Source: an uncultured delta proteobacterium (GTDB taxonomy: Bacteria > Myxococcota > Myxococcia > Myxococcales > Myxococcaceae). Taken from it: a DNA stretch of 64,000 nucleotides. Shown piece after piece: positions 1-64,000 of this stretch; within the stretch, counting starts at the first letter, position 1, and every line of letters starts with the position of its first letter. The stretch is taken from positions 288,001 to 352,000 of the forward strand of contig CAVZMH010000022.1 of NCBI GenBank assembly GCA_963776345.1, in the 5' to 3' direction. Both the position numbers and the translations under genes were made by a program. Below the pieces are notes generated by a model, which was given only the letters and a program-made list of their open reading frames with translations, had not been told where the DNA came from and ran no database searches.

Positions 1-91
1 GAGCGCGGCTGCTCGGCGGCCTGGCGCTGCGCGGCGAGGGACGACGTCGCCTCGGCGCGGCGACATCAGCCCCTCGCGGCGCGCTCGGTCT

Positions 92-670
92 CTACTTCTC
101 GCCCTTGCTCCAGGGCGGCACGACGCCGTTGGACCGGGCGTAGGCGATCGACTGGCCGAGGTGCTCCTGGTAGTGCCCGAGCGCGATCAGCACCAGCGCG
201 CGCTTGCTGAAGTCGCGCCCGAAAAAGTTCACCGTCTTGCCCAGCTCGGCATCCGGCATCTGCTTCACCTGGTTGCCGAACCAGATGAAGGAGTCGGTGA
301 GCAGCTTCTGGATCTTTGCCTTGTCGGTGGTCTGCTTGTCGAAGGTCTTCATCTGCGCCGCGACCTCCGCGGGGATCTCGAAGCCCATCTGCTTGCCGAA
401 GAAGTAGCTCGAGCCGGCAGCGTGCAGGTACACCTCGGCCACCGAGCGCACGCCCTTTGCAGGGCGCCAGTTGAACTTGCCCTGCGGCATGGCCTGCTCG
501 AGCGAGACCATCTGCTCCTGCACGTGTGCGAGGACCCCGGCCACGTCGGACTGGAAGGTCGACGCCGGCGCCGCCGCAGGCGCCGGAGCGGCCGGGGCCG
601 CACCCTGGGCGAAGGCGGGAAGCGATAGGGCGAGACAGGAGGTCAGGAGCAACTTGCGCGTCAATGGCAT
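92..670 (-). CDS. DinB/YfiT-like superfamily protein with signal peptide
   Basis: Start MPLTRKLLL (ATG at 670), signal peptide ending PAFA; motifs WRPAKGVRSVAEVYLH and HYQEHLGQ..YARSNGVVPPWS give the DinB His triad. Confidence 0.8.
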   Translation of the reverse strand: MPLTRKLLLTSCLALSLPAFAQGAAPAAPAPAAAPASTFQSDVAGVLAHVQEQMVSLEQAMPQGKFNWRPAKGVRSVAEVYLHAAGSSYFFGKQMGFEIPAEVAAQMKTFDKQTTDKAKIQKLLTDSFIWFGNQVKQMPDAELGKTVNFFGRDFSKRALVLIALGHYQEHLGQSIAYARSNGVVPPWSKGEK

Positions 671-684
671 GTGGGCTCTCCGGT

Positions 685-2346
685 TCAGACCGGCGTGGGG
701 CGGGACCAGACGCGCTGCAGCAGGGGGGCGAGCCCCACCACCACGGCGCATCCGAGCACGTTGTACCAGAGGTACCCCATGCTGCCGAACGTTGCTGCAG
801 CCAGCACCGCGATCTCCCCTGCCACCGTCGCCCAGAACGCCGCGCGGCCCCCCACCCGCGCGAGGAAGAAGCCCACCAGGAACACGCCGAGCATGGGGCC
901 GTAGAAGAGCGAGCCCAGGACGTTGACCGCCTGGATGAGGTTGTCGAGCAGCGAGGCGAAGGTGGCGAACCCCACCGCCACCACGCCCCAGGCCGCGGTC
1001 GACCAGCGCGCCACCGCCAGCGTCGTCGCATCCGGCGCATCGGGGTGGCGCGGACGGTAGAAGTCCACCACCGTCGTGGCGCCGAGCGACGAGAGCGCCG
1101 CCGAGTTGGCGGACATCGCCGCCGAGAGGATGACCGCCACCAGGAGCCCGATCAGCCCGCGCGGGAAGTGGTCCAGCACGAAGCGAAGGAAGATGAAGTC
1201 CGCGTCCTTCGGGTCGGCGCCGGGGTGGGCCCGCGCCACCAGCGCCCCGGTCTCCTTCCGCAGCGCCTGGACCCGGTCCTCGGCAGCCCGCAGCGCGTCG
1301 GTGTTCCCTCCGCCGGCGAGCCAGGTGTCGATGGCCCCGCGCTTCTCGGCGAAGAGCCGGGCCTGCGTCGCCTCGAGCCGGACCACCTCCGCCGGATGCG
1401 TCGCCCGCACCCGCTCAAGCTCCGCCCGGTTGAAGAACAGCGGTGGGGGGGTGAGCTGGTAGACGACGAAGACCATCACCCCGATGAAGAGGATGAAGAG
1501 CTGCATCGGCACCTTGAGCAGCCCGTTCATCAAAAGGCCCCGCCGGCTCTCGGCCAGCGGACCTCCGGCGAGGTAGCGCTGAACCTGGGACTGGTCGGTG
1601 CCGAAGTAGGCCAGCTGCACGAACAGCCCGCCCAGCAGGCCGGACCAGAGCGTGTAGCGCGTGTCCAGGCGCAGGGAGGTGTCGACCCCCTGGAGCTTGC
1701 CGAGCACGCCGGCCAGCGCGACGCCTTGCCCGAACGAGACCCCCGGCGGCAGCCGGGTGATGGCCACCCAGAGCGCCACCACCAGGCCGATCAGGATGAC
1801 CGCCATCTGCGCGGTCTGGGTCCGGCTCACCGCGCGGCTCCCGCCTGCGACGGTATAAGCAATCGTCACGGCGCCGAGGACCAGGTTGGTGCGGAGGACG
1901 GGCCAGCCCAGCACCGCCGAGAGCACCAGGGCCGGCGCGTAGATGGCCAGCCCCGAGGCCATCCCGCGCGACACCAGGAAGAGCAGGGCGGTGAACTGCC
2001 GCGTCCGCCGGTCGAAGCGTTGCTCGAGGTACTGGTAGGCGGTGTAGACCGAGAGCCGGTGGTAGACCGGCAGGATGATCGCCGAGAGCAGCACCATGGC
2101 AATCGGTAGCCCGAAGTAGAACTGCACGAACCCCAGTCCGTCCTGGTACGCCTGCCCCGGCACCGAGAGGAAGGTGATGGCGCTGGCCTGGGTGGCGATG
2201 ACCGACAGGCCGATGGTCCACCAGCGGATGTCCTTCCCCGCCCTCAGGAAGGAATCGGTGGTGTGCACCCCCCGGCTGCGCCAGGCGCCGAAGGCGACGA
2301 TGCCCAGGAGGGTGAGGACCAGCACCGTCCAGTCGAGCGCGCTCAC
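685..2346 (-). CDS. Sodium:solute symporter (SSS family)
   Basis: Polytopic membrane protein; LDW N-terminus, ATQASAITFLSVPGQAY, AYQYLEQRFD, YFGTDQSQVQRYL; GTG start at 2346 overlaps the stop of an upstream small ORF. Confidence 0.9.
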   Translation of the reverse strand: MSALDWTVLVLTLLGIVAFGAWRSRGVHTTDSFLRAGKDIRWWTIGLSVIATQASAITFLSVPGQAYQDGLGFVQFYFGLPIAMVLLSAIILPVYHRLSVYTAYQYLEQRFDRRTRQFTALLFLVSRGMASGLAIYAPALVLSAVLGWPVLRTNLVLGAVTIAYTVAGGSRAVSRTQTAQMAVILIGLVVALWVAITRLPPGVSFGQGVALAGVLGKLQGVDTSLRLDTRYTLWSGLLGGLFVQLAYFGTDQSQVQRYLAGGPLAESRRGLLMNGLLKVPMQLFILFIGVMVFVVYQLTPPPLFFNRAELERVRATHPAEVVRLEATQARLFAEKRGAIDTWLAGGGNTDALRAAEDRVQALRKETGALVARAHPGADPKDADFIFLRFVLDHFPRGLIGLLVAVILSAAMSANSAALSSLGATTVVDFYRPRHPDAPDATTLAVARWSTAAWGVVAVGFATFASLLDNLIQAVNVLGSLFYGPMLGVFLVGFFLARVGGRAAFWATVAGEIAVLAAATFGSMGYLWYNVLGCAVVVGLAPLLQRVWSRPTPV

Positions 2347-2462
2347 GGGAAGGCCCGGGCCAGCACCCACAGGCCGGCGATCTCCAGCGCGAGCACCACC
2401 AGGATCAGCGCGTAGAGCCGGCTCCAGCGCTCGGCCGGCTCCTCAGCCTCCTGCTCAGCCAC
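2343..2462 (-). CDS. Small single-pass membrane protein (39 aa), not in ORF track
   Basis: Manual translation MAEQEAEEPAERWSRLYALILVVLALEIAGLWVLARAFP*; overlaps the PIG-L stop and the symporter start (GTGA), implying translational coupling. Confidence 0.7.
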   Translation of the reverse strand: MAEQEAEEPAERWSRLYALILVVLALEIAGLWVLARAFP

Positions 2463-4947
2463 CCGCGTCCACCAGGTTGGCGAACAGCCGGAACGCGCCC
2501 GGCACCCCGGCGGGGAGCTGCCGGAAGAACGACAGCCCGGTGTAGACGAAGGCGCCCTTCCCGGACCGGGCGATCAGGATCGAGCCCTTCAACGGCGGCT
2601 CACCAGGGTCGTGCATCGCCAGCGGCGCGGCGTAGCGCGGATCCCACGACTCCGCGAAGTACAGCCCGCGCTCCTGCACCCACCCCGCCCAGTCGTCGGG
2701 CCCGATGCGGTTGGGGCCGGTGAGCACCGGGTGCGCCGCCGCCTCGACCGCCGCCGTCTCGTCGGTGACCCGTCCGTGGCCGATCTGGAAGGGGAAGGGC
2801 CCGAGGTCGGGCGGCGCCGAGGAGATCCAGTTGCTGGTCACGTACTGCACCAGCACCGTCCCGCCCGAGGCAACGTACTCCATGAGCTTGGGGTGGAGCG
2901 CCTGCAGCTGCGGCTCGACGTTGAACGCCCGGATGCCGAACACCACGGCGTCGAAGCGGCCCAGGGCGCTCTCTCGCAGGTCGGCGAGCGACAGCGGCGT
3001 GACCTCGTACCCCGCCTGACGCAGCGCCTCGGGCACCTCGTCTCCGGGGCCGGGGACGTAGCCGATGCGATGCCTGGCGTGCGCCACGTCGGCGCGGGTG
3101 AGCTGGACCGTGGCCGGCGGGAGCCAGGTCTGGATGGGGATGTGGGCCGCGTCGATGCGGTGCAGGCCACGATCGAACCGCTGGCCGTCCACCGTGGCGA
3201 CCGCGCGGAGCGTCCCGCGCGCGGCGGTCCGCGGAGGGCTCACCCGAAAGCGGAGCGTGGACTCGCCGCCGGCCTTCACGGTGAACGGCGCGCTCGCTGG
3301 CTCGGCGGAGAACCCCGGTGGAAGCTCGAGGGCCAGCGTGCCCGAGGCGCCGCGGACGCTGCGCACCGTCACCTCGAGCTGGCGGGGGGAGGCGTCCGGG
3401 AAGAGCAGGAGCCCGCTGGGCGGATCCACCGTCACCGCCGGCAGGACCTCGAGCCGGCGGTAGCGCTCTCCGATCACCGGGTCGGTCCACTTGTAGGCCA
3501 CCGGCCGGTGGACGGTGATGGACTCGCTCCCGAAGGCGAAGACCAGCTCCGCCTCGAGCGGCGCCGGCTCCTCGGGGAGCCCCGCCAGCGCCGGGTCCCG
3601 CACCGGGTAGAGGCCCGGCTCCGGCGCGTCCAGCCAGGCGGGGTTGGAGAGGCGCGTGTCCGCTGGGACCTCGAGCGGCGCCTTCGCCTCGAGCGGGACG
3701 CCGGCCTTCAGCGCGGACGGCCCGAGCAGCGCGCGGCTACCCACCCGGGCCGAGGTGAGCGAGACCTGCGCCGGCCGGCGGAGCAGCACGCTGGTGGTCG
3801 CGGTCACGCTGCCGCCGGGCGAGGTGCTGGGGCGGTCCGCGGTGACGTCGGCGAAGAGCCCGGCGCAGGCGAGCACCGCCCGGTCGACCTCGCCGAGCTT
3901 CGCCTCCTTCCACGGATGCTCGGGCATCCGCCGCAGCTCGGCGCGCGCGGCGAGGAGCCCCGGGATCGCGGCCTCGGGAGCGCCCGTCCGGTACGCCTGG
4001 CGTGCCCGCTTCAGCTCCGAGACCAGGCGCGCCGTCCCGGGCACGCGCGACCAGTCGAATGTCACGCCATCCAGCGGCCCGTCCTTCATCGCCTCGCCGG
4101 CGAGGGGGTGAAAGGCCTCGATCGTCGGACCGCGGCGTCGCGCCGCGCCGAAGCCCTGGCTCTTGTGGTTGCTGCGGCTGTCGGCGGCGAGCTCCGGATA
4201 CGACAGCCCGAGCCACGGGTCGTAGCCGCCCACGTCGAGGTGAGGGAGCTTTGCCAGCTCCGCATCCGACTTCCCGAAGAAGTTGCTCTCGTTCCACACC
4301 ACCCGGCGCGCCTTCCACGGGCCCAGCCGCCGGTGCTCGGCATCCGGCATGTACGAGGGATCCGCGGCGCGGGTGAACGCCTCCACCGCCAGCCGCGCCG
4401 AGGCGGTGTGCTGCCCGTGCGTCTCGCCGGCCTCGAGGGGGAAGCGGGTGATGATCACGTCCGGACGGAACCGCCGGATGGCGAGCACCACGTCGGCGAG
4501 CAGCGCGTCGTGCCCCCAGATGGAGAGCGACTCCTCGGGACTCTTCGAGTAGCCGAAGTCCCGCGCCCGGGTGAACAGCTGCTCGGCCCCGTCCATCGCG
4601 CGCGCCGCGAGCAGCTCCTGGGTGCGGATGAGCCCGAGCGCGGGGCCCAGCTCCGGGCCGATCAGGTTCTGGCCGCCGTCGCCCCGCGTCACCGACAGAT
4701 AGCCGGTGCGAAGCAGCGAATGGTTGGAAAGGTAAGCCAGGAGGCGGGTGTTCTCGTCGTCCGGGTGGGCGGCGACGTAGAGGACACCTCCCACCACCAG
4801 CAACCGATCGAGCCAGCGTTCCAGCCGCGCTCCATCGGGCTGGGAGGGGCGCAGGGTGGGCGCAGCGTTCGCGGTGGAGAGCAGCAGGGGCAGGGTGAGG
4901 ACCATCGGGGCAAGCAAGACGCGGCGCGCGCGTTTGGACGGGTGCAT
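2455..4947 (-). CDS. Large exported PIG-L/LmbE-family deacetylase with C-terminal Ig-like and amidotransferase-like domains
   Basis: AAHPDDEN metal motif, TRGDGGQNLIG, IRTQELLAAR, HGQH; signal peptide ending TANA; start uncertain (4905, 4947 or 4974). Confidence 0.85.
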   Translation of the reverse strand: MHPSKRARRVLLAPMVLTLPLLLSTANAAPTLRPSQPDGARLERWLDRLLVVGGVLYVAAHPDDENTRLLAYLSNHSLLRTGYLSVTRGDGGQNLIGPELGPALGLIRTQELLAARAMDGAEQLFTRARDFGYSKSPEESLSIWGHDALLADVVLAIRRFRPDVIITRFPLEAGETHGQHTASARLAVEAFTRAADPSYMPDAEHRRLGPWKARRVVWNESNFFGKSDAELAKLPHLDVGGYDPWLGLSYPELAADSRSNHKSQGFGAARRRGPTIEAFHPLAGEAMKDGPLDGVTFDWSRVPGTARLVSELKRARQAYRTGAPEAAIPGLLAARAELRRMPEHPWKEAKLGEVDRAVLACAGLFADVTADRPSTSPGGSVTATTSVLLRRPAQVSLTSARVGSRALLGPSALKAGVPLEAKAPLEVPADTRLSNPAWLDAPEPGLYPVRDPALAGLPEEPAPLEAELVFAFGSESITVHRPVAYKWTDPVIGERYRRLEVLPAVTVDPPSGLLLFPDASPRQLEVTVRSVRGASGTLALELPPGFSAEPASAPFTVKAGGESTLRFRVSPPRTAARGTLRAVATVDGQRFDRGLHRIDAAHIPIQTWLPPATVQLTRADVAHARHRIGYVPGPGDEVPEALRQAGYEVTPLSLADLRESALGRFDAVVFGIRAFNVEPQLQALHPKLMEYVASGGTVLVQYVTSNWISSAPPDLGPFPFQIGHGRVTDETAAVEAAAHPVLTGPNRIGPDDWAGWVQERGLYFAESWDPRYAAPLAMHDPGEPPLKGSILIARSGKGAFVYTGLSFFRQLPAGVPGAFRLFANLVDAGG

Positions 4948-4972
4948 GGGCACTGGTACGGTGGAATCTGGC

Positions 4973-6577
4973 ATGGCTTCGGACTTCTTCGCGCAGTTCA
5001 TCGCCGGGGAAGCCGACGCCGCGACACTCCTGCCCGCGAGCCCGCTGGACCCGAAGGCCTGGGACCAGGCCACGGCCCGCGCCTCGCGGCGCCGGCCGGT
5101 GCAGGGAGTGGTCGAGGAGCTGCAGCGACAGGCGGCGGCGCTGCCGGCCTCCGCCGCGCGGGATGCGGCCCTCGCCGCGCTCGAGCTCCCGGGGACGACC
5201 TGCGTCGTGACCGGACAGCAAGTCGGTGTCTTCCTCGGTCCGCTGTACACGTTGCACAAGGCCGCGACCGCGGTGGCGCGGTCCAGGTGGCTCGGCGAAC
5301 GCACGGGGCGGCCGTGCATTCCAGTCTTCTGGCTGCAGACCGAGGACCACGACTGGGCGGAGGTGGCCCGGTTCGACGGCTGCGTGCGCGGGAGCTGGAG
5401 CTCGGGCCGGCTTCCCCCCGAGCCGGCCGCCGAGGCCCGCGTGTCCCTGGCCCATCGCCGGCTCCCGCCGGAGGTCGAGGTCCACCTCGCGGCCCTCTCG
5501 CGGACGCTGGCCCCGCTGCCGCACGGCGCCGCGGTGTCGGCGCTCCTCGGCCGGCACTACGTCGCGGGGCGCTCGCCCGGCGCGGCCTTCGCCGGGGTCC
5601 TCTCCGAGCTGTTCGCCGAGGAGGGCCTGGTGCTGCTCGATCCGCGGACCCCCGCCATGGCGGCGCGTGCCGCGCCTCTGGTCCGCTTCGCGCTCGAGGA
5701 GCACGACGCGATCGGAGCCGCGCTCGAGGCGCGCTGCATGGAGCTCGCCCGCCACGGGTTCCACGAGCAGGTGCACACCCGCGCCGACGCCTCGCTGGCC
5801 TTCTTCCACCCCGCCGGCCCCGCGGGCCCCCGCTTCCGGCCGGACCGCGACGGTGACGGGTTCCGCACGCCGCTCGGGAGGGTCTCGCTGGCCGAGCTGC
5901 GCGCGCGGCTCGCCGACGTTCCGCTCTCCTTCAGCACCTCGGCGCTGCTGCGCCCGCTGGTGCAGGACACGCTGCTGCCCACCGCGGCGTACCTGGGTGG
6001 ACCGGCCGAGTGCACCTACTTCGCCCAGCTCCCGCCCCTCTACCAGCTGGCCGGGGTGGAGCTGCCGATGATCGGCCCGCGGGCGAGGTTCCGGGTGGTG
6101 GACCCGTGGACCGCCGGAGCGCTCGGGCGGCTCGGGCTCACTGCGGAGGACACGGACCAGCCGGTCCACGCGCTGGCCGCGCGGCTCCACGCCTGGCCTC
6201 CCTGGATGGACGGCTCGCTCCGCCAGCGTCTGCTCGGGCCCGTCGAGCGGGAGCTGGAGGCGCTCCGACCCGAGGCGGTGGCGCTCGACCCCGCGCTGGC
6301 CCGGAACGTGGAGAAGACCAGGGCGCACCTGGCGCGCGGCGTGGACCGCTTCATCGGCCGGCTGCAGCGCGCGGTGCTCTCCTCGAGCGGCGTGGGAACG
6401 GGCGCCCTCACCGCCCTCGAGCAGGTGACCGCGGCGCTGAACCCGGGAGGACGGCCCCAGGAGCGCGTGCACGGATTCTGGGCCATCGCCGCCGAGGTGG
6501 GTCCGCGCGCCCTGGTCTCCAGCCTGGTGGCGGCCGCCGCGCCGCTCTCGCCCGAGCTGCGGACGGTGCGGCCGTGA
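4973..6577 (+). CDS. bshC: Bacillithiol biosynthesis cysteine-adding enzyme BshC
   Basis: VVTGQQ.G.F.GPLYT.HKA, PVFWLQTEDHDWAE, LLRPLVQDTLLPTAAYLGGPAE..YFAQL, PQER; coupled to bshA. Confidence 0.92.
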   Translation: MASDFFAQFIAGEADAATLLPASPLDPKAWDQATARASRRRPVQGVVEELQRQAAALPASAARDAALAALELPGTTCVVTGQQVGVFLGPLYTLHKAATAVARSRWLGERTGRPCIPVFWLQTEDHDWAEVARFDGCVRGSWSSGRLPPEPAAEARVSLAHRRLPPEVEVHLAALSRTLAPLPHGAAVSALLGRHYVAGRSPGAAFAGVLSELFAEEGLVLLDPRTPAMAARAAPLVRFALEEHDAIGAALEARCMELARHGFHEQVHTRADASLAFFHPAGPAGPRFRPDRDGDGFRTPLGRVSLAELRARLADVPLSFSTSALLRPLVQDTLLPTAAYLGGPAECTYFAQLPPLYQLAGVELPMIGPRARFRVVDPWTAGALGRLGLTAEDTDQPVHALAARLHAWPPWMDGSLRQRLLGPVERELEALRPEAVALDPALARNVEKTRAHLARGVDRFIGRLQRAVLSSSGVGTGALTALEQVTAALNPGGRPQERVHGFWAIAAEVGPRALVSSLVAAAAPLSPELRTVRP

Positions 6578-7764
6578 GCGCGCTCGGCGTCGGCATCGCC
6601 TGCTTCCCCACGGTGGGCGGGAGCGGAGTCGCCGCCTCTCAGCTCGCGATGCAGCTGGCCGCGCGCGGCCACCGGGTCCACGTCTTCTCCGCGGGTGTCC
6701 CGGTGCGCCTGGAAGGGGCTGGCCCGTGGACGGTGCACCGGGTCGCCACCTCACCCCGGCCCCCGTCCGAGGCGGTGGCGCAGCCGATCGCGCTGGCGAG
6801 GGCCATGGCGGAGGTGACGGTGCGCGAATCGCTGGACCTCCTGCACGTGCACTACGCGCTCCCGCACGGGCCCGCGGCGCTGCTCGCCCGGGAACTGGTG
6901 CGAGGCCAGGGTCGCCGGCCTCCGGGGCTGGTCACCACGCTGCACGGCACCGACGTGACCGGCGTGGCGCACGACGCGGCGATGCGCGCGCAGGTCCGCG
7001 AGGCGGTGCTCGGCAGCGGCGCGGTCCTCACCCCGTCCGCCTGGCTGCGCCGGGTGGCGATCGAGACGCTCGCGCTCCCGCCGAGCGTCGGGGTGGCGGT
7101 GGTGCCGAACTTCGTCGACCCCCGGACGTTCCACCCGCTCGACGACGGCGCGGGGGAGGTGCCGGCGCTCTTCCCCGCGCTCGACTGGAGCCCCGGCCGG
7201 CGTCCCGCGGTGCTGCTCCATGCCTCCAACTTCCGGCCGGTGAAGCGGGTGGGCGACGCGGTGCGGGCGCTGGCCGAGGTGCGGCGCAGCCGGGCGGCGG
7301 TGCTGGTGCTGGTGGGCGATGGGCCGGATCGCGAGGCCGTGGAGGCGCTCGCGGCTTCGCTCGGCGTCCGGGACGCGGTGGCCTTCGCCGGGGAGCGCCG
7401 CTCGCTGGGCGACCTCTTCGCCCACGCCGATCTGTTCCTGCTCCCCAGCGCGCAGGAGAGCTTCGGCCTCGCCGCGCTCGAGTCGCTGGCCTCGGGCGTC
7501 CCGGTGGTGGCCAGCGACGTGGGTGGCGTGCCCGAGGTGGTGACCCACGGCGAGACGGGCTGGCTCGTGCCGCCCGGGGATCCGGCGGCGATGGCGTCGG
7601 CGGCGCTCTCCCTGCTCGCCGACCCGCCTCGGCGCGCGGCGATGGGCCGGGCGGCGCGGGCGGCGGCCCTCGCGCGCTTCCAGCCCGGGCCGCTGGTCTC
7701 GCGGGTGGAGGAGATCTACCGCGGGGTCTTGGCACCGGCGTCCGGCGATCCAGCTCCCGGCTGA
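6574..7764 (+). CDS. bshA: N-acetyl-alpha-D-glucosaminyl L-malate synthase BshA (GT4)
   Basis: GIACFPTVGGSGVAA, LLHVHYALPH, TTLHGTDVT, HASNFRPVKR, ESFGLAALE; GTGA overlap with bshC. Confidence 0.92.
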   Translation: MSALGVGIACFPTVGGSGVAASQLAMQLAARGHRVHVFSAGVPVRLEGAGPWTVHRVATSPRPPSEAVAQPIALARAMAEVTVRESLDLLHVHYALPHGPAALLARELVRGQGRRPPGLVTTLHGTDVTGVAHDAAMRAQVREAVLGSGAVLTPSAWLRRVAIETLALPPSVGVAVVPNFVDPRTFHPLDDGAGEVPALFPALDWSPGRRPAVLLHASNFRPVKRVGDAVRALAEVRRSRAAVLVLVGDGPDREAVEALAASLGVRDAVAFAGERRSLGDLFAHADLFLLPSAQESFGLAALESLASGVPVVASDVGGVPEVVTHGETGWLVPPGDPAAMASAALSLLADPPRRAAMGRAARAAALARFQPGPLVSRVEEIYRGVLAPASGDPAPG

Positions 7765-7921
7765 TCCGGCGCCGCTCCGGACGGCGGAGAGCCGGGGCAA
7801 GTGTCCGTGGCCGGACAGGCGCCACGGGGTCGCGCTGCCGCTCACCGCAAGCGCCTCGGCAGGTCGGGCGTACTGAGGCAGAACGGTCTATGCAGCGGAT
7901 GACGCGAGAAGGAGGGCAGGC

Positions 7922-8281
7922 ATGAGCACGACAGGATGGAAGTGGCTGACCCGTGCGGCGGTGCTGGGGGCGGTGCTGTCCTCGCCTCATGCCGCGTGGG
8001 CCCAGAGCGTCGGGCTGCCCGGGACCACCGGTGGCAGCTCGCAGACCAGTGCCGCCACCATCAACAACGCGCCGACCTTCGACCCCTCCGCGCAGGCCGC
8101 CGCGCTCCTCATCGGAAACTACCGCGTCCCCGGCGCGCCGCCCGTCGACCCCACCGCCACGTACCGGGTCCCGACCGCGGGCGCCGGCGGAGGCTCGAGC
8201 ACCACCACCAGCACCACCACCACCACCACCAACACCAGCACCGCCACCACGGCGACGGCGTCGACCACGGGCTCGCAGTAG
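7922..8281 (+). CDS. Hypothetical secreted Thr/Ser-rich protein
   Basis: RBS AAGGAGG, signal peptide ending AAWA, low-complexity poly-Thr tail. Confidence 0.65.
   Translation: MSTTGWKWLTRAAVLGAVLSSPHAAWAQSVGLPGTTGGSSQTSAATINNAPTFDPSAQAAALLIGNYRVPGAPPVDPTATYRVPTAGAGGGSSTTTSTTTTTTNTSTATTATASTTGSQ
8201..8250 (+). repeat. (ACC)n-rich trinucleotide tract encoding poly-Thr
   Basis: accaccaccagcaccaccaccaccaccaccaacaccagcaccgccaccac seen directly. Confidence 0.8.
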
Positions 8282-8403
8282 GGAACGCCCGAGCGGAGCG
8301 GCGCCGGTCGGCCGAGCGAGGCTCTGGCGTCGGGTGCGGGGGAGTGACAGCGTAGGCGCCTGCTTCCCCGGTGTCGCTCGCCCTCCCCGGAGGCCCCTCG
8401 CCG

Positions 8404-10017
8404 ATGTCGCTCGGAACGATGATGGAGTTCCCGCTGACGCTGGACCACCTCCTGGTCCGCGCCGAGCGGATGTTCCCGGCCGTGCCCGTCGTCTCCCGCC
8501 TGCCGGACCGCTCGCTCCACCGGACCACCTACGGGCAGGTGGCGAAGCGCGCCCGGGCCCTCGCCGAGGCGCTGGCCCGCGCCGGCCTGCGCCCGGGCGA
8601 CCGGGTGGCCACGCTGATGTGGAACCACGCCGCGCACCTCGAGGCCTACCTCGGCGTCCCGCTCGCCGGTGGCGTGGTGCACACGCTCAATCTCCGCCTC
8701 GCGCCGGAGGAGCTGGCGTTCATCGTCAGCCACGCCGACGACCGCTTCCTCCTGGTGGACGAGGTGCTGCTGCCGCTCTGGGAGAAGGTCCGCCCGCGGG
8801 CGGCGATCGAGCGGGTGGTGGTGGTCTCGGCGTCGCAGGGCGGCGAGTACGAGGCCCTGCTCTCCACCGCGACCGGCGGCTGGACCGCGCCGAGGCTCGC
8901 GGAGAGCGACCCGTGCGGCATGTGCTACACCTCCGGGACCACCGGGCAATCCAAGGGCGTGGTGTACACGCACCGGAGCACGATGCTGCACACGCTCAGC
9001 GCCGCCCTCGCCGACGGGCTCGCGCTGCGGCACGCCGACGCGGTCCTGCCGGTGGTCCCGATGTTCCATGCCAACGCCTGGGGTCTGCCCTACGCGGCGG
9101 TGATGACCGGCGCGAAGACCGTGTTCCCCGGGCCGGCGCTCGATGCGGAGAGCGTCCTCGACCTCATGGCGCGGGAGCAGGTGACGGTCTCCGCCGGGGT
9201 GCCGACGGTCTGGTTCGGCGTGCTCGAGGCGCTGGACCGCGAGCCCCGGCGCTGGGCGCTGGCGCCCGGCCTGCGGATGATCGTCGGGGGCTCGGCCGCG
9301 CCGGAGTCGCTCCTCCGCGGGTTCGACCGGCACGGGGTCACCGTGGTGCACGCCTGGGGCATGACCGAGATGTCGCCGCTCGGCTCGGTGTGCCACCTCG
9401 GGCCCGAGGCGGCGTCGCTCGACCAGGCCGGGAGGTACGCGCAGCGCGCGCGCCAGGGACGCCCGTCGCCGCTGGTCGAGATCCGCGCGGTGAACGAGGC
9501 CGGCGAGGTGCCGTGGGACGACCGGACGATGGGCGAACTTCAAGTCCGCGGCCCCTGGGTGACGGCGCGCTACCACCACAACGACGAGGTGAAGGACCGC
9601 TGGACTCCGGACGGCTGGTTCCGGACCGGCGACGTGGTCACCCTCGACGCGACGGGGAGCATCAAGCTGACCGACCGCACCAAAGATTTGGTCAAATCCG
9701 GCGGCGAGTGGATCTCCTCGGTCGATCTGGAGAACGTGCTGATGGGGCACCCCGCGGTGCAGGAGGCGGCGGTGGTGGCGGTGGCGCACCCGCGCTGGGG
9801 TGAGCGGCCCCTCGCCACGGTGGTGCTCCGGCGCGACCGCTCGGCGACCGCGCCCGAGCTCCAGGAGTTCCTGAAGGCCCGGTTCCCGAAGTTCTGGGTC
9901 CCCGAGGCCATCGTCTTCGCGGAGTCCATCCCGCGCACCTCGGCGGGCAAGTTCCGCAAGTCCGAGCTGCGCGAGCGGTACGCCGGCTGGACCTGGCCGG
10001 CTACTTCTTCCAGCTGA
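8404..10017 (+). CDS. Medium/long-chain fatty acid-CoA ligase (AlkK/DmdB-like)
   Basis: AMP-binding CYTSGTTGQSKGV, PMFHANAWG, AWGMTE, GWFRTGD, DRTKDLVKSGGEWISS, AGKFRK. Confidence 0.92.
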   Translation: MSLGTMMEFPLTLDHLLVRAERMFPAVPVVSRLPDRSLHRTTYGQVAKRARALAEALARAGLRPGDRVATLMWNHAAHLEAYLGVPLAGGVVHTLNLRLAPEELAFIVSHADDRFLLVDEVLLPLWEKVRPRAAIERVVVVSASQGGEYEALLSTATGGWTAPRLAESDPCGMCYTSGTTGQSKGVVYTHRSTMLHTLSAALADGLALRHADAVLPVVPMFHANAWGLPYAAVMTGAKTVFPGPALDAESVLDLMAREQVTVSAGVPTVWFGVLEALDREPRRWALAPGLRMIVGGSAAPESLLRGFDRHGVTVVHAWGMTEMSPLGSVCHLGPEAASLDQAGRYAQRARQGRPSPLVEIRAVNEAGEVPWDDRTMGELQVRGPWVTARYHHNDEVKDRWTPDGWFRTGDVVTLDATGSIKLTDRTKDLVKSGGEWISSVDLENVLMGHPAVQEAAVVAVAHPRWGERPLATVVLRRDRSATAPELQEFLKARFPKFWVPEAIVFAESIPRTSAGKFRKSELRERYAGWTWPATSSS

Positions 10018-10846
10018 CTAGGGCCCTGGCCACGTCCTCCTCCTCGAAGAAGTTCTTCGCGGCCTTGCCCAGCGTCTGCGCCCGCTGGGCCGCGGCCACC
10101 GCCTCGGCGTTCTTCCCCGCGGCGTGGAGGAGCTGCGCCCGGGTCCAGACGTTGTTCCACTCCTCCTTGAGCTTGATGGAGCGGTCGGCGAGCTGCATCG
10201 CCAGCGCGGGCTCGATGCCGGCGCCGAGCAGGTAGCGGGCGGCGGCGTTGTAGGGCTTCCAGTCGTCGCCCTTCAGCGCGCGGATCTGGGAGAGCACCTT
10301 CTCCCGGGTCCCGGTGGTGAACCTCACCGCCACCCGCTGGGTCTCCCACTCCATCACCAGGGCGCCCTTCTCGTCGTCGAAGTCGACGATGGCGAAGGCC
10401 AGGCGCTCGCGGAGCGGGACCGTGCTCGCGGCGGCCGTGACGCGGAGGGCGTCCTCAGACTGCTTGTAGTCGCCCGCGCCCCACAGCTCGGTGTTCTTGC
10501 TGAGGATGAAGGTCCAGCCGGACTTCTGCGGCAGGAAGAACAGGCAGTAGGCGCCGGCGGGCACCGGCTTGCCCTCGATCGACACCGGTGTGGAGAAGGT
10601 CACCTTGGTGCACTCGTTGGCGCCGGCGCGCCAGAGCTCGTCGAAGGGCACCACCTCGCCCCAGATCTTCCGGCCCCTCACCGAGGGGCTCGAGTAGACG
10701 ATGGAGATGTCGGTCAGGCCCACGGTCTGGGTCGCCGACCCCTTCGGGCTCGGGCGGGGAAGGTCGAGCTTCGGCGCGGGCTGGGCGAGCGCGGCGCCGG
10801 CGCCGAGCGCCACGGAGAGGATGACCTGGGAGATCGAACGCAGCAC
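10001..10846 (-). CDS. DUF2911-domain secreted protein
   Basis: Signal peptide then PRPSP....QTVGLTDISIVYSSPSVRGRKIWG.VVPF..LWRAGANE.T; C-terminal TPR-like helices; GTG start at 10846. Confidence 0.85.
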   Translation of the reverse strand: MLRSISQVILSVALGAGAALAQPAPKLDLPRPSPKGSATQTVGLTDISIVYSSPSVRGRKIWGEVVPFDELWRAGANECTKVTFSTPVSIEGKPVPAGAYCLFFLPQKSGWTFILSKNTELWGAGDYKQSEDALRVTAAASTVPLRERLAFAIVDFDDEKGALVMEWETQRVAVRFTTGTREKVLSQIRALKGDDWKPYNAAARYLLGAGIEPALAMQLADRSIKLKEEWNNVWTRAQLLHAAGKNAEAVAAAQRAQTLGKAAKNFFEEEDVARALVSWKK

Positions 10847-11096
10847 TGCCGCCTCGGTGGAGAAGGGTGGGGCCGCGGAGCATATCCAACCGCTCGCGGG
10901 CGGTGGGTCCACTTCGCTCCGGCAGGTCTCGCCGACCCGGCCGGGGTAGCCCCGGAACCAGTCGTCTCGCCCATCTGCAGACTGGCGTCTTCCTTGCTGA
11001 ACGAACGGTCGGAGGGGGAGCCGGTCCGCCCGTCTCGTTGCTCGTCCGCGCGGGTCGTCCGGTTCTCTTCGTTGGACGAGCGGTCTCGAGTCGAAC

Positions 11097-11336
11097 ATGA
11101 AGCGGTGGATGTGGGTCGCCGGAGCGCTCGCCCTGAGCGGTTGCCTGCCGATGGACGGCGGGACCGGCTCCAACACGAACTCCAGCAGCAGCCAGCAGCA
11201 GTGCAACACCGGCTACTGCTACTCGTACCTCGAGGGCGTCTGCTGCCCGAGGTCCGCGCCGTACGCCTGCAATGGGTCCTGCTACACCTATTCTGGCGGT
11301 GGCGGGTGCAGCAGCTACAAGACCCAGTGCTTCTAG
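11097..11336 (+). CDS. Small Cys-rich lipoprotein
   Basis: Lipobox LSGC plus 8 further Cys in 79 aa. Confidence 0.75.
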   Translation: MKRWMWVAGALALSGCLPMDGGTGSNTNSSSSQQQCNTGYCYSYLEGVCCPRSAPYACNGSCYTYSGGGGCSSYKTQCF

Positions 11337-11352
11337 CGCTGAGCGGACGAGG

Positions 11353-11700
11353 TCACTGACAGACGTTGTTGCAGCTCGCCGGCGTCACGCCGTTGGTGAC
11401 GTCGGTGCATGACTCGTTGCCGTAGTCGTTGATGCAGCTGCTGGCGGCCGAGGCGTTGTAGCTCTTCCCGCTCGGGCACGAGGTGTTGGTGCTGGTGCAG
11501 CCCGCGGAGAGGGTGGAGGCACAGGTCGAGGCATTGCCGTAGAGCTGCGCCGCGCCGGCGGCGTTGCACTGGAAGAGCTTGTTGCACACGGTGGTGAACA
11601 CGCTCTTGCAGGCCGCGACCGGGTCCGAGGTGTTGTTGCTGGATCCGCCGCAGCCGAGGACGGCGGCGGCGAGGATGAAGGCGGACAGCGTGCGATGCAT
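11353..11700 (-). CDS. Cys-rich lipoprotein
   Basis: RBS AAGGAGG, lipobox VLGC plus 10 further Cys in 115 aa. Confidence 0.8.
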   Translation of the reverse strand: MHRTLSAFILAAAVLGCGGSSNNTSDPVAACKSVFTTVCNKLFQCNAAGAAQLYGNASTCASTLSAGCTSTNTSCPSGKSYNASAASSCINDYGNESCTDVTNGVTPASCNNVCQ

Positions 11701-11851
11701 GTGAGACCTCCTTCGGGTTCGCCCCGGAGGCTAGGGACGCGGCTCGAGCACCCGGCAGGTGCGCTTCGGAAATACCGGGTGGGCCACCGAGGTCCTGGCA
11801 TCCCGTCGCACGCCGGTTAGTCTCCCGCGCCTTCGCCCCCGGAGGTGGTCC

Positions 11852-13832
11852 CTGACGTCGCTCCCGCTCCTCGCGCTCTCCGTGCTCTCCGCAGCCCCCG
11901 GGCAGCCCGGCGTCGAGTCCGCGCTCGCCGAGCTGAACCGGCTGGTGGAGCTCAAGCGGGTCGCCCTCTCCCCCGATGGCGGCCGGGTGGCATGGGTGGA
12001 GGCGGCGCCCACGCCGGCCGGGCCGTCCGGGCGGCTGAAGATCATCCGCCTGGCCGCGCGCAGCGGCGGCGCTCCGGTGCGGATCACCGCGGCGAAGGAC
12101 GGCGCCGACCACGAGGAGGACGAGCCGGTCTTCTCGCCCGACGGCACCCGGCTGGCCTTCCTCTCCGACGCCGAGCAGGCCGGACAGCCGCAGCTCTACG
12201 TGGCCGACGTGCCGAGCGGCGGGGTGCGCAAGCTGACCCAGGCCACGGGCCACCTCGAGACGCCCCGCTGGTCGCCGGACGGGAAGCGCCTGGCGGTCCT
12301 CTACCTCGAGGGCGCGGCCGATGCGCTCGGGCCGCTGGGCCCCAGCGCGCGCGAGACCGGCGTCATCGGGTCGGCGGTGCGGGAGCAGCGCATCGCGCTG
12401 GTGCCGGCAGAGGGTGGACGGCTTCTGCCCGTCTCTCCCGACGACCTGTTCATCTACGAGTACGCCTGGAGCCCCGACGGCACCGCCTTCGCCGCCACCG
12501 GGGCGCACGGCTCCGGGGACGACAACTGGTGGACCGCCGAGCTGTTCATCGTCCCGACGGCGGGCGGGCCGGCGCGGGTGCTCCACCATCCGGCGCTCCA
12601 GCTCTGCGAGCCCACCTGGAGCCCGGACGGCACGCGCGTCGCGTTCATCGAGGGGCTGATGAGCGACTTCGGCGCGAACGGAGGGGACGTCCTCGTCGTC
12701 CCGGTGACGGGCGCTCGGGCCCGGAACGTGACTCCGGGGATGCGTGCCTCGGCGGCCCAGCTGGTGTGGACGCGCGAGGCGGGGCTCGTCGCGACGGCGC
12801 TCATGGGCGGCGACACGGCCTTCCTCCGCGTGGACCCCGACCGGCCGGGCACGCCGGCGACGCTCTGGCGGGGGCCCGAGCATCTGACCGCGCGCTGGGG
12901 CACCTCGGCTGCGTTCTCCCGGGACGGGTCGACGGTCGCGGTGGCGCGCCAGACCGGCATCGAGCCGCCCGAGGTGTGGGCCGGGCCCATCGGCCGCTGG
13001 ACCGCAGGTCTCACACGCCAACGCGGGGCTGCGGAGCCCGGCGGCGCGGGTGGAGAGCCTCTCGTGGAGGAGCGACCGGTGGGACGTCCAGGGCTGGCTG
13101 TACCTGCCGCCCGAGGACGCATGGCCCGGCAGGCGACCGCTGGTGGTCTCGGTGCACGGCGGGCCCGCGGGGGTGGCGACGAACGCGTTCGACATCCGGC
13201 TGCTGGTGCTGGTGAGCCAGGGCTACGCGGTGCTCGCCCCGAATCCCCGCGGCAGCTTCGGGCAGGGCGAGGCGTTCACGCGGGGGAACGTGAAGGACTT
13301 CGGGCACGGTGACCTGAGGGACATCCTCGCCGGCGTCGACCGGGCGGTCCGCACGGCCCGGGTCGACGGCGCGCGGGTCGGCATCCGCGGGCACAGCTAC
13401 GGCGGGTACATGGCCATGTTCGCGGTGACGCAGACGTCGCGCTTCAAGGCCGCGGTGGCGGGCGCGGGCATCGCCAACTGGCAGAGCTACTACGGCCAGA
13501 ACAAGATCGATCAGTGGATGCTGCCGTACTTCGGCGCCACGGTGTACGCCGACCCGGCGGTGTACGCCCGGAGCTCGCCGATGCAGTTCATCACCCGGGT
13601 GAAGACCCCGACGCTGGTGCTGGTGGGCGAGCGCGACGCCGAGTGCCCCGCCCCGCAGAGCTACGAGTTCTGGCACGCGCTGAAGACGCTCAGCGTCCCG
13701 ACCGAGCTGGTGGTCTACGCCGACGAGGGACACATGTTCCGGGATCCGGCGCACGTGCTGGACGCGACGCAGCGCGAGGTGGGGTGGCTCGATCGCTACC
13801 TCGGGAGCCCGGGGCCCGCCGCGGCTCGCTAG
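11852..13832 (+). CDS. S9 (prolyl oligopeptidase / acylaminoacyl peptidase) family peptidase, frameshifted near 13002
   Basis: PD40-like SPDG propeller repeats in ORF 11759..13312; catalytic domain VHGGP, GHSYGG, Asp in GERD, His in EGH in ORF 13050..13832; removing one C at about 13002 gives WTQVSHANAGLRSPAARVESLSW. Start uncertain (in-frame CTG after GGAGG). Confidence 0.85.
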
Positions 13833-13971
13833 ACCGGGAGGGCCGCTCCTTGCGAACCTCCCACCCGCCGCTGCCTCATGGCTGGCCGCCGGGCTGGCGG
13901 TCGCCTGGCTCCGGCGAGGCAGGGCGCTGAGATCAGGCCCCGGAACCGCGTAAGCTCCGGCCCCCAGAGCG

Positions 13972-15066
13972 ATGTCCGACATGCCCCACAACCGAATCGA
14001 CGACGTCCGGATCGCGCGGCTGCGCCCGGTCCTTCCCCCTGCCATCCTCATCGAGCAGCTGCCCCTCGGGCCCGCCGCGGAGGCCTTCGTCTACGCCGCA
14101 CGCCGCGAGGTGAGCGCCGTCCTCCACGGGATGGACGACCGGCTGCTGGTGGTGGTGGGCCCCTGCTCCATCCACGACGTGGACGCCGCACGGGCCTATG
14201 CCGAACGGCTGGCCGCGGTGGAGCGCCGGCTCTCGGACGCTCTCTTGCTGGTGATGCGCGTCTACTTCGAGAAGCCACGCACCCGGGTGGGGTGGAAGGG
14301 GCTGATCAACGATCCGCACCTCGACGGGAGCTTCCGGATCAACGAGGGGCTCACGCTCGCCCGAGGGCTCCTGGTCGGGCTCGCCGAGCAGCACGTCCGC
14401 GCGGGCTGCGAGTTCCTCGACACCATCACCCCGCAGTTCCTGGCCGACACGGTGTCCTGGGGCGCCATCGGCGCGCGCACCACCGAGAGCCAGGTGCACC
14501 GCGAGCTCGCCTCGGGCCTCTCGATGCCGGTGGGCTTCAAGAACGGCACGGACGGGAACGTGAAGATCGCCATCGACGCGGTGACCGCGTCGGGGCATCC
14601 CCACTGCTTCCTCTCGGTGACCAAGCAGGGCCTCGCGGCGATCGTCGAGACCAAGGGCAACCCCGACACCCATCTCATCCTCCGCGGCTCCTCCAGCGGC
14701 CCGAACTTCGACTCGGCATCGGTGGCGGCGGCCTGCGCCGGGCTCCGCGAGGCCGGCCAGCGGCCCCGCCTCATGGTGGACTGCTCACACGGCAACAGCG
14801 GGAAGGACCCGCGCCGGCAGATCGACGTCGCGGCCGAGCTCGGGCTCCGCCGCGCCGAGGGCGACCAGGCGGTGTTCGGGGTGATGCTGGAGAGCCACCT
14901 CGTCGAGGGCCGGCAGGCTCCTGGGCCCCGGGCGCAGCTGAGGTACGGCCAGAGCATCACCGACGCGTGCCTGGGCTGGGAGGCGACCGAGGAGGTCCTC
15001 GGCGGGCTCGCCGAGGCGGTCCGCACCGGGCGCGCCCGGGCCGCGGGTCCTCGCGCCGCCGGTTGA
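13972..15066 (+). CDS. aroG: Class I DAHP synthase (AroG/AroF/AroH type)
   Basis: VVGPCSIHD, MRVYFEKPRT.VGWKGLINDP, IGARTTESQVHRELASGLS, MVDCSHGNS, YGQSITDAC; isoenzyme specificity cannot be determined here. Confidence 0.93.
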   Translation: MSDMPHNRIDDVRIARLRPVLPPAILIEQLPLGPAAEAFVYAARREVSAVLHGMDDRLLVVVGPCSIHDVDAARAYAERLAAVERRLSDALLLVMRVYFEKPRTRVGWKGLINDPHLDGSFRINEGLTLARGLLVGLAEQHVRAGCEFLDTITPQFLADTVSWGAIGARTTESQVHRELASGLSMPVGFKNGTDGNVKIAIDAVTASGHPHCFLSVTKQGLAAIVETKGNPDTHLILRGSSSGPNFDSASVAAACAGLREAGQRPRLMVDCSHGNSGKDPRRQIDVAAELGLRRAEGDQAVFGVMLESHLVEGRQAPGPRAQLRYGQSITDACLGWEATEEVLGGLAEAVRTGRARAAGPRAAG

Positions 15067-15080
15067 GCCAGGCCGGACCG

Positions 15081-16439
15081 GTGACCTCGGTGTCCGGATC
15101 CGCCCCGCCCCAGGTCGCCGACCCGAGCGCCGTCCGGGAGGCCCCGGGTCCCGGCATCTACCGGGCCGTCCGCGGGGTGGTGGCGTTCGCGCTGGGGTTC
15201 TTCTACCGGATCGAGCGCGCCGGTCCGCCGTTGCCGGAGGGTCCGCTGGTGCTGGTGGGGAACCACCCCAACGCGCTGGTCGATCCGGGGCTGATGATCG
15301 CCGTCGCCTCGCGTCCGCTGACCTTCCTGGCCAAGGAGCCGATCTTCCGAATACCGGTGCTCGGGCCGCTGGTGCGCGCGCTGGGGGCGCTCCCGGTGGT
15401 ACGCGCCCAGGACGATCCGGGCCGGATGCGCGAGAACCTCGAGGCGCTGGGAGCCGCCGCCCGCGGTCTGGCCTCGGGACGGGCGGTGGCGCTCTTCCCC
15501 GAGGGACGGAGTCACTCCGAGCCGTCGCTCGGTGCGCTGAAGACCGGCGCGGCCCGGCTCGCCCTCGGGGCGGGTGTCCCGGTCCGCATCGTGCCGGTCG
15601 GCTTCACCTACGCCGAGAAGGCCCGCTTCCGCAGCGCGGTCCGGGTCGAGTTCGGACCCGCGCTCGACGTGGAGCCGGGTCCGGCCGAGCCGGAGCGGGT
15701 GCGCGCCCTCACCGAGCGGATCGCCGTGGCCCTGCGAGGCCTGACGCTCGACCTCGCGGCCTGGGAGGACCTGCCGCTCGTCGAGGCGGCGGACGCGCTC
15801 TACGTGCTCGCCAACGCGGCGCCGGCCCGCGACGCCGGGCGGCAGCGGCTCTTCGCCCGCGGTCTGGCGCTTCTCCGGGCGGAGCAGCCCGAGCGCGCCG
15901 CCGCGCTCGCCGACCAGGTGCTCGCCTTCCAGCGCCGCCTCACGCTGACCCGCGCCGACGCCACCGACCTCGGGATCCGCTACCGGCCCTGGACGGTGCT
16001 GCGCTTCGCGCTGCGGAACGTCCTCGCCCTGGCGCTCGGCCTGCCCCTCGCCGCGCTCGGCGTGCTCGCCTTCGGGCTCCCGGTGCTGGGGACCCGCCTC
16101 GGGCTGCGGCTCGCCCGCACCGAGCCCGACATGGTGGCCACCGTGAAGCTGCTGACCGGGCTGGTGGTCGGTCCGCTCTGGGTCGGCGCGCTGGCCCTGG
16201 CCGCGGGGGCGTGGCTCAGGCCCTGGTGGGCGGTGGCCGTCGCCGCCGGCGCCTTGCCGCTCGCGCTCTTCACCCGCCGGTTCATCTCCCGGCGGGCGGA
16301 GGCGATCCGGGATGCGCGCCTCTTCTTCCTCCTGGGGAACCGCTCGGCCCGGAAGCGGCAGCTGCTCGCCGAGGCCCGGGACCTCGCCGCACGGGTGACG
16401 ACCCTGGCGGACGAGCTGCTGCCCCGGCTCACCGGCTGA
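15081..16439 (+). CDS. Lysophospholipid/glycerol acyltransferase family membrane protein
   Basis: NHPNALVD (HX4D) and LFPEGRSH motifs; C-terminal TM helices. Confidence 0.88.
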   Translation: MTSVSGSAPPQVADPSAVREAPGPGIYRAVRGVVAFALGFFYRIERAGPPLPEGPLVLVGNHPNALVDPGLMIAVASRPLTFLAKEPIFRIPVLGPLVRALGALPVVRAQDDPGRMRENLEALGAAARGLASGRAVALFPEGRSHSEPSLGALKTGAARLALGAGVPVRIVPVGFTYAEKARFRSAVRVEFGPALDVEPGPAEPERVRALTERIAVALRGLTLDLAAWEDLPLVEAADALYVLANAAPARDAGRQRLFARGLALLRAEQPERAAALADQVLAFQRRLTLTRADATDLGIRYRPWTVLRFALRNVLALALGLPLAALGVLAFGLPVLGTRLGLRLARTEPDMVATVKLLTGLVVGPLWVGALALAAGAWLRPWWAVAVAAGALPLALFTRRFISRRAEAIRDARLFFLLGNRSARKRQLLAEARDLAARVTTLADELLPRLTG

Positions 16440-16476
16440 GGCGCGGGGCGCCCCGTCGTGCGATGGTCGAGGGTCG

Positions 16477-18054
16477 ATGAGCCAGATGCGCTGGTTCGTG
16501 CGCGGGGACGTCGACGGGTTCTTCGGGCTGGCGCTGGACAACCTGGTCCAGCTGCTCGTCCTGTCCGAGCTGTGCCGGGCGGTGCTCGGCTTCCCCGACG
16601 CGCTGGTCTACGGGCGCATTCTCCCGGGGGCGGCGGTCTCGCTCCTGGTGGGCAACCTCTTCTACGCCTGGCAGGCGATGCGGCTCGCGCGCGCGACCGG
16701 ACGGCAGGACGTCTGCGCGCTGCCCTACGGCATCAACACCGTCTCGCTCTTCGCCTACGTCTTCCTGGTGATGCTCCCGGCGAAGCTGGCGGCGGAGGCC
16801 GCGGGCGCGGCCGATCCGTCGAGGGTGGCGTGGCAGGCGGGCCTGGTGGCGTGCTTCGGCTCGGGAGCGATCGAGCTGCTGGGGAGCACGGTCTCCGAGC
16901 GCGTCCGGAGGTCCACCCCGCGCGCCGCGCTCCTCTCCACCCTGGCCGGCATCGCCCTGACCTTCATCGCCATCGGCTTCCTGTTCCGGGCGTACACCCG
17001 GCCGATCATCGGGCTCGGCACGCTGGCCATCATCCTCCTGGTCTACTTCGGCCGCGTCCGGTTCCGGGGCGGGCTCCCGGGCGGCCTGGTGGCCATCGCG
17101 CTCGGCACCGGCTTCGCCTGGCTCACCGGTCTGGCGCCGGCAGGCGTTGCTCCTCCGGGACCCGCGTTCCATCCGCCGGTGCCAGTGCTCGGAGCGCTCG
17201 TCGACGCGTTCGGCGGCGGGTTCTGGGCGGCGTACTTCTCGGTCATCCTCCCGATGGGGCTCTTCGCCACGGTGGGCTCGATCGAGAACATCGAGTCCGC
17301 CCGGGCCGCCGGCGATCCCTACCCGGCCGGCATCTCGCTGGCGGTGAACGGCGTGGGCACCCTGGCCGCCTGTGCGTTCGGCTCGTGCTTCCCGACCACC
17401 ATCTACATCGGGCATCCGGGGTGGAAGGCGCTGGGGGCGCGCGCCGGGTACTCGGTCCTGAACGGCGCCTTCATGACCCTCATCTGCCTGACGGGGACGG
17501 TGCGGTGGATCGCCTGGGCGGTGCCCATCGACGCCGGGATGGCCATCGTCCTGTGGATCGGCATCGTCATGGGCGCGCAGGCGTTCCAGGCCACGCCGCG
17601 CGCGCATGCCCCCGCGGTGGTGGTGGGGCTCCTGCCGAGCCTCGCCGCCTGGGGCGTCTACATGGCCAAGTCCGGGCTGCACGCGGCCGGGCTCGGCGTG
17701 CCGGGAGGGCAGCCGTTCTCCGCGGACCTGCTCGGCACCTTCCTCCGCTCCGATCTGTGGATGGATGGTGCGCTGAGGCTCGAGCAGGGGTTCATCCTGA
17801 GCAGCGTGATCCTCGCGGCGGCCACGGTCTGTGTCATCGAGCGGCGTTTCCGCCTCGCCGCCGGGTGGTGCCTCGCCGGCGCGGTGCTCTCGGCCGTCGG
17901 CCTGGTCCACTCCTACCGCTGGACACCTGCCGACACGGTGCTGTCGCTCGCTCCGGCGTGGCCCTGGGCTCTCGGGTACGCGGTGATGGCGCTCTGCTTC
18001 GCCGTCGCGCCTTGGGTCACGCGTCCGGTGGACGACGCGTCCGGCGGACACTGA
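16477..18054 (+). CDS. NCS2/AzgA-like nucleobase permease
   Basis: GDVDGFFGLALDNLVQLL, ALPYGINTVS, ENIESA.AAGD.Y, PTTIYIGHPGWKALGARAGYS; many TM segments. Confidence 0.8.
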   Translation: MSQMRWFVRGDVDGFFGLALDNLVQLLVLSELCRAVLGFPDALVYGRILPGAAVSLLVGNLFYAWQAMRLARATGRQDVCALPYGINTVSLFAYVFLVMLPAKLAAEAAGAADPSRVAWQAGLVACFGSGAIELLGSTVSERVRRSTPRAALLSTLAGIALTFIAIGFLFRAYTRPIIGLGTLAIILLVYFGRVRFRGGLPGGLVAIALGTGFAWLTGLAPAGVAPPGPAFHPPVPVLGALVDAFGGGFWAAYFSVILPMGLFATVGSIENIESARAAGDPYPAGISLAVNGVGTLAACAFGSCFPTTIYIGHPGWKALGARAGYSVLNGAFMTLICLTGTVRWIAWAVPIDAGMAIVLWIGIVMGAQAFQATPRAHAPAVVVGLLPSLAAWGVYMAKSGLHAAGLGVPGGQPFSADLLGTFLRSDLWMDGALRLEQGFILSSVILAAATVCVIERRFRLAAGWCLAGAVLSAVGLVHSYRWTPADTVLSLAPAWPWALGYAVMALCFAVAPWVTRPVDDASGGH

Positions 18055-18135
18055 GGCGTGCCCGGCCGCGAATCCTCCGGAGGCGCTGCTGGCTCTCAGC
18101 AGGTCAACGAAGCCCCAAGCGAGGAGACGCGTCCG

Positions 18136-18378
18136 ATGTGCACCAGGGTGACCTGCCGGGTCTGCGGCAAGGCGACATTCAGCGGTTGCGGCCGCCATGT
18201 GGAGAGCGTTCTCCGCGGCGTGCCCGCGGACCAGCGGTGTCGCTGCGAGCCGACGAGCCAGCCTGGCCTGCTCTCCGCCTTGCTCGGGCTGGAATCCCCC
18301 GGGGATCCCAGCGCAAGTAGCGCACCGCTCCCGGATGTAGTCCCAAGGTCCGATGCTCCCCTTCCGCGGGCTCGGTAG
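18136..18378 (+). CDS. Small Cys/His-rich putative metal-binding protein
   Basis: RBS GAGGAG; MCTRVTCRVCGKATFSGCGRHVE...QRCRC (6 Cys and 1 His in 37 aa). Confidence 0.7.
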   Translation: MCTRVTCRVCGKATFSGCGRHVESVLRGVPADQRCRCEPTSQPGLLSALLGLESPGDPSASSAPLPDVVPRSDAPLPRAR

Positions 18379-18445
18379 CCTCCCGGGGGGTCTGCCATCC
18401 GCTCGCACCGCCGCAGCGGGTGCTCGGAAATCCACGGGAGCCGCC

Positions 18446-19405
18446 GTGAACATCACCTGCGTCGCCCTCGAGGACGGTGGCTTGCTGAGGCCGGAGGCGG
18501 AGCCCACGGCGGTCGCGGCGTGGCGAGCCGGCGGAGGCCCGTTCTGGATCCACCTCACCGGTGCCCGGCCGGAGGACGTCGAGGCCTGGCTGGCGAGGCT
18601 CGGTCTGGATCCCGAGCTCCTGGAGCTCCTGAAGCAGCGGGAGGGTGAGACGAGGATCCTGCCCCTGGCGGACGCGGTCTTCGTCGCCTACCCCCTGCCA
18701 TCGGGAGCAGAGGGTCAGAGGGCCACTCACTTCGGCTTCCTCTGTCTCGACCGGCTCCTGGTCACCATGCACGCGGACCTCGAACAGTCCGCGGTGCTTG
18801 GTGTGGGTCTCGACAGGCTGAAGCTCCGGGAAGGATCGACCGCGGGCGTGGTCTGCGCCCTGGCTCTGGTCCATTCCGCGCGCATGCGACAGCAGGTGGT
18901 GGCCCTCCGCGGCGAGGGAGATGCGCTCACCGACCGGATGGACTCCGATCCCTGGGCGGTCTCCATCGGAGAGATCCTGGCCTTGAAGCGCCGGGTGCTG
19001 TCGCTGGGCGGCTTCGTGGACGAGGAGCTCGCAGTGCTCGAGGTCCTGAAGGCCAGCAACCTCGCCACGCTGCCGCTGAGTCATCTGGCGGGGACCTTCC
19101 AGATCGCGATCGAGGTGACCCAAGCCACGGACCATGACATCGACCGCCTCGATCGCCGCGTGGGCGACCTCCACCGCCGGTACGAATCGGCCCAGCAGGA
19201 GAGGGCGAGCCGCCGCCTCGGCCTGCTGACCGTCATCTCGGCCGTCTTCATGCCGCTGACGCTCATCGCCGGCATCTACGGCATGAACTTCGAGGTGATG
19301 CCGGAGCTCCACTACCGCTATGGCTATCCGATCGCCGTGGGAGCCATGGCGCTGATCGCCGGCGGCCTCACCTGGTACTTCCGCACCCGGTGGTGGGGGA
19401 AGTGA
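18446..19405 (+). CDS. corA: CorA-family divalent cation transporter
   Basis: LTVISAVFMPLTLIAGIYGMNF..MPEL signature and two C-terminal TM helices; GTG start after GGAG. Confidence 0.88.
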   Translation: MNITCVALEDGGLLRPEAEPTAVAAWRAGGGPFWIHLTGARPEDVEAWLARLGLDPELLELLKQREGETRILPLADAVFVAYPLPSGAEGQRATHFGFLCLDRLLVTMHADLEQSAVLGVGLDRLKLREGSTAGVVCALALVHSARMRQQVVALRGEGDALTDRMDSDPWAVSIGEILALKRRVLSLGGFVDEELAVLEVLKASNLATLPLSHLAGTFQIAIEVTQATDHDIDRLDRRVGDLHRRYESAQQERASRRLGLLTVISAVFMPLTLIAGIYGMNFEVMPELHYRYGYPIAVGAMALIAGGLTWYFRTRWWGK

Positions 19406-19649
19406 AGGGCGACGGAGAGCGCGCTGCAGTGTGTGCGCCGGTGCAGACGGTGGACGCAAGGAATGCGCAAGGCCGCGTCGTCAGCGCCGCGCCTTCACGT
19501 CGGCAGCCTCGGAGATTCCGGCATCTGGCCGGAGCGGATCGGCGTGGTGGCGCCGTCCTTCCCCGCCGGTCGTTGCGGCGGCGCCCGAGGCGAGGATTCA
19601 CGAATCCGCCCCTGGTCCGGGCACGCGCATTGCTTTGGCGGAGGGTGGG

Positions 19650-20972
19650 ATGCTCCATCGAGGAAAGGCCGCGCGCTCGGCTCTGAAGCCATGGGTGCTC
19701 GCGCTCGCCACCCTGCCGGCGCTGCCCGGCCCCGCCTCCGGTCAGCCGTCCGCCAGCCGGACCGAGCCTCACGTGATCCAGCACGCGCCGGGGACGCCGG
19801 TCAGCTTCGACCAGGCCCTGGGGCTCGCCGCACGCGCTCCGGCCGTGCTCGGCGCCGAGGCGGCGGTCGACGAACAGCGGCGCGTCGGTCAGTCCGTCTC
19901 GTCGATGATCGCCAACCCCACGTTGACCGTCCAGCCAGGGGCGGCCAAGGACCCGCTCGACGATCAGTGGAAGTTCTTCGGCGAGACCACGCTGATGCAG
20001 TCCTGGAACCTCTCCGGGCTTCCGGGCAACCGCAAGGCCTCGATCGCCGCCGAGGGCGCGGTGCTCACCGCGGAGGCCCGGTCAGCCGCGCTCTCCCACC
20101 GGCTCGCCGCGGCCCAGGCCTGGATGGAGCTGTGGGCCGCACAGCAGTCGCTCGCGGACGCGTTGCAGGAATCGGAGCTCGCCCGTGAGTTCTCCTCCCG
20201 GATGGCCCACGCCGCCGCGGCCGCCGCCTTCACGCGCGCCGAGGCCGCCGACGCCGCCACCTACGCCGCCGAGGCCCACGTCCTGGCCATCGCCGCCGAG
20301 GGGGAGGTGGTGGATCGTGGCTTCCAGCTGGCGGTGAGCATGGGACAGGGCGCAGAGCGGTCGCTGGTCGCCTCCGGGCCGCTTCCCTCGCCTCCCGCGC
20401 CGCTGCGCTCCGACTGGCCGGCGCTGCTCGAGGCCGCCGGGAAGCTCCCCCCGGTGGTCGCTCGCAAGATGGTCGGAGACGCCGAACGCGCCAGGGACGT
20501 GGAACTCCGCTCCGCCAGAGGCTGGGGGCTGGGCACCGGCGTGAAGGGGACCCGCGACTACCTGGCGACCTGGGGCGTGCAGGCGGTGCTGGAGGTCTCG
20601 GTCCCGCTCTTCGACCGTGGCGAGCGCGAGGCCGCAGCCCAGGCCGCCGCGGCGCTGCGCTCGGATGGAGAGCACCGCGAGGCGCTGGAGGTGGCCGCCA
20701 CCGAGCTCACCCGCGCACTGCACGAGGTGGAGCACACCGGCGAGGTCCTCGCCGCCGTCGAGACGGAGCTCCTCCCCGCCGCTGCGGAGGGCGCCCGGGT
20801 CCGGGAGGCCTCGATGCGTGCCGGCGAGACCACGGTGCTCGAGGTGCTGGTCGCCCGCCGGTCATGGGCCGCGGCGCGTGCCCGGCGCACCCGGGCGGTG
20901 GCCTCGCACGCCTGGGCACAGGTCAAGGTGTGGATGCTGCTCGCCGACCTCACGCTGGGAGGCACGAAGTGA
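19650..20972 (+). CDS. TolC/CzcC-like outer membrane efflux protein
   Basis: Signal peptide, helical composition, VSVPLFDRG and AGETTVLEVL motifs; first gene of the RND operon. Confidence 0.8.
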   Translation: MLHRGKAARSALKPWVLALATLPALPGPASGQPSASRTEPHVIQHAPGTPVSFDQALGLAARAPAVLGAEAAVDEQRRVGQSVSSMIANPTLTVQPGAAKDPLDDQWKFFGETTLMQSWNLSGLPGNRKASIAAEGAVLTAEARSAALSHRLAAAQAWMELWAAQQSLADALQESELAREFSSRMAHAAAAAAFTRAEAADAATYAAEAHVLAIAAEGEVVDRGFQLAVSMGQGAERSLVASGPLPSPPAPLRSDWPALLEAAGKLPPVVARKMVGDAERARDVELRSARGWGLGTGVKGTRDYLATWGVQAVLEVSVPLFDRGEREAAAQAAAALRSDGEHREALEVAATELTRALHEVEHTGEVLAAVETELLPAAAEGARVREASMRAGETTVLEVLVARRSWAAARARRTRAVASHAWAQVKVWMLLADLTLGGTK

Positions 20973-22084
20973 GGAGACTCCGGAACGCCACCGCCGGCCT
21001 GCTGAGAACGCTCCTGGTCGCGGCCGCGGCGGCCGGCTCCTCCGGCTGCGGGAAGCACGGTGCTGCCCCCGAGGAGGAGCCGCCCATCCCCAGCGCGCGC
21101 ACGCCGTGGGTCCTGGCCCGCTCCAGCGAGGGCGTCCCGCTCCTCGAGGCCCCGGCCCAGGTGCTGCCCTCTCCGCAGGGGCAGGCCGGCGTGGTCCCGC
21201 CCTACCGCGCGCGGGTCATCCAGGTCCTCGTCCGCCCCGGGGACCGCGTCATCAAGGGTCAGCCGCTGGTCGAGGTGGTGATGCCGGAGGTCTCGACCGC
21301 CGCCGGCGCCTATGCTGCCGCATCCACCCGGGTCGACGCCTACGGCCGCCGCAAGGCCCAGCTCGACGCGCTCAAGTCCCAGGGGCTGGTCCGCCTGGTC
21401 GACGTGCTGGAGGCCGAGACCAAGCTGGCAGAGGCCCGCGCCGACCAGCAATCCGCGGCAGCCACGCTTCGCGTCGCGCAGATCGAGCCGGCCGAGGCGG
21501 CCGGCATCGTGTCCGGCAAGAAGCCGGTCTGCCTTCGCAGCCCCATCGCCGGCATGGTCACCGCGGTCGGCGTCGCGGTGGGGGACAGCCGGGAGCCCAC
21601 CGGAGACCCGGTGGTCCGCGTCGCCGGAGAGGGCGACTCGCGCGTCGAGGCACGTTTCTCCCGGCCGGTGGACACCGAGATCGCGGCCTTCGAGCTGATC
21701 ACCTCCAGCGGCGGTCACCATCCCCTCACCTTCGTCGCCCGTGCGCCGGTGATGGACCCACGCGACGGCACCATCTCCGTCTGGCTGATCCCCGAGAAGG
21801 GCACCCAGCTCCAGCCAGGCCTCACCGGCCGGGTGGTGGTGACGCTTCCCGGCGCCGCGCATGTCGCCGTGGTCCCGGCGCGAGGGGTGGGGCTCTTCGC
21901 GGGGAGAGCTTTCGTCGTCGCGCGGAGGAACGGCAAGCCGGAGCGGGTTCCGGTCGAGGTCATCGCCAGCTCCGGCGCAGAGGCGCTGGTGAAGGGAATC
22001 GCGGTCGGCGAGGAGGTGGCCGCCGATGCAGCGCTGGCCGAGGCGCCCTCCACCGCGTCGCCGGCGCCGGAGAAGGGGCCGTGA
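20969..22084 (+). CDS. RND efflux periplasmic adaptor (CzcB-like lipoprotein)
   Basis: Lipobox-like SSGC, VRPGDRVIKGQPL and LRSPIAGMV lipoyl half-motifs; GTGA overlaps on both sides. Confidence 0.85.
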   Translation: MRRLRNATAGLLRTLLVAAAAAGSSGCGKHGAAPEEEPPIPSARTPWVLARSSEGVPLLEAPAQVLPSPQGQAGVVPPYRARVIQVLVRPGDRVIKGQPLVEVVMPEVSTAAGAYAAASTRVDAYGRRKAQLDALKSQGLVRLVDVLEAETKLAEARADQQSAAATLRVAQIEPAEAAGIVSGKKPVCLRSPIAGMVTAVGVAVGDSREPTGDPVVRVAGEGDSRVEARFSRPVDTEIAAFELITSSGGHHPLTFVARAPVMDPRDGTISVWLIPEKGTQLQPGLTGRVVVTLPGAAHVAVVPARGVGLFAGRAFVVARRNGKPERVPVEVIASSGAEALVKGIAVGEEVAADAALAEAPSTASPAPEKGP

Positions 22085-25000
22085 TCCAGGCCTTCGTCGG
22101 CTGGTCGGTCCGCCACCGCGTCCTGGTGGTCGGCACCACGCTGGCGCTGATGGTGGTGGGCGCCCTGGTAGGCGGCCTCCTGAAGTTCGACGCGCTTCCC
22201 GACACCACCAACAACCAGGTGCTGGTGCTCACTCGCGCCCCCGGTCTCACCCCCGAGGAGGTGGAGCGGCTGGTCAGCCGTCCGATCGAGGTGGCGCTGG
22301 GAGGCCTGCCCGGGCTGGTGGAGCAACGGAGCCTGTCACGCTACGGCATCTCGGCGGTGACCGCGGTGTTCGTGGACGGCCTCGACGTGTACCGGGCCCG
22401 GCAGATGGTCCAGGAGCGGCTCAACGGTCTGTCCTTTCCCGCCGGCGTCACCCCGCCCGAGCTCGGCCCGGTCACCGGGGGCCTGGGCGAGATCTTCCAC
22501 TTCACTCTCGACTCCCCGCGCCGCAGCCCCTCCGAGCTGCTGGAGATCGCCCAGTTCAAGGTGGCCCCGATGCTGCGCAGCGTCCGCGGCGTGGTGGAGG
22601 TGAACACCTGGGGCGGAGAGCAGCGGGTGCTCGAGGTGAAGGCCGACCCGATGCGCCTCGCTGCCCGTGGGCTCACGCTGCAGGACGTGCAGGATGCGCT
22701 GGCCAGCGCCACGGGCACCGCGCCGGGCGCGGCTCTCCCCGCGGGCTCGGGCCAGACCCTGCTCCGCGCGGTGGCCTTGCCCCGGACCGCCGGCGACCTC
22801 GGCTACGCGCTGGTGTCCCGGCGCGACTCCAACGCCAACCCGGTCCGTCTGGCCGAGGTGGCCGACATCGCGATGGGCTCCTCCACCCGCATCGGTGCGG
22901 CGAGCGAGAACGGCAAGGGCGAGACCGTCTACGTGATGGCGCAGATGCTCCGCGGCGAGAACGCGCTGAACGTGATGAAGCGGTTGAAGAAGCAGATGGT
23001 GGAGGTCCGCAAGGCCGTCCCGGAGGACGTCTTCGTCGACGTGGTCTACGACCGGAGCACGCTGGTCACCGGCACGCTCCGCACCGTCTTCAAGAACCTG
23101 CTCGAGGGCGGTCTGCTGGTGGGGGCGGTGCTCTTCCTGATGCTCGGCAGCTGGCGGGCCGGGCTGCTGGTCGCCTCCGCCATCCCGCTCTCCATGCTCG
23201 GCGCCACCGCGGCGATGGTGGCCTTCGACGTGCCCGGGAATCTGATGTCGCTCGGCGCGCTGGATTTCGGCCTCATCGTCGACGGCGCGGTGGTGATGGT
23301 GGAGGCGGTCTTCCACGGCTTCGACCGTTCCGCCCACCTGCTCCAGGACCCCAAGCGCCGCCGGACGCTCTGGGTCCGTCACGTCGAGCAGGTGACCGGG
23401 ACGGTGGCCGAGCCGGTCTTCTTCTCGGTGCTGATCATCCTGCTGGTCTACCTGCCGGTCCTGTCGCTCACCGGCGTGGACGGCAAGATGTTCCGGCCGA
23501 TGGCGCTGACCGTGGTCTTCGCCCTGGCGACCTCGCTGGTGCTCTCGCTCACCTTCGTCCCGGCGGCGACCGCGCTCTTCCTCGGGCCGAGGGACGTCCC
23601 GGACGGTGCTCCGTTCCTGGTGCGGTGGATCGAGCGGGGCTACCGGCCGCTCCTTCGCGCCGCGGAGGCCCGCCCCTGGGTGGTGGCCGCCAGTTCGGCG
23701 GTGCTCCTCGCGCTCGGGGGTCTCTTCTTCGCCCGGGCCGGAAGCGAGTTCGTCCCGCAGCTCGACGAGGGGGACCTGGTGGCGCAGGTGACGCGGGCGG
23801 CGGACATCTCGCTCGACACCGCGGTCTCCGAGGCAGGGAAGCTCGAGGCGGTGATGATGCAGAAGGTTCCGGAGGTGAAGGAGGTGGTCTCTCGCATCGG
23901 AAGCCCGGCGGTGGCCACCGACATCATGGGACTCGAGCAGGCGGACGTCTTCGTGCTGCTCAGGGCCCGGGACAGCTGGCGACCGGGCGTCGACAAGGTG
24001 CAGATCATCGCGGAGATCGACCGGGCAGCGAAGTCGATCAACGCCAACGCCGAGATCTCCTTCACCCAGCCGATCCAGATGCGCTTCAACGAGCTGCTGG
24101 GTGGCTCGGTGGCCGACGTCGCCATCTCCATCTACGGCGACGACCTGGCGGAGCTGAGCCGCCTCGCGGCGCGCACCGCGGAGGTGGTGGGGCGGGTCCC
24201 CGGCGCCGTCGACACCCGGGTGATCGCGCCGCCGGCGGTCTCGCTGCTGGAGGTACGGCCGCGACCGCTGGACGCCTCGCGGGCCGGCTTCACGGTGAAG
24301 AACCTGCTCGAGGCCGTCCAGTCGATCCGGACCGGCGTGGAGGTGGGAGCGACGTACGACGGGCCGCTGCGGGTCCCCATCCTGCTCCGGCTGGGGGGAG
24401 GGGCCAACGCCTTCACCCTGGGCGACCTGTCCATCCCCGCTCCGAGCGGGGGCCTTGTGCCGCTGGGGCGCGTCGCCGACGTGGAGCTGACCACCTCGCC
24501 GAGCCTCGTCTCGCGGCAGAACGGGGAGCGGCGCATCGTGGTCGGCTTCAACGTCCGCGGCGCCGACCTGGGCTCGGTGGTGAAGCAGGCCGAGACGCTG
24601 GTGGCCGGCGAGCTGAAGCTGCCGCGCGGCTACCGTCTCGACTGGGGTGGTCAGTACGAGACCCTGGTGGACGCGAAGCGACGCCTCTTGATCGTCATCC
24701 CGGCGGTGATGGTCCTGATCATGGCGGTGCTCCTCTACGCCTTCCGGAAGCTGCGCCCGGCACTGCTCATCTTCCTCAACGTCCCGTTCGCCTCGGTGGG
24801 CGGGATGCTGCTGCTCGCGATGCGCGGCATGCCGGTGTCGATCTCCGCCGCGGTGGGGTTCATCGCGCTCTCCGGAATCGCGGTGCTCAACGGCGTGGTC
24901 CTCATGTCCCGGTTGCTCGCGCTGGAGGTGTCGGGGCTGGCACCGGGTGCTGCGGCCATGGGTGCGGCGAGGGAGCGGGCCCGTCCGGTGCTGATGACCG

Positions 25001-25242
25001 CGCTCGTCGCCGCCCTGGGCTTCGTGCCGATGATGCTCGCCAGCGGCGTGGGCGCCGAGGTGCAGCGGCCGCTGGCGACGGTGGTGGTCGGCGGGCTGGT
25101 GACCTCGACCCTCCTCACGCTGCTCATCCTCCCCAGCCTCTATCCCTGGTTCGCTCGCATCGGAGCGAAGGCCGAGCCGGAGGGCGAGCCGGAGCGTCCG
25201 TCGACGCCGGGAATGGTCCCCGCCGGCGACACCGAGCGCTAG
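22081..25242 (+). CDS. czcA: CusA/CzcA-family heavy-metal efflux RND transporter
   Basis: About 1053 aa; DALPD, GNLMSLGALDFGLIVDGAVVMVE, FTQPIQMRFNEL, RPVLMTALVAALGFVPM, AEVQRPLATVV. Confidence 0.92.
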   Translation: MIQAFVGWSVRHRVLVVGTTLALMVVGALVGGLLKFDALPDTTNNQVLVLTRAPGLTPEEVERLVSRPIEVALGGLPGLVEQRSLSRYGISAVTAVFVDGLDVYRARQMVQERLNGLSFPAGVTPPELGPVTGGLGEIFHFTLDSPRRSPSELLEIAQFKVAPMLRSVRGVVEVNTWGGEQRVLEVKADPMRLAARGLTLQDVQDALASATGTAPGAALPAGSGQTLLRAVALPRTAGDLGYALVSRRDSNANPVRLAEVADIAMGSSTRIGAASENGKGETVYVMAQMLRGENALNVMKRLKKQMVEVRKAVPEDVFVDVVYDRSTLVTGTLRTVFKNLLEGGLLVGAVLFLMLGSWRAGLLVASAIPLSMLGATAAMVAFDVPGNLMSLGALDFGLIVDGAVVMVEAVFHGFDRSAHLLQDPKRRRTLWVRHVEQVTGTVAEPVFFSVLIILLVYLPVLSLTGVDGKMFRPMALTVVFALATSLVLSLTFVPAATALFLGPRDVPDGAPFLVRWIERGYRPLLRAAEARPWVVAASSAVLLALGGLFFARAGSEFVPQLDEGDLVAQVTRAADISLDTAVSEAGKLEAVMMQKVPEVKEVVSRIGSPAVATDIMGLEQADVFVLLRARDSWRPGVDKVQIIAEIDRAAKSINANAEISFTQPIQMRFNELLGGSVADVAISIYGDDLAELSRLAARTAEVVGRVPGAVDTRVIAPPAVSLLEVRPRPLDASRAGFTVKNLLEAVQSIRTGVEVGATYDGPLRVPILLRLGGGANAFTLGDLSIPAPSGGLVPLGRVADVELTTSPSLVSRQNGERRIVVGFNVRGADLGSVVKQAETLVAGELKLPRGYRLDWGGQYETLVDAKRRLLIVIPAVMVLIMAVLLYAFRKLRPALLIFLNVPFASVGGMLLLAMRGMPVSISAAVGFIALSGIAVLNGVVLMSRLLALEVSGLAPGAAAMGAARERARPVLMTALVAALGFVPMMLASGVGAEVQRPLATVVVGGLVTSTLLTLLILPSLYPWFARIGAKAEPEGEPERPSTPGMVPAGDTER

Positions 25243-25265
25243 GCGCAGGCGGCGCGGGCCGGCAC

Positions 25266-26003
25266 TCAGCGGACCAGCGAGGTCAGCCGGTCAGCGAGGC
25301 CCAGCCAGCCAGGGGTGAAGGCGATGGCCAGGCGCGCGGGAACCGAGAGCACCACGAACAGGCCACCCCAGAGCGTGGCCGGGTGAAGCCGCCCGCGGGT
25401 GCTCAGGTCCCACACCACCAGCGGGACCAGGAACAAGGTGGTGACCCCGAGGACCACCGGCGGGCCGAGCCCGAGATAGAAGATCAACCAGCGGGCGAGG
25501 GCTGGGGGCAGCAGTCCGATGGTCGCCAGCAGCATCAGCCGCTTGTGCGCCTGCGGACGGCGCCGGGCGACGACCGCCGCGGCGAAGAGGACGGCGAAGA
25601 CCAGCAGGGCGAAGAGCGGGACGACCAGGAAGCGCCGGGCGTCGAGGCCCGGTGGCGAGACACCCCGCCCCACGGCCTGAAGCGCCGTGACGGTGCCCAC
25701 CCCGAGCATCAGGACGGCGAGCGCCACGCCGGCGAGCCCGAGGCGCCGGTGGAGCGGAACTCTCCCCGTCGCCACCAGGCGCGCCTGGACGACGAGCAGC
25801 ACCATCCACCCGCTGAAGAGGAGAGCGTGGACGTGGATGAGACCGGTGACCGGCAGCTGACCGGCGAGTGCAGGGGCCGGAAGCAGCGGTCGGAGGTAAT
25901 AGGTCCGCGCGAAGCCGGCGAAGACGACCAGGGCCATGAAGACCGTGAACCCGCTGTAGAACGCGCGTTCCGGGTTCGGCGTTGCGAGCGCGACCTTGGT
26001 CAT
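25266..26003 (-). CDS. Hypothetical polytopic membrane protein
   Basis: About 7 TM helices; HRRLG, AHKRLMLLAT, GRLHPAT motifs; coding-like codon usage. Confidence 0.75.
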   Translation of the reverse strand: MTKVALATPNPERAFYSGFTVFMALVVFAGFARTYYLRPLLPAPALAGQLPVTGLIHVHALLFSGWMVLLVVQARLVATGRVPLHRRLGLAGVALAVLMLGVGTVTALQAVGRGVSPPGLDARRFLVVPLFALLVFAVLFAAAVVARRRPQAHKRLMLLATIGLLPPALARWLIFYLGLGPPVVLGVTTLFLVPLVVWDLSTRGRLHPATLWGGLFVVLSVPARLAIAFTPGWLGLADRLTSLVR

Positions 26004-26285
26004 CCACGTCCCCGTTTCGTGAAGTTCCGGCAGATCACGTCCGCATCCTAGAGGCCAGCGCCCTGGAGACGGAGCATCTCGGGCATCGTGATGCCCCTCC
26101 GGCCATGTGCTGCGGTGCGGTGCGCGCGCTCGCCCGCCGCTCCGAACCGGCCTCGCGCCGCAAGCAGTGATGGAGCGTCCGCGAGGGAGGGGTCACCGAT
26201 GACCGCGCGTCCATTCCTTGCCACTCCCCCCGGGCGACCCGTAAGAACGCGGGCCGCCCCGGTGGCGACAGCGGAGGTTCGAACG

Positions 26286-29277
26286 ATGAACGGAGTCCCG
26301 ACCGTCCCCGGTGCCATGCGCCGGTCGACCGCGCCGCTGCTCCTCGCCGCCGTCGCGCTGCTCGCCCCCGCGGCACGGGCCGACGGCGGGCTCGAGTACT
26401 TCAAGAACTTCTTCGTCACCGGCGATGCGCTCGTCTCCGGGGTGCAGCTGCAGCACCAGGGGGTCAACGGCTTCGCCACCGGGCAGGTGACGGTCGATCC
26501 GGCGCAGATTCCCGCGGGCGCGGAGATCGTCGCCGCCTACCTCTACTGGCAGACGATCTACCGCGGCGCGGCGCCGGCGCCCTCCGCCCTGCCAGGCGCG
26601 AAGTTCAAGAAGAACGACATCCGCGGGAGCACCGTGCTGCTCGGCCCGGCCAGCGCGAGCCCGTGCTGGGACGACGACGGTGGGAAGGACAACCGGACCG
26701 TCTACACCTACCGCGCCGACGTGCTGCGCTTCTTTCCCGCGCATCCGCCCGGCGGACACCACCCGCCCGGTCCAGGTGCTGGTCGGCGGGGCGCACGAGG
26801 TCACGCTCCCGGACGCGGGCAAGAGCAAGCGGCTCCCGACGACGCTCGGGGCGGGCCTGGTCGTGGTCTACCGGGTCACCGGCTACGATCCGGCGAGCGG
26901 CTACAACGCACCGAGGCAGCCCCTCCGGTCGATCGTCATCTTCGACAAGAGCGGGGCTCAGGACGTCCCGGGCCGCCCGCTGACCGCGACGCTGGAGGGG
27001 TTCTACGAGGCCTCGCGAACCGCCCCCCACGCCAAGCTGTCGCTCCTGCTGTCGACGGGTGCCGCCGGGGACCGCGACGACGATCACCACGGGGACAAGA
27101 AGCGCCAGGACGACGGCCAGAGCTGGCGCGTCCTCCTGTCCAGCACCCTCTCCCCGGCCGACAGCGCGCTCGTCGGCACCCGCCCCTCCGGGAGCGACGC
27201 AGGCTTCGGTGCGGTGACCTTCGGCTCGGTGCCGCTCGAGCCCGGGGCGATGAAGGCGCTGGTCACCGTCGATGCGGGCAAGGACCGGGGCTGCAGCTGC
27301 CTCACCTGGGGCGCCGCCGTGCTCAGCACGGAGGTGCAGGACTCCGACGGCGACGGCCTGGTCGACGCCTGGGAGGAACGGGCCGAATGGGAGGAGCTCT
27401 CCCGCACGGTGCCGCCCTGCGCCTCCGCGAGCCTGGGCTCGGTCTACCCGAGCTGGCCTCTCACCGACCCGACCGGCGTGCCGTTGCCGGACCTCCAGGC
27501 GATGGGCGCGAGCCGAGGCATCCAGGACCTCTTCGTCCAGATCGACTACTTGACCGGAACCGGTCACACCCACCTGCCGAGCAAGGCCGCCCTCTTCGCC
27601 GTGGCGAACGCCTTCCACGGCGCCGCGCCGCGCGCCGCGCGCGCCAGCGGTCCCATCGCCGTGCACTTCGACATCGGCGCTCCACCGCCCGGCTGGAGCG
27701 TCGCCGCCTGCGGGGCCACCTGGACCCCGGACTGCGCCATCGTCCCCGCTGCCCTGGCGAAGGGCGGAGTTGCGATCCCCGAATCGGTCTGCTCCGACCC
27801 CGCCAAGTGCGCCTTCCCGGCCTCGAACGTCCCGGGCATCGTCGGGTGGAAGAACGGCTTCCGGGCCTACCGTGATCCGCGCTTTGCGCGAAACCGGAAG
27901 GACATCTTCCACTACGCGCTCTTCGCCCACGCCCTCGGTTACCCGTCGCCCACTGACCCGGCGCAGCCGCGGAAGACCTCCGGCATCTCGGACGTCTCCG
28001 GCGGGGATCTCATGGTGACCCTCGGCCTGTGGGACAACCAGAGCGATCTGGTCCAGGCGGCGACGCTGATGCACGAGCTCGGCCACAACCTCGGGCTCCG
28101 GCACGGAGGCATCGGCCCCTCGGGCGGCCTGGAGCCGAACTGCAGGCCCAACTACCAGAGCGTGATGAACTACCTCTTCCAGGTGGCGGGGCTGCTCACG
28201 CCCGAGGGCACGCCGGTCATCGACTTCTCGCGCCAGGCGCTGCTGGCGCTGAACGAGTCCAGGCTGGTCGAGGCGAGCGGGCTCGGTCCGACCGACTACC
28301 TGGCGCGCTGGTATGCGCCCAAGAGCACCAGCTTCATCGACCAGGCGCTGAACACCACCCCCGCCACCCGTCACTGCGACGGCACGCCGCTCGGGCCTCT
28401 CGACACCACCCCGTATGTCCGCGTCGACGCCGATCCGCGCCGGCTGGCCTCCAGCACGCCGGAGGCGCTCGACTGGAACGGAGACGGGACGATCACCACC
28501 GCGCCCAGCGCGCCCCTGGACATCAACTTCGACGGGATGCTCGACAGCTTCGACCCGGGCTCCAACGACTTCGCCACGATGGACCTCCGCCAGGTCGGGG
28601 GCCGCCGGAGCATCGGCAGTCAGAGCATGAGCCAGAGCGTGGTCGATCCGGTGACGGGTCTGGCGCCGGCCACGCCGATCGGCGGCGGCCTGTCCCTGGA
28701 CGCCCGGCCGGAGGACCTCGGCTACGGGGACCTGGGCTACGGAGATCTCGGCTACGGGGATCTCGGGTACGGAGACCTGGGCTACGGCGACCTCGGCTAC
28801 GGCGACCTCGGGTACGGAGACCTGGGCTACGGCGACCTCGGCATCCCGGCCGACGAGCCGCTCGGCTCTGGCGACCTGGACCTCGAGACCGCCAAGACGC
28901 TGGCCAGCAACCCGACCGGTCTGACTGCGACCGTGGTGAAGAGCGGGCAGGGAGACGATCGGTCCCGGAAGCAGCGCAAGGATGACGACGACGACTGCTC
29001 CAGGCTCTCCGTCCTGCTTGCGTGGCAGGCGCCCAACGTGAGCGGAGCGATCGGCTACCAGGTCTACCGGGTGGCCGGCGCCGGCGTCACGCCGGAGAAC
29101 CTCGCCCGCAAGGTGCTCGTCGCCAACCTCAGGACCGGCCAGTTCACCTCGGCCACCGACACCGGGATCAAGAAGCGGGGGACCTACACCTACTTCGTGG
29201 TGGCGACGGTCAAGGCTCCCGACGGAACCGTCACGGTCCAGAGCGGCCCGTCGAACTTCGCCACCGTCACCCTCTAG
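26286..29277 (+). CDS. Large secreted zincin-like metalloprotein with DLGYG repeats and FN3-like C-terminus, frameshifted near 26737
   Basis: RBS GGAGG, signal peptide ending AARA, AEIVAAYLYW; removing one C at 26736-26738 joins it to ORF 26680..29277 with DSDGDGLVDAWE, HELGHNLGLRH, NYQSVMNY and (DLGYG)8. Confidence 0.8.
28714..28842 (+). repeat. 15-bp tandem repeat, 8 full copies plus partial, encoding (DLGYG)8-DLG
   Basis: Units GAY-CTS-GGS-TAC-GGN differ only at synonymous positions. Confidence 0.95.
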
Positions 29278-32200
29278 GGCTGGCGCGGGTCGGGGCCCGC
29301 GCGGCGGCGGGCGTCCCGGAGCAACGGGTCCTCGCCCGCCGGGCCGCGCAAGGCGAGGTAACGGCGGTACGCCTCGGCGAAGTTGGCCGTTCCCATCCCT
29401 TCCCGGGCCCGGCCCCGGTAGTAGTCGACCAGCGGGAAGAAGGCGTAGGTGGGCTCCTCGTCGAGGAAGAGCGCGAGCGCCTCGCCGCGACGGCTGACAC
29501 AGCGATCGAGCTCGGAGTCCGCCTGGGCAAAGGCCCCCGCCTCGACGTAGGCGCGGCCGAGGGTGAAGCGGCCGATCCAGGTGTCGAGCAGCACGTTGGC
29601 GTCGGTCGCGGCGAGGATCGCCTTCCGGGGGTCGCGGGCCGCGAGCGCGAGCTCGGCCTCGACCAGCTTGGCGTACGCCCGGGGCTCTGCCTGCAGCTCG
29701 GCGCCCAGCCCGTCGGCGAGCTTCCAGGCCTCCCGCTTCGCCCCGGTCTGGGCGTACACCCACGCGGCGAGGAAGCGGATCTTGACCGAGGTGCTCAGCT
29801 CCAGCGCACGCTTCGCCGCGGCGATCGCCTCCGCGTTCCGCCCCAGCGCGAGCTGGGCGTGGGCCACCGCGGCCAGCTTCGCCGCGGCCCGGTCCGCGCT
29901 CTTCGCCGCCCGGTCGGCGATCGCTCCGGCCTCGAGGATCTGCACCGCCTCGGTGAAGCGCCCCTGGTACGCCGCGAGGTCGCCGAGCCCGGAAGCCGCG
30001 TGCGAGGCCCCGAGGGCGTTGACCTTGGCGAACTCGGCGTAGGTCGCCGCGGCCGCGTCGAGGCGGCCCAGGCCGAGCTGGGCGAAGCCGAGCGGCACGA
30101 ACCCGATGGGCGTCATCTCCTTCGCCCGTCTGGCCTCCTCCTCCGCGGTCCCGAAATCGCTGGCGTAGGCCGCGTACAGCGCGAGGTTCACCCGGTACAG
30201 CGCGCGGTTGGGAAGAATCTTCACCGCCGCCCGGATCCCCTCCAGCGCCTTGGGCATGTCGCGGAGGCGAGTCCAGCAGAGCGCGAGGTTGTTGCGCGCG
30301 GCGGCATCCGCCGTGTAGCGGGCGATCAGCGCCCCGTATTCCTTGACGCACGACGGGTAGTCGGCGGTCAGGAAGTAGTAGAGCCCGCGCGTCCGGAACC
30401 GCTCCCGATCGGTCATCCCGTCCACGTGGCGAACCGCCTCGGTGATCTGGTGCTCCGCGTCCTGCTGGTTCCCGACGTTCGCCGCGGCGATCGCCATCCC
30501 GGCGTAGGCGAGGCCGAACTTCGGGTCCCCGGCCACGGCCCTGGCGAAGCTGCTCCGGGCGTCGTCGAACCGGCTGTTGGCCAGCGCATCCATCGCCAGC
30601 GCGTAGTCGTGGATGACGGCCAGCGAGGTGGCGGAGAGGGTCTCCATCGCGAAGCGCTGCTTGGCGTCCGAGGCGTCGTCGCCAAGGGCCTCGCGGATCC
30701 GGTCCGAGAGCTTGACCGTCGCGGCCAGCACCCCGTCCTTGCCGTCCGCCGTTCCCCGCGCCTTCGCCAGGACCGCGCCGGTGACTGCCTGGGTCGCCGC
30801 GGCGCTGATCTGGAACCCGCTGCCCGCCCGCTCGATGCTCCCCGAGAGCACCACCCCGACCCCCTGCTTCACCGCCAGCTCGCGCGCGGCCTGGGCATCG
30901 AGCCGTTCCGGAGGCTGGACCCCGAGCGCCCGCTTGATGTCGCTGCGGGTGTAGGCGGTGATGAAGTCGGCGCTCTCCAGCGAGAGCTTGGTCACCGGCT
31001 CGAGCGTCCGGTCGAAGGCCGGGTCGCCGGTCCCGTTGGCGAAGTCGGCGAGGACGACGCTGATCGGAGCCTTGGAGACCGGCGCCGGCTTGGGCGAGAA
31101 GTACCACCAGGCCAGGGCGATGACCGCGAGCGCGCCGGCCCCGATTCCCAGGACGCGCCAGAGGCCGACGGTGCTCTTCACCCGGATCCGGCGCCCATCG
31201 TCGCCGATCCGCTCCAGCGCCTCGGCCAGATCCGCCGATCTCTGGAAGCGCCGCGCTGGATCGGGCTCGATGCAGCGGGCGATCAGGGCGTCGAGCGCCT
31301 CGGGCACCTCGGGCACCACCGACTTCACGTGGGGGAGAGGCTCGCGGGTCCGCAACTGGAGCTCGGCGAGCGCGCTCTCGGCCCGGGAGCTCCTGGTGGG
31401 CCCGGCCAGCATGTCGTAGAGCATCAGCCCCAGCGTGTAGATGTCCGCCCGCTGGTCGACGGGATCTCCGCGGGCCTGCTCCGGCGGCATGTACTCCATG
31501 GTCCCGATGACCGAGCCCACCCGGGTGAAGTCGGAATAGCGGCCCGCGCGGCGGCCCGAACCCGAGAAGGCGTCTCCGATGCTCGCTCCGCCTTCACCTC
31601 CCACGTCGGAGGTCAGCCGGGCGACGCCGAAGTCGGTGATCACCGCGTCGCCGTTGACGCCGATCATCACGTTGGCCGGCTTCAGGTCGCGGTGGATGAC
31701 GCCCGCGGCGTGCGCGGCGGCGAGGCCCGCGCAGATCTGCCGGGCGATGTTGACCACCCGGGGCACCGGGAGGCGACCCTCGCGGTGGAGGATGGTCGCC
31801 AGGTCGATGCCCTCGACGTAGGACATCGTGATGTACTTCATCCCGTTGATCTCGCCGATGTCGTGGATGCGGACGACGTTGTTGTGCGAGATGAGGCGAG
31901 CGAGCAGCAGCTCCCGCTTGAAGCGCTGCTGGATCTCGGCGGCGGCCGCTGCGTCCGCCATGATCTCCGGGCGGATCAGCTTGATGGCGACGTCGATGCC
32001 GAGCTCCGTGTCCCAGGCTTGGTAGACGGCGCCCATGCCGCCCAGGCCGAGGCGGCGCTTGATGTGGTACCGCTGACCGAAGGCCTCGCCGGTCCGGAGC
32101 GGGCCCAGCTCTTCCGGCGCACCCGGGCCGAAGGCCGGCGTGTCGAACGATTCGGTGCCGCCGCCCGATTCGTGCCAGGAACGACCCGGAGGAATGGTGG

Positions 32201-32467
32201 CCTCGGTGAACCCCGCAGAGGGTCTGCCGGGCAGCAGGGTCGCCTCCAGCGAGAACGGTGGGCTGGGGCGGTTGCCCGCGAGCGGCGAGACGCCGCCGGA
32301 GCCGCCCTCGGGATGGAGCGCCAGCGGTACGTCGGCGCCGCACCGCGGGCACCGGGTGGCCAGCGGTGGACGGGATGGAGCGCCAGCGGTACGTCGGCGC
32401 CGCACCGCGGGCACCGGGTGGCCAGCGGTGGGATTTCGGCCTTGCACGAGCCGCAGGCTGCGTTCAT
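29274..32467 (-). CDS. Membrane Ser/Thr protein kinase with N-terminal Zn-ribbon and C-terminal TPRs; 5' end interrupted by a 62-bp duplication
   Basis: LGLGGMGAVY, VAIK, HRDLKPAN, DFG, YMPPEQ, TM helix, TPR-like repeats; ATG at 32467 gives MNAACGSC...RCPRCG and is in frame once one duplicate unit is removed. Confidence 0.9.
32309..32431. repeat. Exact tandem duplication, two 61-bp copies with 62-bp period
   Basis: cgggatggagcgccagcggtacgtcggcgccgcaccgcgggcaccgggtggccagcggtgg at 32309-32369 and 32371-32431. Confidence 0.95.
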
Positions 32468-32689
32468 CGTGGATTCACCGGGTCGTTGCGTCCGGCGGCA
32501 CTGTACAGGCGGCATCCGGGCAAGCCAACGAAGTCCGCGAGGCGCTGCGCACGGAAGATTGCGCTGCCGCGCGGGTGGCGCCTCGGGTAGGGCACGCGAT
32601 GCATCCAGAGCCCGGACACCCGAGGTGCCCCAAGGCAGGAGCAGATCAAGGCGGCAGGCGAGCCGCTCTTGGGGGTGCTGAGGGCAGCT

Positions 32690-32887
32690 CTACCAGCCCA
32701 GGGGTCCGCCATCCGGATTGGGGAGGTGGCCACCATCCGGAAGCCCTCCGTCCGGCAGGAGCGGCAGGTTTCCGGGGTTGAGGTTGTTGCTGGGCGGCGG
32801 GGTGCTGGTCGAATCGCCGCAGCGGGCAAGACTCACCAGGCTCATCCCGCCCACCACCAGGACTCCAAACAGCTTCTTGATGTTCAT
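32690..32887 (-). CDS. Small putative lipoprotein (65 aa) with PDGG repeats
   Basis: RBS GAGGAGG; MNIKKLFGVLVVGGMSLVSLARC then three PDGG motifs, ending PLGW. Confidence 0.7.
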   Translation of the reverse strand: MNIKKLFGVLVVGGMSLVSLARCGDSTSTPPPSNNLNPGNLPLLPDGGLPDGGHLPNPDGGPLGW

Positions 32888-33140
32888 CCCGTGCCTCCTC
32901 GACCGCCACGCCCTCTGGAGGGAGGACACCGACCGGAACCTTCGTTGCGCCCCCCCCCCGAATTGACCGGTTCCCGACATCGAATTGGCGTGCCAACGGC
33001 GGCGGCGGCGGGACCCTCGAGCGGCAGCCCGGGGTTCCGCACGTCCCGTGTCGGTGCTTGCCCCTCATCGGAGCGGGACGTAGATCGCGAGCTCACGATC
33101 AGCGTTTGGCGGAGCGCCAGGATCCAGGCTGCAGCCGAGA

Positions 33141-34025
33141 ATGAATGCTTCCCCGAAAGAATCGAAGGAGTCCCGTTCGGTCACGCTGCTGCTGCACTGC
33201 CCCTTGCGCCTCGGCCTGGCCGCCAGCCTGACCCAGTTCATCTACACCCACGGGCGGCTCCTGTATCACGACCAGTACGTCGACCCCGAAGCCGACAATC
33301 ACTACTACACGCGCCTCAGGTGGGACGTCTCGAGCTTCGGGATGAGCGATGCGGAGATGGCCGAACGTCTCCGCCTCCTGATCGGCACCGAGCCCGACAC
33401 GGAGTGGTCGCTTCACTACTCGGATGACGTCGTCCGGATGGCCGTCTTCGTCTCCAAGGACCCCTGGTGCCTCTACGACATCCTCGCGCGCTGCCAGTCC
33501 GGGGAGTGGACGGTCGAGGTGCCGGTCATCGTCAGCAACCATCCTGACCTCGAGCCGGTGGCCCGGAGGTTTGGCGTCCCCTTCCGCGCGTTCTCCGTGA
33601 CCAAGGAGAACAAGGACCAGGTCGAGAGGGAGCAGCTGGAGCTCCTCCGGAGCCATCGCGTCGACCTCGTCGTCCTCGCGCGCTACATGCAGATCCTGAC
33701 GGGCGGGTTCGTGAAGGCGTACCCGAGCCGGATCATCAACATCCACCACGCCTTCCTTCCCGCCTTCCCCGGCGCGCGGCCGTACCACTCCGCCCGCGAG
33801 CGCGGGGTGAAGATCATCGGAGCGACCAGCCACTACGTGACGGAGACGCTGGATGCCGGCCCGATCATCGAGCAGGACGTCCAGCGCGTGACGCACCGCC
33901 ACTCGACCAAGGACCTGATCCGCTTCGGGCGGGATCTGGAAAAGGTCGTCCTGTCGCGGGCGATCTGGAGCCACCTCCGGCGAAAGGTCATCGTTCACAA
34001 GGGGCGAACGGTCGTCTTCGACTGA
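33141..34025 (+). CDS. purU: Formyltetrahydrofolate deformylase
   Basis: N-terminal ACT-like domain; VSNH, VLARYMQIL, INIHHAFLPAFPGARPYH, RGVKIIGATSHYVT..LDAGPIIEQD, GRTVVF. Confidence 0.93.
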   Translation: MNASPKESKESRSVTLLLHCPLRLGLAASLTQFIYTHGRLLYHDQYVDPEADNHYYTRLRWDVSSFGMSDAEMAERLRLLIGTEPDTEWSLHYSDDVVRMAVFVSKDPWCLYDILARCQSGEWTVEVPVIVSNHPDLEPVARRFGVPFRAFSVTKENKDQVEREQLELLRSHRVDLVVLARYMQILTGGFVKAYPSRIINIHHAFLPAFPGARPYHSARERGVKIIGATSHYVTETLDAGPIIEQDVQRVTHRHSTKDLIRFGRDLEKVVLSRAIWSHLRRKVIVHKGRTVVFD

Positions 34026-34080
34026 GGCCGGGTCGAGGCGCGTGGTGCAGCAGCGGCCACGCTATGGTCATGGACCATCG

Positions 34081-34917
34081 ATGGACGCTCCGGCCAGACA
34101 GGGGACGGCGCTCGACCCGTGGACCGTGGGGGCGATCGCCGTCGTCGCCTACGCCCTCGGCAACGTGGTGCACGAGGGACTGGGCCATGGCGGGGCGTGT
34201 CTCCTCGTGGGCGGACGGCCGGAGGAGCTCAACGCCATCTTCTTCGAGTGCGCGGTGGAGGGTCTCCCGTCGTCTGCCGGGCGCTGGCTCGCGGCCGGGG
34301 GGAGCATCGCCAATCTCGTCGTCGCCGCGCTGGCCTGGGCCTCGCTGAGGACGCTCCCGAGCCGATGGGGCCGGGCGCGCGATTTCGCCTGGCTGGTGCT
34401 GACGGTCAACGTGCTCCAGCCCTTCGGCTATCTCCTCTTCTCGGGCCTCGGAGGCATCGGAGACTGGGCGGTCGTCGTCCGGGGACTGCAGCCCGCCCTG
34501 GGCTGGCGGCTCGGGCTCGCCGTCCTTGGCGCGGTGCTCTACTTCTGGGTGGCGCCCCGGCTGCTGATGCCGGAGCTGGAGCCATTCCTCGGATCGGTCA
34601 TGGAGGAACGCGTGGCCCGGAGCCGCACGCTGGCGCTCGTTCCGTACCTCGCCGGAGGCACCACCTTCGTGCTGGCCGGCCTCCTCAATCCGCATGGACT
34701 CTCGCTGGTCCTGATCTCGGCGGCGGCCGCCTCCTTCGGCGGGACGTCCCTCCTCGCCTGGTATCCGGGGGTGTGGGCGCGTCGCGCTCCGGCGGGGTCG
34801 GCCGAGCCATCCCTCGGAGTCGCCCGGAGCTGGCCGTGGCTGGCGCTGGCGGCCGTGGTGCTCGGAGTCTTCGTCGGCGTGCTCGGCCCGGGCGTCGAGC
34901 TCGGCCCGCCGCGTTGA
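34081..34917 (+). CDS. Hypothetical membrane protein, possible M50-like metalloprotease
   Basis: Multiple TM helices; VVHEGLGHGG, AAGGSIAN and IGDW motifs. Confidence 0.6.
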   Translation: MDAPARQGTALDPWTVGAIAVVAYALGNVVHEGLGHGGACLLVGGRPEELNAIFFECAVEGLPSSAGRWLAAGGSIANLVVAALAWASLRTLPSRWGRARDFAWLVLTVNVLQPFGYLLFSGLGGIGDWAVVVRGLQPALGWRLGLAVLGAVLYFWVAPRLLMPELEPFLGSVMEERVARSRTLALVPYLAGGTTFVLAGLLNPHGLSLVLISAAAASFGGTSLLAWYPGVWARRAPAGSAEPSLGVARSWPWLALAAVVLGVFVGVLGPGVELGPPR

Positions 34918-34972
34918 CTCGGGCCTTCCGCTGCCGGTGGTCATCCTCACGGCGCCGAGGTAATCCCCATCC

Positions 34973-36487
34973 ATGCGCCAGCTTCGATCGTTCCTCGCCG
35001 TCGCCCTCGCAGCGATCTCGCTGGCCGGCTGCTCGAGCTCCTCGACGCCGCCGCCGCCTCCTCCTCCGGTTGACCCGTACCTGTACACGGCGCCGCCCGC
35101 CACGACGCCGGCCGCCAGCCTCGCCCCGGACACCTGGATCGCCCACCACCACGACGACCTGTTGCCGTTCTGGACCAGCAACGAGGCGCTCGGCGCGCCG
35201 GTCGGCAACTTTCCGACCTGGCGCGGGATGAATGGCGCGGTCACGGCCAACACCGCCCGCAAGCCGCGCATGATGGGGCGGCAGATCTACGCCTACGCCA
35301 TGGGCTACATGCTGACCGGCGACGAGTCGCTGCTCGCCAACGCCCGCGCCGGCACCGACTGGCTCCTGGCCCACGCCGTCGACACCAACGGCGGCTGGCA
35401 CGCCGACCTAAATCTCGACGGCACGCCGCTGGGCGCCGGGACCCGCTGGTCCCAGGACCTCGCCTACGATCTCATGGGACCGGCGGCGTACTTCTTCGTG
35501 ACCCGCGACGCCACGGCGGAGCAGGTGGTGCTGGCCGGGCGCGACGCCCTCTTCGATCCGGCCCGCTTCTGGGACGCCGCCAGCGGCCGGATCAAGGACG
35601 GGCTGGACGCCACCATGACCACCGAGCAGTGGATGGGGGCGACGGGGAGCTGGCAGCTGGTGGCGCAGCTCGACCCCGTCACCGCCTTCGAGCTGCTGGT
35701 CCAGCCGGTGCTCACCGATCCGGCCCGGCAAGCCCAGGCGCTCGGCGACCTGCGCACTCTGGGGACGCTGGTGCGCAACCGCTTCTGGCAGGACGGGATC
35801 TTCTGGGGCTCGACCGGCGACATCGGCACGTACGGGAGCGACCACACCGACTACGGCCACATCCTCAAGTCCTACTGGGCGCTCTTGCTCATCGACAAGC
35901 GGCTCGACGACCGGCCCTTCGCCTCGTTCCTGGCCACCAACGCGCCGGTCACGCTGGGGCAGGCCTACGACGCCAGCTACGACCGCTGGGCCAAGAGGCC
36001 CACCGGCCCGACCACGGTCGCGTACGGCTCCGACTGGTGGGCCTACGCCGAGGGCGATCAGCTGGCGGCAACGCTGGCGCTGCACGATCCAGCCTGGATC
36101 TCGAAGGTCGACCTGACCTCGACCCACTTCCGCGCCGACTACGTGGACCGGAGCCGGCCGGCGCGCGAGCTGGTCTCGTCGGTCTCGCGGACCGGGAGCT
36201 GGGTCTACCCCTGGCCCGACACCGACACCGCCAAGTGCAACGAGTGGAAGAACGGCTTCCACTCCACCGAGCACGCCCTGGTGATGTTCCTCTTCGGCCA
36301 CTACCTGGCCGGCACGCCGGCGCCGCTCTACTTCGCCTTCCCCGCGGCCCAGGTGGACGCGCTGGCGAAGGCGGCCCGCCCCTACACCTTCCAGGGGCGG
36401 TACGTGAGCCACGAGGACCTGGGGGCCATCGCGTCGGATCCGGCCGGCCGGCACAAGGTCAGGGTCCTCTTCGACCAGCTCCGGTAG
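34973..36487 (+). CDS. Lipoprotein of the AGE (N-acylglucosamine 2-epimerase)-like alpha/alpha-barrel family
   Basis: Lipobox LAGC; LLPFW, RMMGRQIYAY, DYGH, DWWAYAE, WKNGFHSTEH. Confidence 0.7.
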   Translation: MRQLRSFLAVALAAISLAGCSSSSTPPPPPPPVDPYLYTAPPATTPAASLAPDTWIAHHHDDLLPFWTSNEALGAPVGNFPTWRGMNGAVTANTARKPRMMGRQIYAYAMGYMLTGDESLLANARAGTDWLLAHAVDTNGGWHADLNLDGTPLGAGTRWSQDLAYDLMGPAAYFFVTRDATAEQVVLAGRDALFDPARFWDAASGRIKDGLDATMTTEQWMGATGSWQLVAQLDPVTAFELLVQPVLTDPARQAQALGDLRTLGTLVRNRFWQDGIFWGSTGDIGTYGSDHTDYGHILKSYWALLLIDKRLDDRPFASFLATNAPVTLGQAYDASYDRWAKRPTGPTTVAYGSDWWAYAEGDQLAATLALHDPAWISKVDLTSTHFRADYVDRSRPARELVSSVSRTGSWVYPWPDTDTAKCNEWKNGFHSTEHALVMFLFGHYLAGTPAPLYFAFPAAQVDALAKAARPYTFQGRYVSHEDLGAIASDPAGRHKVRVLFDQLR

Positions 36488-36715
36488 GGCGGGCCAACTC
36501 GCCGCGGCCGCGCCGCTCGCCTCGCCCCGGCCGGATGGTGGGACGCTTCGGCGTCGAGCGCTTTCTGCGCTCGGTCGGGACGGGCCAGGCGACGGCACGG
36601 CGCGAGCACGCAGAGAACTGAGCCGGCGCTCGGAGTGAATCGGGCCCGAAGCAGCTGGAGGCCGAAGACGACCCGCCACGGTACGGGGAATGCTCCGTAG
36701 GGCGGGCCAACTCGC
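36484..36715. repeat. 19-bp direct repeat GTAGGGCGGGCCAACTCGC, two copies
   Basis: Copies at 36484-36502 and 36697-36715. Confidence 0.9.
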
Positions 36716-36910
36716 TGCACTCAATTTGCGTCGAGTTTCCGACCTCGGTGGCCACGACGCGGTGCACCAGACGCGAAGACTCCTTGAGGGGTCTGCTGCG
36801 CAAGGCTAGAAGCAGCCCCCAGTTGACGTGCGGTCGAGGAGGGGTGCGCCGGGCGCTGGAGTTCTGCGCTCGTGGTTGCCGTTGTCGGGCGATTCACAGG
36901 AGGCCGCGTC

Positions 36911-38719
36911 ATGTACCACCAGAACTACAACCCGACGGGAAACACGTTCCTGTCGACCCTCGTGGCAGCGGTCCCGATCGTCGTCCTGCTCTACTTCATC
37001 GCGCTCCACCCGCACCGGGACAAGCAGGGCGTCAAGCACCTCGGCATCTCGGCGCCCTATGCCGCCTTCTATGGCGTCATCGCGGCGTTCCTCGTCTCCT
37101 GCGTGCCGTTCCAGATGCCGGTCCTCTCCGCGATCTCGGCCTTCGTGCTCGGGGTCCTCTCCGGCTTCCTGGGGATCATCTGGATCGTGCTGGGGGCGAT
37201 GTTCCTCTACACGATGACGGTGATCACCGGGAAGTTCGAGATCGTGAAGGAGTCGATCATCCACATCTCCTTCGACCGGCGGCTGCAAGTCCTGCTCATC
37301 GCCTTCTCCTTCGGGGCGATCATCGAGGGGACCTCCGGCTTCGGCACCCCGGTGGCCATCGCCGGCGCGGTGATGGTCGGGCTCGGGTACAAGCCCTTCC
37401 AGTCCGCGGTCCTCAACCTGCTCGCCAACACCGCCCCGGTGGCCTGGGGCGCCATCGGGACGCCGATCGTCACCCTCGCGGCGGTGAGCGGGCTGGACCA
37501 GCTCACGCTCTCGACGATGGCCGGCCACCAGCTCCCCTGGGTGTCGATGCTGGTGCCCTTCTGGCTGGTCGTCACCTTCGTGAAGATGGAGGGTGGCACC
37601 TGGAAGGAGGCCTTCGAGGTGTGGCCGGGGGCGGTGGTGTCCGGCGGCTCGTTCGCCATCATGCAGTTCCTCGCCTCGGGCTGGGCTCCCACCCACCTCA
37701 TGACCGACGTGGTCGCGGGCGTGTTCTCGGTGATCTGCACCGCGCTGTTCCTGCGCTTCGTCTGGCACCCCAAGACCCGCTTCCTCCTGCAATCGGAGCG
37801 TGCATCGGCGGCGGCTGCGACCGCGGCCCAGGCCGCCGGGGACGAGAGCGGACGGTGGAAGTACAAGTACACCGTCGGCGAGACGATCTACGCCTGGACT
37901 CCCTGGGCGATCCTGATCCTCTGCTGCGCTCTGTGGGGCTGGCCGGAGACCAAGACGTTCCTCAACAACCTCTTCTCCGGGGTCAAGTTCCAGACCACCC
38001 TGCTCGGCTCGAAGTTCGGGGGCACGCTCTCGCTCCCGGTCTGGGACATGCCGCACCTGCACAACATGGTGCAGCGGATGCCGCCGGTCGCCGCAGTGAA
38101 TGCCAAGCCGGAGGCCGCGCGCTTCACCCTCAACTGGCTCTCCGCCGCCGGCACCGGCGTGTTCGTGGCCGCGATCCTCACCGGCCTGTTCCTCAAGCTC
38201 AGCGCCGCGCAGTGGAAGGAGGCCGTCGGGCGCACCCTGAACCGGATGAAGATCCCGGTCCTGGTCATCGGCCAGGTGCTCGGGCTCGGGTTCCTCACCC
38301 GCTACGCGGGCACCGACGCCGTCCTCGGCCTCGCCTTCACCTCCGCCGGCGTCCTCTACCCCTTCTTCGCCGCCTACCTCGGGTGGCTGGGCGTCTTCCT
38401 CACCGGGTCGGACACGGCGTCCAACGCGCTGTTCGGGAGCCTGCAGCGGATCACCGCCCAGCAGCTACACCTGAACGAGATCCTCATCGTGGCCACCAAC
38501 TCCACCGGCGGCGTGATGGGAAAGATGATCGACGCCCAGTCGATCATGGTCGCCTGCGCCGCCTGCTACGACGACCCCTACGAGCGCGCGCATGCGCTGG
38601 GGCCGATCTTCCGCAAGGTGTGGTGGCACTCGGTGGCCGGGGCGGCGGTGATCGGCATCATCGCGCTCCTCCAGGCGTACATCTTCACCGGGGCGATCCC
38701 GATACCGCCCGTCAAATAG
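36911..38719 (+). CDS. lctP: L-lactate/glycolate permease (LctP/LldP family)
   Basis: DRRLQVLLIAFSFGAIIEG.SGFGTPVAI, ANTAPVAWGAIGTPI, LGWLGVFLTGSDTASNALFG, GGVMGKMI; RBS AGGAGG. Confidence 0.9.
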   Translation: MYHQNYNPTGNTFLSTLVAAVPIVVLLYFIALHPHRDKQGVKHLGISAPYAAFYGVIAAFLVSCVPFQMPVLSAISAFVLGVLSGFLGIIWIVLGAMFLYTMTVITGKFEIVKESIIHISFDRRLQVLLIAFSFGAIIEGTSGFGTPVAIAGAVMVGLGYKPFQSAVLNLLANTAPVAWGAIGTPIVTLAAVSGLDQLTLSTMAGHQLPWVSMLVPFWLVVTFVKMEGGTWKEAFEVWPGAVVSGGSFAIMQFLASGWAPTHLMTDVVAGVFSVICTALFLRFVWHPKTRFLLQSERASAAAATAAQAAGDESGRWKYKYTVGETIYAWTPWAILILCCALWGWPETKTFLNNLFSGVKFQTTLLGSKFGGTLSLPVWDMPHLHNMVQRMPPVAAVNAKPEAARFTLNWLSAAGTGVFVAAILTGLFLKLSAAQWKEAVGRTLNRMKIPVLVIGQVLGLGFLTRYAGTDAVLGLAFTSAGVLYPFFAAYLGWLGVFLTGSDTASNALFGSLQRITAQQLHLNEILIVATNSTGGVMGKMIDAQSIMVACAACYDDPYERAHALGPIFRKVWWHSVAGAAVIGIIALLQAYIFTGAIPIPPVK

Positions 38720-38993
38720 CCGCCGTCCGCGTCACCTGGCAAGCAGGGCCGCGGCGAACACCGCGAGGCCCAGTCCCGCCATCGAGAGCAGGCGGAAGCG
38801 GATGAACAGCTGCCGGCTGGGGTTTTCGATGGCCGGCGTCCAGAGGCTCAGGGTCGCTTCGTGGGTATCCATGGGTGCGTTCTCCAGTGCGCCGGCATGA
38901 GTGCCGCGCGGGACTGAAGGTGCCGCCCATGGCAGCGGATCGCCAAGATATTCTTGGCCCTATCTCCATCACCTTTGGTTATGCCCCTCCCGT

Positions 38994-39659
38994 TCAGCGC
39001 GGTGTCTGCCCGGCGAGCAGCGCCTCGCCGGCGCGGACCCAGTCGTCGGCGTCGCGCTCGCCCGCTGCCGCCCGCGCCAGCTCGAGCCCGCGGCTCGCCG
39101 CCGCCCGCGAGCCGGCCTGGTCGTCGGCCGCCAGCAGCGCCTCCGAGAGGGCGAGCTGGTTGGGGGGATAGTCGGGGAAGAGCTCCGCCGCCTGCCGTGC
39201 AGACTTCAGCCCGGTCTCGGGGTCGCCCGGACCGAGCGGCCAGCCGGGGGCGCGCACCAGCACCAGCGCCAGCACCCGGGCCGGTCCGCCGTGGTCCAGC
39301 CGTGCATCGAGGCCGTTGGCCTTCTGGAGCAGCTCGACCATGGCCTTCAGTCCCTGGGTGGCGGTGGAAGGGCGCTCGCGCGCCTGGACGCCCAGCGCCA
39401 GCGCCAGGGCGTAGGTACATTCCGCCGAGGCGGGCGCCGCCCGCACGCAGCGCTGACCTGCGTCGACGGCCTTCTCGGCCAGGGCGCGCCGGACGTCTGC
39501 CGACGGCTCGTGCTCGCTCCGGTGCGTGGCCTCGCGCGCTTCGGCCGCCAGCGCGGCGGGGTCCTCCGGCACGGCCCCGGCGGCGGACGGCGGCAGCTCG
39601 CGCAGCGGCGCGGCGCAGGCAGCGGCACCGAGCAGCAGGACCAGAGGGCCGCGCCTCAC
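38994..39659 (-). CDS. Helical (TPR/TatT-like) lipoprotein, BstC-like
   Basis: GTG overlapping the upstream stop; lipobox AAAC; GGPARVLA..LVRAPGWPLGPGD and FPDYPPNQL motifs recalled from BstC/TatT-like lipoproteins. Confidence 0.7.
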   Translation of the reverse strand: MRRGPLVLLLGAAACAAPLRELPPSAAGAVPEDPAALAAEAREATHRSEHEPSADVRRALAEKAVDAGQRCVRAAPASAECTYALALALGVQARERPSTATQGLKAMVELLQKANGLDARLDHGGPARVLALVLVRAPGWPLGPGDPETGLKSARQAAELFPDYPPNQLALSEALLAADDQAGSRAAASRGLELARAAAGERDADDWVRAGEALLAGQTPR

Positions 39660-40474
39660 AGCTTGCGCACCGCCGCGAGCACGGTCGGGTCGAGCGGCAT
39701 GAAGCGGACCATCCGGATGCCGTCGAGCGCGCTGGCCCCGGCGGGATCGGCCGGGAGCGACAGGAGCGCCTTCTCCAGCGTGGCCCAGCGAGCGGACCCC
39801 AGCCGCTTGCCCACCGTCGACACCACCGCCGCCGGCAGCGGCTCCGAGCGGGCCAGCACCTCGAGCTCGGCGGCGAAGGGAAGCGTCGGCAGGGCGTCCC
39901 CCTGGGCGCCGTCGAGGAGCACCGCCACGTCCTCGCCCTTGACCACCCGGCGCAGCGCGGAGAGCACCTGCGCCGTCTCCGTCACCCTGGTGGACTCGGG
40001 CAGACGCCACGCCGCGCCGAGCACGCCGCGCACGAACCCGGGCGCGTAACCGGCGATGGAGAACACCGTCATGCCGGCCAGGTCCGCGGGCCTGGCGACG
40101 CGCCCCTTCTTCGCCACCAGCGTCCACCGCTCGCTGGGACCGAGCCCCTTCTGCTCCACCAGGAGCCGCGGCGTCAGCCCGAGCGCGGTGCCGTGCTGCA
40201 CGAGGAAGGGCAGCGGCACCAGCGCCACCCCTGCCTCGCGGATGCGGGTGAGGCCCTCCTTCTCGGTGGGCACGTAGGCGGCCACCACCTGCCCCGGGGC
40301 CCAGCTGGCCAGCCTGGTCACCGCGGAGGCGAAGGCGTCCATCGAGGGCTGGGCCTCCTCGGTGGTGCCTGGATAGCCGGGGGCGCAGGCGACGAAGGTC
40401 ACCGGCGGGTCGGCGGCTGCCTGCACCGGGGTGGCCGCGAGGGCAGTGGCCAGGGCAACGATCGCAGTGCGCAT
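39656..40474 (-). CDS. PhnD-like periplasmic substrate-binding protein, BstB-like
   Basis: Signal peptide ending VQAA; CAPGYPG, LVAKKG...ADLAG, ALRRV.KGEDVAVLLD, SEPLP typical of type II binding proteins; no ABC permease or ATPase nearby. Confidence 0.7.
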   Translation of the reverse strand: MRTAIVALATALAATPVQAAADPPVTFVACAPGYPGTTEEAQPSMDAFASAVTRLASWAPGQVVAAYVPTEKEGLTRIREAGVALVPLPFLVQHGTALGLTPRLLVEQKGLGPSERWTLVAKKGRVARPADLAGMTVFSIAGYAPGFVRGVLGAAWRLPESTRVTETAQVLSALRRVVKGEDVAVLLDGAQGDALPTLPFAAELEVLARSEPLPAAVVSTVGKRLGSARWATLEKALLSLPADPAGASALDGIRMVRFMPLDPTVLAAVRKL

Positions 40475-40510
40475 GGATCGACTCTACCCCGGTGCTACCG
40501 TGAGCCCGGC

Positions 40511-42788
40511 GTGACTTCCCGCTCCCGCCTCGAGCGCATCTTCGCCCGCATCGTGGCGCTGCGCGTCCCCATCCTGCTCCTCTTCGCCGCTGCTCGTCCC
40601 GGCGGCGGCCGTCCTGGCCATGCGCATCCCCTCGGAGGGAGCCATCTCCGGGCTGGTCATGCGCGACGACCCCGACTGGCTGGCCACCCGCGACTTCCAG
40701 AAGGTCTTCCCCGAGGGGCAGTTCGTGCTGCTGCTGCTCGAGTCGAGCGACCCCTTCCAGCCGGCGGCGCTGGTCGACGCCGACGCGCTGGCGGCGGCGC
40801 TCACCAGGGTGCCCGAGCTGACGGTCGTCTCCGCAGTGGACACCTGGCGGCGCGCCCACCCCGGCTTCGCGCCGACGCCCGAGGGAGCCGAGGCGCTCCG
40901 CCGCTTCGCCACCGGCACCAAGCTCCTGCGCAAGCAGGGGCTGGTCGGCGACCGGTTCCTCGGACTGGTCGTCGGCTTCCCGTCGAAGGGCGCCAGGGCG
41001 CGCGACGGGTGGCTTGCGGCGATCGACCGGGCGGCAGCCACCACGCCGTTCACCGCGGTGACCCAAGTCCGCAAGGTGGGCGCCCCCTACGTGGAGTCCT
41101 GGATCGAGCGGGAGTCGGGGCAGGCGTCGGTCCGCTGGTTCCCGGTCTTTGGCCTGCTGGTGGTCGGGCTGGCGCTCTTCCTCTACCGCTCGGTCCGCTC
41201 GCTGCTGGCGATCCTCGCGGCGCTCGGCACCGCGGTGGCGCTGGCGATGGGGGCGGGCCAGCTGCTCGGCTTCTCCTTCACCGTGGTCTCGGCGGTGGTG
41301 CCGCTCACCGTGATGGTCACGGCGCTGGCGTCGCTGGTCTACCTGCACTCCCGCTTCGTGGACCAGCCGGAGGGCGTGCCCGTCGACGAGCACCAGCTCC
41401 ACGCCCTGGCCAACAAGTTCCTGCCGGTGACCGCCTCCAGCGTGGCTGCGGTGCTGGGTTTCGCCGCGCTGGCGGTGTCGCGCATCCGCCCCATTCGCGA
41501 GATGGGGCTATGGACGGCCGCCGGCCTCGCCATCGGCTGGGTGGTGGCATTCACGCTCTTCCCGGCGCTGCAGAAGCTGCTGCGCACCCCGACCGGCCGC
41601 ACGGTCCCCATCCGCTCCGCGCTCTACGACCGGGTGGCCGAGGGAATCCCCGGCTTCACCTTTCGCTGGCGTTGGCCGCTCCTGGTCGCCTCGCTGACCC
41701 TCTCGGCGGCCGGTCTGGTGGCGCTGTTCGGCATTCCCGGGCGGCTGCCGCCGATGAGGCTGGGCGTCGACTCGCTCGACTACGTCGACCCGGGCCTGCC
41801 GATCCACCGCGACATGGTCTTCTTCCGCGAGCACGTCTCCGGGCTGAACGCCGTCCGGGTCTGGGTCAAGACGGCTCCCGGCGCGGCCGTCGACCCGGAG
41901 GTGCTGCGCGGGCTGGACCGGCTCACCACCAGGGTGGAGGCGCTGCCCGCGGTGTCCTCGGTGGTGGGTCCGACCACGTTCCTGCGCATGCGACGCGCCC
42001 TGGCGGGCCAGGGGGAGGAGCTGCCGCAGGACCCGGCCACCTTCGCCCGGCTGGCCGGCGACGTGGAGCAGCTCCTCCTCAGCCAGCCCGAGCTGCGCGG
42101 CTTCGTCGACGTGGGGACGCTCTCCAACGCCCAGCTCACGGTGCTGCTCGCTCGGGGTACGGAGGCCGACTACCAGGCGCTGGCCCGCGACCTGCGCCGG
42201 GTCTGGGACGAGGTGGTGGCCGGCGACCCCGCCTTCCAGGGCGCCAGCATGCAGGTGGTGGGCGAGTCGATCCTTCAGGCCAAGGTGGGCGCCAGCCTGG
42301 TGCCGACGCTGACCGAGAGCTTCAGTCTCACCGCGGCTCTGATCTTCGCTGCCTTCCTGGTGGTCTTCCGCAGCGCCTCGGCACGGCTGATGGCGATGAT
42401 CCCCTCGGTCTTCGCCATCCTGGTCACCTTCCTCGGAATGCGGCTGCTGGGAGGCTCGCTCAACGTGGCCACCATCCTCATCGCCACCACCGTGCTCGGC
42501 ACGACCGAGAACGACCAGATCCACTTCTTCCACCACCTGCACGAGGGGGAGGGCGCGGGCGGCCTCGACGGGGCGATGCGCCACGCGCTGCGGGTCTCCG
42601 GGCGGGCCATCGTCTTCGCCACCCTGATCAACGCCGCCGGGTTCCTGGGCCTGGCCTTCTCCAGCTTCCCGCCGCTGCGTCAGTTCGGCCTGGTGACCTC
42701 GGCCGCGTTCCTGCTCGCGATGCTCGCCGACTTCACGGCGCTGCCGGGTTCGCTGTGGCTGGTGCGGCGGGAGCGGCCTCTCCGGTAG
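40511..42788 (+). CDS. MMPL/RND-family transporter, BstA-like; frameshift near 40589
   Basis: Two repeats of periplasmic loop plus TM bundle; PIREMG and PPLRQFG motifs; first TM segment starts at GTG 40511 in another frame and joins after a 1-nt correction. Confidence 0.85.
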
Positions 42789-43923
42789 CGGGCGCGGGGC
42801 GGGAGATCTGGAGGTAGACGGCCTCCAGCTTGGCGACGGAGGCCTCGAGCGTCAGCCCCCGGGCGGCGGCCAGGCTCGCCTGGCGTGCCGCGGCCAGTCG
42901 ATCCGGGTGGTCGATCAGGAAGTCGATCCTGCGGGCCAGCTCCTCGGCGTCGCCGGCGGGGAAACGAAACTCGTCGCCGATCGCCAGCCGGCTCGCGGCG
43001 CTCAGCGGCGCCTCGGCGACCAGCGTCGGGAGGCCGGTGCCGAGCGCCTCGAGCAGCGCCATCCCCTCGAGCTCGACCTCGGCGGCGTGGACCAGGAGAT
43101 CCGCGGAGCGCATCAACGCCGGCATCTCCTCCTCCTCGACGACGCGGATCTCCGCCGGAAGCGGCAGGGTGGCCGACAGGCGCCGCAGCCGGTCCTCCTC
43201 CGGCCCATGTCCGCAGAGGACCAGCTGGATGCGGGCGGCGTGGCGCGAGCGGCGCACCGCCTCGATGATCACCTCGATCCGCTTCTCCCTCGCCAGTCGC
43301 GAGACCGAGAGCACCAGGAACCGGTCGCGGGAGCGCGCCTCGCGCTCGGCCGGCCCGGGACGGAACTGCGGCGGGATCCCGTTGGAGATGATGGTCGCGG
43401 GGACGGTGAGGCCGTGGCGCCGCAGCTGGTCGAGGCCGAAGGCGGTGGGGGACACCACGTGATCGGCGCGGCCGTACAGGGCGGAGATGAAGAAGCGCCA
43501 GGTCCGGTCCACCCACCACTGGGAGTGGACGCCGATGTTGTGGAGCATGTTCTCCGGAAGGAGGTGCGAGGCCGCCACCACCGGCGTCCCCAGCCGGCGC
43601 GCCAGGGTGGTGGCCCGGATGCCGAGCCAGAAGGGGAACTGGACGTGGAGCACGTCGGCGCGTCGCAGCACCGGCTCGAGCACCCGGCGCGAGGGCCAGG
43701 CGAAGATGAAGCCCATCTCCCGCATCACCCGGCCGAAGGGCGGGATGGTGAAGCGTGGCAGCCCGACGCGCCCGTCGCTGCTCTGTCCGCCGGCGATGAC
43801 GGTCACCTCGTGGCGCTCTCGCAGCGCCGCGACGAAGCGCTGCGCGGAGATGACGCCGCCGGTCTTCACGCCGTCGAAGGTGTCGATGGCGTAAGCGATG
43901 TGCAAACGGCGGGGCGTCGGCAT
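42733..43923 (-). CDS. GT4 glycosyltransferase
   Basis: DTF....GGVIS, ISNGI, VSRLAREKRI, ELEGMALLEA; 3' end overlaps the MMPL gene by 56 bp. Confidence 0.88.
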   Translation of the reverse strand: MPTPRRLHIAYAIDTFDGVKTGGVISAQRFVAALRERHEVTVIAGGQSSDGRVGLPRFTIPPFGRVMREMGFIFAWPSRRVLEPVLRRADVLHVQFPFWLGIRATTLARRLGTPVVAASHLLPENMLHNIGVHSQWWVDRTWRFFISALYGRADHVVSPTAFGLDQLRRHGLTVPATIISNGIPPQFRPGPAEREARSRDRFLVLSVSRLAREKRIEVIIEAVRRSRHAARIQLVLCGHGPEEDRLRRLSATLPLPAEIRVVEEEEMPALMRSADLLVHAAEVELEGMALLEALGTGLPTLVAEAPLSAASRLAIGDEFRFPAGDAEELARRIDFLIDHPDRLAAARQASLAAARGLTLEASVAKLEAVYLQISRPAPATGEAAPAAPATANPAAP

Positions 43924-44066
43924 GGCGGCTGACTATAGCCGCGCGTCCGCCGGGCTGGCCGGGAGTGTCAGCTCCGCGGGTCCCTCATCCAGGTGCGCGG
44001 CCGCTCTCACGTACCCTGGCACCCGGGCAAGCCGCTACGCTGCACTCCTTCGAGGGAGCGTCTGCC

Positions 44067-46541
44067 ATGGGCGAGCCGAAGGATGGGGGCAGCGAGATGG
44101 GCATGGAGGACACCCTCCCGCTGCTGAAGCCGGAAGGCTTCGTGAACCCGGCCTCGCCCGAGGAGGCGCGCGCGACTCCGGGGGAGATTGGCCCCTACCG
44201 GCTCCTCGAACCGATCGGCGAGGGGGGAATGGGCGAGGTCTGGCTCGCCGAGCAGCTTCAGCCCGTCCGCCGCCGCGTGGCAGTCAAGCTGATCAAGGCC
44301 GGCCTTGACACCCGGCAGGTCATCGCCCGCTTCGAGTCCGAGCGCCAAACCCTGGCGCTCCTGGACCATCCCGCCATCGCCCGGGTCATCGACGCAGGGA
44401 GCACGGCCGAAGGCCGGCCGTACTTCGTGATGGAATACGTGGACGGAGTCCGGCTCAACCTCTACTGCGACACGCACCGGCTCTCGACCCGTGAGCGGCT
44501 GGAGCTGTTCTGCCAGGTCTGCGACGCCGTTCAGTACGCCCACCAGAAGGCGATCATTCACCGCGACCTGAAGCCCTCGAACATCCTGGTCAGCGAGATC
44601 GACGGCAGGCCGCAGCCGAAGATCATCGACTTCGGCATCGCCAAGGCCGCGAGCGGCCAGCAGCTCACCGGCCATACCTTCCTCACCGAGGTGGGAGCGA
44701 TGCTCGGAACACCCGAGTACATGAGCCCGGAGCAGGCGGACCCCGGTGGCCCGGAGGTGGACACCCGCACCGACGTCTACTCGCTCGGTGTCGTGCTCTA
44801 TGAGCTGCTGACCGGCGAGCTGCCCTTCCCGCCGGAGGAGCTCCGGAGCGGGAGCCGCGAGGAGCTGCGACGTCGAATTCGCGAGGTCGATCCTCCCCGG
44901 CCGAGCACCAAGGTGACCACGCTCGGAGCGCGAGCCTCCGACAATGCGGTGGCACGGAGCACCGAGATCGGCGGACTCGCCCGGATACTCCGGGGAGACC
45001 TCGACGCCATCATCCTCAAGGCGCTGGAAAAGGATCGTGCGCGGCGGTACGGCACCGCCTCGGAGCTCGCGGCGGACATCCAGCGGCACCTCCGACACGA
45101 GCCCGTGCTGGCGCGGGCGCCGAGCGCCTCCTACCGGGTGGCGCGCTACGTCCGGCGTCACCGGGTCGGCGTGGCCATCGCCGCCGGGCTGGTCCTGCTC
45201 CTGCTCGGATTCGCCACCAGCACGGCAGTGCAGGCAAGACGGATCGCCCGCGAGCGAGATCGAGCGAATGCCGCGCTGGAGACCGCGCGCCGAGAGGCTG
45301 CTGCATCCCGACGGGTCACCGATTTCCTGACCGGCATGTTCAAGGTGTCGGACCCTAGCGAGGCGCGCGGAAACAGCATCACCGCCCGCGAGCTGCTCGA
45401 TCGCGCATCGAAGGACGTGGAGACGGGGCTGGCGGGGGACCCGGAGCTCCAGGCCAGGATGATGGACACCATGGGCGGGGTGTACGCCACCCTGGGACTC
45501 TACCCACGCGCGGTGGAGCTCCTGAAGCAGGCGGTCGCCGTCCGCACGCGCGTCCTCGGGGTGGATCACCCCGACACCCTCCGGTCGTCCAGCAAGCTCG
45601 GGACGACCTATACCCGCAGCGCCCGCTATCCCGAGGCCGAGCGCGTGCTCACCGACGCGCTCGAGCGCAGCCGACGGGTGAACGGGCCGGACCATCCGGA
45701 CACCCTGGGGATGCTCGGGAACCTCGGAGCCCTGGCCATGTTCCAGGGCAAGTTCGCACATGCCGAGGAGCTCGATCGCCAGGTCCTGGAAGGACGTCGC
45801 CGGGTGCTCGGGGCCGAGCATCCCGACACCCTCACCGCGATGAACAACCTGGCGCTGGTCGTGGCTGACCAGGGCCGTCTGGAGGAGGCGGAGCCGTTGC
45901 ACCGACAGGTCCTCGGGGTGCGAACGCGAGCGCTGGGAAGCGAGCATCCGGACACACTCGCCTCGATGAACAACCTGGGGTTGCTGCTCCGGAACCAGGG
46001 CCGGGCGGCGGAGGCCGAGGCGCTCTTCCGACAGACCGTCGAGATCCGGCTGCGGGTGCTGGGCCCGGAGCATCCCGATACCCTCGGCTCGGTCAGCAAT
46101 CTCGCCAACACGCTCATGGACCAGCACCGCGCGGCCGAAGCCGAGAAGCTCTACCGGGAGACGCTGGCCATCGAACAGCGGGTGCTGGGGCCGGACCACC
46201 CGAACACCTTCCTCGCCACCATGGGACTGGCCGCGGCCCTCACTGAGCAGGGACGCCGGAGGGAGGCGGAGGCGCTCGACCGCGCGCTCTGGAAGGCCCA
46301 GCAGCGCGTCCTCGGGCCGACGCATCCGCAGACCGCGATGACCGAGTACAACCTGGCCGGCCTCGCGGCGCTGGACGGAAGGATGCAGGAGGGTCTCGGC
46401 TTGCTCCGGGACTCGCTGGAGCACCACCTCCCGCCGTACATCGCACGGGAGATGGGGAACGATCCGGATCTCAAGGCCTTCCACGGAAACCAGCAGTTCG
46501 AGGCGCTGGTCGCGTCGGTGAAGAAGCGCGAGGCAAGGTGA
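44067..46541 (+). CDS. Membrane Ser/Thr protein kinase with TPR repeats
   Basis: IGEGGMGEV, VAVK, HRDLKPSN, DFG, GTPEYMSPEQ; TM helix; repeated RVLGPEHPDTL (kinesin-light-chain-type TPR). Confidence 0.93.
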   Translation: MGEPKDGGSEMGMEDTLPLLKPEGFVNPASPEEARATPGEIGPYRLLEPIGEGGMGEVWLAEQLQPVRRRVAVKLIKAGLDTRQVIARFESERQTLALLDHPAIARVIDAGSTAEGRPYFVMEYVDGVRLNLYCDTHRLSTRERLELFCQVCDAVQYAHQKAIIHRDLKPSNILVSEIDGRPQPKIIDFGIAKAASGQQLTGHTFLTEVGAMLGTPEYMSPEQADPGGPEVDTRTDVYSLGVVLYELLTGELPFPPEELRSGSREELRRRIREVDPPRPSTKVTTLGARASDNAVARSTEIGGLARILRGDLDAIILKALEKDRARRYGTASELAADIQRHLRHEPVLARAPSASYRVARYVRRHRVGVAIAAGLVLLLLGFATSTAVQARRIARERDRANAALETARREAAASRRVTDFLTGMFKVSDPSEARGNSITARELLDRASKDVETGLAGDPELQARMMDTMGGVYATLGLYPRAVELLKQAVAVRTRVLGVDHPDTLRSSSKLGTTYTRSARYPEAERVLTDALERSRRVNGPDHPDTLGMLGNLGALAMFQGKFAHAEELDRQVLEGRRRVLGAEHPDTLTAMNNLALVVADQGRLEEAEPLHRQVLGVRTRALGSEHPDTLASMNNLGLLLRNQGRAAEAEALFRQTVEIRLRVLGPEHPDTLGSVSNLANTLMDQHRAAEAEKLYRETLAIEQRVLGPDHPNTFLATMGLAAALTEQGRRREAEALDRALWKAQQRVLGPTHPQTAMTEYNLAGLAALDGRMQEGLGLLRDSLEHHLPPYIAREMGNDPDLKAFHGNQQFEALVASVKKREAR

Positions 46542-46562
46542 TGGTCGTAGGATGGCTGGAGG

Positions 46563-47162
46563 ATGCTCGTCGACGACTTTCTTCCGGTGTACGAGGTCTC
46601 GGATTCGGTGGCCACCACGGTCCAGGCCGACGTGGCGAGGACCTGGGACGCGCTGATGGCCGTCGACCTGATCGAGGTCGGGCGGCGCCACCCGCTGGTG
46701 GGCGTCCTCGGGGCGCTCCGGGCGCTGCCGGACCTCGCTGCTCACCTGCTGCACGGCGAAGCGCCTCCGGCAGCACCGAAGACCCTCAGGCTGCGTGATG
46801 CCGCGAGCCTGCCAGCCGACCAGGGAGGCTGGGTTCTTCTCGGGGAGAGGCCGCTCGAGGAGATCGCGATGGGGATGGTCGGCAAGCTCTGGCGACCGGT
46901 GATCGCGTTTACCAAGGTCAGCCCTGAGGACTTCCGCGACTTCAACGCGCCCGGGTGGGCGAAGACGGTGTACTCGCTGTCGGTGCGCGTCCTGGACGAG
47001 AGGCGAACCCTGCTCTCCGGAACGATGCGAACTGCCACCACCGACGATCAGGCTCGCCGGTGGTTCAGGCGGTACTGGACGCTCGGAGTGGGTTCCGGCG
47101 CGCACGTCCTGGTCAACGGCCTTCTCGACGTGACGCGCGAGATGGCGGAGCGATCCGGCTGA
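46563..47162 (+). CDS. Hypothetical protein (DUF2867-like)
   Basis: RBS GGAGG; LVDDFLPVYEV, GKLWRP, RRWFRRYW motifs. Confidence 0.65.
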   Translation: MLVDDFLPVYEVSDSVATTVQADVARTWDALMAVDLIEVGRRHPLVGVLGALRALPDLAAHLLHGEAPPAAPKTLRLRDAASLPADQGGWVLLGERPLEEIAMGMVGKLWRPVIAFTKVSPEDFRDFNAPGWAKTVYSLSVRVLDERRTLLSGTMRTATTDDQARRWFRRYWTLGVGSGAHVLVNGLLDVTREMAERSG

Positions 47163-47179
47163 ACCCGGGGCGCCGCGAG

Positions 47180-47989
47180 TCAGCGGCCTGCGACCAGCTC
47201 CACCATCTCGCGCCACCGCTCGAGCGCCGGCTTCCACTCGATGGAGTTGTGGGTCGCCCGCTCGTCCACCCACAGGCGCTTCTTCCCGGGGTAGGCCTCG
47301 AAGAGCGCCCGGCCGAGATCCGCGAAGGTGACCTCGTCGCGCCCGGCCACCAGGAACGCCACCGGGCCGCCGTAGCGCGGCAGCGCCAGGTCGGCTCGCC
47401 AGCCGTCGCGGAGGAATCCCCCGGGCACGAAGGGATAGTGCCGCCGGGCGACAGCGGGCACGCTCGCGAGCGGGGTCACGAGGAGGAGGCCCGTGACCTC
47501 GCCGGGCGACTCCGCGGCGGCGAGCGCCGCGACGGCCGAACCGAGGGACTCGCCGGCGAGCAGGACCGGGCCGGGGTTCGCCCGCCGGGCCTCGCGCACC
47601 GCCTCGAGGGCGGCGGCGAGGAGCGACGCCTGCGCCGGCGAGCCCGGGCGCGGGCCGTAACCGGGGTACTCGACGAGCACGACGTCGAGCGGCAGGTCCG
47701 GGCTCGCGCGCGCGAAGACGTCCACGAAGTACCCGCGGTCGAGCGCCGAGCCGGCGTTCCCGTGGAAGACGAGCAGCGTGCCGCGCGCGCCCGGCCTCGC
47801 CGCGCGCCAGCCCAGGAAGGTGCCCGCGGGCGCCCAGGCCTCGAGCCCGAGGGCAGCGGCGGGGCGGAGCGCACGCTCGAGGTCGTACCGGTCCGGGAAG
47901 TAGAGCAGCCGGCGCTGGCCGAGCCAGGCGAGCGCGATCGCGGCGATGAGCAGGGCCGCGACGGCCGCGAGGAGGCGGAGCGGGGACAC
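47180..47989 (-). CDS. Alpha/beta hydrolase with N-terminal membrane anchor
   Basis: QRRLLYFP, FHGNAG, EYPGYG, GESLG nucleophile elbow, GRDEV, THN. Confidence 0.88.
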   Translation of the reverse strand: MSPLRLLAAVAALLIAAIALAWLGQRRLLYFPDRYDLERALRPAAALGLEAWAPAGTFLGWRAARPGARGTLLVFHGNAGSALDRGYFVDVFARASPDLPLDVVLVEYPGYGPRPGSPAQASLLAAALEAVREARRANPGPVLLAGESLGSAVAALAAAESPGEVTGLLLVTPLASVPAVARRHYPFVPGGFLRDGWRADLALPRYGGPVAFLVAGRDEVTFADLGRALFEAYPGKKRLWVDERATHNSIEWKPALERWREMVELVAGR

Positions 47990-48069
47990 GGGGAGACGGT
48001 AGCGCCCGCTGGCGTCCGCCGTCGAACAGGCGAGACGTCTGCGGTGAGCAGGCCGCGCCGTGGCGGACG

Positions 48070-49152
48070 TCAGTAGACGCCGGGAATGACGCGGAACGGG
48101 ACGCGACGGCAGTATTCCGTCCAGAGCGCGCCGTACTTCCGCGCGCACCGGCGATCGTCGTCCGCCTGGCGGGGCAGGAGGAGCGCCACGTAGTAGAGCG
48201 GATAGAGCCAGGGCCACGGGTCGAGCGGCCACCCCAGGGCCAGCGTGAGCCCGATGGCCATCGAGATCTCGCCCAGGTAGTTGATGTGCCGCGAGAGCCC
48301 CCAGAAGCCGTTGCACAGGAGGCGATGCTCCCCGTCGGAGAGGGCCCGCGGCGCGAGCACGCCGAGGAGCTTCGCCTCGGGGTGGGTCTTGAAGAGGAAT
48401 TTTTGCAGATTCGCGCCGCGCGAGAGCGACCAGCCGACGAAGAACACCCCTGCGGCGAGGAGGAGCAGTGCGACCGGCGCGTGCGGGTCGGGCTGGCGCG
48501 CCACCGACCAGAGCCCGATGCAGTAGAAGTACGGATAGAAGGCCATGCAGCCCCAGCCGAGCTTGAAGCCCACGCGCTCGGCGACGAAGTCGTAGGTGTA
48601 GAGGTGCACCTCCTCGAAGAGGAGGTACTCGAGGACGAAGAAGGTGAACAGCGCGGCGTGGAGGATGACGCCCGGTGAGGCCTGCCCCGGGTGCGCCAGC
48701 GCCTGGTGCGCCGCGAACGACAGGACGTTGAGCTCGAGCTGCACCGCTCCGATCAGGTAGAGGAACATCTTGGCGTCGACCCGTGCGCCACGGCGGCCCG
48801 CCCCCCACTGCGGATTCTCGCGGCGGCCGAGATACAGGTCCGCGACGAAGGATCTTCCGGTCGGCGACGCGCCGAGGACGATGGCCAGGGTGAACAGCAG
48901 GCCGAGTGTGCAGGCGCCGGCGAGCCCCTCCCAGCGGTGCTCCCAGAAGAAGTCCCAGCCGATGACGCCCCGGTGCGCAGCGGCGGCGTAGAGCGCGAGC
49001 ACCACCAGCAGGACGGGGAGGCCGTTGAGGCGATAGCGCAGCGGCCTTCCGTCGGCGTCGCGCACGTACCCCGAGACATGGCGCGCCGGGACGATGATGT
49101 GGAGCGTGAACACCGCCGCGTAGACCATCCAGGGCGAGAAGAATCCGAGCAT
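48070..49152 (-). CDS. ERG4/ERG24-family sterol reductase-like membrane protein
   Basis: YRLNG, GRRENPQ, DAKMF, TYDFVAERVGFKLGWG, NLQKFLFK, LLCNGFWGLSRHINYLGE, DDRRCARKYG..W.EYCRRVP.RVIPGVY. Confidence 0.85.
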   Translation of the reverse strand: MLGFFSPWMVYAAVFTLHIIVPARHVSGYVRDADGRPLRYRLNGLPVLLVVLALYAAAAHRGVIGWDFFWEHRWEGLAGACTLGLLFTLAIVLGASPTGRSFVADLYLGRRENPQWGAGRRGARVDAKMFLYLIGAVQLELNVLSFAAHQALAHPGQASPGVILHAALFTFFVLEYLLFEEVHLYTYDFVAERVGFKLGWGCMAFYPYFYCIGLWSVARQPDPHAPVALLLLAAGVFFVGWSLSRGANLQKFLFKTHPEAKLLGVLAPRALSDGEHRLLCNGFWGLSRHINYLGEISMAIGLTLALGWPLDPWPWLYPLYYVALLLPRQADDDRRCARKYGALWTEYCRRVPFRVIPGVY

Positions 49153-49943
49153 CACTCGAGCCCCGACACCGACTTGCCCATGATCCCGATGGCGGTGGTC
49201 CGCGGCGCGAGGCGGCGCAGCACGAAGCTGGCGAGCTTGTTCACGCCGCCGGGAATCACCAGCGGCCTCCGTCCGAGCGCGGCGAGGGTCTGCTCGACGA
49301 CCTCGGAGGCGTCGAGCGTCCCCGGCGCCTCTTTCTTCAGGGCATTGGCGTACCCCGGCGTGCGGATCGCCCCGGCGCAGCTGGCGACGACGTCGACTCC
49401 CTTCGGCGCGAGCTCCGCCCACAGGCTCTCGCCGAGGACGGTGATGAAGGCCTTGCTCGCAGCGTAGGCGGCGAGCCTCGGCGAGCCCTGGAAGCCGGCG
49501 AGGGACGACATGAGGACCAGCGCTCCACGCCTCCGTGCGACCATCGCCGGCACCAGCCCGTGCACGAAGCGGAGTGGGCCGCGCACGTTCACGTCGACGA
49601 CGCGCAGCGCGTCCTCGAGCGGGCGGTCGAGGAGCGGTGCGACGAACGAGTAGGCGGCGTTGTAGACCGCCACCCCCACCTCCAGGTCCGAGCACACTTC
49701 GCCAAGGCGTGCGAAGGACGCTGCATCGGCGAGGTCGGAGGCGATGGGTCGAACGTCGACGCCATGGCGCGCGCGGAGATCCGCCGCCGTCGTCTCCAGC
49801 ACCTCCGCGCGCCGCGCCAGGAGCACCAGGCCCATGCCGCGCGCCGCGAGCGCCTCGGCAAATGCCGCACCTAGGCCCTCCGAGGCTCCGGCGACGACGG
49901 CCCAGCGGCCATAGCGTTCGACGAACGAACCGCGGAGGGGCAT
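49152..49943 (-). CDS. Short-chain dehydrogenase/reductase
   Basis: AGASEGLG, YNAA, MSS, YAASK; stop overlaps the start of the reductase. Confidence 0.92.
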   Translation of the reverse strand: MPLRGSFVERYGRWAVVAGASEGLGAAFAEALAARGMGLVLLARRAEVLETTAADLRARHGVDVRPIASDLADAASFARLGEVCSDLEVGVAVYNAAYSFVAPLLDRPLEDALRVVDVNVRGPLRFVHGLVPAMVARRRGALVLMSSLAGFQGSPRLAAYAASKAFITVLGESLWAELAPKGVDVVASCAGAIRTPGYANALKKEAPGTLDASEVVEQTLAALGRRPLVIPGGVNKLASFVLRRLAPRTTAIGIMGKSVSGLE

Positions 49944-49964
49944 GGGCTCGGAGCTTAGCCCCGA

Positions 49965-50657
49965 TCACTTCTGGAAGCTGACCAGCTCCATCCCCGGCGA
50001 GATGGCGCCATCGTCGGCGACCGTCTGCGACTTCACCAGGCCGACCCCCTCTGCGATCCACATCGTGCTCTTCACGTTCATCGTCCCGAACCCAGCCTTG
50101 GCCATCTTCGCGGCGTTCGGTCCGGACATGGTGCTCTTCATCTCCATCACCGAATCGATCCTCAGCGCCTGGTAGTCGCCCGCAGGCACCTTGACCCGCT
50201 CCTTTGCCACCACCTTGCTGGTGGAGCTGGTCTCGGTGTGCACCGTCATGTTCGGCGCCTCGCTCTCGCTCGTCGTGCCGGAAGCCCAGGTGCCCCCGAC
50301 CTTCATCTGACTCAACGGTCCGAACTGCGCTCCAGTCCGGGAGATGATCCTGGTCCTGGCGGCGTGATCGGCGTCGGTGGAGTATCCCTGTGCCGTGCAT
50401 TCGCCGTGCACCACCGTCGATACGGGTGCACTCCCCCCGGGGATGCTGGTGGTGACTTCCCAGGTGAAGTGGTTTCCCTCGACCTTGGAGACGACCATCG
50501 TCACCTGCATGCCAGCCGCGGGGTAGGCGTAGACCAGCTTCTGGCCCTGCTTGATGGGGAAGTACGGGTGGTCACAGGTGCCGGCGGAGGCCGGTGAGGT
50601 CGCCAGCGTGACCACGGCGACGGTGAGCGCCGCGAGCGAGAGACGGGTCGGATGCAT
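49965..50657 (-). CDS. Hypothetical secreted beta-rich protein
   Basis: Signal peptide ending ASA; CDHPYFP, ERVKVPAGDY, WIAEGVGLVK motifs. Confidence 0.75.
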   Translation of the reverse strand: MHPTRLSLAALTVAVVTLATSPASAGTCDHPYFPIKQGQKLVYAYPAAGMQVTMVVSKVEGNHFTWEVTTSIPGGSAPVSTVVHGECTAQGYSTDADHAARTRIISRTGAQFGPLSQMKVGGTWASGTTSESEAPNMTVHTETSSTSKVVAKERVKVPAGDYQALRIDSVMEMKSTMSGPNAAKMAKAGFGTMNVKSTMWIAEGVGLVKSQTVADDGAISPGMELVSFQK

Positions 50658-50771
50658 GGAACTCCACTTAAGGACGGTGGGCAGCAGCGGCGGACCCTAC
50701 GCTCTCGCACGGGATACGCCAGCGACGCCGGGACCTAGACGTCGACCGTCGTCCGGAGGATGTTGCCACGC

Positions 50772-51635
50772 ATGGCCAACGTCGCGTTTCTCGGGACCGG
50801 TCTGATGGGCGCCGCCCTCGCGGAGGCTGCAGCGAAACGCGGCGATCGCGTGAGCGCGTGGAATCGCACCGCGGCCAAGGCCAGGGCCCTCGAGGCGTTC
50901 GGCGTTCGTGCCGCCGAGACGGTGCCGGAGGCCATCGCCGGTGTGGACCGCGTGCACGTCATGCTGGCCGACGACGCCGCCGTCGACCCGGTCCTCGACG
51001 CGGCGGGCGAGGCGCTGCGCTCTGCGCTGGTCATCGATCACTCGACCACCTCACCGGCCGGTACCGCCGCGCGCGCCAAGCGACTCGAGGCACGGGGAAT
51101 CGCGTTCCTGCACGCGCCCGTCTTCATGAGTCCAAGAATGTGCCGCGAGGCGGGCGGCATCATGCTCGTCGCCGGACCACGGACGGCCTTCGCCCGCGCC
51201 GAGGAGGCCTTGCGCCCGATGACTGGCCGCGTCGAGTACCTCGGCGAGCGTCGCGACCTTGCCGCAGCGAACAAGCTGTTCGGGAACGCGATGATCATCG
51301 CCATCTGCGGCGGCCTGGCCGACGTGTACGCGATGGCCGCCTCTCTGGCTATCGACGCGCGCGATGCGCTCGCACTCTTCGGCAAGTTCAACCCCACGGG
51401 CGTCCTCACCTACCGGGGCGCCGCGATGGCCATTGGCGACTACACGCCCAATTTCGAGCTGACGATGGCCCGCAAGGACGCCCGGCTGATGATCGATGCC
51501 GCCCAGGGCCGGGAGCTCGCCGTCCTGCCAGCGATCGCCAAGCGCATGGATGCGCTCATCGCCCGCGGATTTGGATCCGACGACATGGGCGTCCTGGCAG
51601 TCGACGCCGTGCCGAAGAAGTCGCCGCCTCGATGA
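50772..51635 (+). CDS. NAD(P)-dependent oxidoreductase, beta-hydroxyacid dehydrogenase family
   Basis: AFLGTGLMG, WNRT, IDHSTT, HAPV, KLFGN, MARKD. Confidence 0.9.
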   Translation: MANVAFLGTGLMGAALAEAAAKRGDRVSAWNRTAAKARALEAFGVRAAETVPEAIAGVDRVHVMLADDAAVDPVLDAAGEALRSALVIDHSTTSPAGTAARAKRLEARGIAFLHAPVFMSPRMCREAGGIMLVAGPRTAFARAEEALRPMTGRVEYLGERRDLAAANKLFGNAMIIAICGGLADVYAMAASLAIDARDALALFGKFNPTGVLTYRGAAMAIGDYTPNFELTMARKDARLMIDAAQGRELAVLPAIAKRMDALIARGFGSDDMGVLAVDAVPKKSPPR

Positions 51636-51743
51636 ATCGTCAGACCCCGCAGCGTGTGCAGGAGAGAACGTCGGCGCGGAAGGTCCGCTTGACGGCTGTG
51701 CGTCGGGGATAGGCTTCGGCCCGAATCTCGAGAGGGGTGGCCA

Positions 51744-52310
51744 ATGAATGCTCTTCGCCTCATCGGTGCGCTGGCAGCCCTTGCTGTCGCTTCCCCGGTC
51801 CATGCCGAGGCCCCGGCCGGGCATCTGCTCGGTCCCGGAGACAAGGCACCAGACTTCACGCTCCTGAGCAACGACTGGAAGGAAGTCAGACTCGGCGATC
51901 TTCGTGGCAAGAAGAACGTGGTGCTCGTCTTCTACGTCCTGGCGTTCACCGATACCTGAACCAGTGAACTCAAAGCCTATCAGGCTGATGGGCCCAAGCT
52001 GGAAGCAAGCGACACGGTGGTGTTTGGAATCAGCAACGACAGTCCAGCGGCAAACGCGGCATACGCTCGCCAGATCGACGTTCACTTTCCCCTGCTGAGC
52101 GATCAGAACGGCAAGGTGCTCAAGCAGTACGGCGTACCGCTCCGTTTCAAGCAGGTGGGGGCCACGAGTTACGAACTGGCGCAACGCGCGACGTTCCTCA
52201 TCGACAAGCAGGGGGTCATTCGACGCGTCGAGCTGGGTGAGGAGGCGGTCGACCCGTCGAAGACCGTGAACGCCTGCAGCCTCCTCGAGCACCGCAAGCC
52301 GGGCCCGTAG
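51744..52310 (+). CDS. Selenocysteine-containing peroxiredoxin (AhpC/TSA; BCP/AhpE-like) with signal peptide
   Basis: ORFs 51744..51959 and 52017..52310 share one frame separated only by TGA 51957-51959; read-through gives GDKAPDFTL...VVLVFYVLAFTDT-U-TSELKAY...VFGISND...FPLLSD...RATFLIDKQGVIR (188 aa). Confidence 0.88.
51960..51993 (+). promoter_or_regulatory. Putative bacterial SECIS element
   Basis: Hairpin GCCUAUCA-GGC-UGAUGGGC (51975-51993) with a G-starting apical loop about 23 nt after the UGA; folded by eye. Confidence 0.6.
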
Positions 52311-52479
52311 TGCGACGCGCGCAACCCTTATCCGACGATGTCGAGGATCAGCTCCGCGGCTCGGCGGCACTGGAGGCCAGCCGCGGCGAAGAGCCGAACC
52401 TGACGCATGGCCCCGCCGAGCATCCGGCGATAACGGCCAGCCGGGCGAGCGGGGTGGCTCGCCCGGCTGAACGGCCCGC

Positions 52480-55212
52480 TCAGGGCTGATGCGGCGCGGA
52501 GGTGACGGTGTTCACCTGGACGTTGTCGATGATCACCCCGCAGGAATGCCCGGGCCGGACGTCCGCGCAGGTGCCGATGAAGTCCTGGGCATACTCGAAG
52601 CGAAGCTGGGCGGTGGTCCCGGCCATGCCTGGCAGCCGGAGCCGGACGTGCTGGAACCCGTTCGACGCCCCCGCCCATGCCGACATGTCCTCGAAGTAGG
52701 CCGGGTCGCCATTGCGGGGAAAGTGCTTCGGATACTGCTGCAAGGCCCCGGTCTCGAACCGATCCTCGAACGCCTCCGCCAGCACCGATCTCAGGGTATT
52801 GCCGGTGGTGAGGTCGGTGACCCGGAGGAACAACCCGTCGTACGCCAGGATGTTGAAGCTCGGGTCGTCCTCGGTATCGTAGCAGATGTCGAAGTCGACC
52901 GTCACGTACTCCGCGTTCCCCGGCACGGCGAACGCGGGGCTGAAGAGCCGTTGCCAGGCCGAGCCGTCGGTGTTGGTGTGGAACGCTCCGTTCGATTGCG
53001 TCCCGCAGAAGCCCGGGCTGCCGGGCGACCCGGGCATGATCTTCCAGTTGATCGACGGGTCACCCGTCTGCGCCACCGCCCTCCACCCAGTCGGAATCGC
53101 ACCCGAGCCGTCGAAGCTCTCGGAGATCAAGACGGTGCTCTGCGGCGTGCCGGTGAAGAGGGTGTGGAGCAGCACGGTGCGCTGGTGGTCGTCGGTGTAC
53201 ACCTCGAGGCGCAGCTCGATCGGTGTCCCCGGGATGAACGACGGCCGGGTGAAGAGGAAGAAGGGAAGGACGTTCTGCTGTGCCTCACCAGGCTTGATGT
53301 CCCGCCAGGCCGAGATCCCGAGGAGCACGTCGACGCCAGGTGTGCTGGTCGAGAGGCGGGCCACCACGTCCCTCAGCTTTTCCTTGCTCAGGGTATTGGT
53401 CACGTAGTTCCGGAGCTCGACCTTGAGGGTGAAAAGCTCGCCGGGGTCGACGAACCCGTTTCCACCGCTGTCCTTGACCGTCTCCCCCTGCCAGTCCAGC
53501 GGAGAGGCGTCGAACTTGTGGTCCGCGCTGGGGAGGATCTGCACCAGCGCATCCGGCACCGTCAGGCTCAGGTCCGGCTGGCCATCGACGAAACCCGCGG
53601 GCGGACGGGAGGCCAGGGCGAACACGGGATAGAACTTCCCCTTCATCGCCACGCACTGGTTGTAGTCCCCCAGGTTCGGCTGGCTGGTGTCATTGCCCCA
53701 GCCCGCGTGGAACGGACGATCGTTGAGCGGCAGCGGCTGGCTCCAGTGGCGGCCACCGTCGTCGGAGAACAGGTAGGACACGTCGGTGAGATCCCCCGAC
53801 GCGGCCGTGCCCTGATCGTAATAGTGCACGAAGACGCGACCCGTGTCGTTGTCCACCGTGACCGCGGGGAACCACTGAGCCCGGTCGGCGCCAGGACGGC
53901 TGTTGAGAGCGACCGGTTTGTCGAAGTGGCGGCCGCCATCGGAGCTTCTCAGCAGCATGATGTCGGCGCCGTCCTGCGAGTCGTTGCTGGCGTAGACGAC
54001 GTAGATGTTGCCCCGGTTGCGTCCCCATGACTTGTCCACGGCCATCGAGGGGAAGCTGTGCACCCGGTCGTTCCCCAAGATGTAGTCGATGATGAAGAAC
54101 GGCGCGGAGATCTCCACCGGGGCGCCCCAGGTCTTCCCTCCGTCATCGGAGCGGGCGAAGGCGATGCTGTTGCTCAGGCCCCCCGGCAGCCTCCGCCAGG
54201 CCACGTAGGCGCGGTCCTTCTCCGGGCCGAACCGTGGAATCGAGCCCGTGCCCTCGCGGATGGTGGCGCTGATGATCGCCGCGCTGGCGAAGGTGGGCGG
54301 GGTGCTGGAGAGCACGTCGTCCGAGTAGGTGCTGAGGATCTGCGTGCCACCGGGCGCGACCGGGGTGAAGTTTGTCCAGGTCATCAGGACGCGGCCGGTG
54401 CGCCGATCGACGTCCATGAACTCCTTGTCCGCTGCATCGACCGGGAAGCCGTCGGGATCCAGGACCCCGCTCGGATTGGAGGCGGCAGTCACCTCGAAGG
54501 GGCCCTCCCAGCTGTGCCCGCAGTCGCGCGAGCGGTGGATACTCATTGTCTGGACGATGGCCGGCCCGAGCGCGAAGTCCTTCACCACCAGGAGGATGGA
54601 GGAATAGACGAAGTTGCAGCCGCCCAGGTACTTCACGTCGGGGTCGCCGAAGACCTGAGGGAACCCGAAGATGTCGGGCGGCCCGCCGGGCAGCTGCCCA
54701 CCATCGGTGAACGTCTTGCCACCGTCGTCCGAGTACATGAAGCCCGACACCGAGGTCTGAGCGAGATCGAAGCCACGGAAGTCGTTGAAGCCGACGACGA
54801 TGTGCTTCCCGGTGTCGTCGATGGCAATGGACGTCTCCGCCTGCCCGCCCCGCGGAAGCTCGCCCTCGTCGAGGCAGGCCGGGTCGGCCGAGCAGTCCGG
54901 CTCCTCGCCCCCCTCGTCCTCATCGCCATCGCTCGGAGGGGGTCGGCTCACGGCGGCGCGCCCGACCGGTGCGCCCACGACCGAGGGCGCCAGGGCCGCC
55001 TTTGCCGCCGGCGCGGCCAGCCGCATCGTCACCCCGCCTTGGGCCCGGATACGCGCACGCACTGTCGCGGCGCGCTTGCCCATGCTGGACATGCCGGTGC
55101 CGGCGTGCCCGGGCCTGGCCAGAGCATCTGGCGGCCGCTCCGCGAGAGCGACTCCCGGGAGTCCCAGCGAAGCCGCCAGCAACCACACCGCGAAGACTCC
55201 GGACCTGGACAT
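52480..55212 (-). CDS. Secreted BNR/Asp-box (sialidase-like) beta-propeller protein
   Basis: Signal peptide ending VALA; five Asp-boxes (SDDGGKTF, SRDCGHSW, SDDGGKTW, SSDGGRHF, SDDGGRHW), LGDY, and C-terminal beta-sandwich domains. Confidence 0.82.
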   Translation of the reverse strand: MSRSGVFAVWLLAASLGLPGVALAERPPDALARPGHAGTGMSSMGKRAATVRARIRAQGGVTMRLAAPAAKAALAPSVVGAPVGRAAVSRPPPSDGDEDEGGEEPDCSADPACLDEGELPRGGQAETSIAIDDTGKHIVVGFNDFRGFDLAQTSVSGFMYSDDGGKTFTDGGQLPGGPPDIFGFPQVFGDPDVKYLGGCNFVYSSILLVVKDFALGPAIVQTMSIHRSRDCGHSWEGPFEVTAASNPSGVLDPDGFPVDAADKEFMDVDRRTGRVLMTWTNFTPVAPGGTQILSTYSDDVLSSTPPTFASAAIISATIREGTGSIPRFGPEKDRAYVAWRRLPGGLSNSIAFARSDDGGKTWGAPVEISAPFFIIDYILGNDRVHSFPSMAVDKSWGRNRGNIYVVYASNDSQDGADIMLLRSSDGGRHFDKPVALNSRPGADRAQWFPAVTVDNDTGRVFVHYYDQGTAASGDLTDVSYLFSDDGGRHWSQPLPLNDRPFHAGWGNDTSQPNLGDYNQCVAMKGKFYPVFALASRPPAGFVDGQPDLSLTVPDALVQILPSADHKFDASPLDWQGETVKDSGGNGFVDPGELFTLKVELRNYVTNTLSKEKLRDVVARLSTSTPGVDVLLGISAWRDIKPGEAQQNVLPFFLFTRPSFIPGTPIELRLEVYTDDHQRTVLLHTLFTGTPQSTVLISESFDGSGAIPTGWRAVAQTGDPSINWKIMPGSPGSPGFCGTQSNGAFHTNTDGSAWQRLFSPAFAVPGNAEYVTVDFDICYDTEDDPSFNILAYDGLFLRVTDLTTGNTLRSVLAEAFEDRFETGALQQYPKHFPRNGDPAYFEDMSAWAGASNGFQHVRLRLPGMAGTTAQLRFEYAQDFIGTCADVRPGHSCGVIIDNVQVNTVTSAPHQP

Positions 55213-55375
55213 GGATTTCCTCCCCACGCTGGAGTGCCAGCGTTGAACCGATTCGATTCACCCACCCTCGACGAAGCGGCCCAGTGCACTACCACTTCGT
55301 CGCGTGCGACGGTGGGACGATTCCGTGGTGAGCGCGAGGGCCCGTCCCGCCGCAGTGCGGCGTCCGCTGGCGGCC

Positions 55376-55485
55376 TCCGTGCTCGGAGTGCCGCGCGGGT
55401 GCTCGAGAATGGCCTGGGCGTTGGAGGAGCGGAGGACGACGGCGACGATGCGCCGGGCGCCGCCGCACGAGGGCGCGAACGAGGA
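55376..55485 (-). pseudogene. Possible C-terminal remnant of an IS91-like transposase
   Basis: FAPSCGGARRIVAVVLRSSNAQAILEH resembles the C-x2-CGG..R..A.......ILEHL tail of such transposases; short and degenerate. Confidence 0.35.
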
Positions 55486-55579
55486 ATTCAGGTGCGCCGC
55501 GCGCACTGGAGCGCTGGTAGGTCCCTGGGTCCGGACGTACTCCCCCCGGGAGGGATTGGCCTGGGTTCGCGCCCGGTCG

Positions 55580-55716
55580 CCTCCGAGTTCCCGTTGCCCA
55601 CCTCCCCGGGAACGCTCCCTGGGCTCCCCGCGCCGGGAGGCATCACGGCCGGGCCTGACGGAAACGTCTGGTTCACGGTACCGGGCTCGGACGAGATCGG
55701 TCGCATCGCTCCCTAG
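55580..55716 (+). pseudogene. Remnant of a Vgb-like (virginiamycin B lyase) beta-propeller repeat
   Basis: SEFPLPT...PGGITAGPDGNVWFTVPGSDEIGRIAP* with no plausible upstream gene body. Confidence 0.6.
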
Positions 55717-56827
55717 CTCACCGACTCCGGGTCGAGGGAGGAACGACCCGTTGCCCGTTTCCGCCAGCTCCGCCACTTCCGCCGGTCGAGGTCCTCCGGC
55801 GGAGGCCGGCATTCAGCGCTCCGGCCACCGGGCCGGCCGCTTCTCGATGAATGCGTCGATCCCCTCGGCGGCGTCCGGTTCGAGCATGCTGAACGCCATC
55901 GACTCGCTGGTCGTCGCATAGGCACCTTCGAGCGGCTGGTCAATCTGCCGGTAGAAGGCGCGCTTTCCGGTGGCGACCACCTTCCCGCTTCGCGCCAGGA
56001 TGATGCTCACCAACCGAGCCACCTCGGCGTCGAGCGACGCCGCGGGCACGACCCGGTTCAGGAGGCCCCAGCCGAGGGCGGTGGGCGCGTCGACCAGTTC
56101 GCCCGTGAGCAGCATCTCCATCGAGCGCTTGCGACCGATGTTCCGGGCGACGCCGACGGCGGGGGTGGAGCAGAAGATTCCGACGTTCACCCCGGGCAGC
56201 GCAAATCGCGCCTCGTTCGACGCCACCGCGAGATCGCACATCGACACCAGCTGGCATCCCGCCGCCGTGGCGATCCCGTGCACGCGGGCAACGATTGGCT
56301 GCGGGATCTCGGTCATCTTGACCATCATCCTGCTGCAATCGGCAAAGAGCTTCTGCTGCCACGGCTTGTCGTCGCTGTGCGCGCGCATCTCCTTGAGGTC
56401 GTGCCCGGCGCAGAAACCCTTCCCGGCGCCAGCGAGGACGACGACCCGCGCCGTGCGGTCCGCCGCGAGCGCGTCGAGTTCCCCTTCCAGCGCCGCGATC
56501 ATCGCGGTCGAGAGCGGATTGAATCGTTCGCCCCGATTCAGGGTCAGGGTCACCACTCCGCGGTCGTTCCGCCGCAGGACGAAGGGTGTCTCGGCGGCGG
56601 CCCCTTCGATCGCATTCATGCCCGTCCACCTCGCTCTCGTTGCCTGTGGTCCTCCTCTTGTCACGCCGCATGCGCGCTCACAAGGGAGCTGCCGACCGCG
56701 CTGCGCGCATGGCCCGCTGGAGCAGGAACCTCACCAGCGCAGCCTCGAGCGCCGCCCGGCGGGAACGCTCCCTGGGCGCCCCACGCCGGGAGGCATCACG
56801 GCCGGGCCTGACGGCAACGTCTGGTTC
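55607..56827. repeat. 68-bp imperfect direct repeat (65/68 identical) flanking the enoyl-CoA hydratase gene
   Basis: Copies at 55607-55674 and 56760-56827. Confidence 0.9.
55813..56619 (-). CDS. Enoyl-CoA hydratase/isomerase (crotonase, ECHDC3-like)
   Basis: FCAGHDLKEM, VHGIATAAGCQLV..CDL, PGVNVGIFCSTP, EGIDAFIEKR. Confidence 0.92.
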   Translation of the reverse strand: MNAIEGAAAETPFVLRRNDRGVVTLTLNRGERFNPLSTAMIAALEGELDALAADRTARVVVLAGAGKGFCAGHDLKEMRAHSDDKPWQQKLFADCSRMMVKMTEIPQPIVARVHGIATAAGCQLVSMCDLAVASNEARFALPGVNVGIFCSTPAVGVARNIGRKRSMEMLLTGELVDAPTALGWGLLNRVVPAASLDAEVARLVSIILARSGKVVATGKRAFYRQIDQPLEGAYATTSESMAFSMLEPDAAEGIDAFIEKRPARWPER

Positions 56828-56980
56828 GTTCCAGGGTCGCCTCCTGGCGATCCACCACCCGCTGCGGGAGCGACCTCGCCTGCTGCGTCCCGGGCGTGTC
56901 GATGGAATCGTTCCTCCATGCGCCCGTTCCCCCGATCGTCCCGTCTCGACTCCTCGTGGCGGGGAATCGGGAGGTTCGTC

Positions 56981-57289
56981 ATGCGCCGTTGCGTTCTGGG
57001 TACGTTCTTGCTCCTTGCCGCCTGTGGTAGCGGAGGCCTGAGCTCACCGTCGGGGGACACTGCAGTCGACCCGCGCGCCGAGAGGGCTCGCCTCGCCTTC
57101 ACCTCGGGCGGCCGAGAGGCGCTGCGCTCCTACGCGGATATCTACGGCGACGACGCGGTGAACTCCTGCTTCGCGGCCTGGATCGACGAGGCAGGCACCC
57201 CGAGTCTGTACGAGCCGGTGGCCAAGCCCGACGTCCAGGCGCTCCGCCAGTTCCTCTGCACCTGTATCGGTGCCACCGACTGCCTGTAG
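56981..57289 (+). CDS. Hypothetical lipoprotein
   Basis: RBS GGAGG; lipobox LAAC; C-terminal CTC....C. Confidence 0.65.
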   Translation: MRRCVLGTFLLLAACGSGGLSSPSGDTAVDPRAERARLAFTSGGREALRSYADIYGDDAVNSCFAAWIDEAGTPSLYEPVAKPDVQALRQFLCTCIGATDCL

Positions 57290-57420
57290 TTCCTCGCCGG
57301 GGCGCCCCCGACAGCGAACGGCAGCGATCCGTGTCCGCTTTCGCCGCTCGTTTCCGTCTTGAGGGGAGGCAAAGCCGCGCCATTGGCCTGGCGGTGCCTT
57401 TCCATCGAGGGAGACGTCAC

Positions 57421-58723
57421 ATGAGCGAATGGTGGATGCAGAGAACGATGGCCGTGGGCCTCGCGGTCATCGCGCTGGCGGCATGGAGCGCCGGGCCGGC
57501 CCGCGCCGGAGATCGAGGCCAGCGGGAGGAGCACGAGGAGAAGGTCCGCAAGAGGAGCGCCGAGAAGACGCTCTACATCTGGGCCGGTGACGCCGAGCGG
57601 GTCCGCCCGGACTTTCTGGCGGTGATCGACTTCAACGAGAACTCGGCGAACTACGGAAAGGTGCTGCGCACGGTCGCGGTTCCGCCTCCCGGCAACGTGG
57701 GCAACGAGCCGCACCACTGCCACCTCTCCACCGACAAGAACATCCTGGCCTGCGGCGGGTTGCTGAGCGTGCTCTCCGGCCAGAACGGCATCTTCTTCTT
57801 CGACGTCTCCGACGCCCGGAAGCCGGAGATTCCTCTTCTCCACCAGGGCTCCGAGCTCCAGCATCACCGACGACTTCCTGCCGCTGCCCGGCGGGGGCTT
57901 CCTGGTGACGCAGATGGGATCGGCGACGGGAGACGCGCCGGGCCGCGTGGCCGAGTTCGACCGCCACCTCCGGCTGGTGGCGGAGCATCCCGCCAACCCG
58001 CCCACCGATGGCTTCAACCCCCACGGCATCTCGGCCCGCTTCGACCTCGACCTGTTCGTCACCAGCGACTTCATCAATCCGGCGTCCACGCTCAACTCAT
58101 GGCCCGGACCGGTCGAGCTTCGCGGCGCCCTGCGCTTCTGGAACCTCTCGCGCCGCGAGATCGCGCGCACGGTCTTCCTGCCCGAGGCGCTCGGCTCGAT
58201 GGACGTGAAGCTGATCCCCAACGATCCTCACGGTCGTGCGGTGACCGCCAACATGTTCAGCGGGCTGGTCTACACAGTGGACCCCACCGACGGCAGCGTG
58301 GTGCAGTCCTTCGACTGCGAGGACATCGTTCCCCACGTCGAGGTCCCCGTCCCCGGTGGGATGGTGCAGCTGCTGGCGATGCCGGAGAGCGGGGATCGCC
58401 TCATCTTCGGCTCCTTCCAGGCCGGTCAGGTGGGTCTGCTCGACATCAGCGACCGCAGGGCCTTCAAGCAGCTCTCGGTCGTGAACCTGGGCGTCGGCGC
58501 CGGCCCCCACGACATCGACCTGACCGACGACGACGCGCGCCTGGTGGTCACCGACTACTTCCTCGACGAGGATGACTTCGGGCGGATCCACTTCGACGGA
58601 GATCGCAAGGTCCGGGTGATCAAGGTCACCCGTGACGCCCTCACCCTCGATACCCGCTTCGACCTGGACTTCAACACCGCCTTCGACCACCCGGCGCGCC
58701 CCCATGGAATCGCCATGAAGTAG
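57421..58723 (+). CDS. Selenium-binding protein SBP56 / methanethiol-oxidase-like secreted protein, frameshifted near 57826
   Basis: Signal peptide; PDFLAVIDF..S.NYGKV, GNEPHH, FNPHG, GPHD, RPHG; removing one G at about 57826 gives KPRFLFSTRAPSSSITDDFLPL joining ORF 57905..58723. Confidence 0.8.
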
Positions 58724-58730
58724 TGGAGAG

Positions 58731-58950
58731 CCTCCGGCGACGCTTGAACATCCACGCCACCGGCCCGAGCCAGGGGAGCGCGCCTGCGGGCGGGACGGAG
58801 CCGCAGCCGGCGCCCGAGCTTCCGCTGCCTCCGCCCCCTTGCGCCTGGGTCCCACCGTCGGCGGCCGGGGCCCGCCCCACGGTGACGGATCCCGACCCGA
58901 TCGCGGAGGCGCCGCCGACGGGGGAGGGCTTGACGAGCCCGAAGATGCGA
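58731..58950 (-). pseudogene. Orphan MYXO-CTERM-like C-terminal tail
   Basis: Gly/Ser linker then GCGSVPPAGALPWLGPVAWMFKRRRR with no credible gene body upstream. Confidence 0.45.
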
Positions 58951-58981
58951 ATGCTGGTAGCCGCTCTGTTCACTGGGGACA

Positions 58982-59170
58982 TCAGTCCCCCGCCTGCTCC
59001 AGTGCCCAGCGGAGCAGGTGCACGATCGCGTCCGTTCTCTTCCCCCCGTGGCGCGCGGCGTAGGCGTCGAGGCGCGCCAGGAGGTCCACGGGAAGACGCA
59101 GGCTCGTCCCCTTCCTTGGAACAGCCGATTTCCTCGGCAACGGCGGCACCTTGCTGCTCCCCTTGGGCAT
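58982..59170 (-). CDS. Ribbon-helix-helix (CopG/Arc-like) DNA-binding protein
   Basis: 62 aa; RKGTSLRLPVDLLARLDAYAARHGGKRTDAIVHLLRWALE fits the RHH strand-helix-helix pattern. Confidence 0.75.
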   Translation of the reverse strand: MPKGSSKVPPLPRKSAVPRKGTSLRLPVDLLARLDAYAARHGGKRTDAIVHLLRWALEQAGD

Positions 59171-59212
59171 GTGCGCAGTGTACCGCGCGGGTGAACCTTG
59201 TCCGGTTTTCAC

Positions 59213-59245
59213 TTGTGGTGCAGTCTGTACCACAATTTGCACCAC
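59213..59245. promoter_or_regulatory. Putative operator: palindrome plus third half-site between divergent genes
   Basis: TTGTGGTGCAG-T-CTGTACCACAA (59213-59235) and TGCACCAC (59238-59245) in a locally AT-richer intergenic region. Confidence 0.6.
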
Positions 59246-59339
59246 GACGGAGGAACGATGGCCACCAGTTGCGACGGGTGCGGTCAGCTCTGGCAACGTC
59301 ACGGCCTCGTCGCAGGGTCGTGGTGTTCAGCCGAGGAGG

Positions 59340-59690
59340 ATGCCCGTGCCAAAGACGAACGTGGTGCCCCTGTTCGGGCCCTCCCCCCGGGATCAGTGGT
59401 TGAACGAGCTCCAGGAGGAACTCCATGGCCTGTTGGAGAGCCTCCCGGCGCGCCCATGCCGGCGGAAGCTGCCCCCTGAAGCGAAGGCGTGGCGTGCCGT
59501 CGCGCGAGCGCTCGTGACGCGCGAACTGGGAGCCAACCAGTTCGGCCGCAGCTACGCGGGCGCGCTCTGGGCCGCCGTCCAGGGCTACGCAGAGGGGCGG
59601 CTCAGCGGAGCGACGCTCCGCGCGGTCCTCCGGCGCGTCGACCTGCTCGCCTCGGAGCGGCCGCTGCGACCGATGGGAGAGACGGCGTGA
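59340..59690 (+). CDS. Hypothetical protein, possibly phage/plasmid derived
   Basis: RBS GAGGAGG; MPVPKTNVVPLF..., helical; start could be the GTG at 59346. Confidence 0.5.
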   Translation: MPVPKTNVVPLFGPSPRDQWLNELQEELHGLLESLPARPCRRKLPPEAKAWRAVARALVTRELGANQFGRSYAGALWAAVQGYAEGRLSGATLRAVLRRVDLLASERPLRPMGETA

Positions 59691-59691
59691 G

Positions 59692-59862
59692 GCCCTCGCC
59701 CCGAGCGCGCTGCTCCTCATCGCGGTGCTCTTTCACCTGGGGGTCGCGCTCACCCACGGCCTCGCCACCTTCGCCCTGACCATGTCCGCGGCGCTGGTTC
59801 TCTACCTCCGCCCGGCCGAGCGTTCCTCGAAGCCCGTGGCGCGCGTCCCCGTCGCGCCGTGA
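59692..59862 (+). pseudogene. C-terminal remnant of an SdpB/HTTM-like membrane protein
   Basis: LLLIAVLFHLGVALTHGLATFALTMSAALVLYLRP...* lacking any upstream gene body; similarity recalled, not searched. Confidence 0.5.
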
Positions 59863-59942
59863 CTCGAGGTTGGTTACCGCCGCGGTGAACTCCCGGGCTC
59901 CGCCGGGAGTACGCAACGCCGGCGAGCGTAGGATGGTGAGCG

Positions 59943-60470
59943 GTGCGCCCCGAGCAGCCGCCTGCAGAGTCGAAGACGAGCCCCGAGCGTCAGGCGTGGA
60001 TGCAGCGGACCCTGCGCGCCGCCGTGGCCCGGGCCTGCCCGTCCGACCTCGCCGCACAGAGAGAGGACCTGGTGCAGGCTGCCCTGCTGCGGGTCCTCGA
60101 GCGCGAGGAGCAAGGTGAGCAGAATCAGGTCCGGACAGCGTCTTACCTCTGGCGCGTGGCGTTCAGCGTCATCGCGGACGAGCTGCGCCGGCGCCGGGCA
60201 GAGGAGCTGAGGTCGCGGAGGTCCATGGTGGGCGAGCAGGGAACACAGGATGGAGCCACACCCCTGCCCGAGCTCGGGGTCGGCATCCGGGACTGCCTGG
60301 GGGGGCTGGCGGAGCCGCGGCGAATGACCGTGTTGCTCCACCTGCAGGGGTTCCGGGCCGAGGAGGCGTCGCGCGTGCTCCACTGGGACCTGAAGCGGGT
60401 GCAGAACCTTCTCTACCGGGGGCTCGCGGATCTGCGTCGGTGCCTCGAGGACAAGGGACTGGTGCCATGA
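59943..60470 (+). CDS. ECF-type RNA polymerase sigma factor
   Basis: Region 2 EDLVQAALLRV...YLWRVAFSVIADELRRRR; region 4 LHLQGFRAEEASRVL...VQNLLYRGLADLR. Confidence 0.88.
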   Translation: MRPEQPPAESKTSPERQAWMQRTLRAAVARACPSDLAAQREDLVQAALLRVLEREEQGEQNQVRTASYLWRVAFSVIADELRRRRAEELRSRRSMVGEQGTQDGATPLPELGVGIRDCLGGLAEPRRMTVLLHLQGFRAEEASRVLHWDLKRVQNLLYRGLADLRRCLEDKGLVP

Positions 60471-61132
60471 GCGACGCGGAAGTCGAGAAGCTTCGAGCGG
60501 CGTGGGCCGCGCTCCCGCCCTCGGCGCCGGGTCCGAACTGCGCCCCACCCGACGCGATCTGGGAGGCGGTGGCAGGGAAGCGTCCGGAGCACGAGGTGCG
60601 GGCGATGCTCTCCCACAACCTCGGCTGCGCAGACTGCTCGGCGCTCTGGCGGCTGGCGCGCGAGCTCGGCAGCGCGGGGCGAGAGGACGCCGCCGCAGCG
60701 CCCGCCGAGGTGGTTCCGCTCCGGCGAGCCGGGCCGGCGCGCTGGCTGGTGGGCACGGGCGCGCTCGCCGCAGCGGCCGTGCTGGCGCTGCTCCTGCTGC
60801 CCCGGCCTGGGCACCGAGAGACCACGCCGGTGGTCCGCGGCTCGGAGGACGCCGTGCTCGCGGCAGACCCGGCCGCGAAGACGCTCGATCGGACGCACCC
60901 GGTGCTCCGCTGGACGGGCGCGCCCGACGGCAGCCGGTACACCGTCGTCGTCTCCACGCGCGATCTGACCGTGCTGTACAGGAAGAGCGGACTGGCGTCG
61001 CCCGAAGTCGAGATTCCAGCGGAGTCGCTCGCCGCCGTCGTAGCCGGGGGTGAGGTCGTGTGGCGCGTCGAGGCCATCGCCCCTGGCGGCCGGCGGATCT
61101 CGTCTGGGGCGTTCCTCAGCCGCGTACAGTAG
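60467..61132 (+). CDS. Zinc-binding (ZAS-like) transmembrane anti-sigma factor
   Basis: ATGA overlap with sigma; HNLGCADC (H-x3-C-x2-C), VVPL, TM helix, then VVRG and a beta-rich extracytoplasmic domain. Confidence 0.78.
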   Translation: MSDAEVEKLRAAWAALPPSAPGPNCAPPDAIWEAVAGKRPEHEVRAMLSHNLGCADCSALWRLARELGSAGREDAAAAPAEVVPLRRAGPARWLVGTGALAAAAVLALLLLPRPGHRETTPVVRGSEDAVLAADPAAKTLDRTHPVLRWTGAPDGSRYTVVVSTRDLTVLYRKSGLASPEVEIPAESLAAVVAGGEVVWRVEAIAPGGRRISSGAFLSRVQ

Positions 61133-61136
61133 GCCC

Positions 61137-63974
61137 GTGGGGCGGACGTTCCGCGGGTTCCTTCTGCTGTCGAGTCTGGCCGTCGCCGACGCCGGCGCGG
61201 TGCCGCGCTCGGCGGCGGAGTGCGATGCGATGGTCCGGGCGCAGCCGCGGGCACTCGCCTCGTACCGCTGCTACTGGGACCTCGCGCATGGCGGTCGTCG
61301 CCTGGAGGCCGAGCGAGGGCTGGAGGCCATTCTCCGCCGTCAACCGGAGAATCCTGGAGCGCTGCTCTATCTCGGCCTGTGCAGGGACGAGCGCGGGCTG
61401 GACGGCCGCGAGCTGTTCCGCCGGTCGATCTCCGCCTTCCAGCACAGCGGAGATCCCGAGGGTGAGGGGTACGCGCGGCTCGCGCTCTTCGCCATGGAAT
61501 GCATGGTGGGACGGAGCTGTGAGGAGCATCGCGACCAGCTCGACCAGACGGACGCGCTCGCCGCCCGCCACGGTCTGGGCGACCTCCACGCCATGGCCGT
61601 CATCTGGCGAGCCCGCGACGCCCTGATGGCGGACGACCTCGGCGCGGCCGAGCGCCATCTCCGGAAGGCCGAGGTGGCGGTCGGCCCGGACGGTCCCCTC
61701 TGGCTCCGGAGCTGGATCCTCGACCAGTTCGGATTCCTGTTCCTGGAGGAGGGGCGCTTCGCGGAGGCGCTCGACACCTTCCGCACCCGCGCGAAGCTGG
61801 TCGAGTCGCTCTCGCCTGCGGCGCACGCGGCCGCGCTGGGCGGGATGGGGACCGCCGCCCTCGAGCTCGCCCAGCGAGGGGAGCTCGACCGCGGGGAGGC
61901 CGAGCGGATGCTCCAGGAGGCGCTGGACGCCGAGGACCGGGGAGGCGTCGACCTCGGGAGCCGCTACTCGGGCTCGCTGGTGACCCGATTGCAGCTCGCG
62001 TTCCTCCACGGTCCGACCGGCGCCGCCGTCGACGAGCTGCACCACCTTCGCCGGACCCACCAGCAGAGAGGACACAACTACCCATTCCCGGTCCTCTGGC
62101 TGCTGGCGCGCTTCACCTACGAGCGCGACCACTCGGCGCTGCCCGAGGCGCTCGGGTACGCCGACGAGGCGCTCGCCCTGTGCCGACTCCAGTCGCACGA
62201 ATGGGAACGGGCCTACGGACTCCTGGTGCGCGCCGACCTCTTCTGGCGGGGTGGCGACCGCGCGCGCGGCGTGGTCGACGCGCGCGCGGCGCTGGACAGC
62301 TTCGAGCGGCTTCGCGGGAGACAGCCCGACGCGACGGTCCGTGCGAGGTATGGGGCGTCCACCGCCTTCGCCCACCAGCTCGTCGCGGGGTGGCTCCTCG
62401 ACCCGGCACGCGGGCCCCCCGATGCCGAGGCGGGGTTCGGGATCATGGAACGGCTCCGGGCCCGGGTGCTGTTCGAGAACCTGCTCGCCGCTCGCGGTCG
62501 GCGCGAGCTGCCGCACGACCTGCGCGAGCGCGGGCTCGAGATTCACCAGCGCATCTCGCAGTTGCAGAGGCGCCTCCTGGACTCGGGGTTGGGCGAGGAG
62601 CGGAAGGAGGTTCAGCGCGCGCTCGCTGCGGCCGAGAGCGAGGAGGCCACCTGGAACGACGATGTCGCCCGCGCGCTGCCCGGGTTCCGGAGCCTCGAGC
62701 TCGTGCCGCCTCGTCTCTCCGAGGTGCAACGCGCCCTGGGCGTGGACGAGGCGATGCTCCTGTTCCAGACCTGGACGCGCGAGCCCAATCCGGAGGCACC
62801 CTACGAGGACGGGAGCTCCTGGGTGCTGGCGGTCACCCGGCAGTCCGTCCGGGCACATCGGATCCCGGATGCCGAGCGGCTTCAGCCCGCCATCGAGCAG
62901 TGGCTCGCCCTGCTCGGGCGGCGAGACGGATCGGAGGCAGCAGGGGCGGCGCGACTCTACCGGGACCTCCTGGGCGAGGCCCTGGAGGGTCTTCCGGGAG
63001 GGGTGACCCATCTCGTCGTGGTGCCCGATGGCCCGCTGCACGCCCTCCCGTTCGACGCGCTACGGGCGAACGAGCGCGGCCCGCTCGTCGCCGAGCGATA
63101 TGCGGTGTCGATCACCCCGTCCGCCACGCTCTGGAAGCACTGGCGGAGCGCAGAGCCCGGGACGCGGACCGGCGCGCTGCTCGCGCTCGCCGACCCCGAG
63201 CTGCCCCGCGGTCCGGGCGCTGGAATCGCGGACGCCTGGCGGCAGACGGGCATCACGCTTGCGCCCCTCCCGCGGGCCCGCGACGAGGCCAGGGTGGCGG
63301 CGGCGGCGGGCGCGCCGGGCAGCAGGATGCTGGCGGGCGCCGAGGCCAGCGAGCACTTCCTGAAGACGGTGGACCTCCACACCTTCGACGTCCTCCACCT
63401 TGCGACCCACGCCATCGTGGACGTCGAGGCGCCGGAGCGGTCCGCAGTCGTCCTCTCACCGGGAGCCCAGGCCGAGGACGGGCTGCTGCAATCCCGGGAG
63501 ATCTACCAGCTCGACCTCGACGCGAACGTGGTGGTGCTCGCCGCCTGCCGCAGCGCCTCGGGGCTTGGTCTCCGGGGCGAGGGTGTCGTTGGGCTCGGGC
63601 GGTCGTTCTTCGAGGCCGGGGCGCATGCGGTGGTGGGGAGCCTCTGGGCGCTCCGGGACGACGAGTCCTCGGAGCTGCTCGAGGCCTTCTACCGGCGGCT
63701 CGGCGGCGGGGCCTCGCTCGCGGAGTCGATGGCCGGCGCGCGGCGGGACCGCATCCGGGGAGGCGCTCCGCCGGCCGCCTGGGCCGGGATGATCGTCCTC
63801 GGGGAGGGCGCGATCCGTCCCGTTCCGGAGGCGGTGGTGCGGGAACGGGCCCGCGGGCGGCTGGAGCACCTCGCCGCCGGCGGAGCCTTGCTGCTCGCGC
63901 TCGGGCTGGTCGCCGGCGTGGTGTGGCGACGTCGGCGGGCCCGGGCTAGTCCGGCGCACATCCAGAAGACCTGA
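61137..63974 (+). CDS. TPR + CHAT-domain (caspase-like, clan CD) protease with signal peptide and C-terminal membrane anchor
   Basis: LVVVPDGPLHALPF, VLHLATHA (His), DGLL, VVLAACRSA (Cys), GEGVVGLGRSF..AGA..VVGSLW, WAG...G; C-terminal TM plus RRRR. Confidence 0.9.
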   Translation: MGRTFRGFLLLSSLAVADAGAVPRSAAECDAMVRAQPRALASYRCYWDLAHGGRRLEAERGLEAILRRQPENPGALLYLGLCRDERGLDGRELFRRSISAFQHSGDPEGEGYARLALFAMECMVGRSCEEHRDQLDQTDALAARHGLGDLHAMAVIWRARDALMADDLGAAERHLRKAEVAVGPDGPLWLRSWILDQFGFLFLEEGRFAEALDTFRTRAKLVESLSPAAHAAALGGMGTAALELAQRGELDRGEAERMLQEALDAEDRGGVDLGSRYSGSLVTRLQLAFLHGPTGAAVDELHHLRRTHQQRGHNYPFPVLWLLARFTYERDHSALPEALGYADEALALCRLQSHEWERAYGLLVRADLFWRGGDRARGVVDARAALDSFERLRGRQPDATVRARYGASTAFAHQLVAGWLLDPARGPPDAEAGFGIMERLRARVLFENLLAARGRRELPHDLRERGLEIHQRISQLQRRLLDSGLGEERKEVQRALAAAESEEATWNDDVARALPGFRSLELVPPRLSEVQRALGVDEAMLLFQTWTREPNPEAPYEDGSSWVLAVTRQSVRAHRIPDAERLQPAIEQWLALLGRRDGSEAAGAARLYRDLLGEALEGLPGGVTHLVVVPDGPLHALPFDALRANERGPLVAERYAVSITPSATLWKHWRSAEPGTRTGALLALADPELPRGPGAGIADAWRQTGITLAPLPRARDEARVAAAAGAPGSRMLAGAEASEHFLKTVDLHTFDVLHLATHAIVDVEAPERSAVVLSPGAQAEDGLLQSREIYQLDLDANVVVLAACRSASGLGLRGEGVVGLGRSFFEAGAHAVVGSLWALRDDESSELLEAFYRRLGGGASLAESMAGARRDRIRGGAPPAAWAGMIVLGEGAIRPVPEAVVRERARGRLEHLAAGGALLLALGLVAGVVWRRRRARASPAHIQKT

Positions 63975-64000
63975 GCCGCTTCGCCCTCAGAGGCCCTGCA

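Follow-up and report, generated by a model that had tools for sequence, protein, structure and literature searches.

A predicted exported selenocysteine peroxiredoxin with Val at the active-site proline position in a Myxococcaceae genome

The gene, its neighbours and the selenocysteine machinery

The window (the whole 64,000-nucleotide stretch of DNA analysed here) carries at positions 51744-52310 of the forward strand a putative selenoprotein gene of 188 amino acids with an AhpC/TSA (peroxiredoxin, Prx) fold, as assigned from its translation, a PF00578 match and a structure model. Translation yielded 188 codons followed by TAG, with the TGA at 51957-51959 as the sole internal stop, and hereby reproduced the frame with a lone stop at the peroxidatic Cys site from which the original prediction had started. 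The TGA is located in the motif FYVLAFTDT-U-TSE and is predicted to encode the peroxidatic selenocysteine (Sec) U72, on the basis of TGA in homologs and Cys in a sister clade. A purine-rich stretch (51730-51737, forward strand) lies 6 nt ahead of the ATG and may act as ribosome-binding site, and a scan for promoters and terminators around the gene returned none. In the list of open reading frames (translation table 11) the gene appears as two frames, 51744-51959 with 71 aa and 52017-52310 with 97 aa, the same split that had been described initially. The less GC-biased codon usage claimed for the gene was also recovered, its GC3 being 0.75 vs. 0.86-0.95 in ten neighbouring genes and falling into the bottom 1.3% of 3199 heuristically called genes.

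A predicted secreted BNR-repeat (sialidase-like) protein of 915 aa is encoded on the reverse strand at 52480-55227, convergent with the selenoprotein gene. Elsewhere in the window, a sterol-reductase-like membrane protein of the ERG4/ERG24 family (48073-49152, reverse strand; E 7e-50) adjoins a short-chain dehydrogenase, and a secreted beta-propeller-like protein (57331-58723, forward strand) seemingly extends across two frames near 57800-57900, possibly due to a frameshift. No Pfam match was found for the second part of the latter protein, which may resemble selenium-binding protein/methanethiol oxidase.

The original prediction had pointed to selA, selB, selC and selD as the genes to be sought in the genome (5.1 Mb, 98% complete), and all four are present, with selA, selB, selD and tRNA-Sec detected above their family cut-offs. 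Both selD itself and fdhA contain an in-frame TGA, and a small-loop hairpin folds after the TGA of selD, of fdhA and of a TlpA-like gene. An altered genetic code with TGA specifying Trp or Cys was rejected, since TGA terminates many ordinary genes and the only tRNA with the anticodon TCA in the genome is tRNA-Sec.

Conservation of the TGA codon and the SECIS hairpin

Homologous loci in GTDB genomes were searched using patterns from which the active site was left out, and this returned at least 76 loci (a sample), mostly from Acidobacteriota; two among the matches listed are titled Myxococcaceae and delta proteobacterium. The peroxidatic site is TGA in 75/75 scorable loci among the matches listed, while locus L117 gave no alignment across the active site and hence was left unscored. 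A Cys homolog used as query matched 20 of 301 Acidobacteriota genomes, all with TGA (two were known from the first scan), and further matches in the window's own family have TGA in 6/6 cases. For 50 among the at least 76 loci the host genomes were tested for selA, which was detected in 46 and not found in four (their completeness not given). The host loci carry soil or wetland labels, and hosts of the family are largely aerobic soil dwellers.

In 120 protein-database matches the site is occupied by Cys (98), Trp (18) or Gly (1), with three matches unparsed (two of these are C-terminal halves). Protein databases split the family, as seen from the half-proteins P0002 and P0015 left by gene callers, or appear to mistranslate it, the Trp-containing proteins (18/120) all coming from a single source and presumably reflecting a misread TGA. 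In metagenome DNA of the Cys clade the site was covered in 63 of 71 loci and is TGC or TGT in 63/63; these loci are close kin (39 distinct 45-mers) and were therefore counted as one lineage. Alignment of homologs hereby bore out the proposed Cys/UGA pairing.

TGC or TGT at 51957-51959 had been named as the observation that would speak against recoding. No alternative base occurs there on the public contigs aligned to the gene (4 runs), the TGA is bridged by at least 31 bases per side on two contigs from two of the four runs, and it is conserved in homologs. One of these two, a metagenome contig of a close relative (run X5; a single contig), has non-synonymous changes at V65 and T69. Compared with seven close relatives, dN/dS was 0.03-0.09 upstream of the TGA (one pair saturated) and 0.05-0.18 downstream (hairpin codons excluded), and values of at most 0.18 on either side indicate purifying selection on both halves.

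A bacterial SECIS hairpin is predicted at 51975-51993 (forward strand) from folding, codon conservation and published consensus criteria. It has an 8 bp stem and a GGC loop (51983-51985), is positioned 23 nt past the TGA and has a folding energy of -10.5 kcal/mol. The consensus, as given in the available text of PMC13188914, comprises a 3-9 nt loop with G[G/U], a 4-16 bp stem, a distance of 16-37 nt from the UGA and an MFE of -7.5 or lower, and the hairpin in the window falls within all four ranges. A G-loop hairpin at the distance usual for bacterial SECIS elements, as originally described, therefore stands, and it is conserved in the Sec genes. Its stability was not significant when compared with dinucleotide shuffles in five sequence windows (z -0.04 to -0.73), and it folds better than 97.7% of 5000 synonymous recodings. 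Codons 79-82 show zero synonymous change in 74 listed Sec genes (74/74; Ala 72/72), a set that excludes L105, L116, and L118 as truncated or ambiguous; all other codons conserved in at least 85% of these genes vary synonymously. By background codon usage the string of codons 79-82 would be expected in about 1.4% of sequences, the kin among them not being independent. All five apical pairs are formed in 90 of 94 Sec loci and four pairs in two loci, the remaining two using another hairpin, whereas three is the maximum reached in the 63 Cys loci. In the lower stem, three pairs have changes in both partners (12 cells), a number matched by 0/500 shuffles (a figure inflated by relatedness), and in the window's clade the stem is kept with its register shifted by one base. 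The case for this predicted SECIS is one of conservation across homologs rather than of hairpin stability, and the element, fixed in four codons over two phyla and missing from the Cys clade by loss, appears to be an unusually clean example.

A pseudogene, a sequencing error or a true stop with two short proteins would be in line with the frame being split by gene callers and with a hairpin that alone is not unusually stable, but would leave unexplained a TGA fixed at one codon over two phyla, SECIS codons without synonymous change, two halves that are both under purifying selection, the Cys counterparts and the Sec machinery. We consider this explanation effectively refuted, and the locus almost certainly to harbour a real selenoprotein gene.

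Predicted protein and comparison with known systems

The read-through protein matches PF00578 (AhpC/TSA) over residues 31-161 (E 1.2e-32). Arg148 (52185-52187, forward strand), the conserved catalytic Arg of peroxiredoxins, is present in 74/74 listed members and corresponds in alignments to that of AhpE and Bcp4, in agreement with the claim that canonical Prx motifs continue past the TGA. At its cut-off none of the NCBIfam models was reached by the read-through protein, the Sec-peroxiredoxin models scoring 52.4 vs. 270 bits (PrxU) and 36.7 vs. 298 (Prx-SUH). An AlphaFold (AF2) model of the mature chain with Cys in place of Sec has a thioredoxin-like Prx fold (pLDDT 91) in which helix 2 starts with U72, and the nearest structures found by Foldseek were archaeal Bcp4 and mycobacterial AhpE (TM about 0.8). 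The single other Cys near the C-terminus, which had been put forward as a possible resolving residue, is Cys178 (52275-52277, forward strand); it is the only Cys of the protein, is kept in 74/74 listed members and lies in the last helix (alpha5, residues 150-162 of the mature-chain model), where it is predicted to be the resolving Cys.

The Sec-pathway leader proposed originally is predicted to comprise residues 1-21 ending in V-H-A (51744-51806, forward strand) and proved to be a family trait in a simple charge-plus-hydropathy heuristic. A signal-like leader was scored in 70 of the 77 listed members, four more have a lipoprotein-like hydrophobic leader that misses the charge rule and three are truncated, so that all 74 listed members with an intact N-terminus have a hydrophobic leader. 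The leader score was positive in 0/27 Pro-type controls (16 long enough for testing). In 12/77 listed members (L074, L089, L092, L095-L097, L099, L104, L106, L107, L114, and L118) the cleaved leader is replaced by a lipobox-like Cys and a long linker of low complexity. A Sec peroxiredoxin that is not exported, its leader uncleaved or unused and the protein residing in the cytoplasm or at the inner membrane face, would be compatible with an export call made by so simple a heuristic. We regard this as very improbable, since all intact listed members maintain a leader in spite of its variable sequence and since the lipobox-type members represent two export routes in one family.

Val65 (51936-51938, forward strand) replaces the Pro of the PxxxT/SxxC motif, i.e., at position Cp-7 relative to the peroxidatic residue. 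The alignment of the 77 listed members has Val (74), Ile (2) or an unreadable residue (1, truncated) and in no case Pro at Cp-7, extending the originally noted Val to Val/Ile in 76/76 readable members, while Cp-3 carries Thr (76) or Ser (1). Because the Pro at Cp-7 is missing, the protein is classified from its sequence as a Prx variant rather than a canonical member. Protein-database Cys members of the family retain the Val, and of 118 neighbouring 50%-clusters that could be parsed (150 listed, 32 unparsed; identified by a rough regular expression) 25 likewise have no Pro, most of them with Cys. The idea that Sec permits loss of the Pro was not supported as a strict rule, as Cys members keep Val and other Cys Prx clusters lack Pro. 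This Pro has been described as absolutely conserved (PMC4749874), and with it missing efficient peroxidase activity is not guaranteed. The family represents a large natural exception to that description, with matched Sec and Cys versions available for kinetic comparison.

One alternative is a true selenoprotein, exported as well, whose main role would be other than peroxide reduction and which would function in redox relay or repair on envelope proteins or sulfur/selenium species, with an active site more open without the Pro. The Pro is missing in all 76 readable listed members, an exported Prx-like protein without detectable peroxidase activity (PrxL) is described in the available text of PMC3322552, and 15 loci adjoin an hsp20-clpB-like stress cluster and five a DsbA-like gene (named by sequence inspection). 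PrxL, however, does not have the rest of the conserved Prx residues, of which Thr/Ser and Arg are retained here together with the motif spacing, and the Pro-less Prx clusters elsewhere, most with Cys, imply that the change is tolerated; we therefore consider a function mainly other than peroxidase unlikely. The reading favoured here, at a probability of roughly 0.7, is an exported AhpE-like Sec/Cys (atypical 2-Cys) envelope peroxiredoxin reduced through DsbD/TlpA-type proteins, with both export and activity being predictions.

The available texts of PMC1794560 and PMC13188914 describe bacterial Sec-peroxiredoxins (TxxU), including PrxU of Eubacterium acidaminophilum and three listed for Anaeromyxobacter dehalogenans. 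The window protein shares with these the Prx fold, Sec at the peroxidatic site and a SECIS directly downstream, and differs by Val in place of the Pro of the motif PxxxTxxU (PMC13188914); "signal peptide" and "periplasm" have no matches in the main text of that review, as far as available. The AhpE signature PxAF(T/S)xxC (PMC5302317, available part) is matched as AF(T)xxU with the P missing, and AhpE and archaeal Bcp are the nearest solved structures. To AhpE the protein is 35-37% identical at a TM of about 0.8, and it has in common with the subfamily of M. tuberculosis AhpE the xAF(T/S)xxC motif and a Glu at Cp+3. AhpE members with a helix-5 resolving Cys and an intramolecular bond have been described (PMC4749874), as would correspond to C178 in helix 5. 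Unlike AhpE, the window protein has Sec, a signal peptide, no Pro and a G(V/I)SxD motif, which has been described for PrxQ.

PprX of Caulobacter crescentus is a characterised periplasmic Cys peroxiredoxin of the BCP/PrxQ subfamily acting in the ScsB-TlpA-PprX pathway (PMC3322552, available part). Compared by description only, the window protein resembles PprX in the predicted signal peptide and envelope location, a second distant Cys and the DsbD-family donors in the genome, but PprX uses Cys and, according to the same text, retains PXXXTXXC. In place of the BCP/PrxQ motif P(K/A/R)(D/A)xTxGC of PprX-type proteins the window protein has VLAFTDTU. Exported selenoproteins are represented by MccSep (Geobacter) and SaoB/SaoC (Clostridia) in the available parts of PMC13510729 and bioRxiv 2022.07.06.499078; UGA-Sec recoding and a cleaved or lipoprotein signal peptide (predicted here) are shared with them, whereas their folds and functions are unrelated and they are known from anaerobes. 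As far as these sources extend, Sec peroxiredoxins had been published before, as had periplasmic PprX and selenoproteins with export signals. A literature search, with most subscription papers outside its reach, found no publication on an exported Pro-less Sec peroxiredoxin, and BSepDB, judged from what is accessible of its description, may well contain these sequences as generic Prx. If export and activity are as predicted, selenium-dependent antioxidant defence would reach the envelope of bacteria that are abundant in soil.

Putative mechanism, genomic partners and evolutionary history

In the proposed mechanism SelB and Sec-tRNA would very probably bind the hairpin past the UGA and insert Sec72. 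The leader would then direct the chain to the Sec translocon for export, although in about a dozen relatives a lipoprotein leader seems to serve instead. By analogy with the family, H2O2 or an organic hydroperoxide would be attacked by the selenolate of Sec72, with Thr69 and Arg148 holding it in place, and Cys178 would resolve Sec72 as an intramolecular Se-S bond like in AhpE-type enzymes with a helix-5 Cys. The least supported step is re-reduction, which might be carried out by an envelope thioredoxin-like protein fed by a DsbD-family membrane protein (cf. ScsB-TlpA-PprX). Two genes of the DsbD family occur in the genome, of which one encodes a periplasmic domain at the N-terminus, along with several TlpA-like genes with predicted export, one of the latter a candidate Sec lipoprotein. 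The flanks of 78 loci contain no conserved redox-partner neighbour, and no conserved partner or synteny was found among nine close relatives, including those of the same genus.

The Sec lipoprotein candidate (contig C15:34634-34960, reverse strand; locus L230:1429-1905, reverse strand) is a second hidden, predicted exported selenoprotein of 159 aa, TlpA/ResA-like, with a U-G-V-C motif (UxxC) and a hairpin after the TGA. TGA-containing orthologs of this Sec-TlpA are present in 6/6 members of the genus and in the two tested hosts from outside Acidobacteriota, and none was found in Acidobacteriota hosts among the 30 genomes searched. Sec-TlpA also occurs in five genus members without the selenium peroxiredoxin gene. 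It was for these reasons rejected as a dedicated partner of the peroxiredoxin, and its distribution, in the genus and non-Acidobacteriota hosts but not in Acidobacteriota hosts, is that of an available rather than a dedicated candidate reductant.

In the phylogenetic tree a branch (96/84) sets off the Val-type rows from the adjoining leaderless AhpE-like peroxiredoxins. A topology uniting all Sec rows to the exclusion of the Cys clade was rejected (p-AU 0.0007; 46 rows, outgroup root, hairpin columns kept), and this points to a derivation of the Cys clade via a Sec-to-Cys change with loss of the SECIS. The gene was found in one of 12 other genomes of the window's genus and in six of 400 sampled genomes of its phylum, all of one sister genus. 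Its rarity in the phylum together with its low GC3 and the missing synteny suggests a mobile, acquired gene. The free tree nests four Myxococcota-type rows inside Acidobacteriota, but a tree with these rows outside Acidobacteriota was not rejected (p-AU 0.11), and transfer from Acidobacteriota was hence not accepted as an established fact.

A more far-reaching scenario, which we put forward tentatively and consider rather unlikely, is a hitherto undescribed, ancestrally selenium-using envelope Prx lineage without the Pro in soil Acidobacteriota and some Myxococcaceae, its Cys members being Sec-to-Cys reversions with SECIS loss. In the window's genus the enzyme would be recharged by the Sec-TlpA lipoprotein as a two-selenoprotein relay outside the cytoplasm. 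If the ancestral Sec lineage is real, the natural Sec/Cys pair sharing Val would make the separate contributions of Pro and selenium directly testable.

Two further observations concern Sec peroxiredoxins at other loci. At locus L105 the match is directly followed by a second Prx-like frame, in which a variant of the motif once more terminates at TGA, and tandem paralogs may occur at other loci as well. The loci L016, L017, L033, and L041 (genomes G036, G037, G020, and G023) constitute a second Sec-peroxiredoxin group, mostly with Pro (one Lys), that branches apart from the Val family in the tree. A hydrophobic leader is present in most and a C-terminal Cys in all of its members, which suggests that the combination of export and Sec arose more than once.
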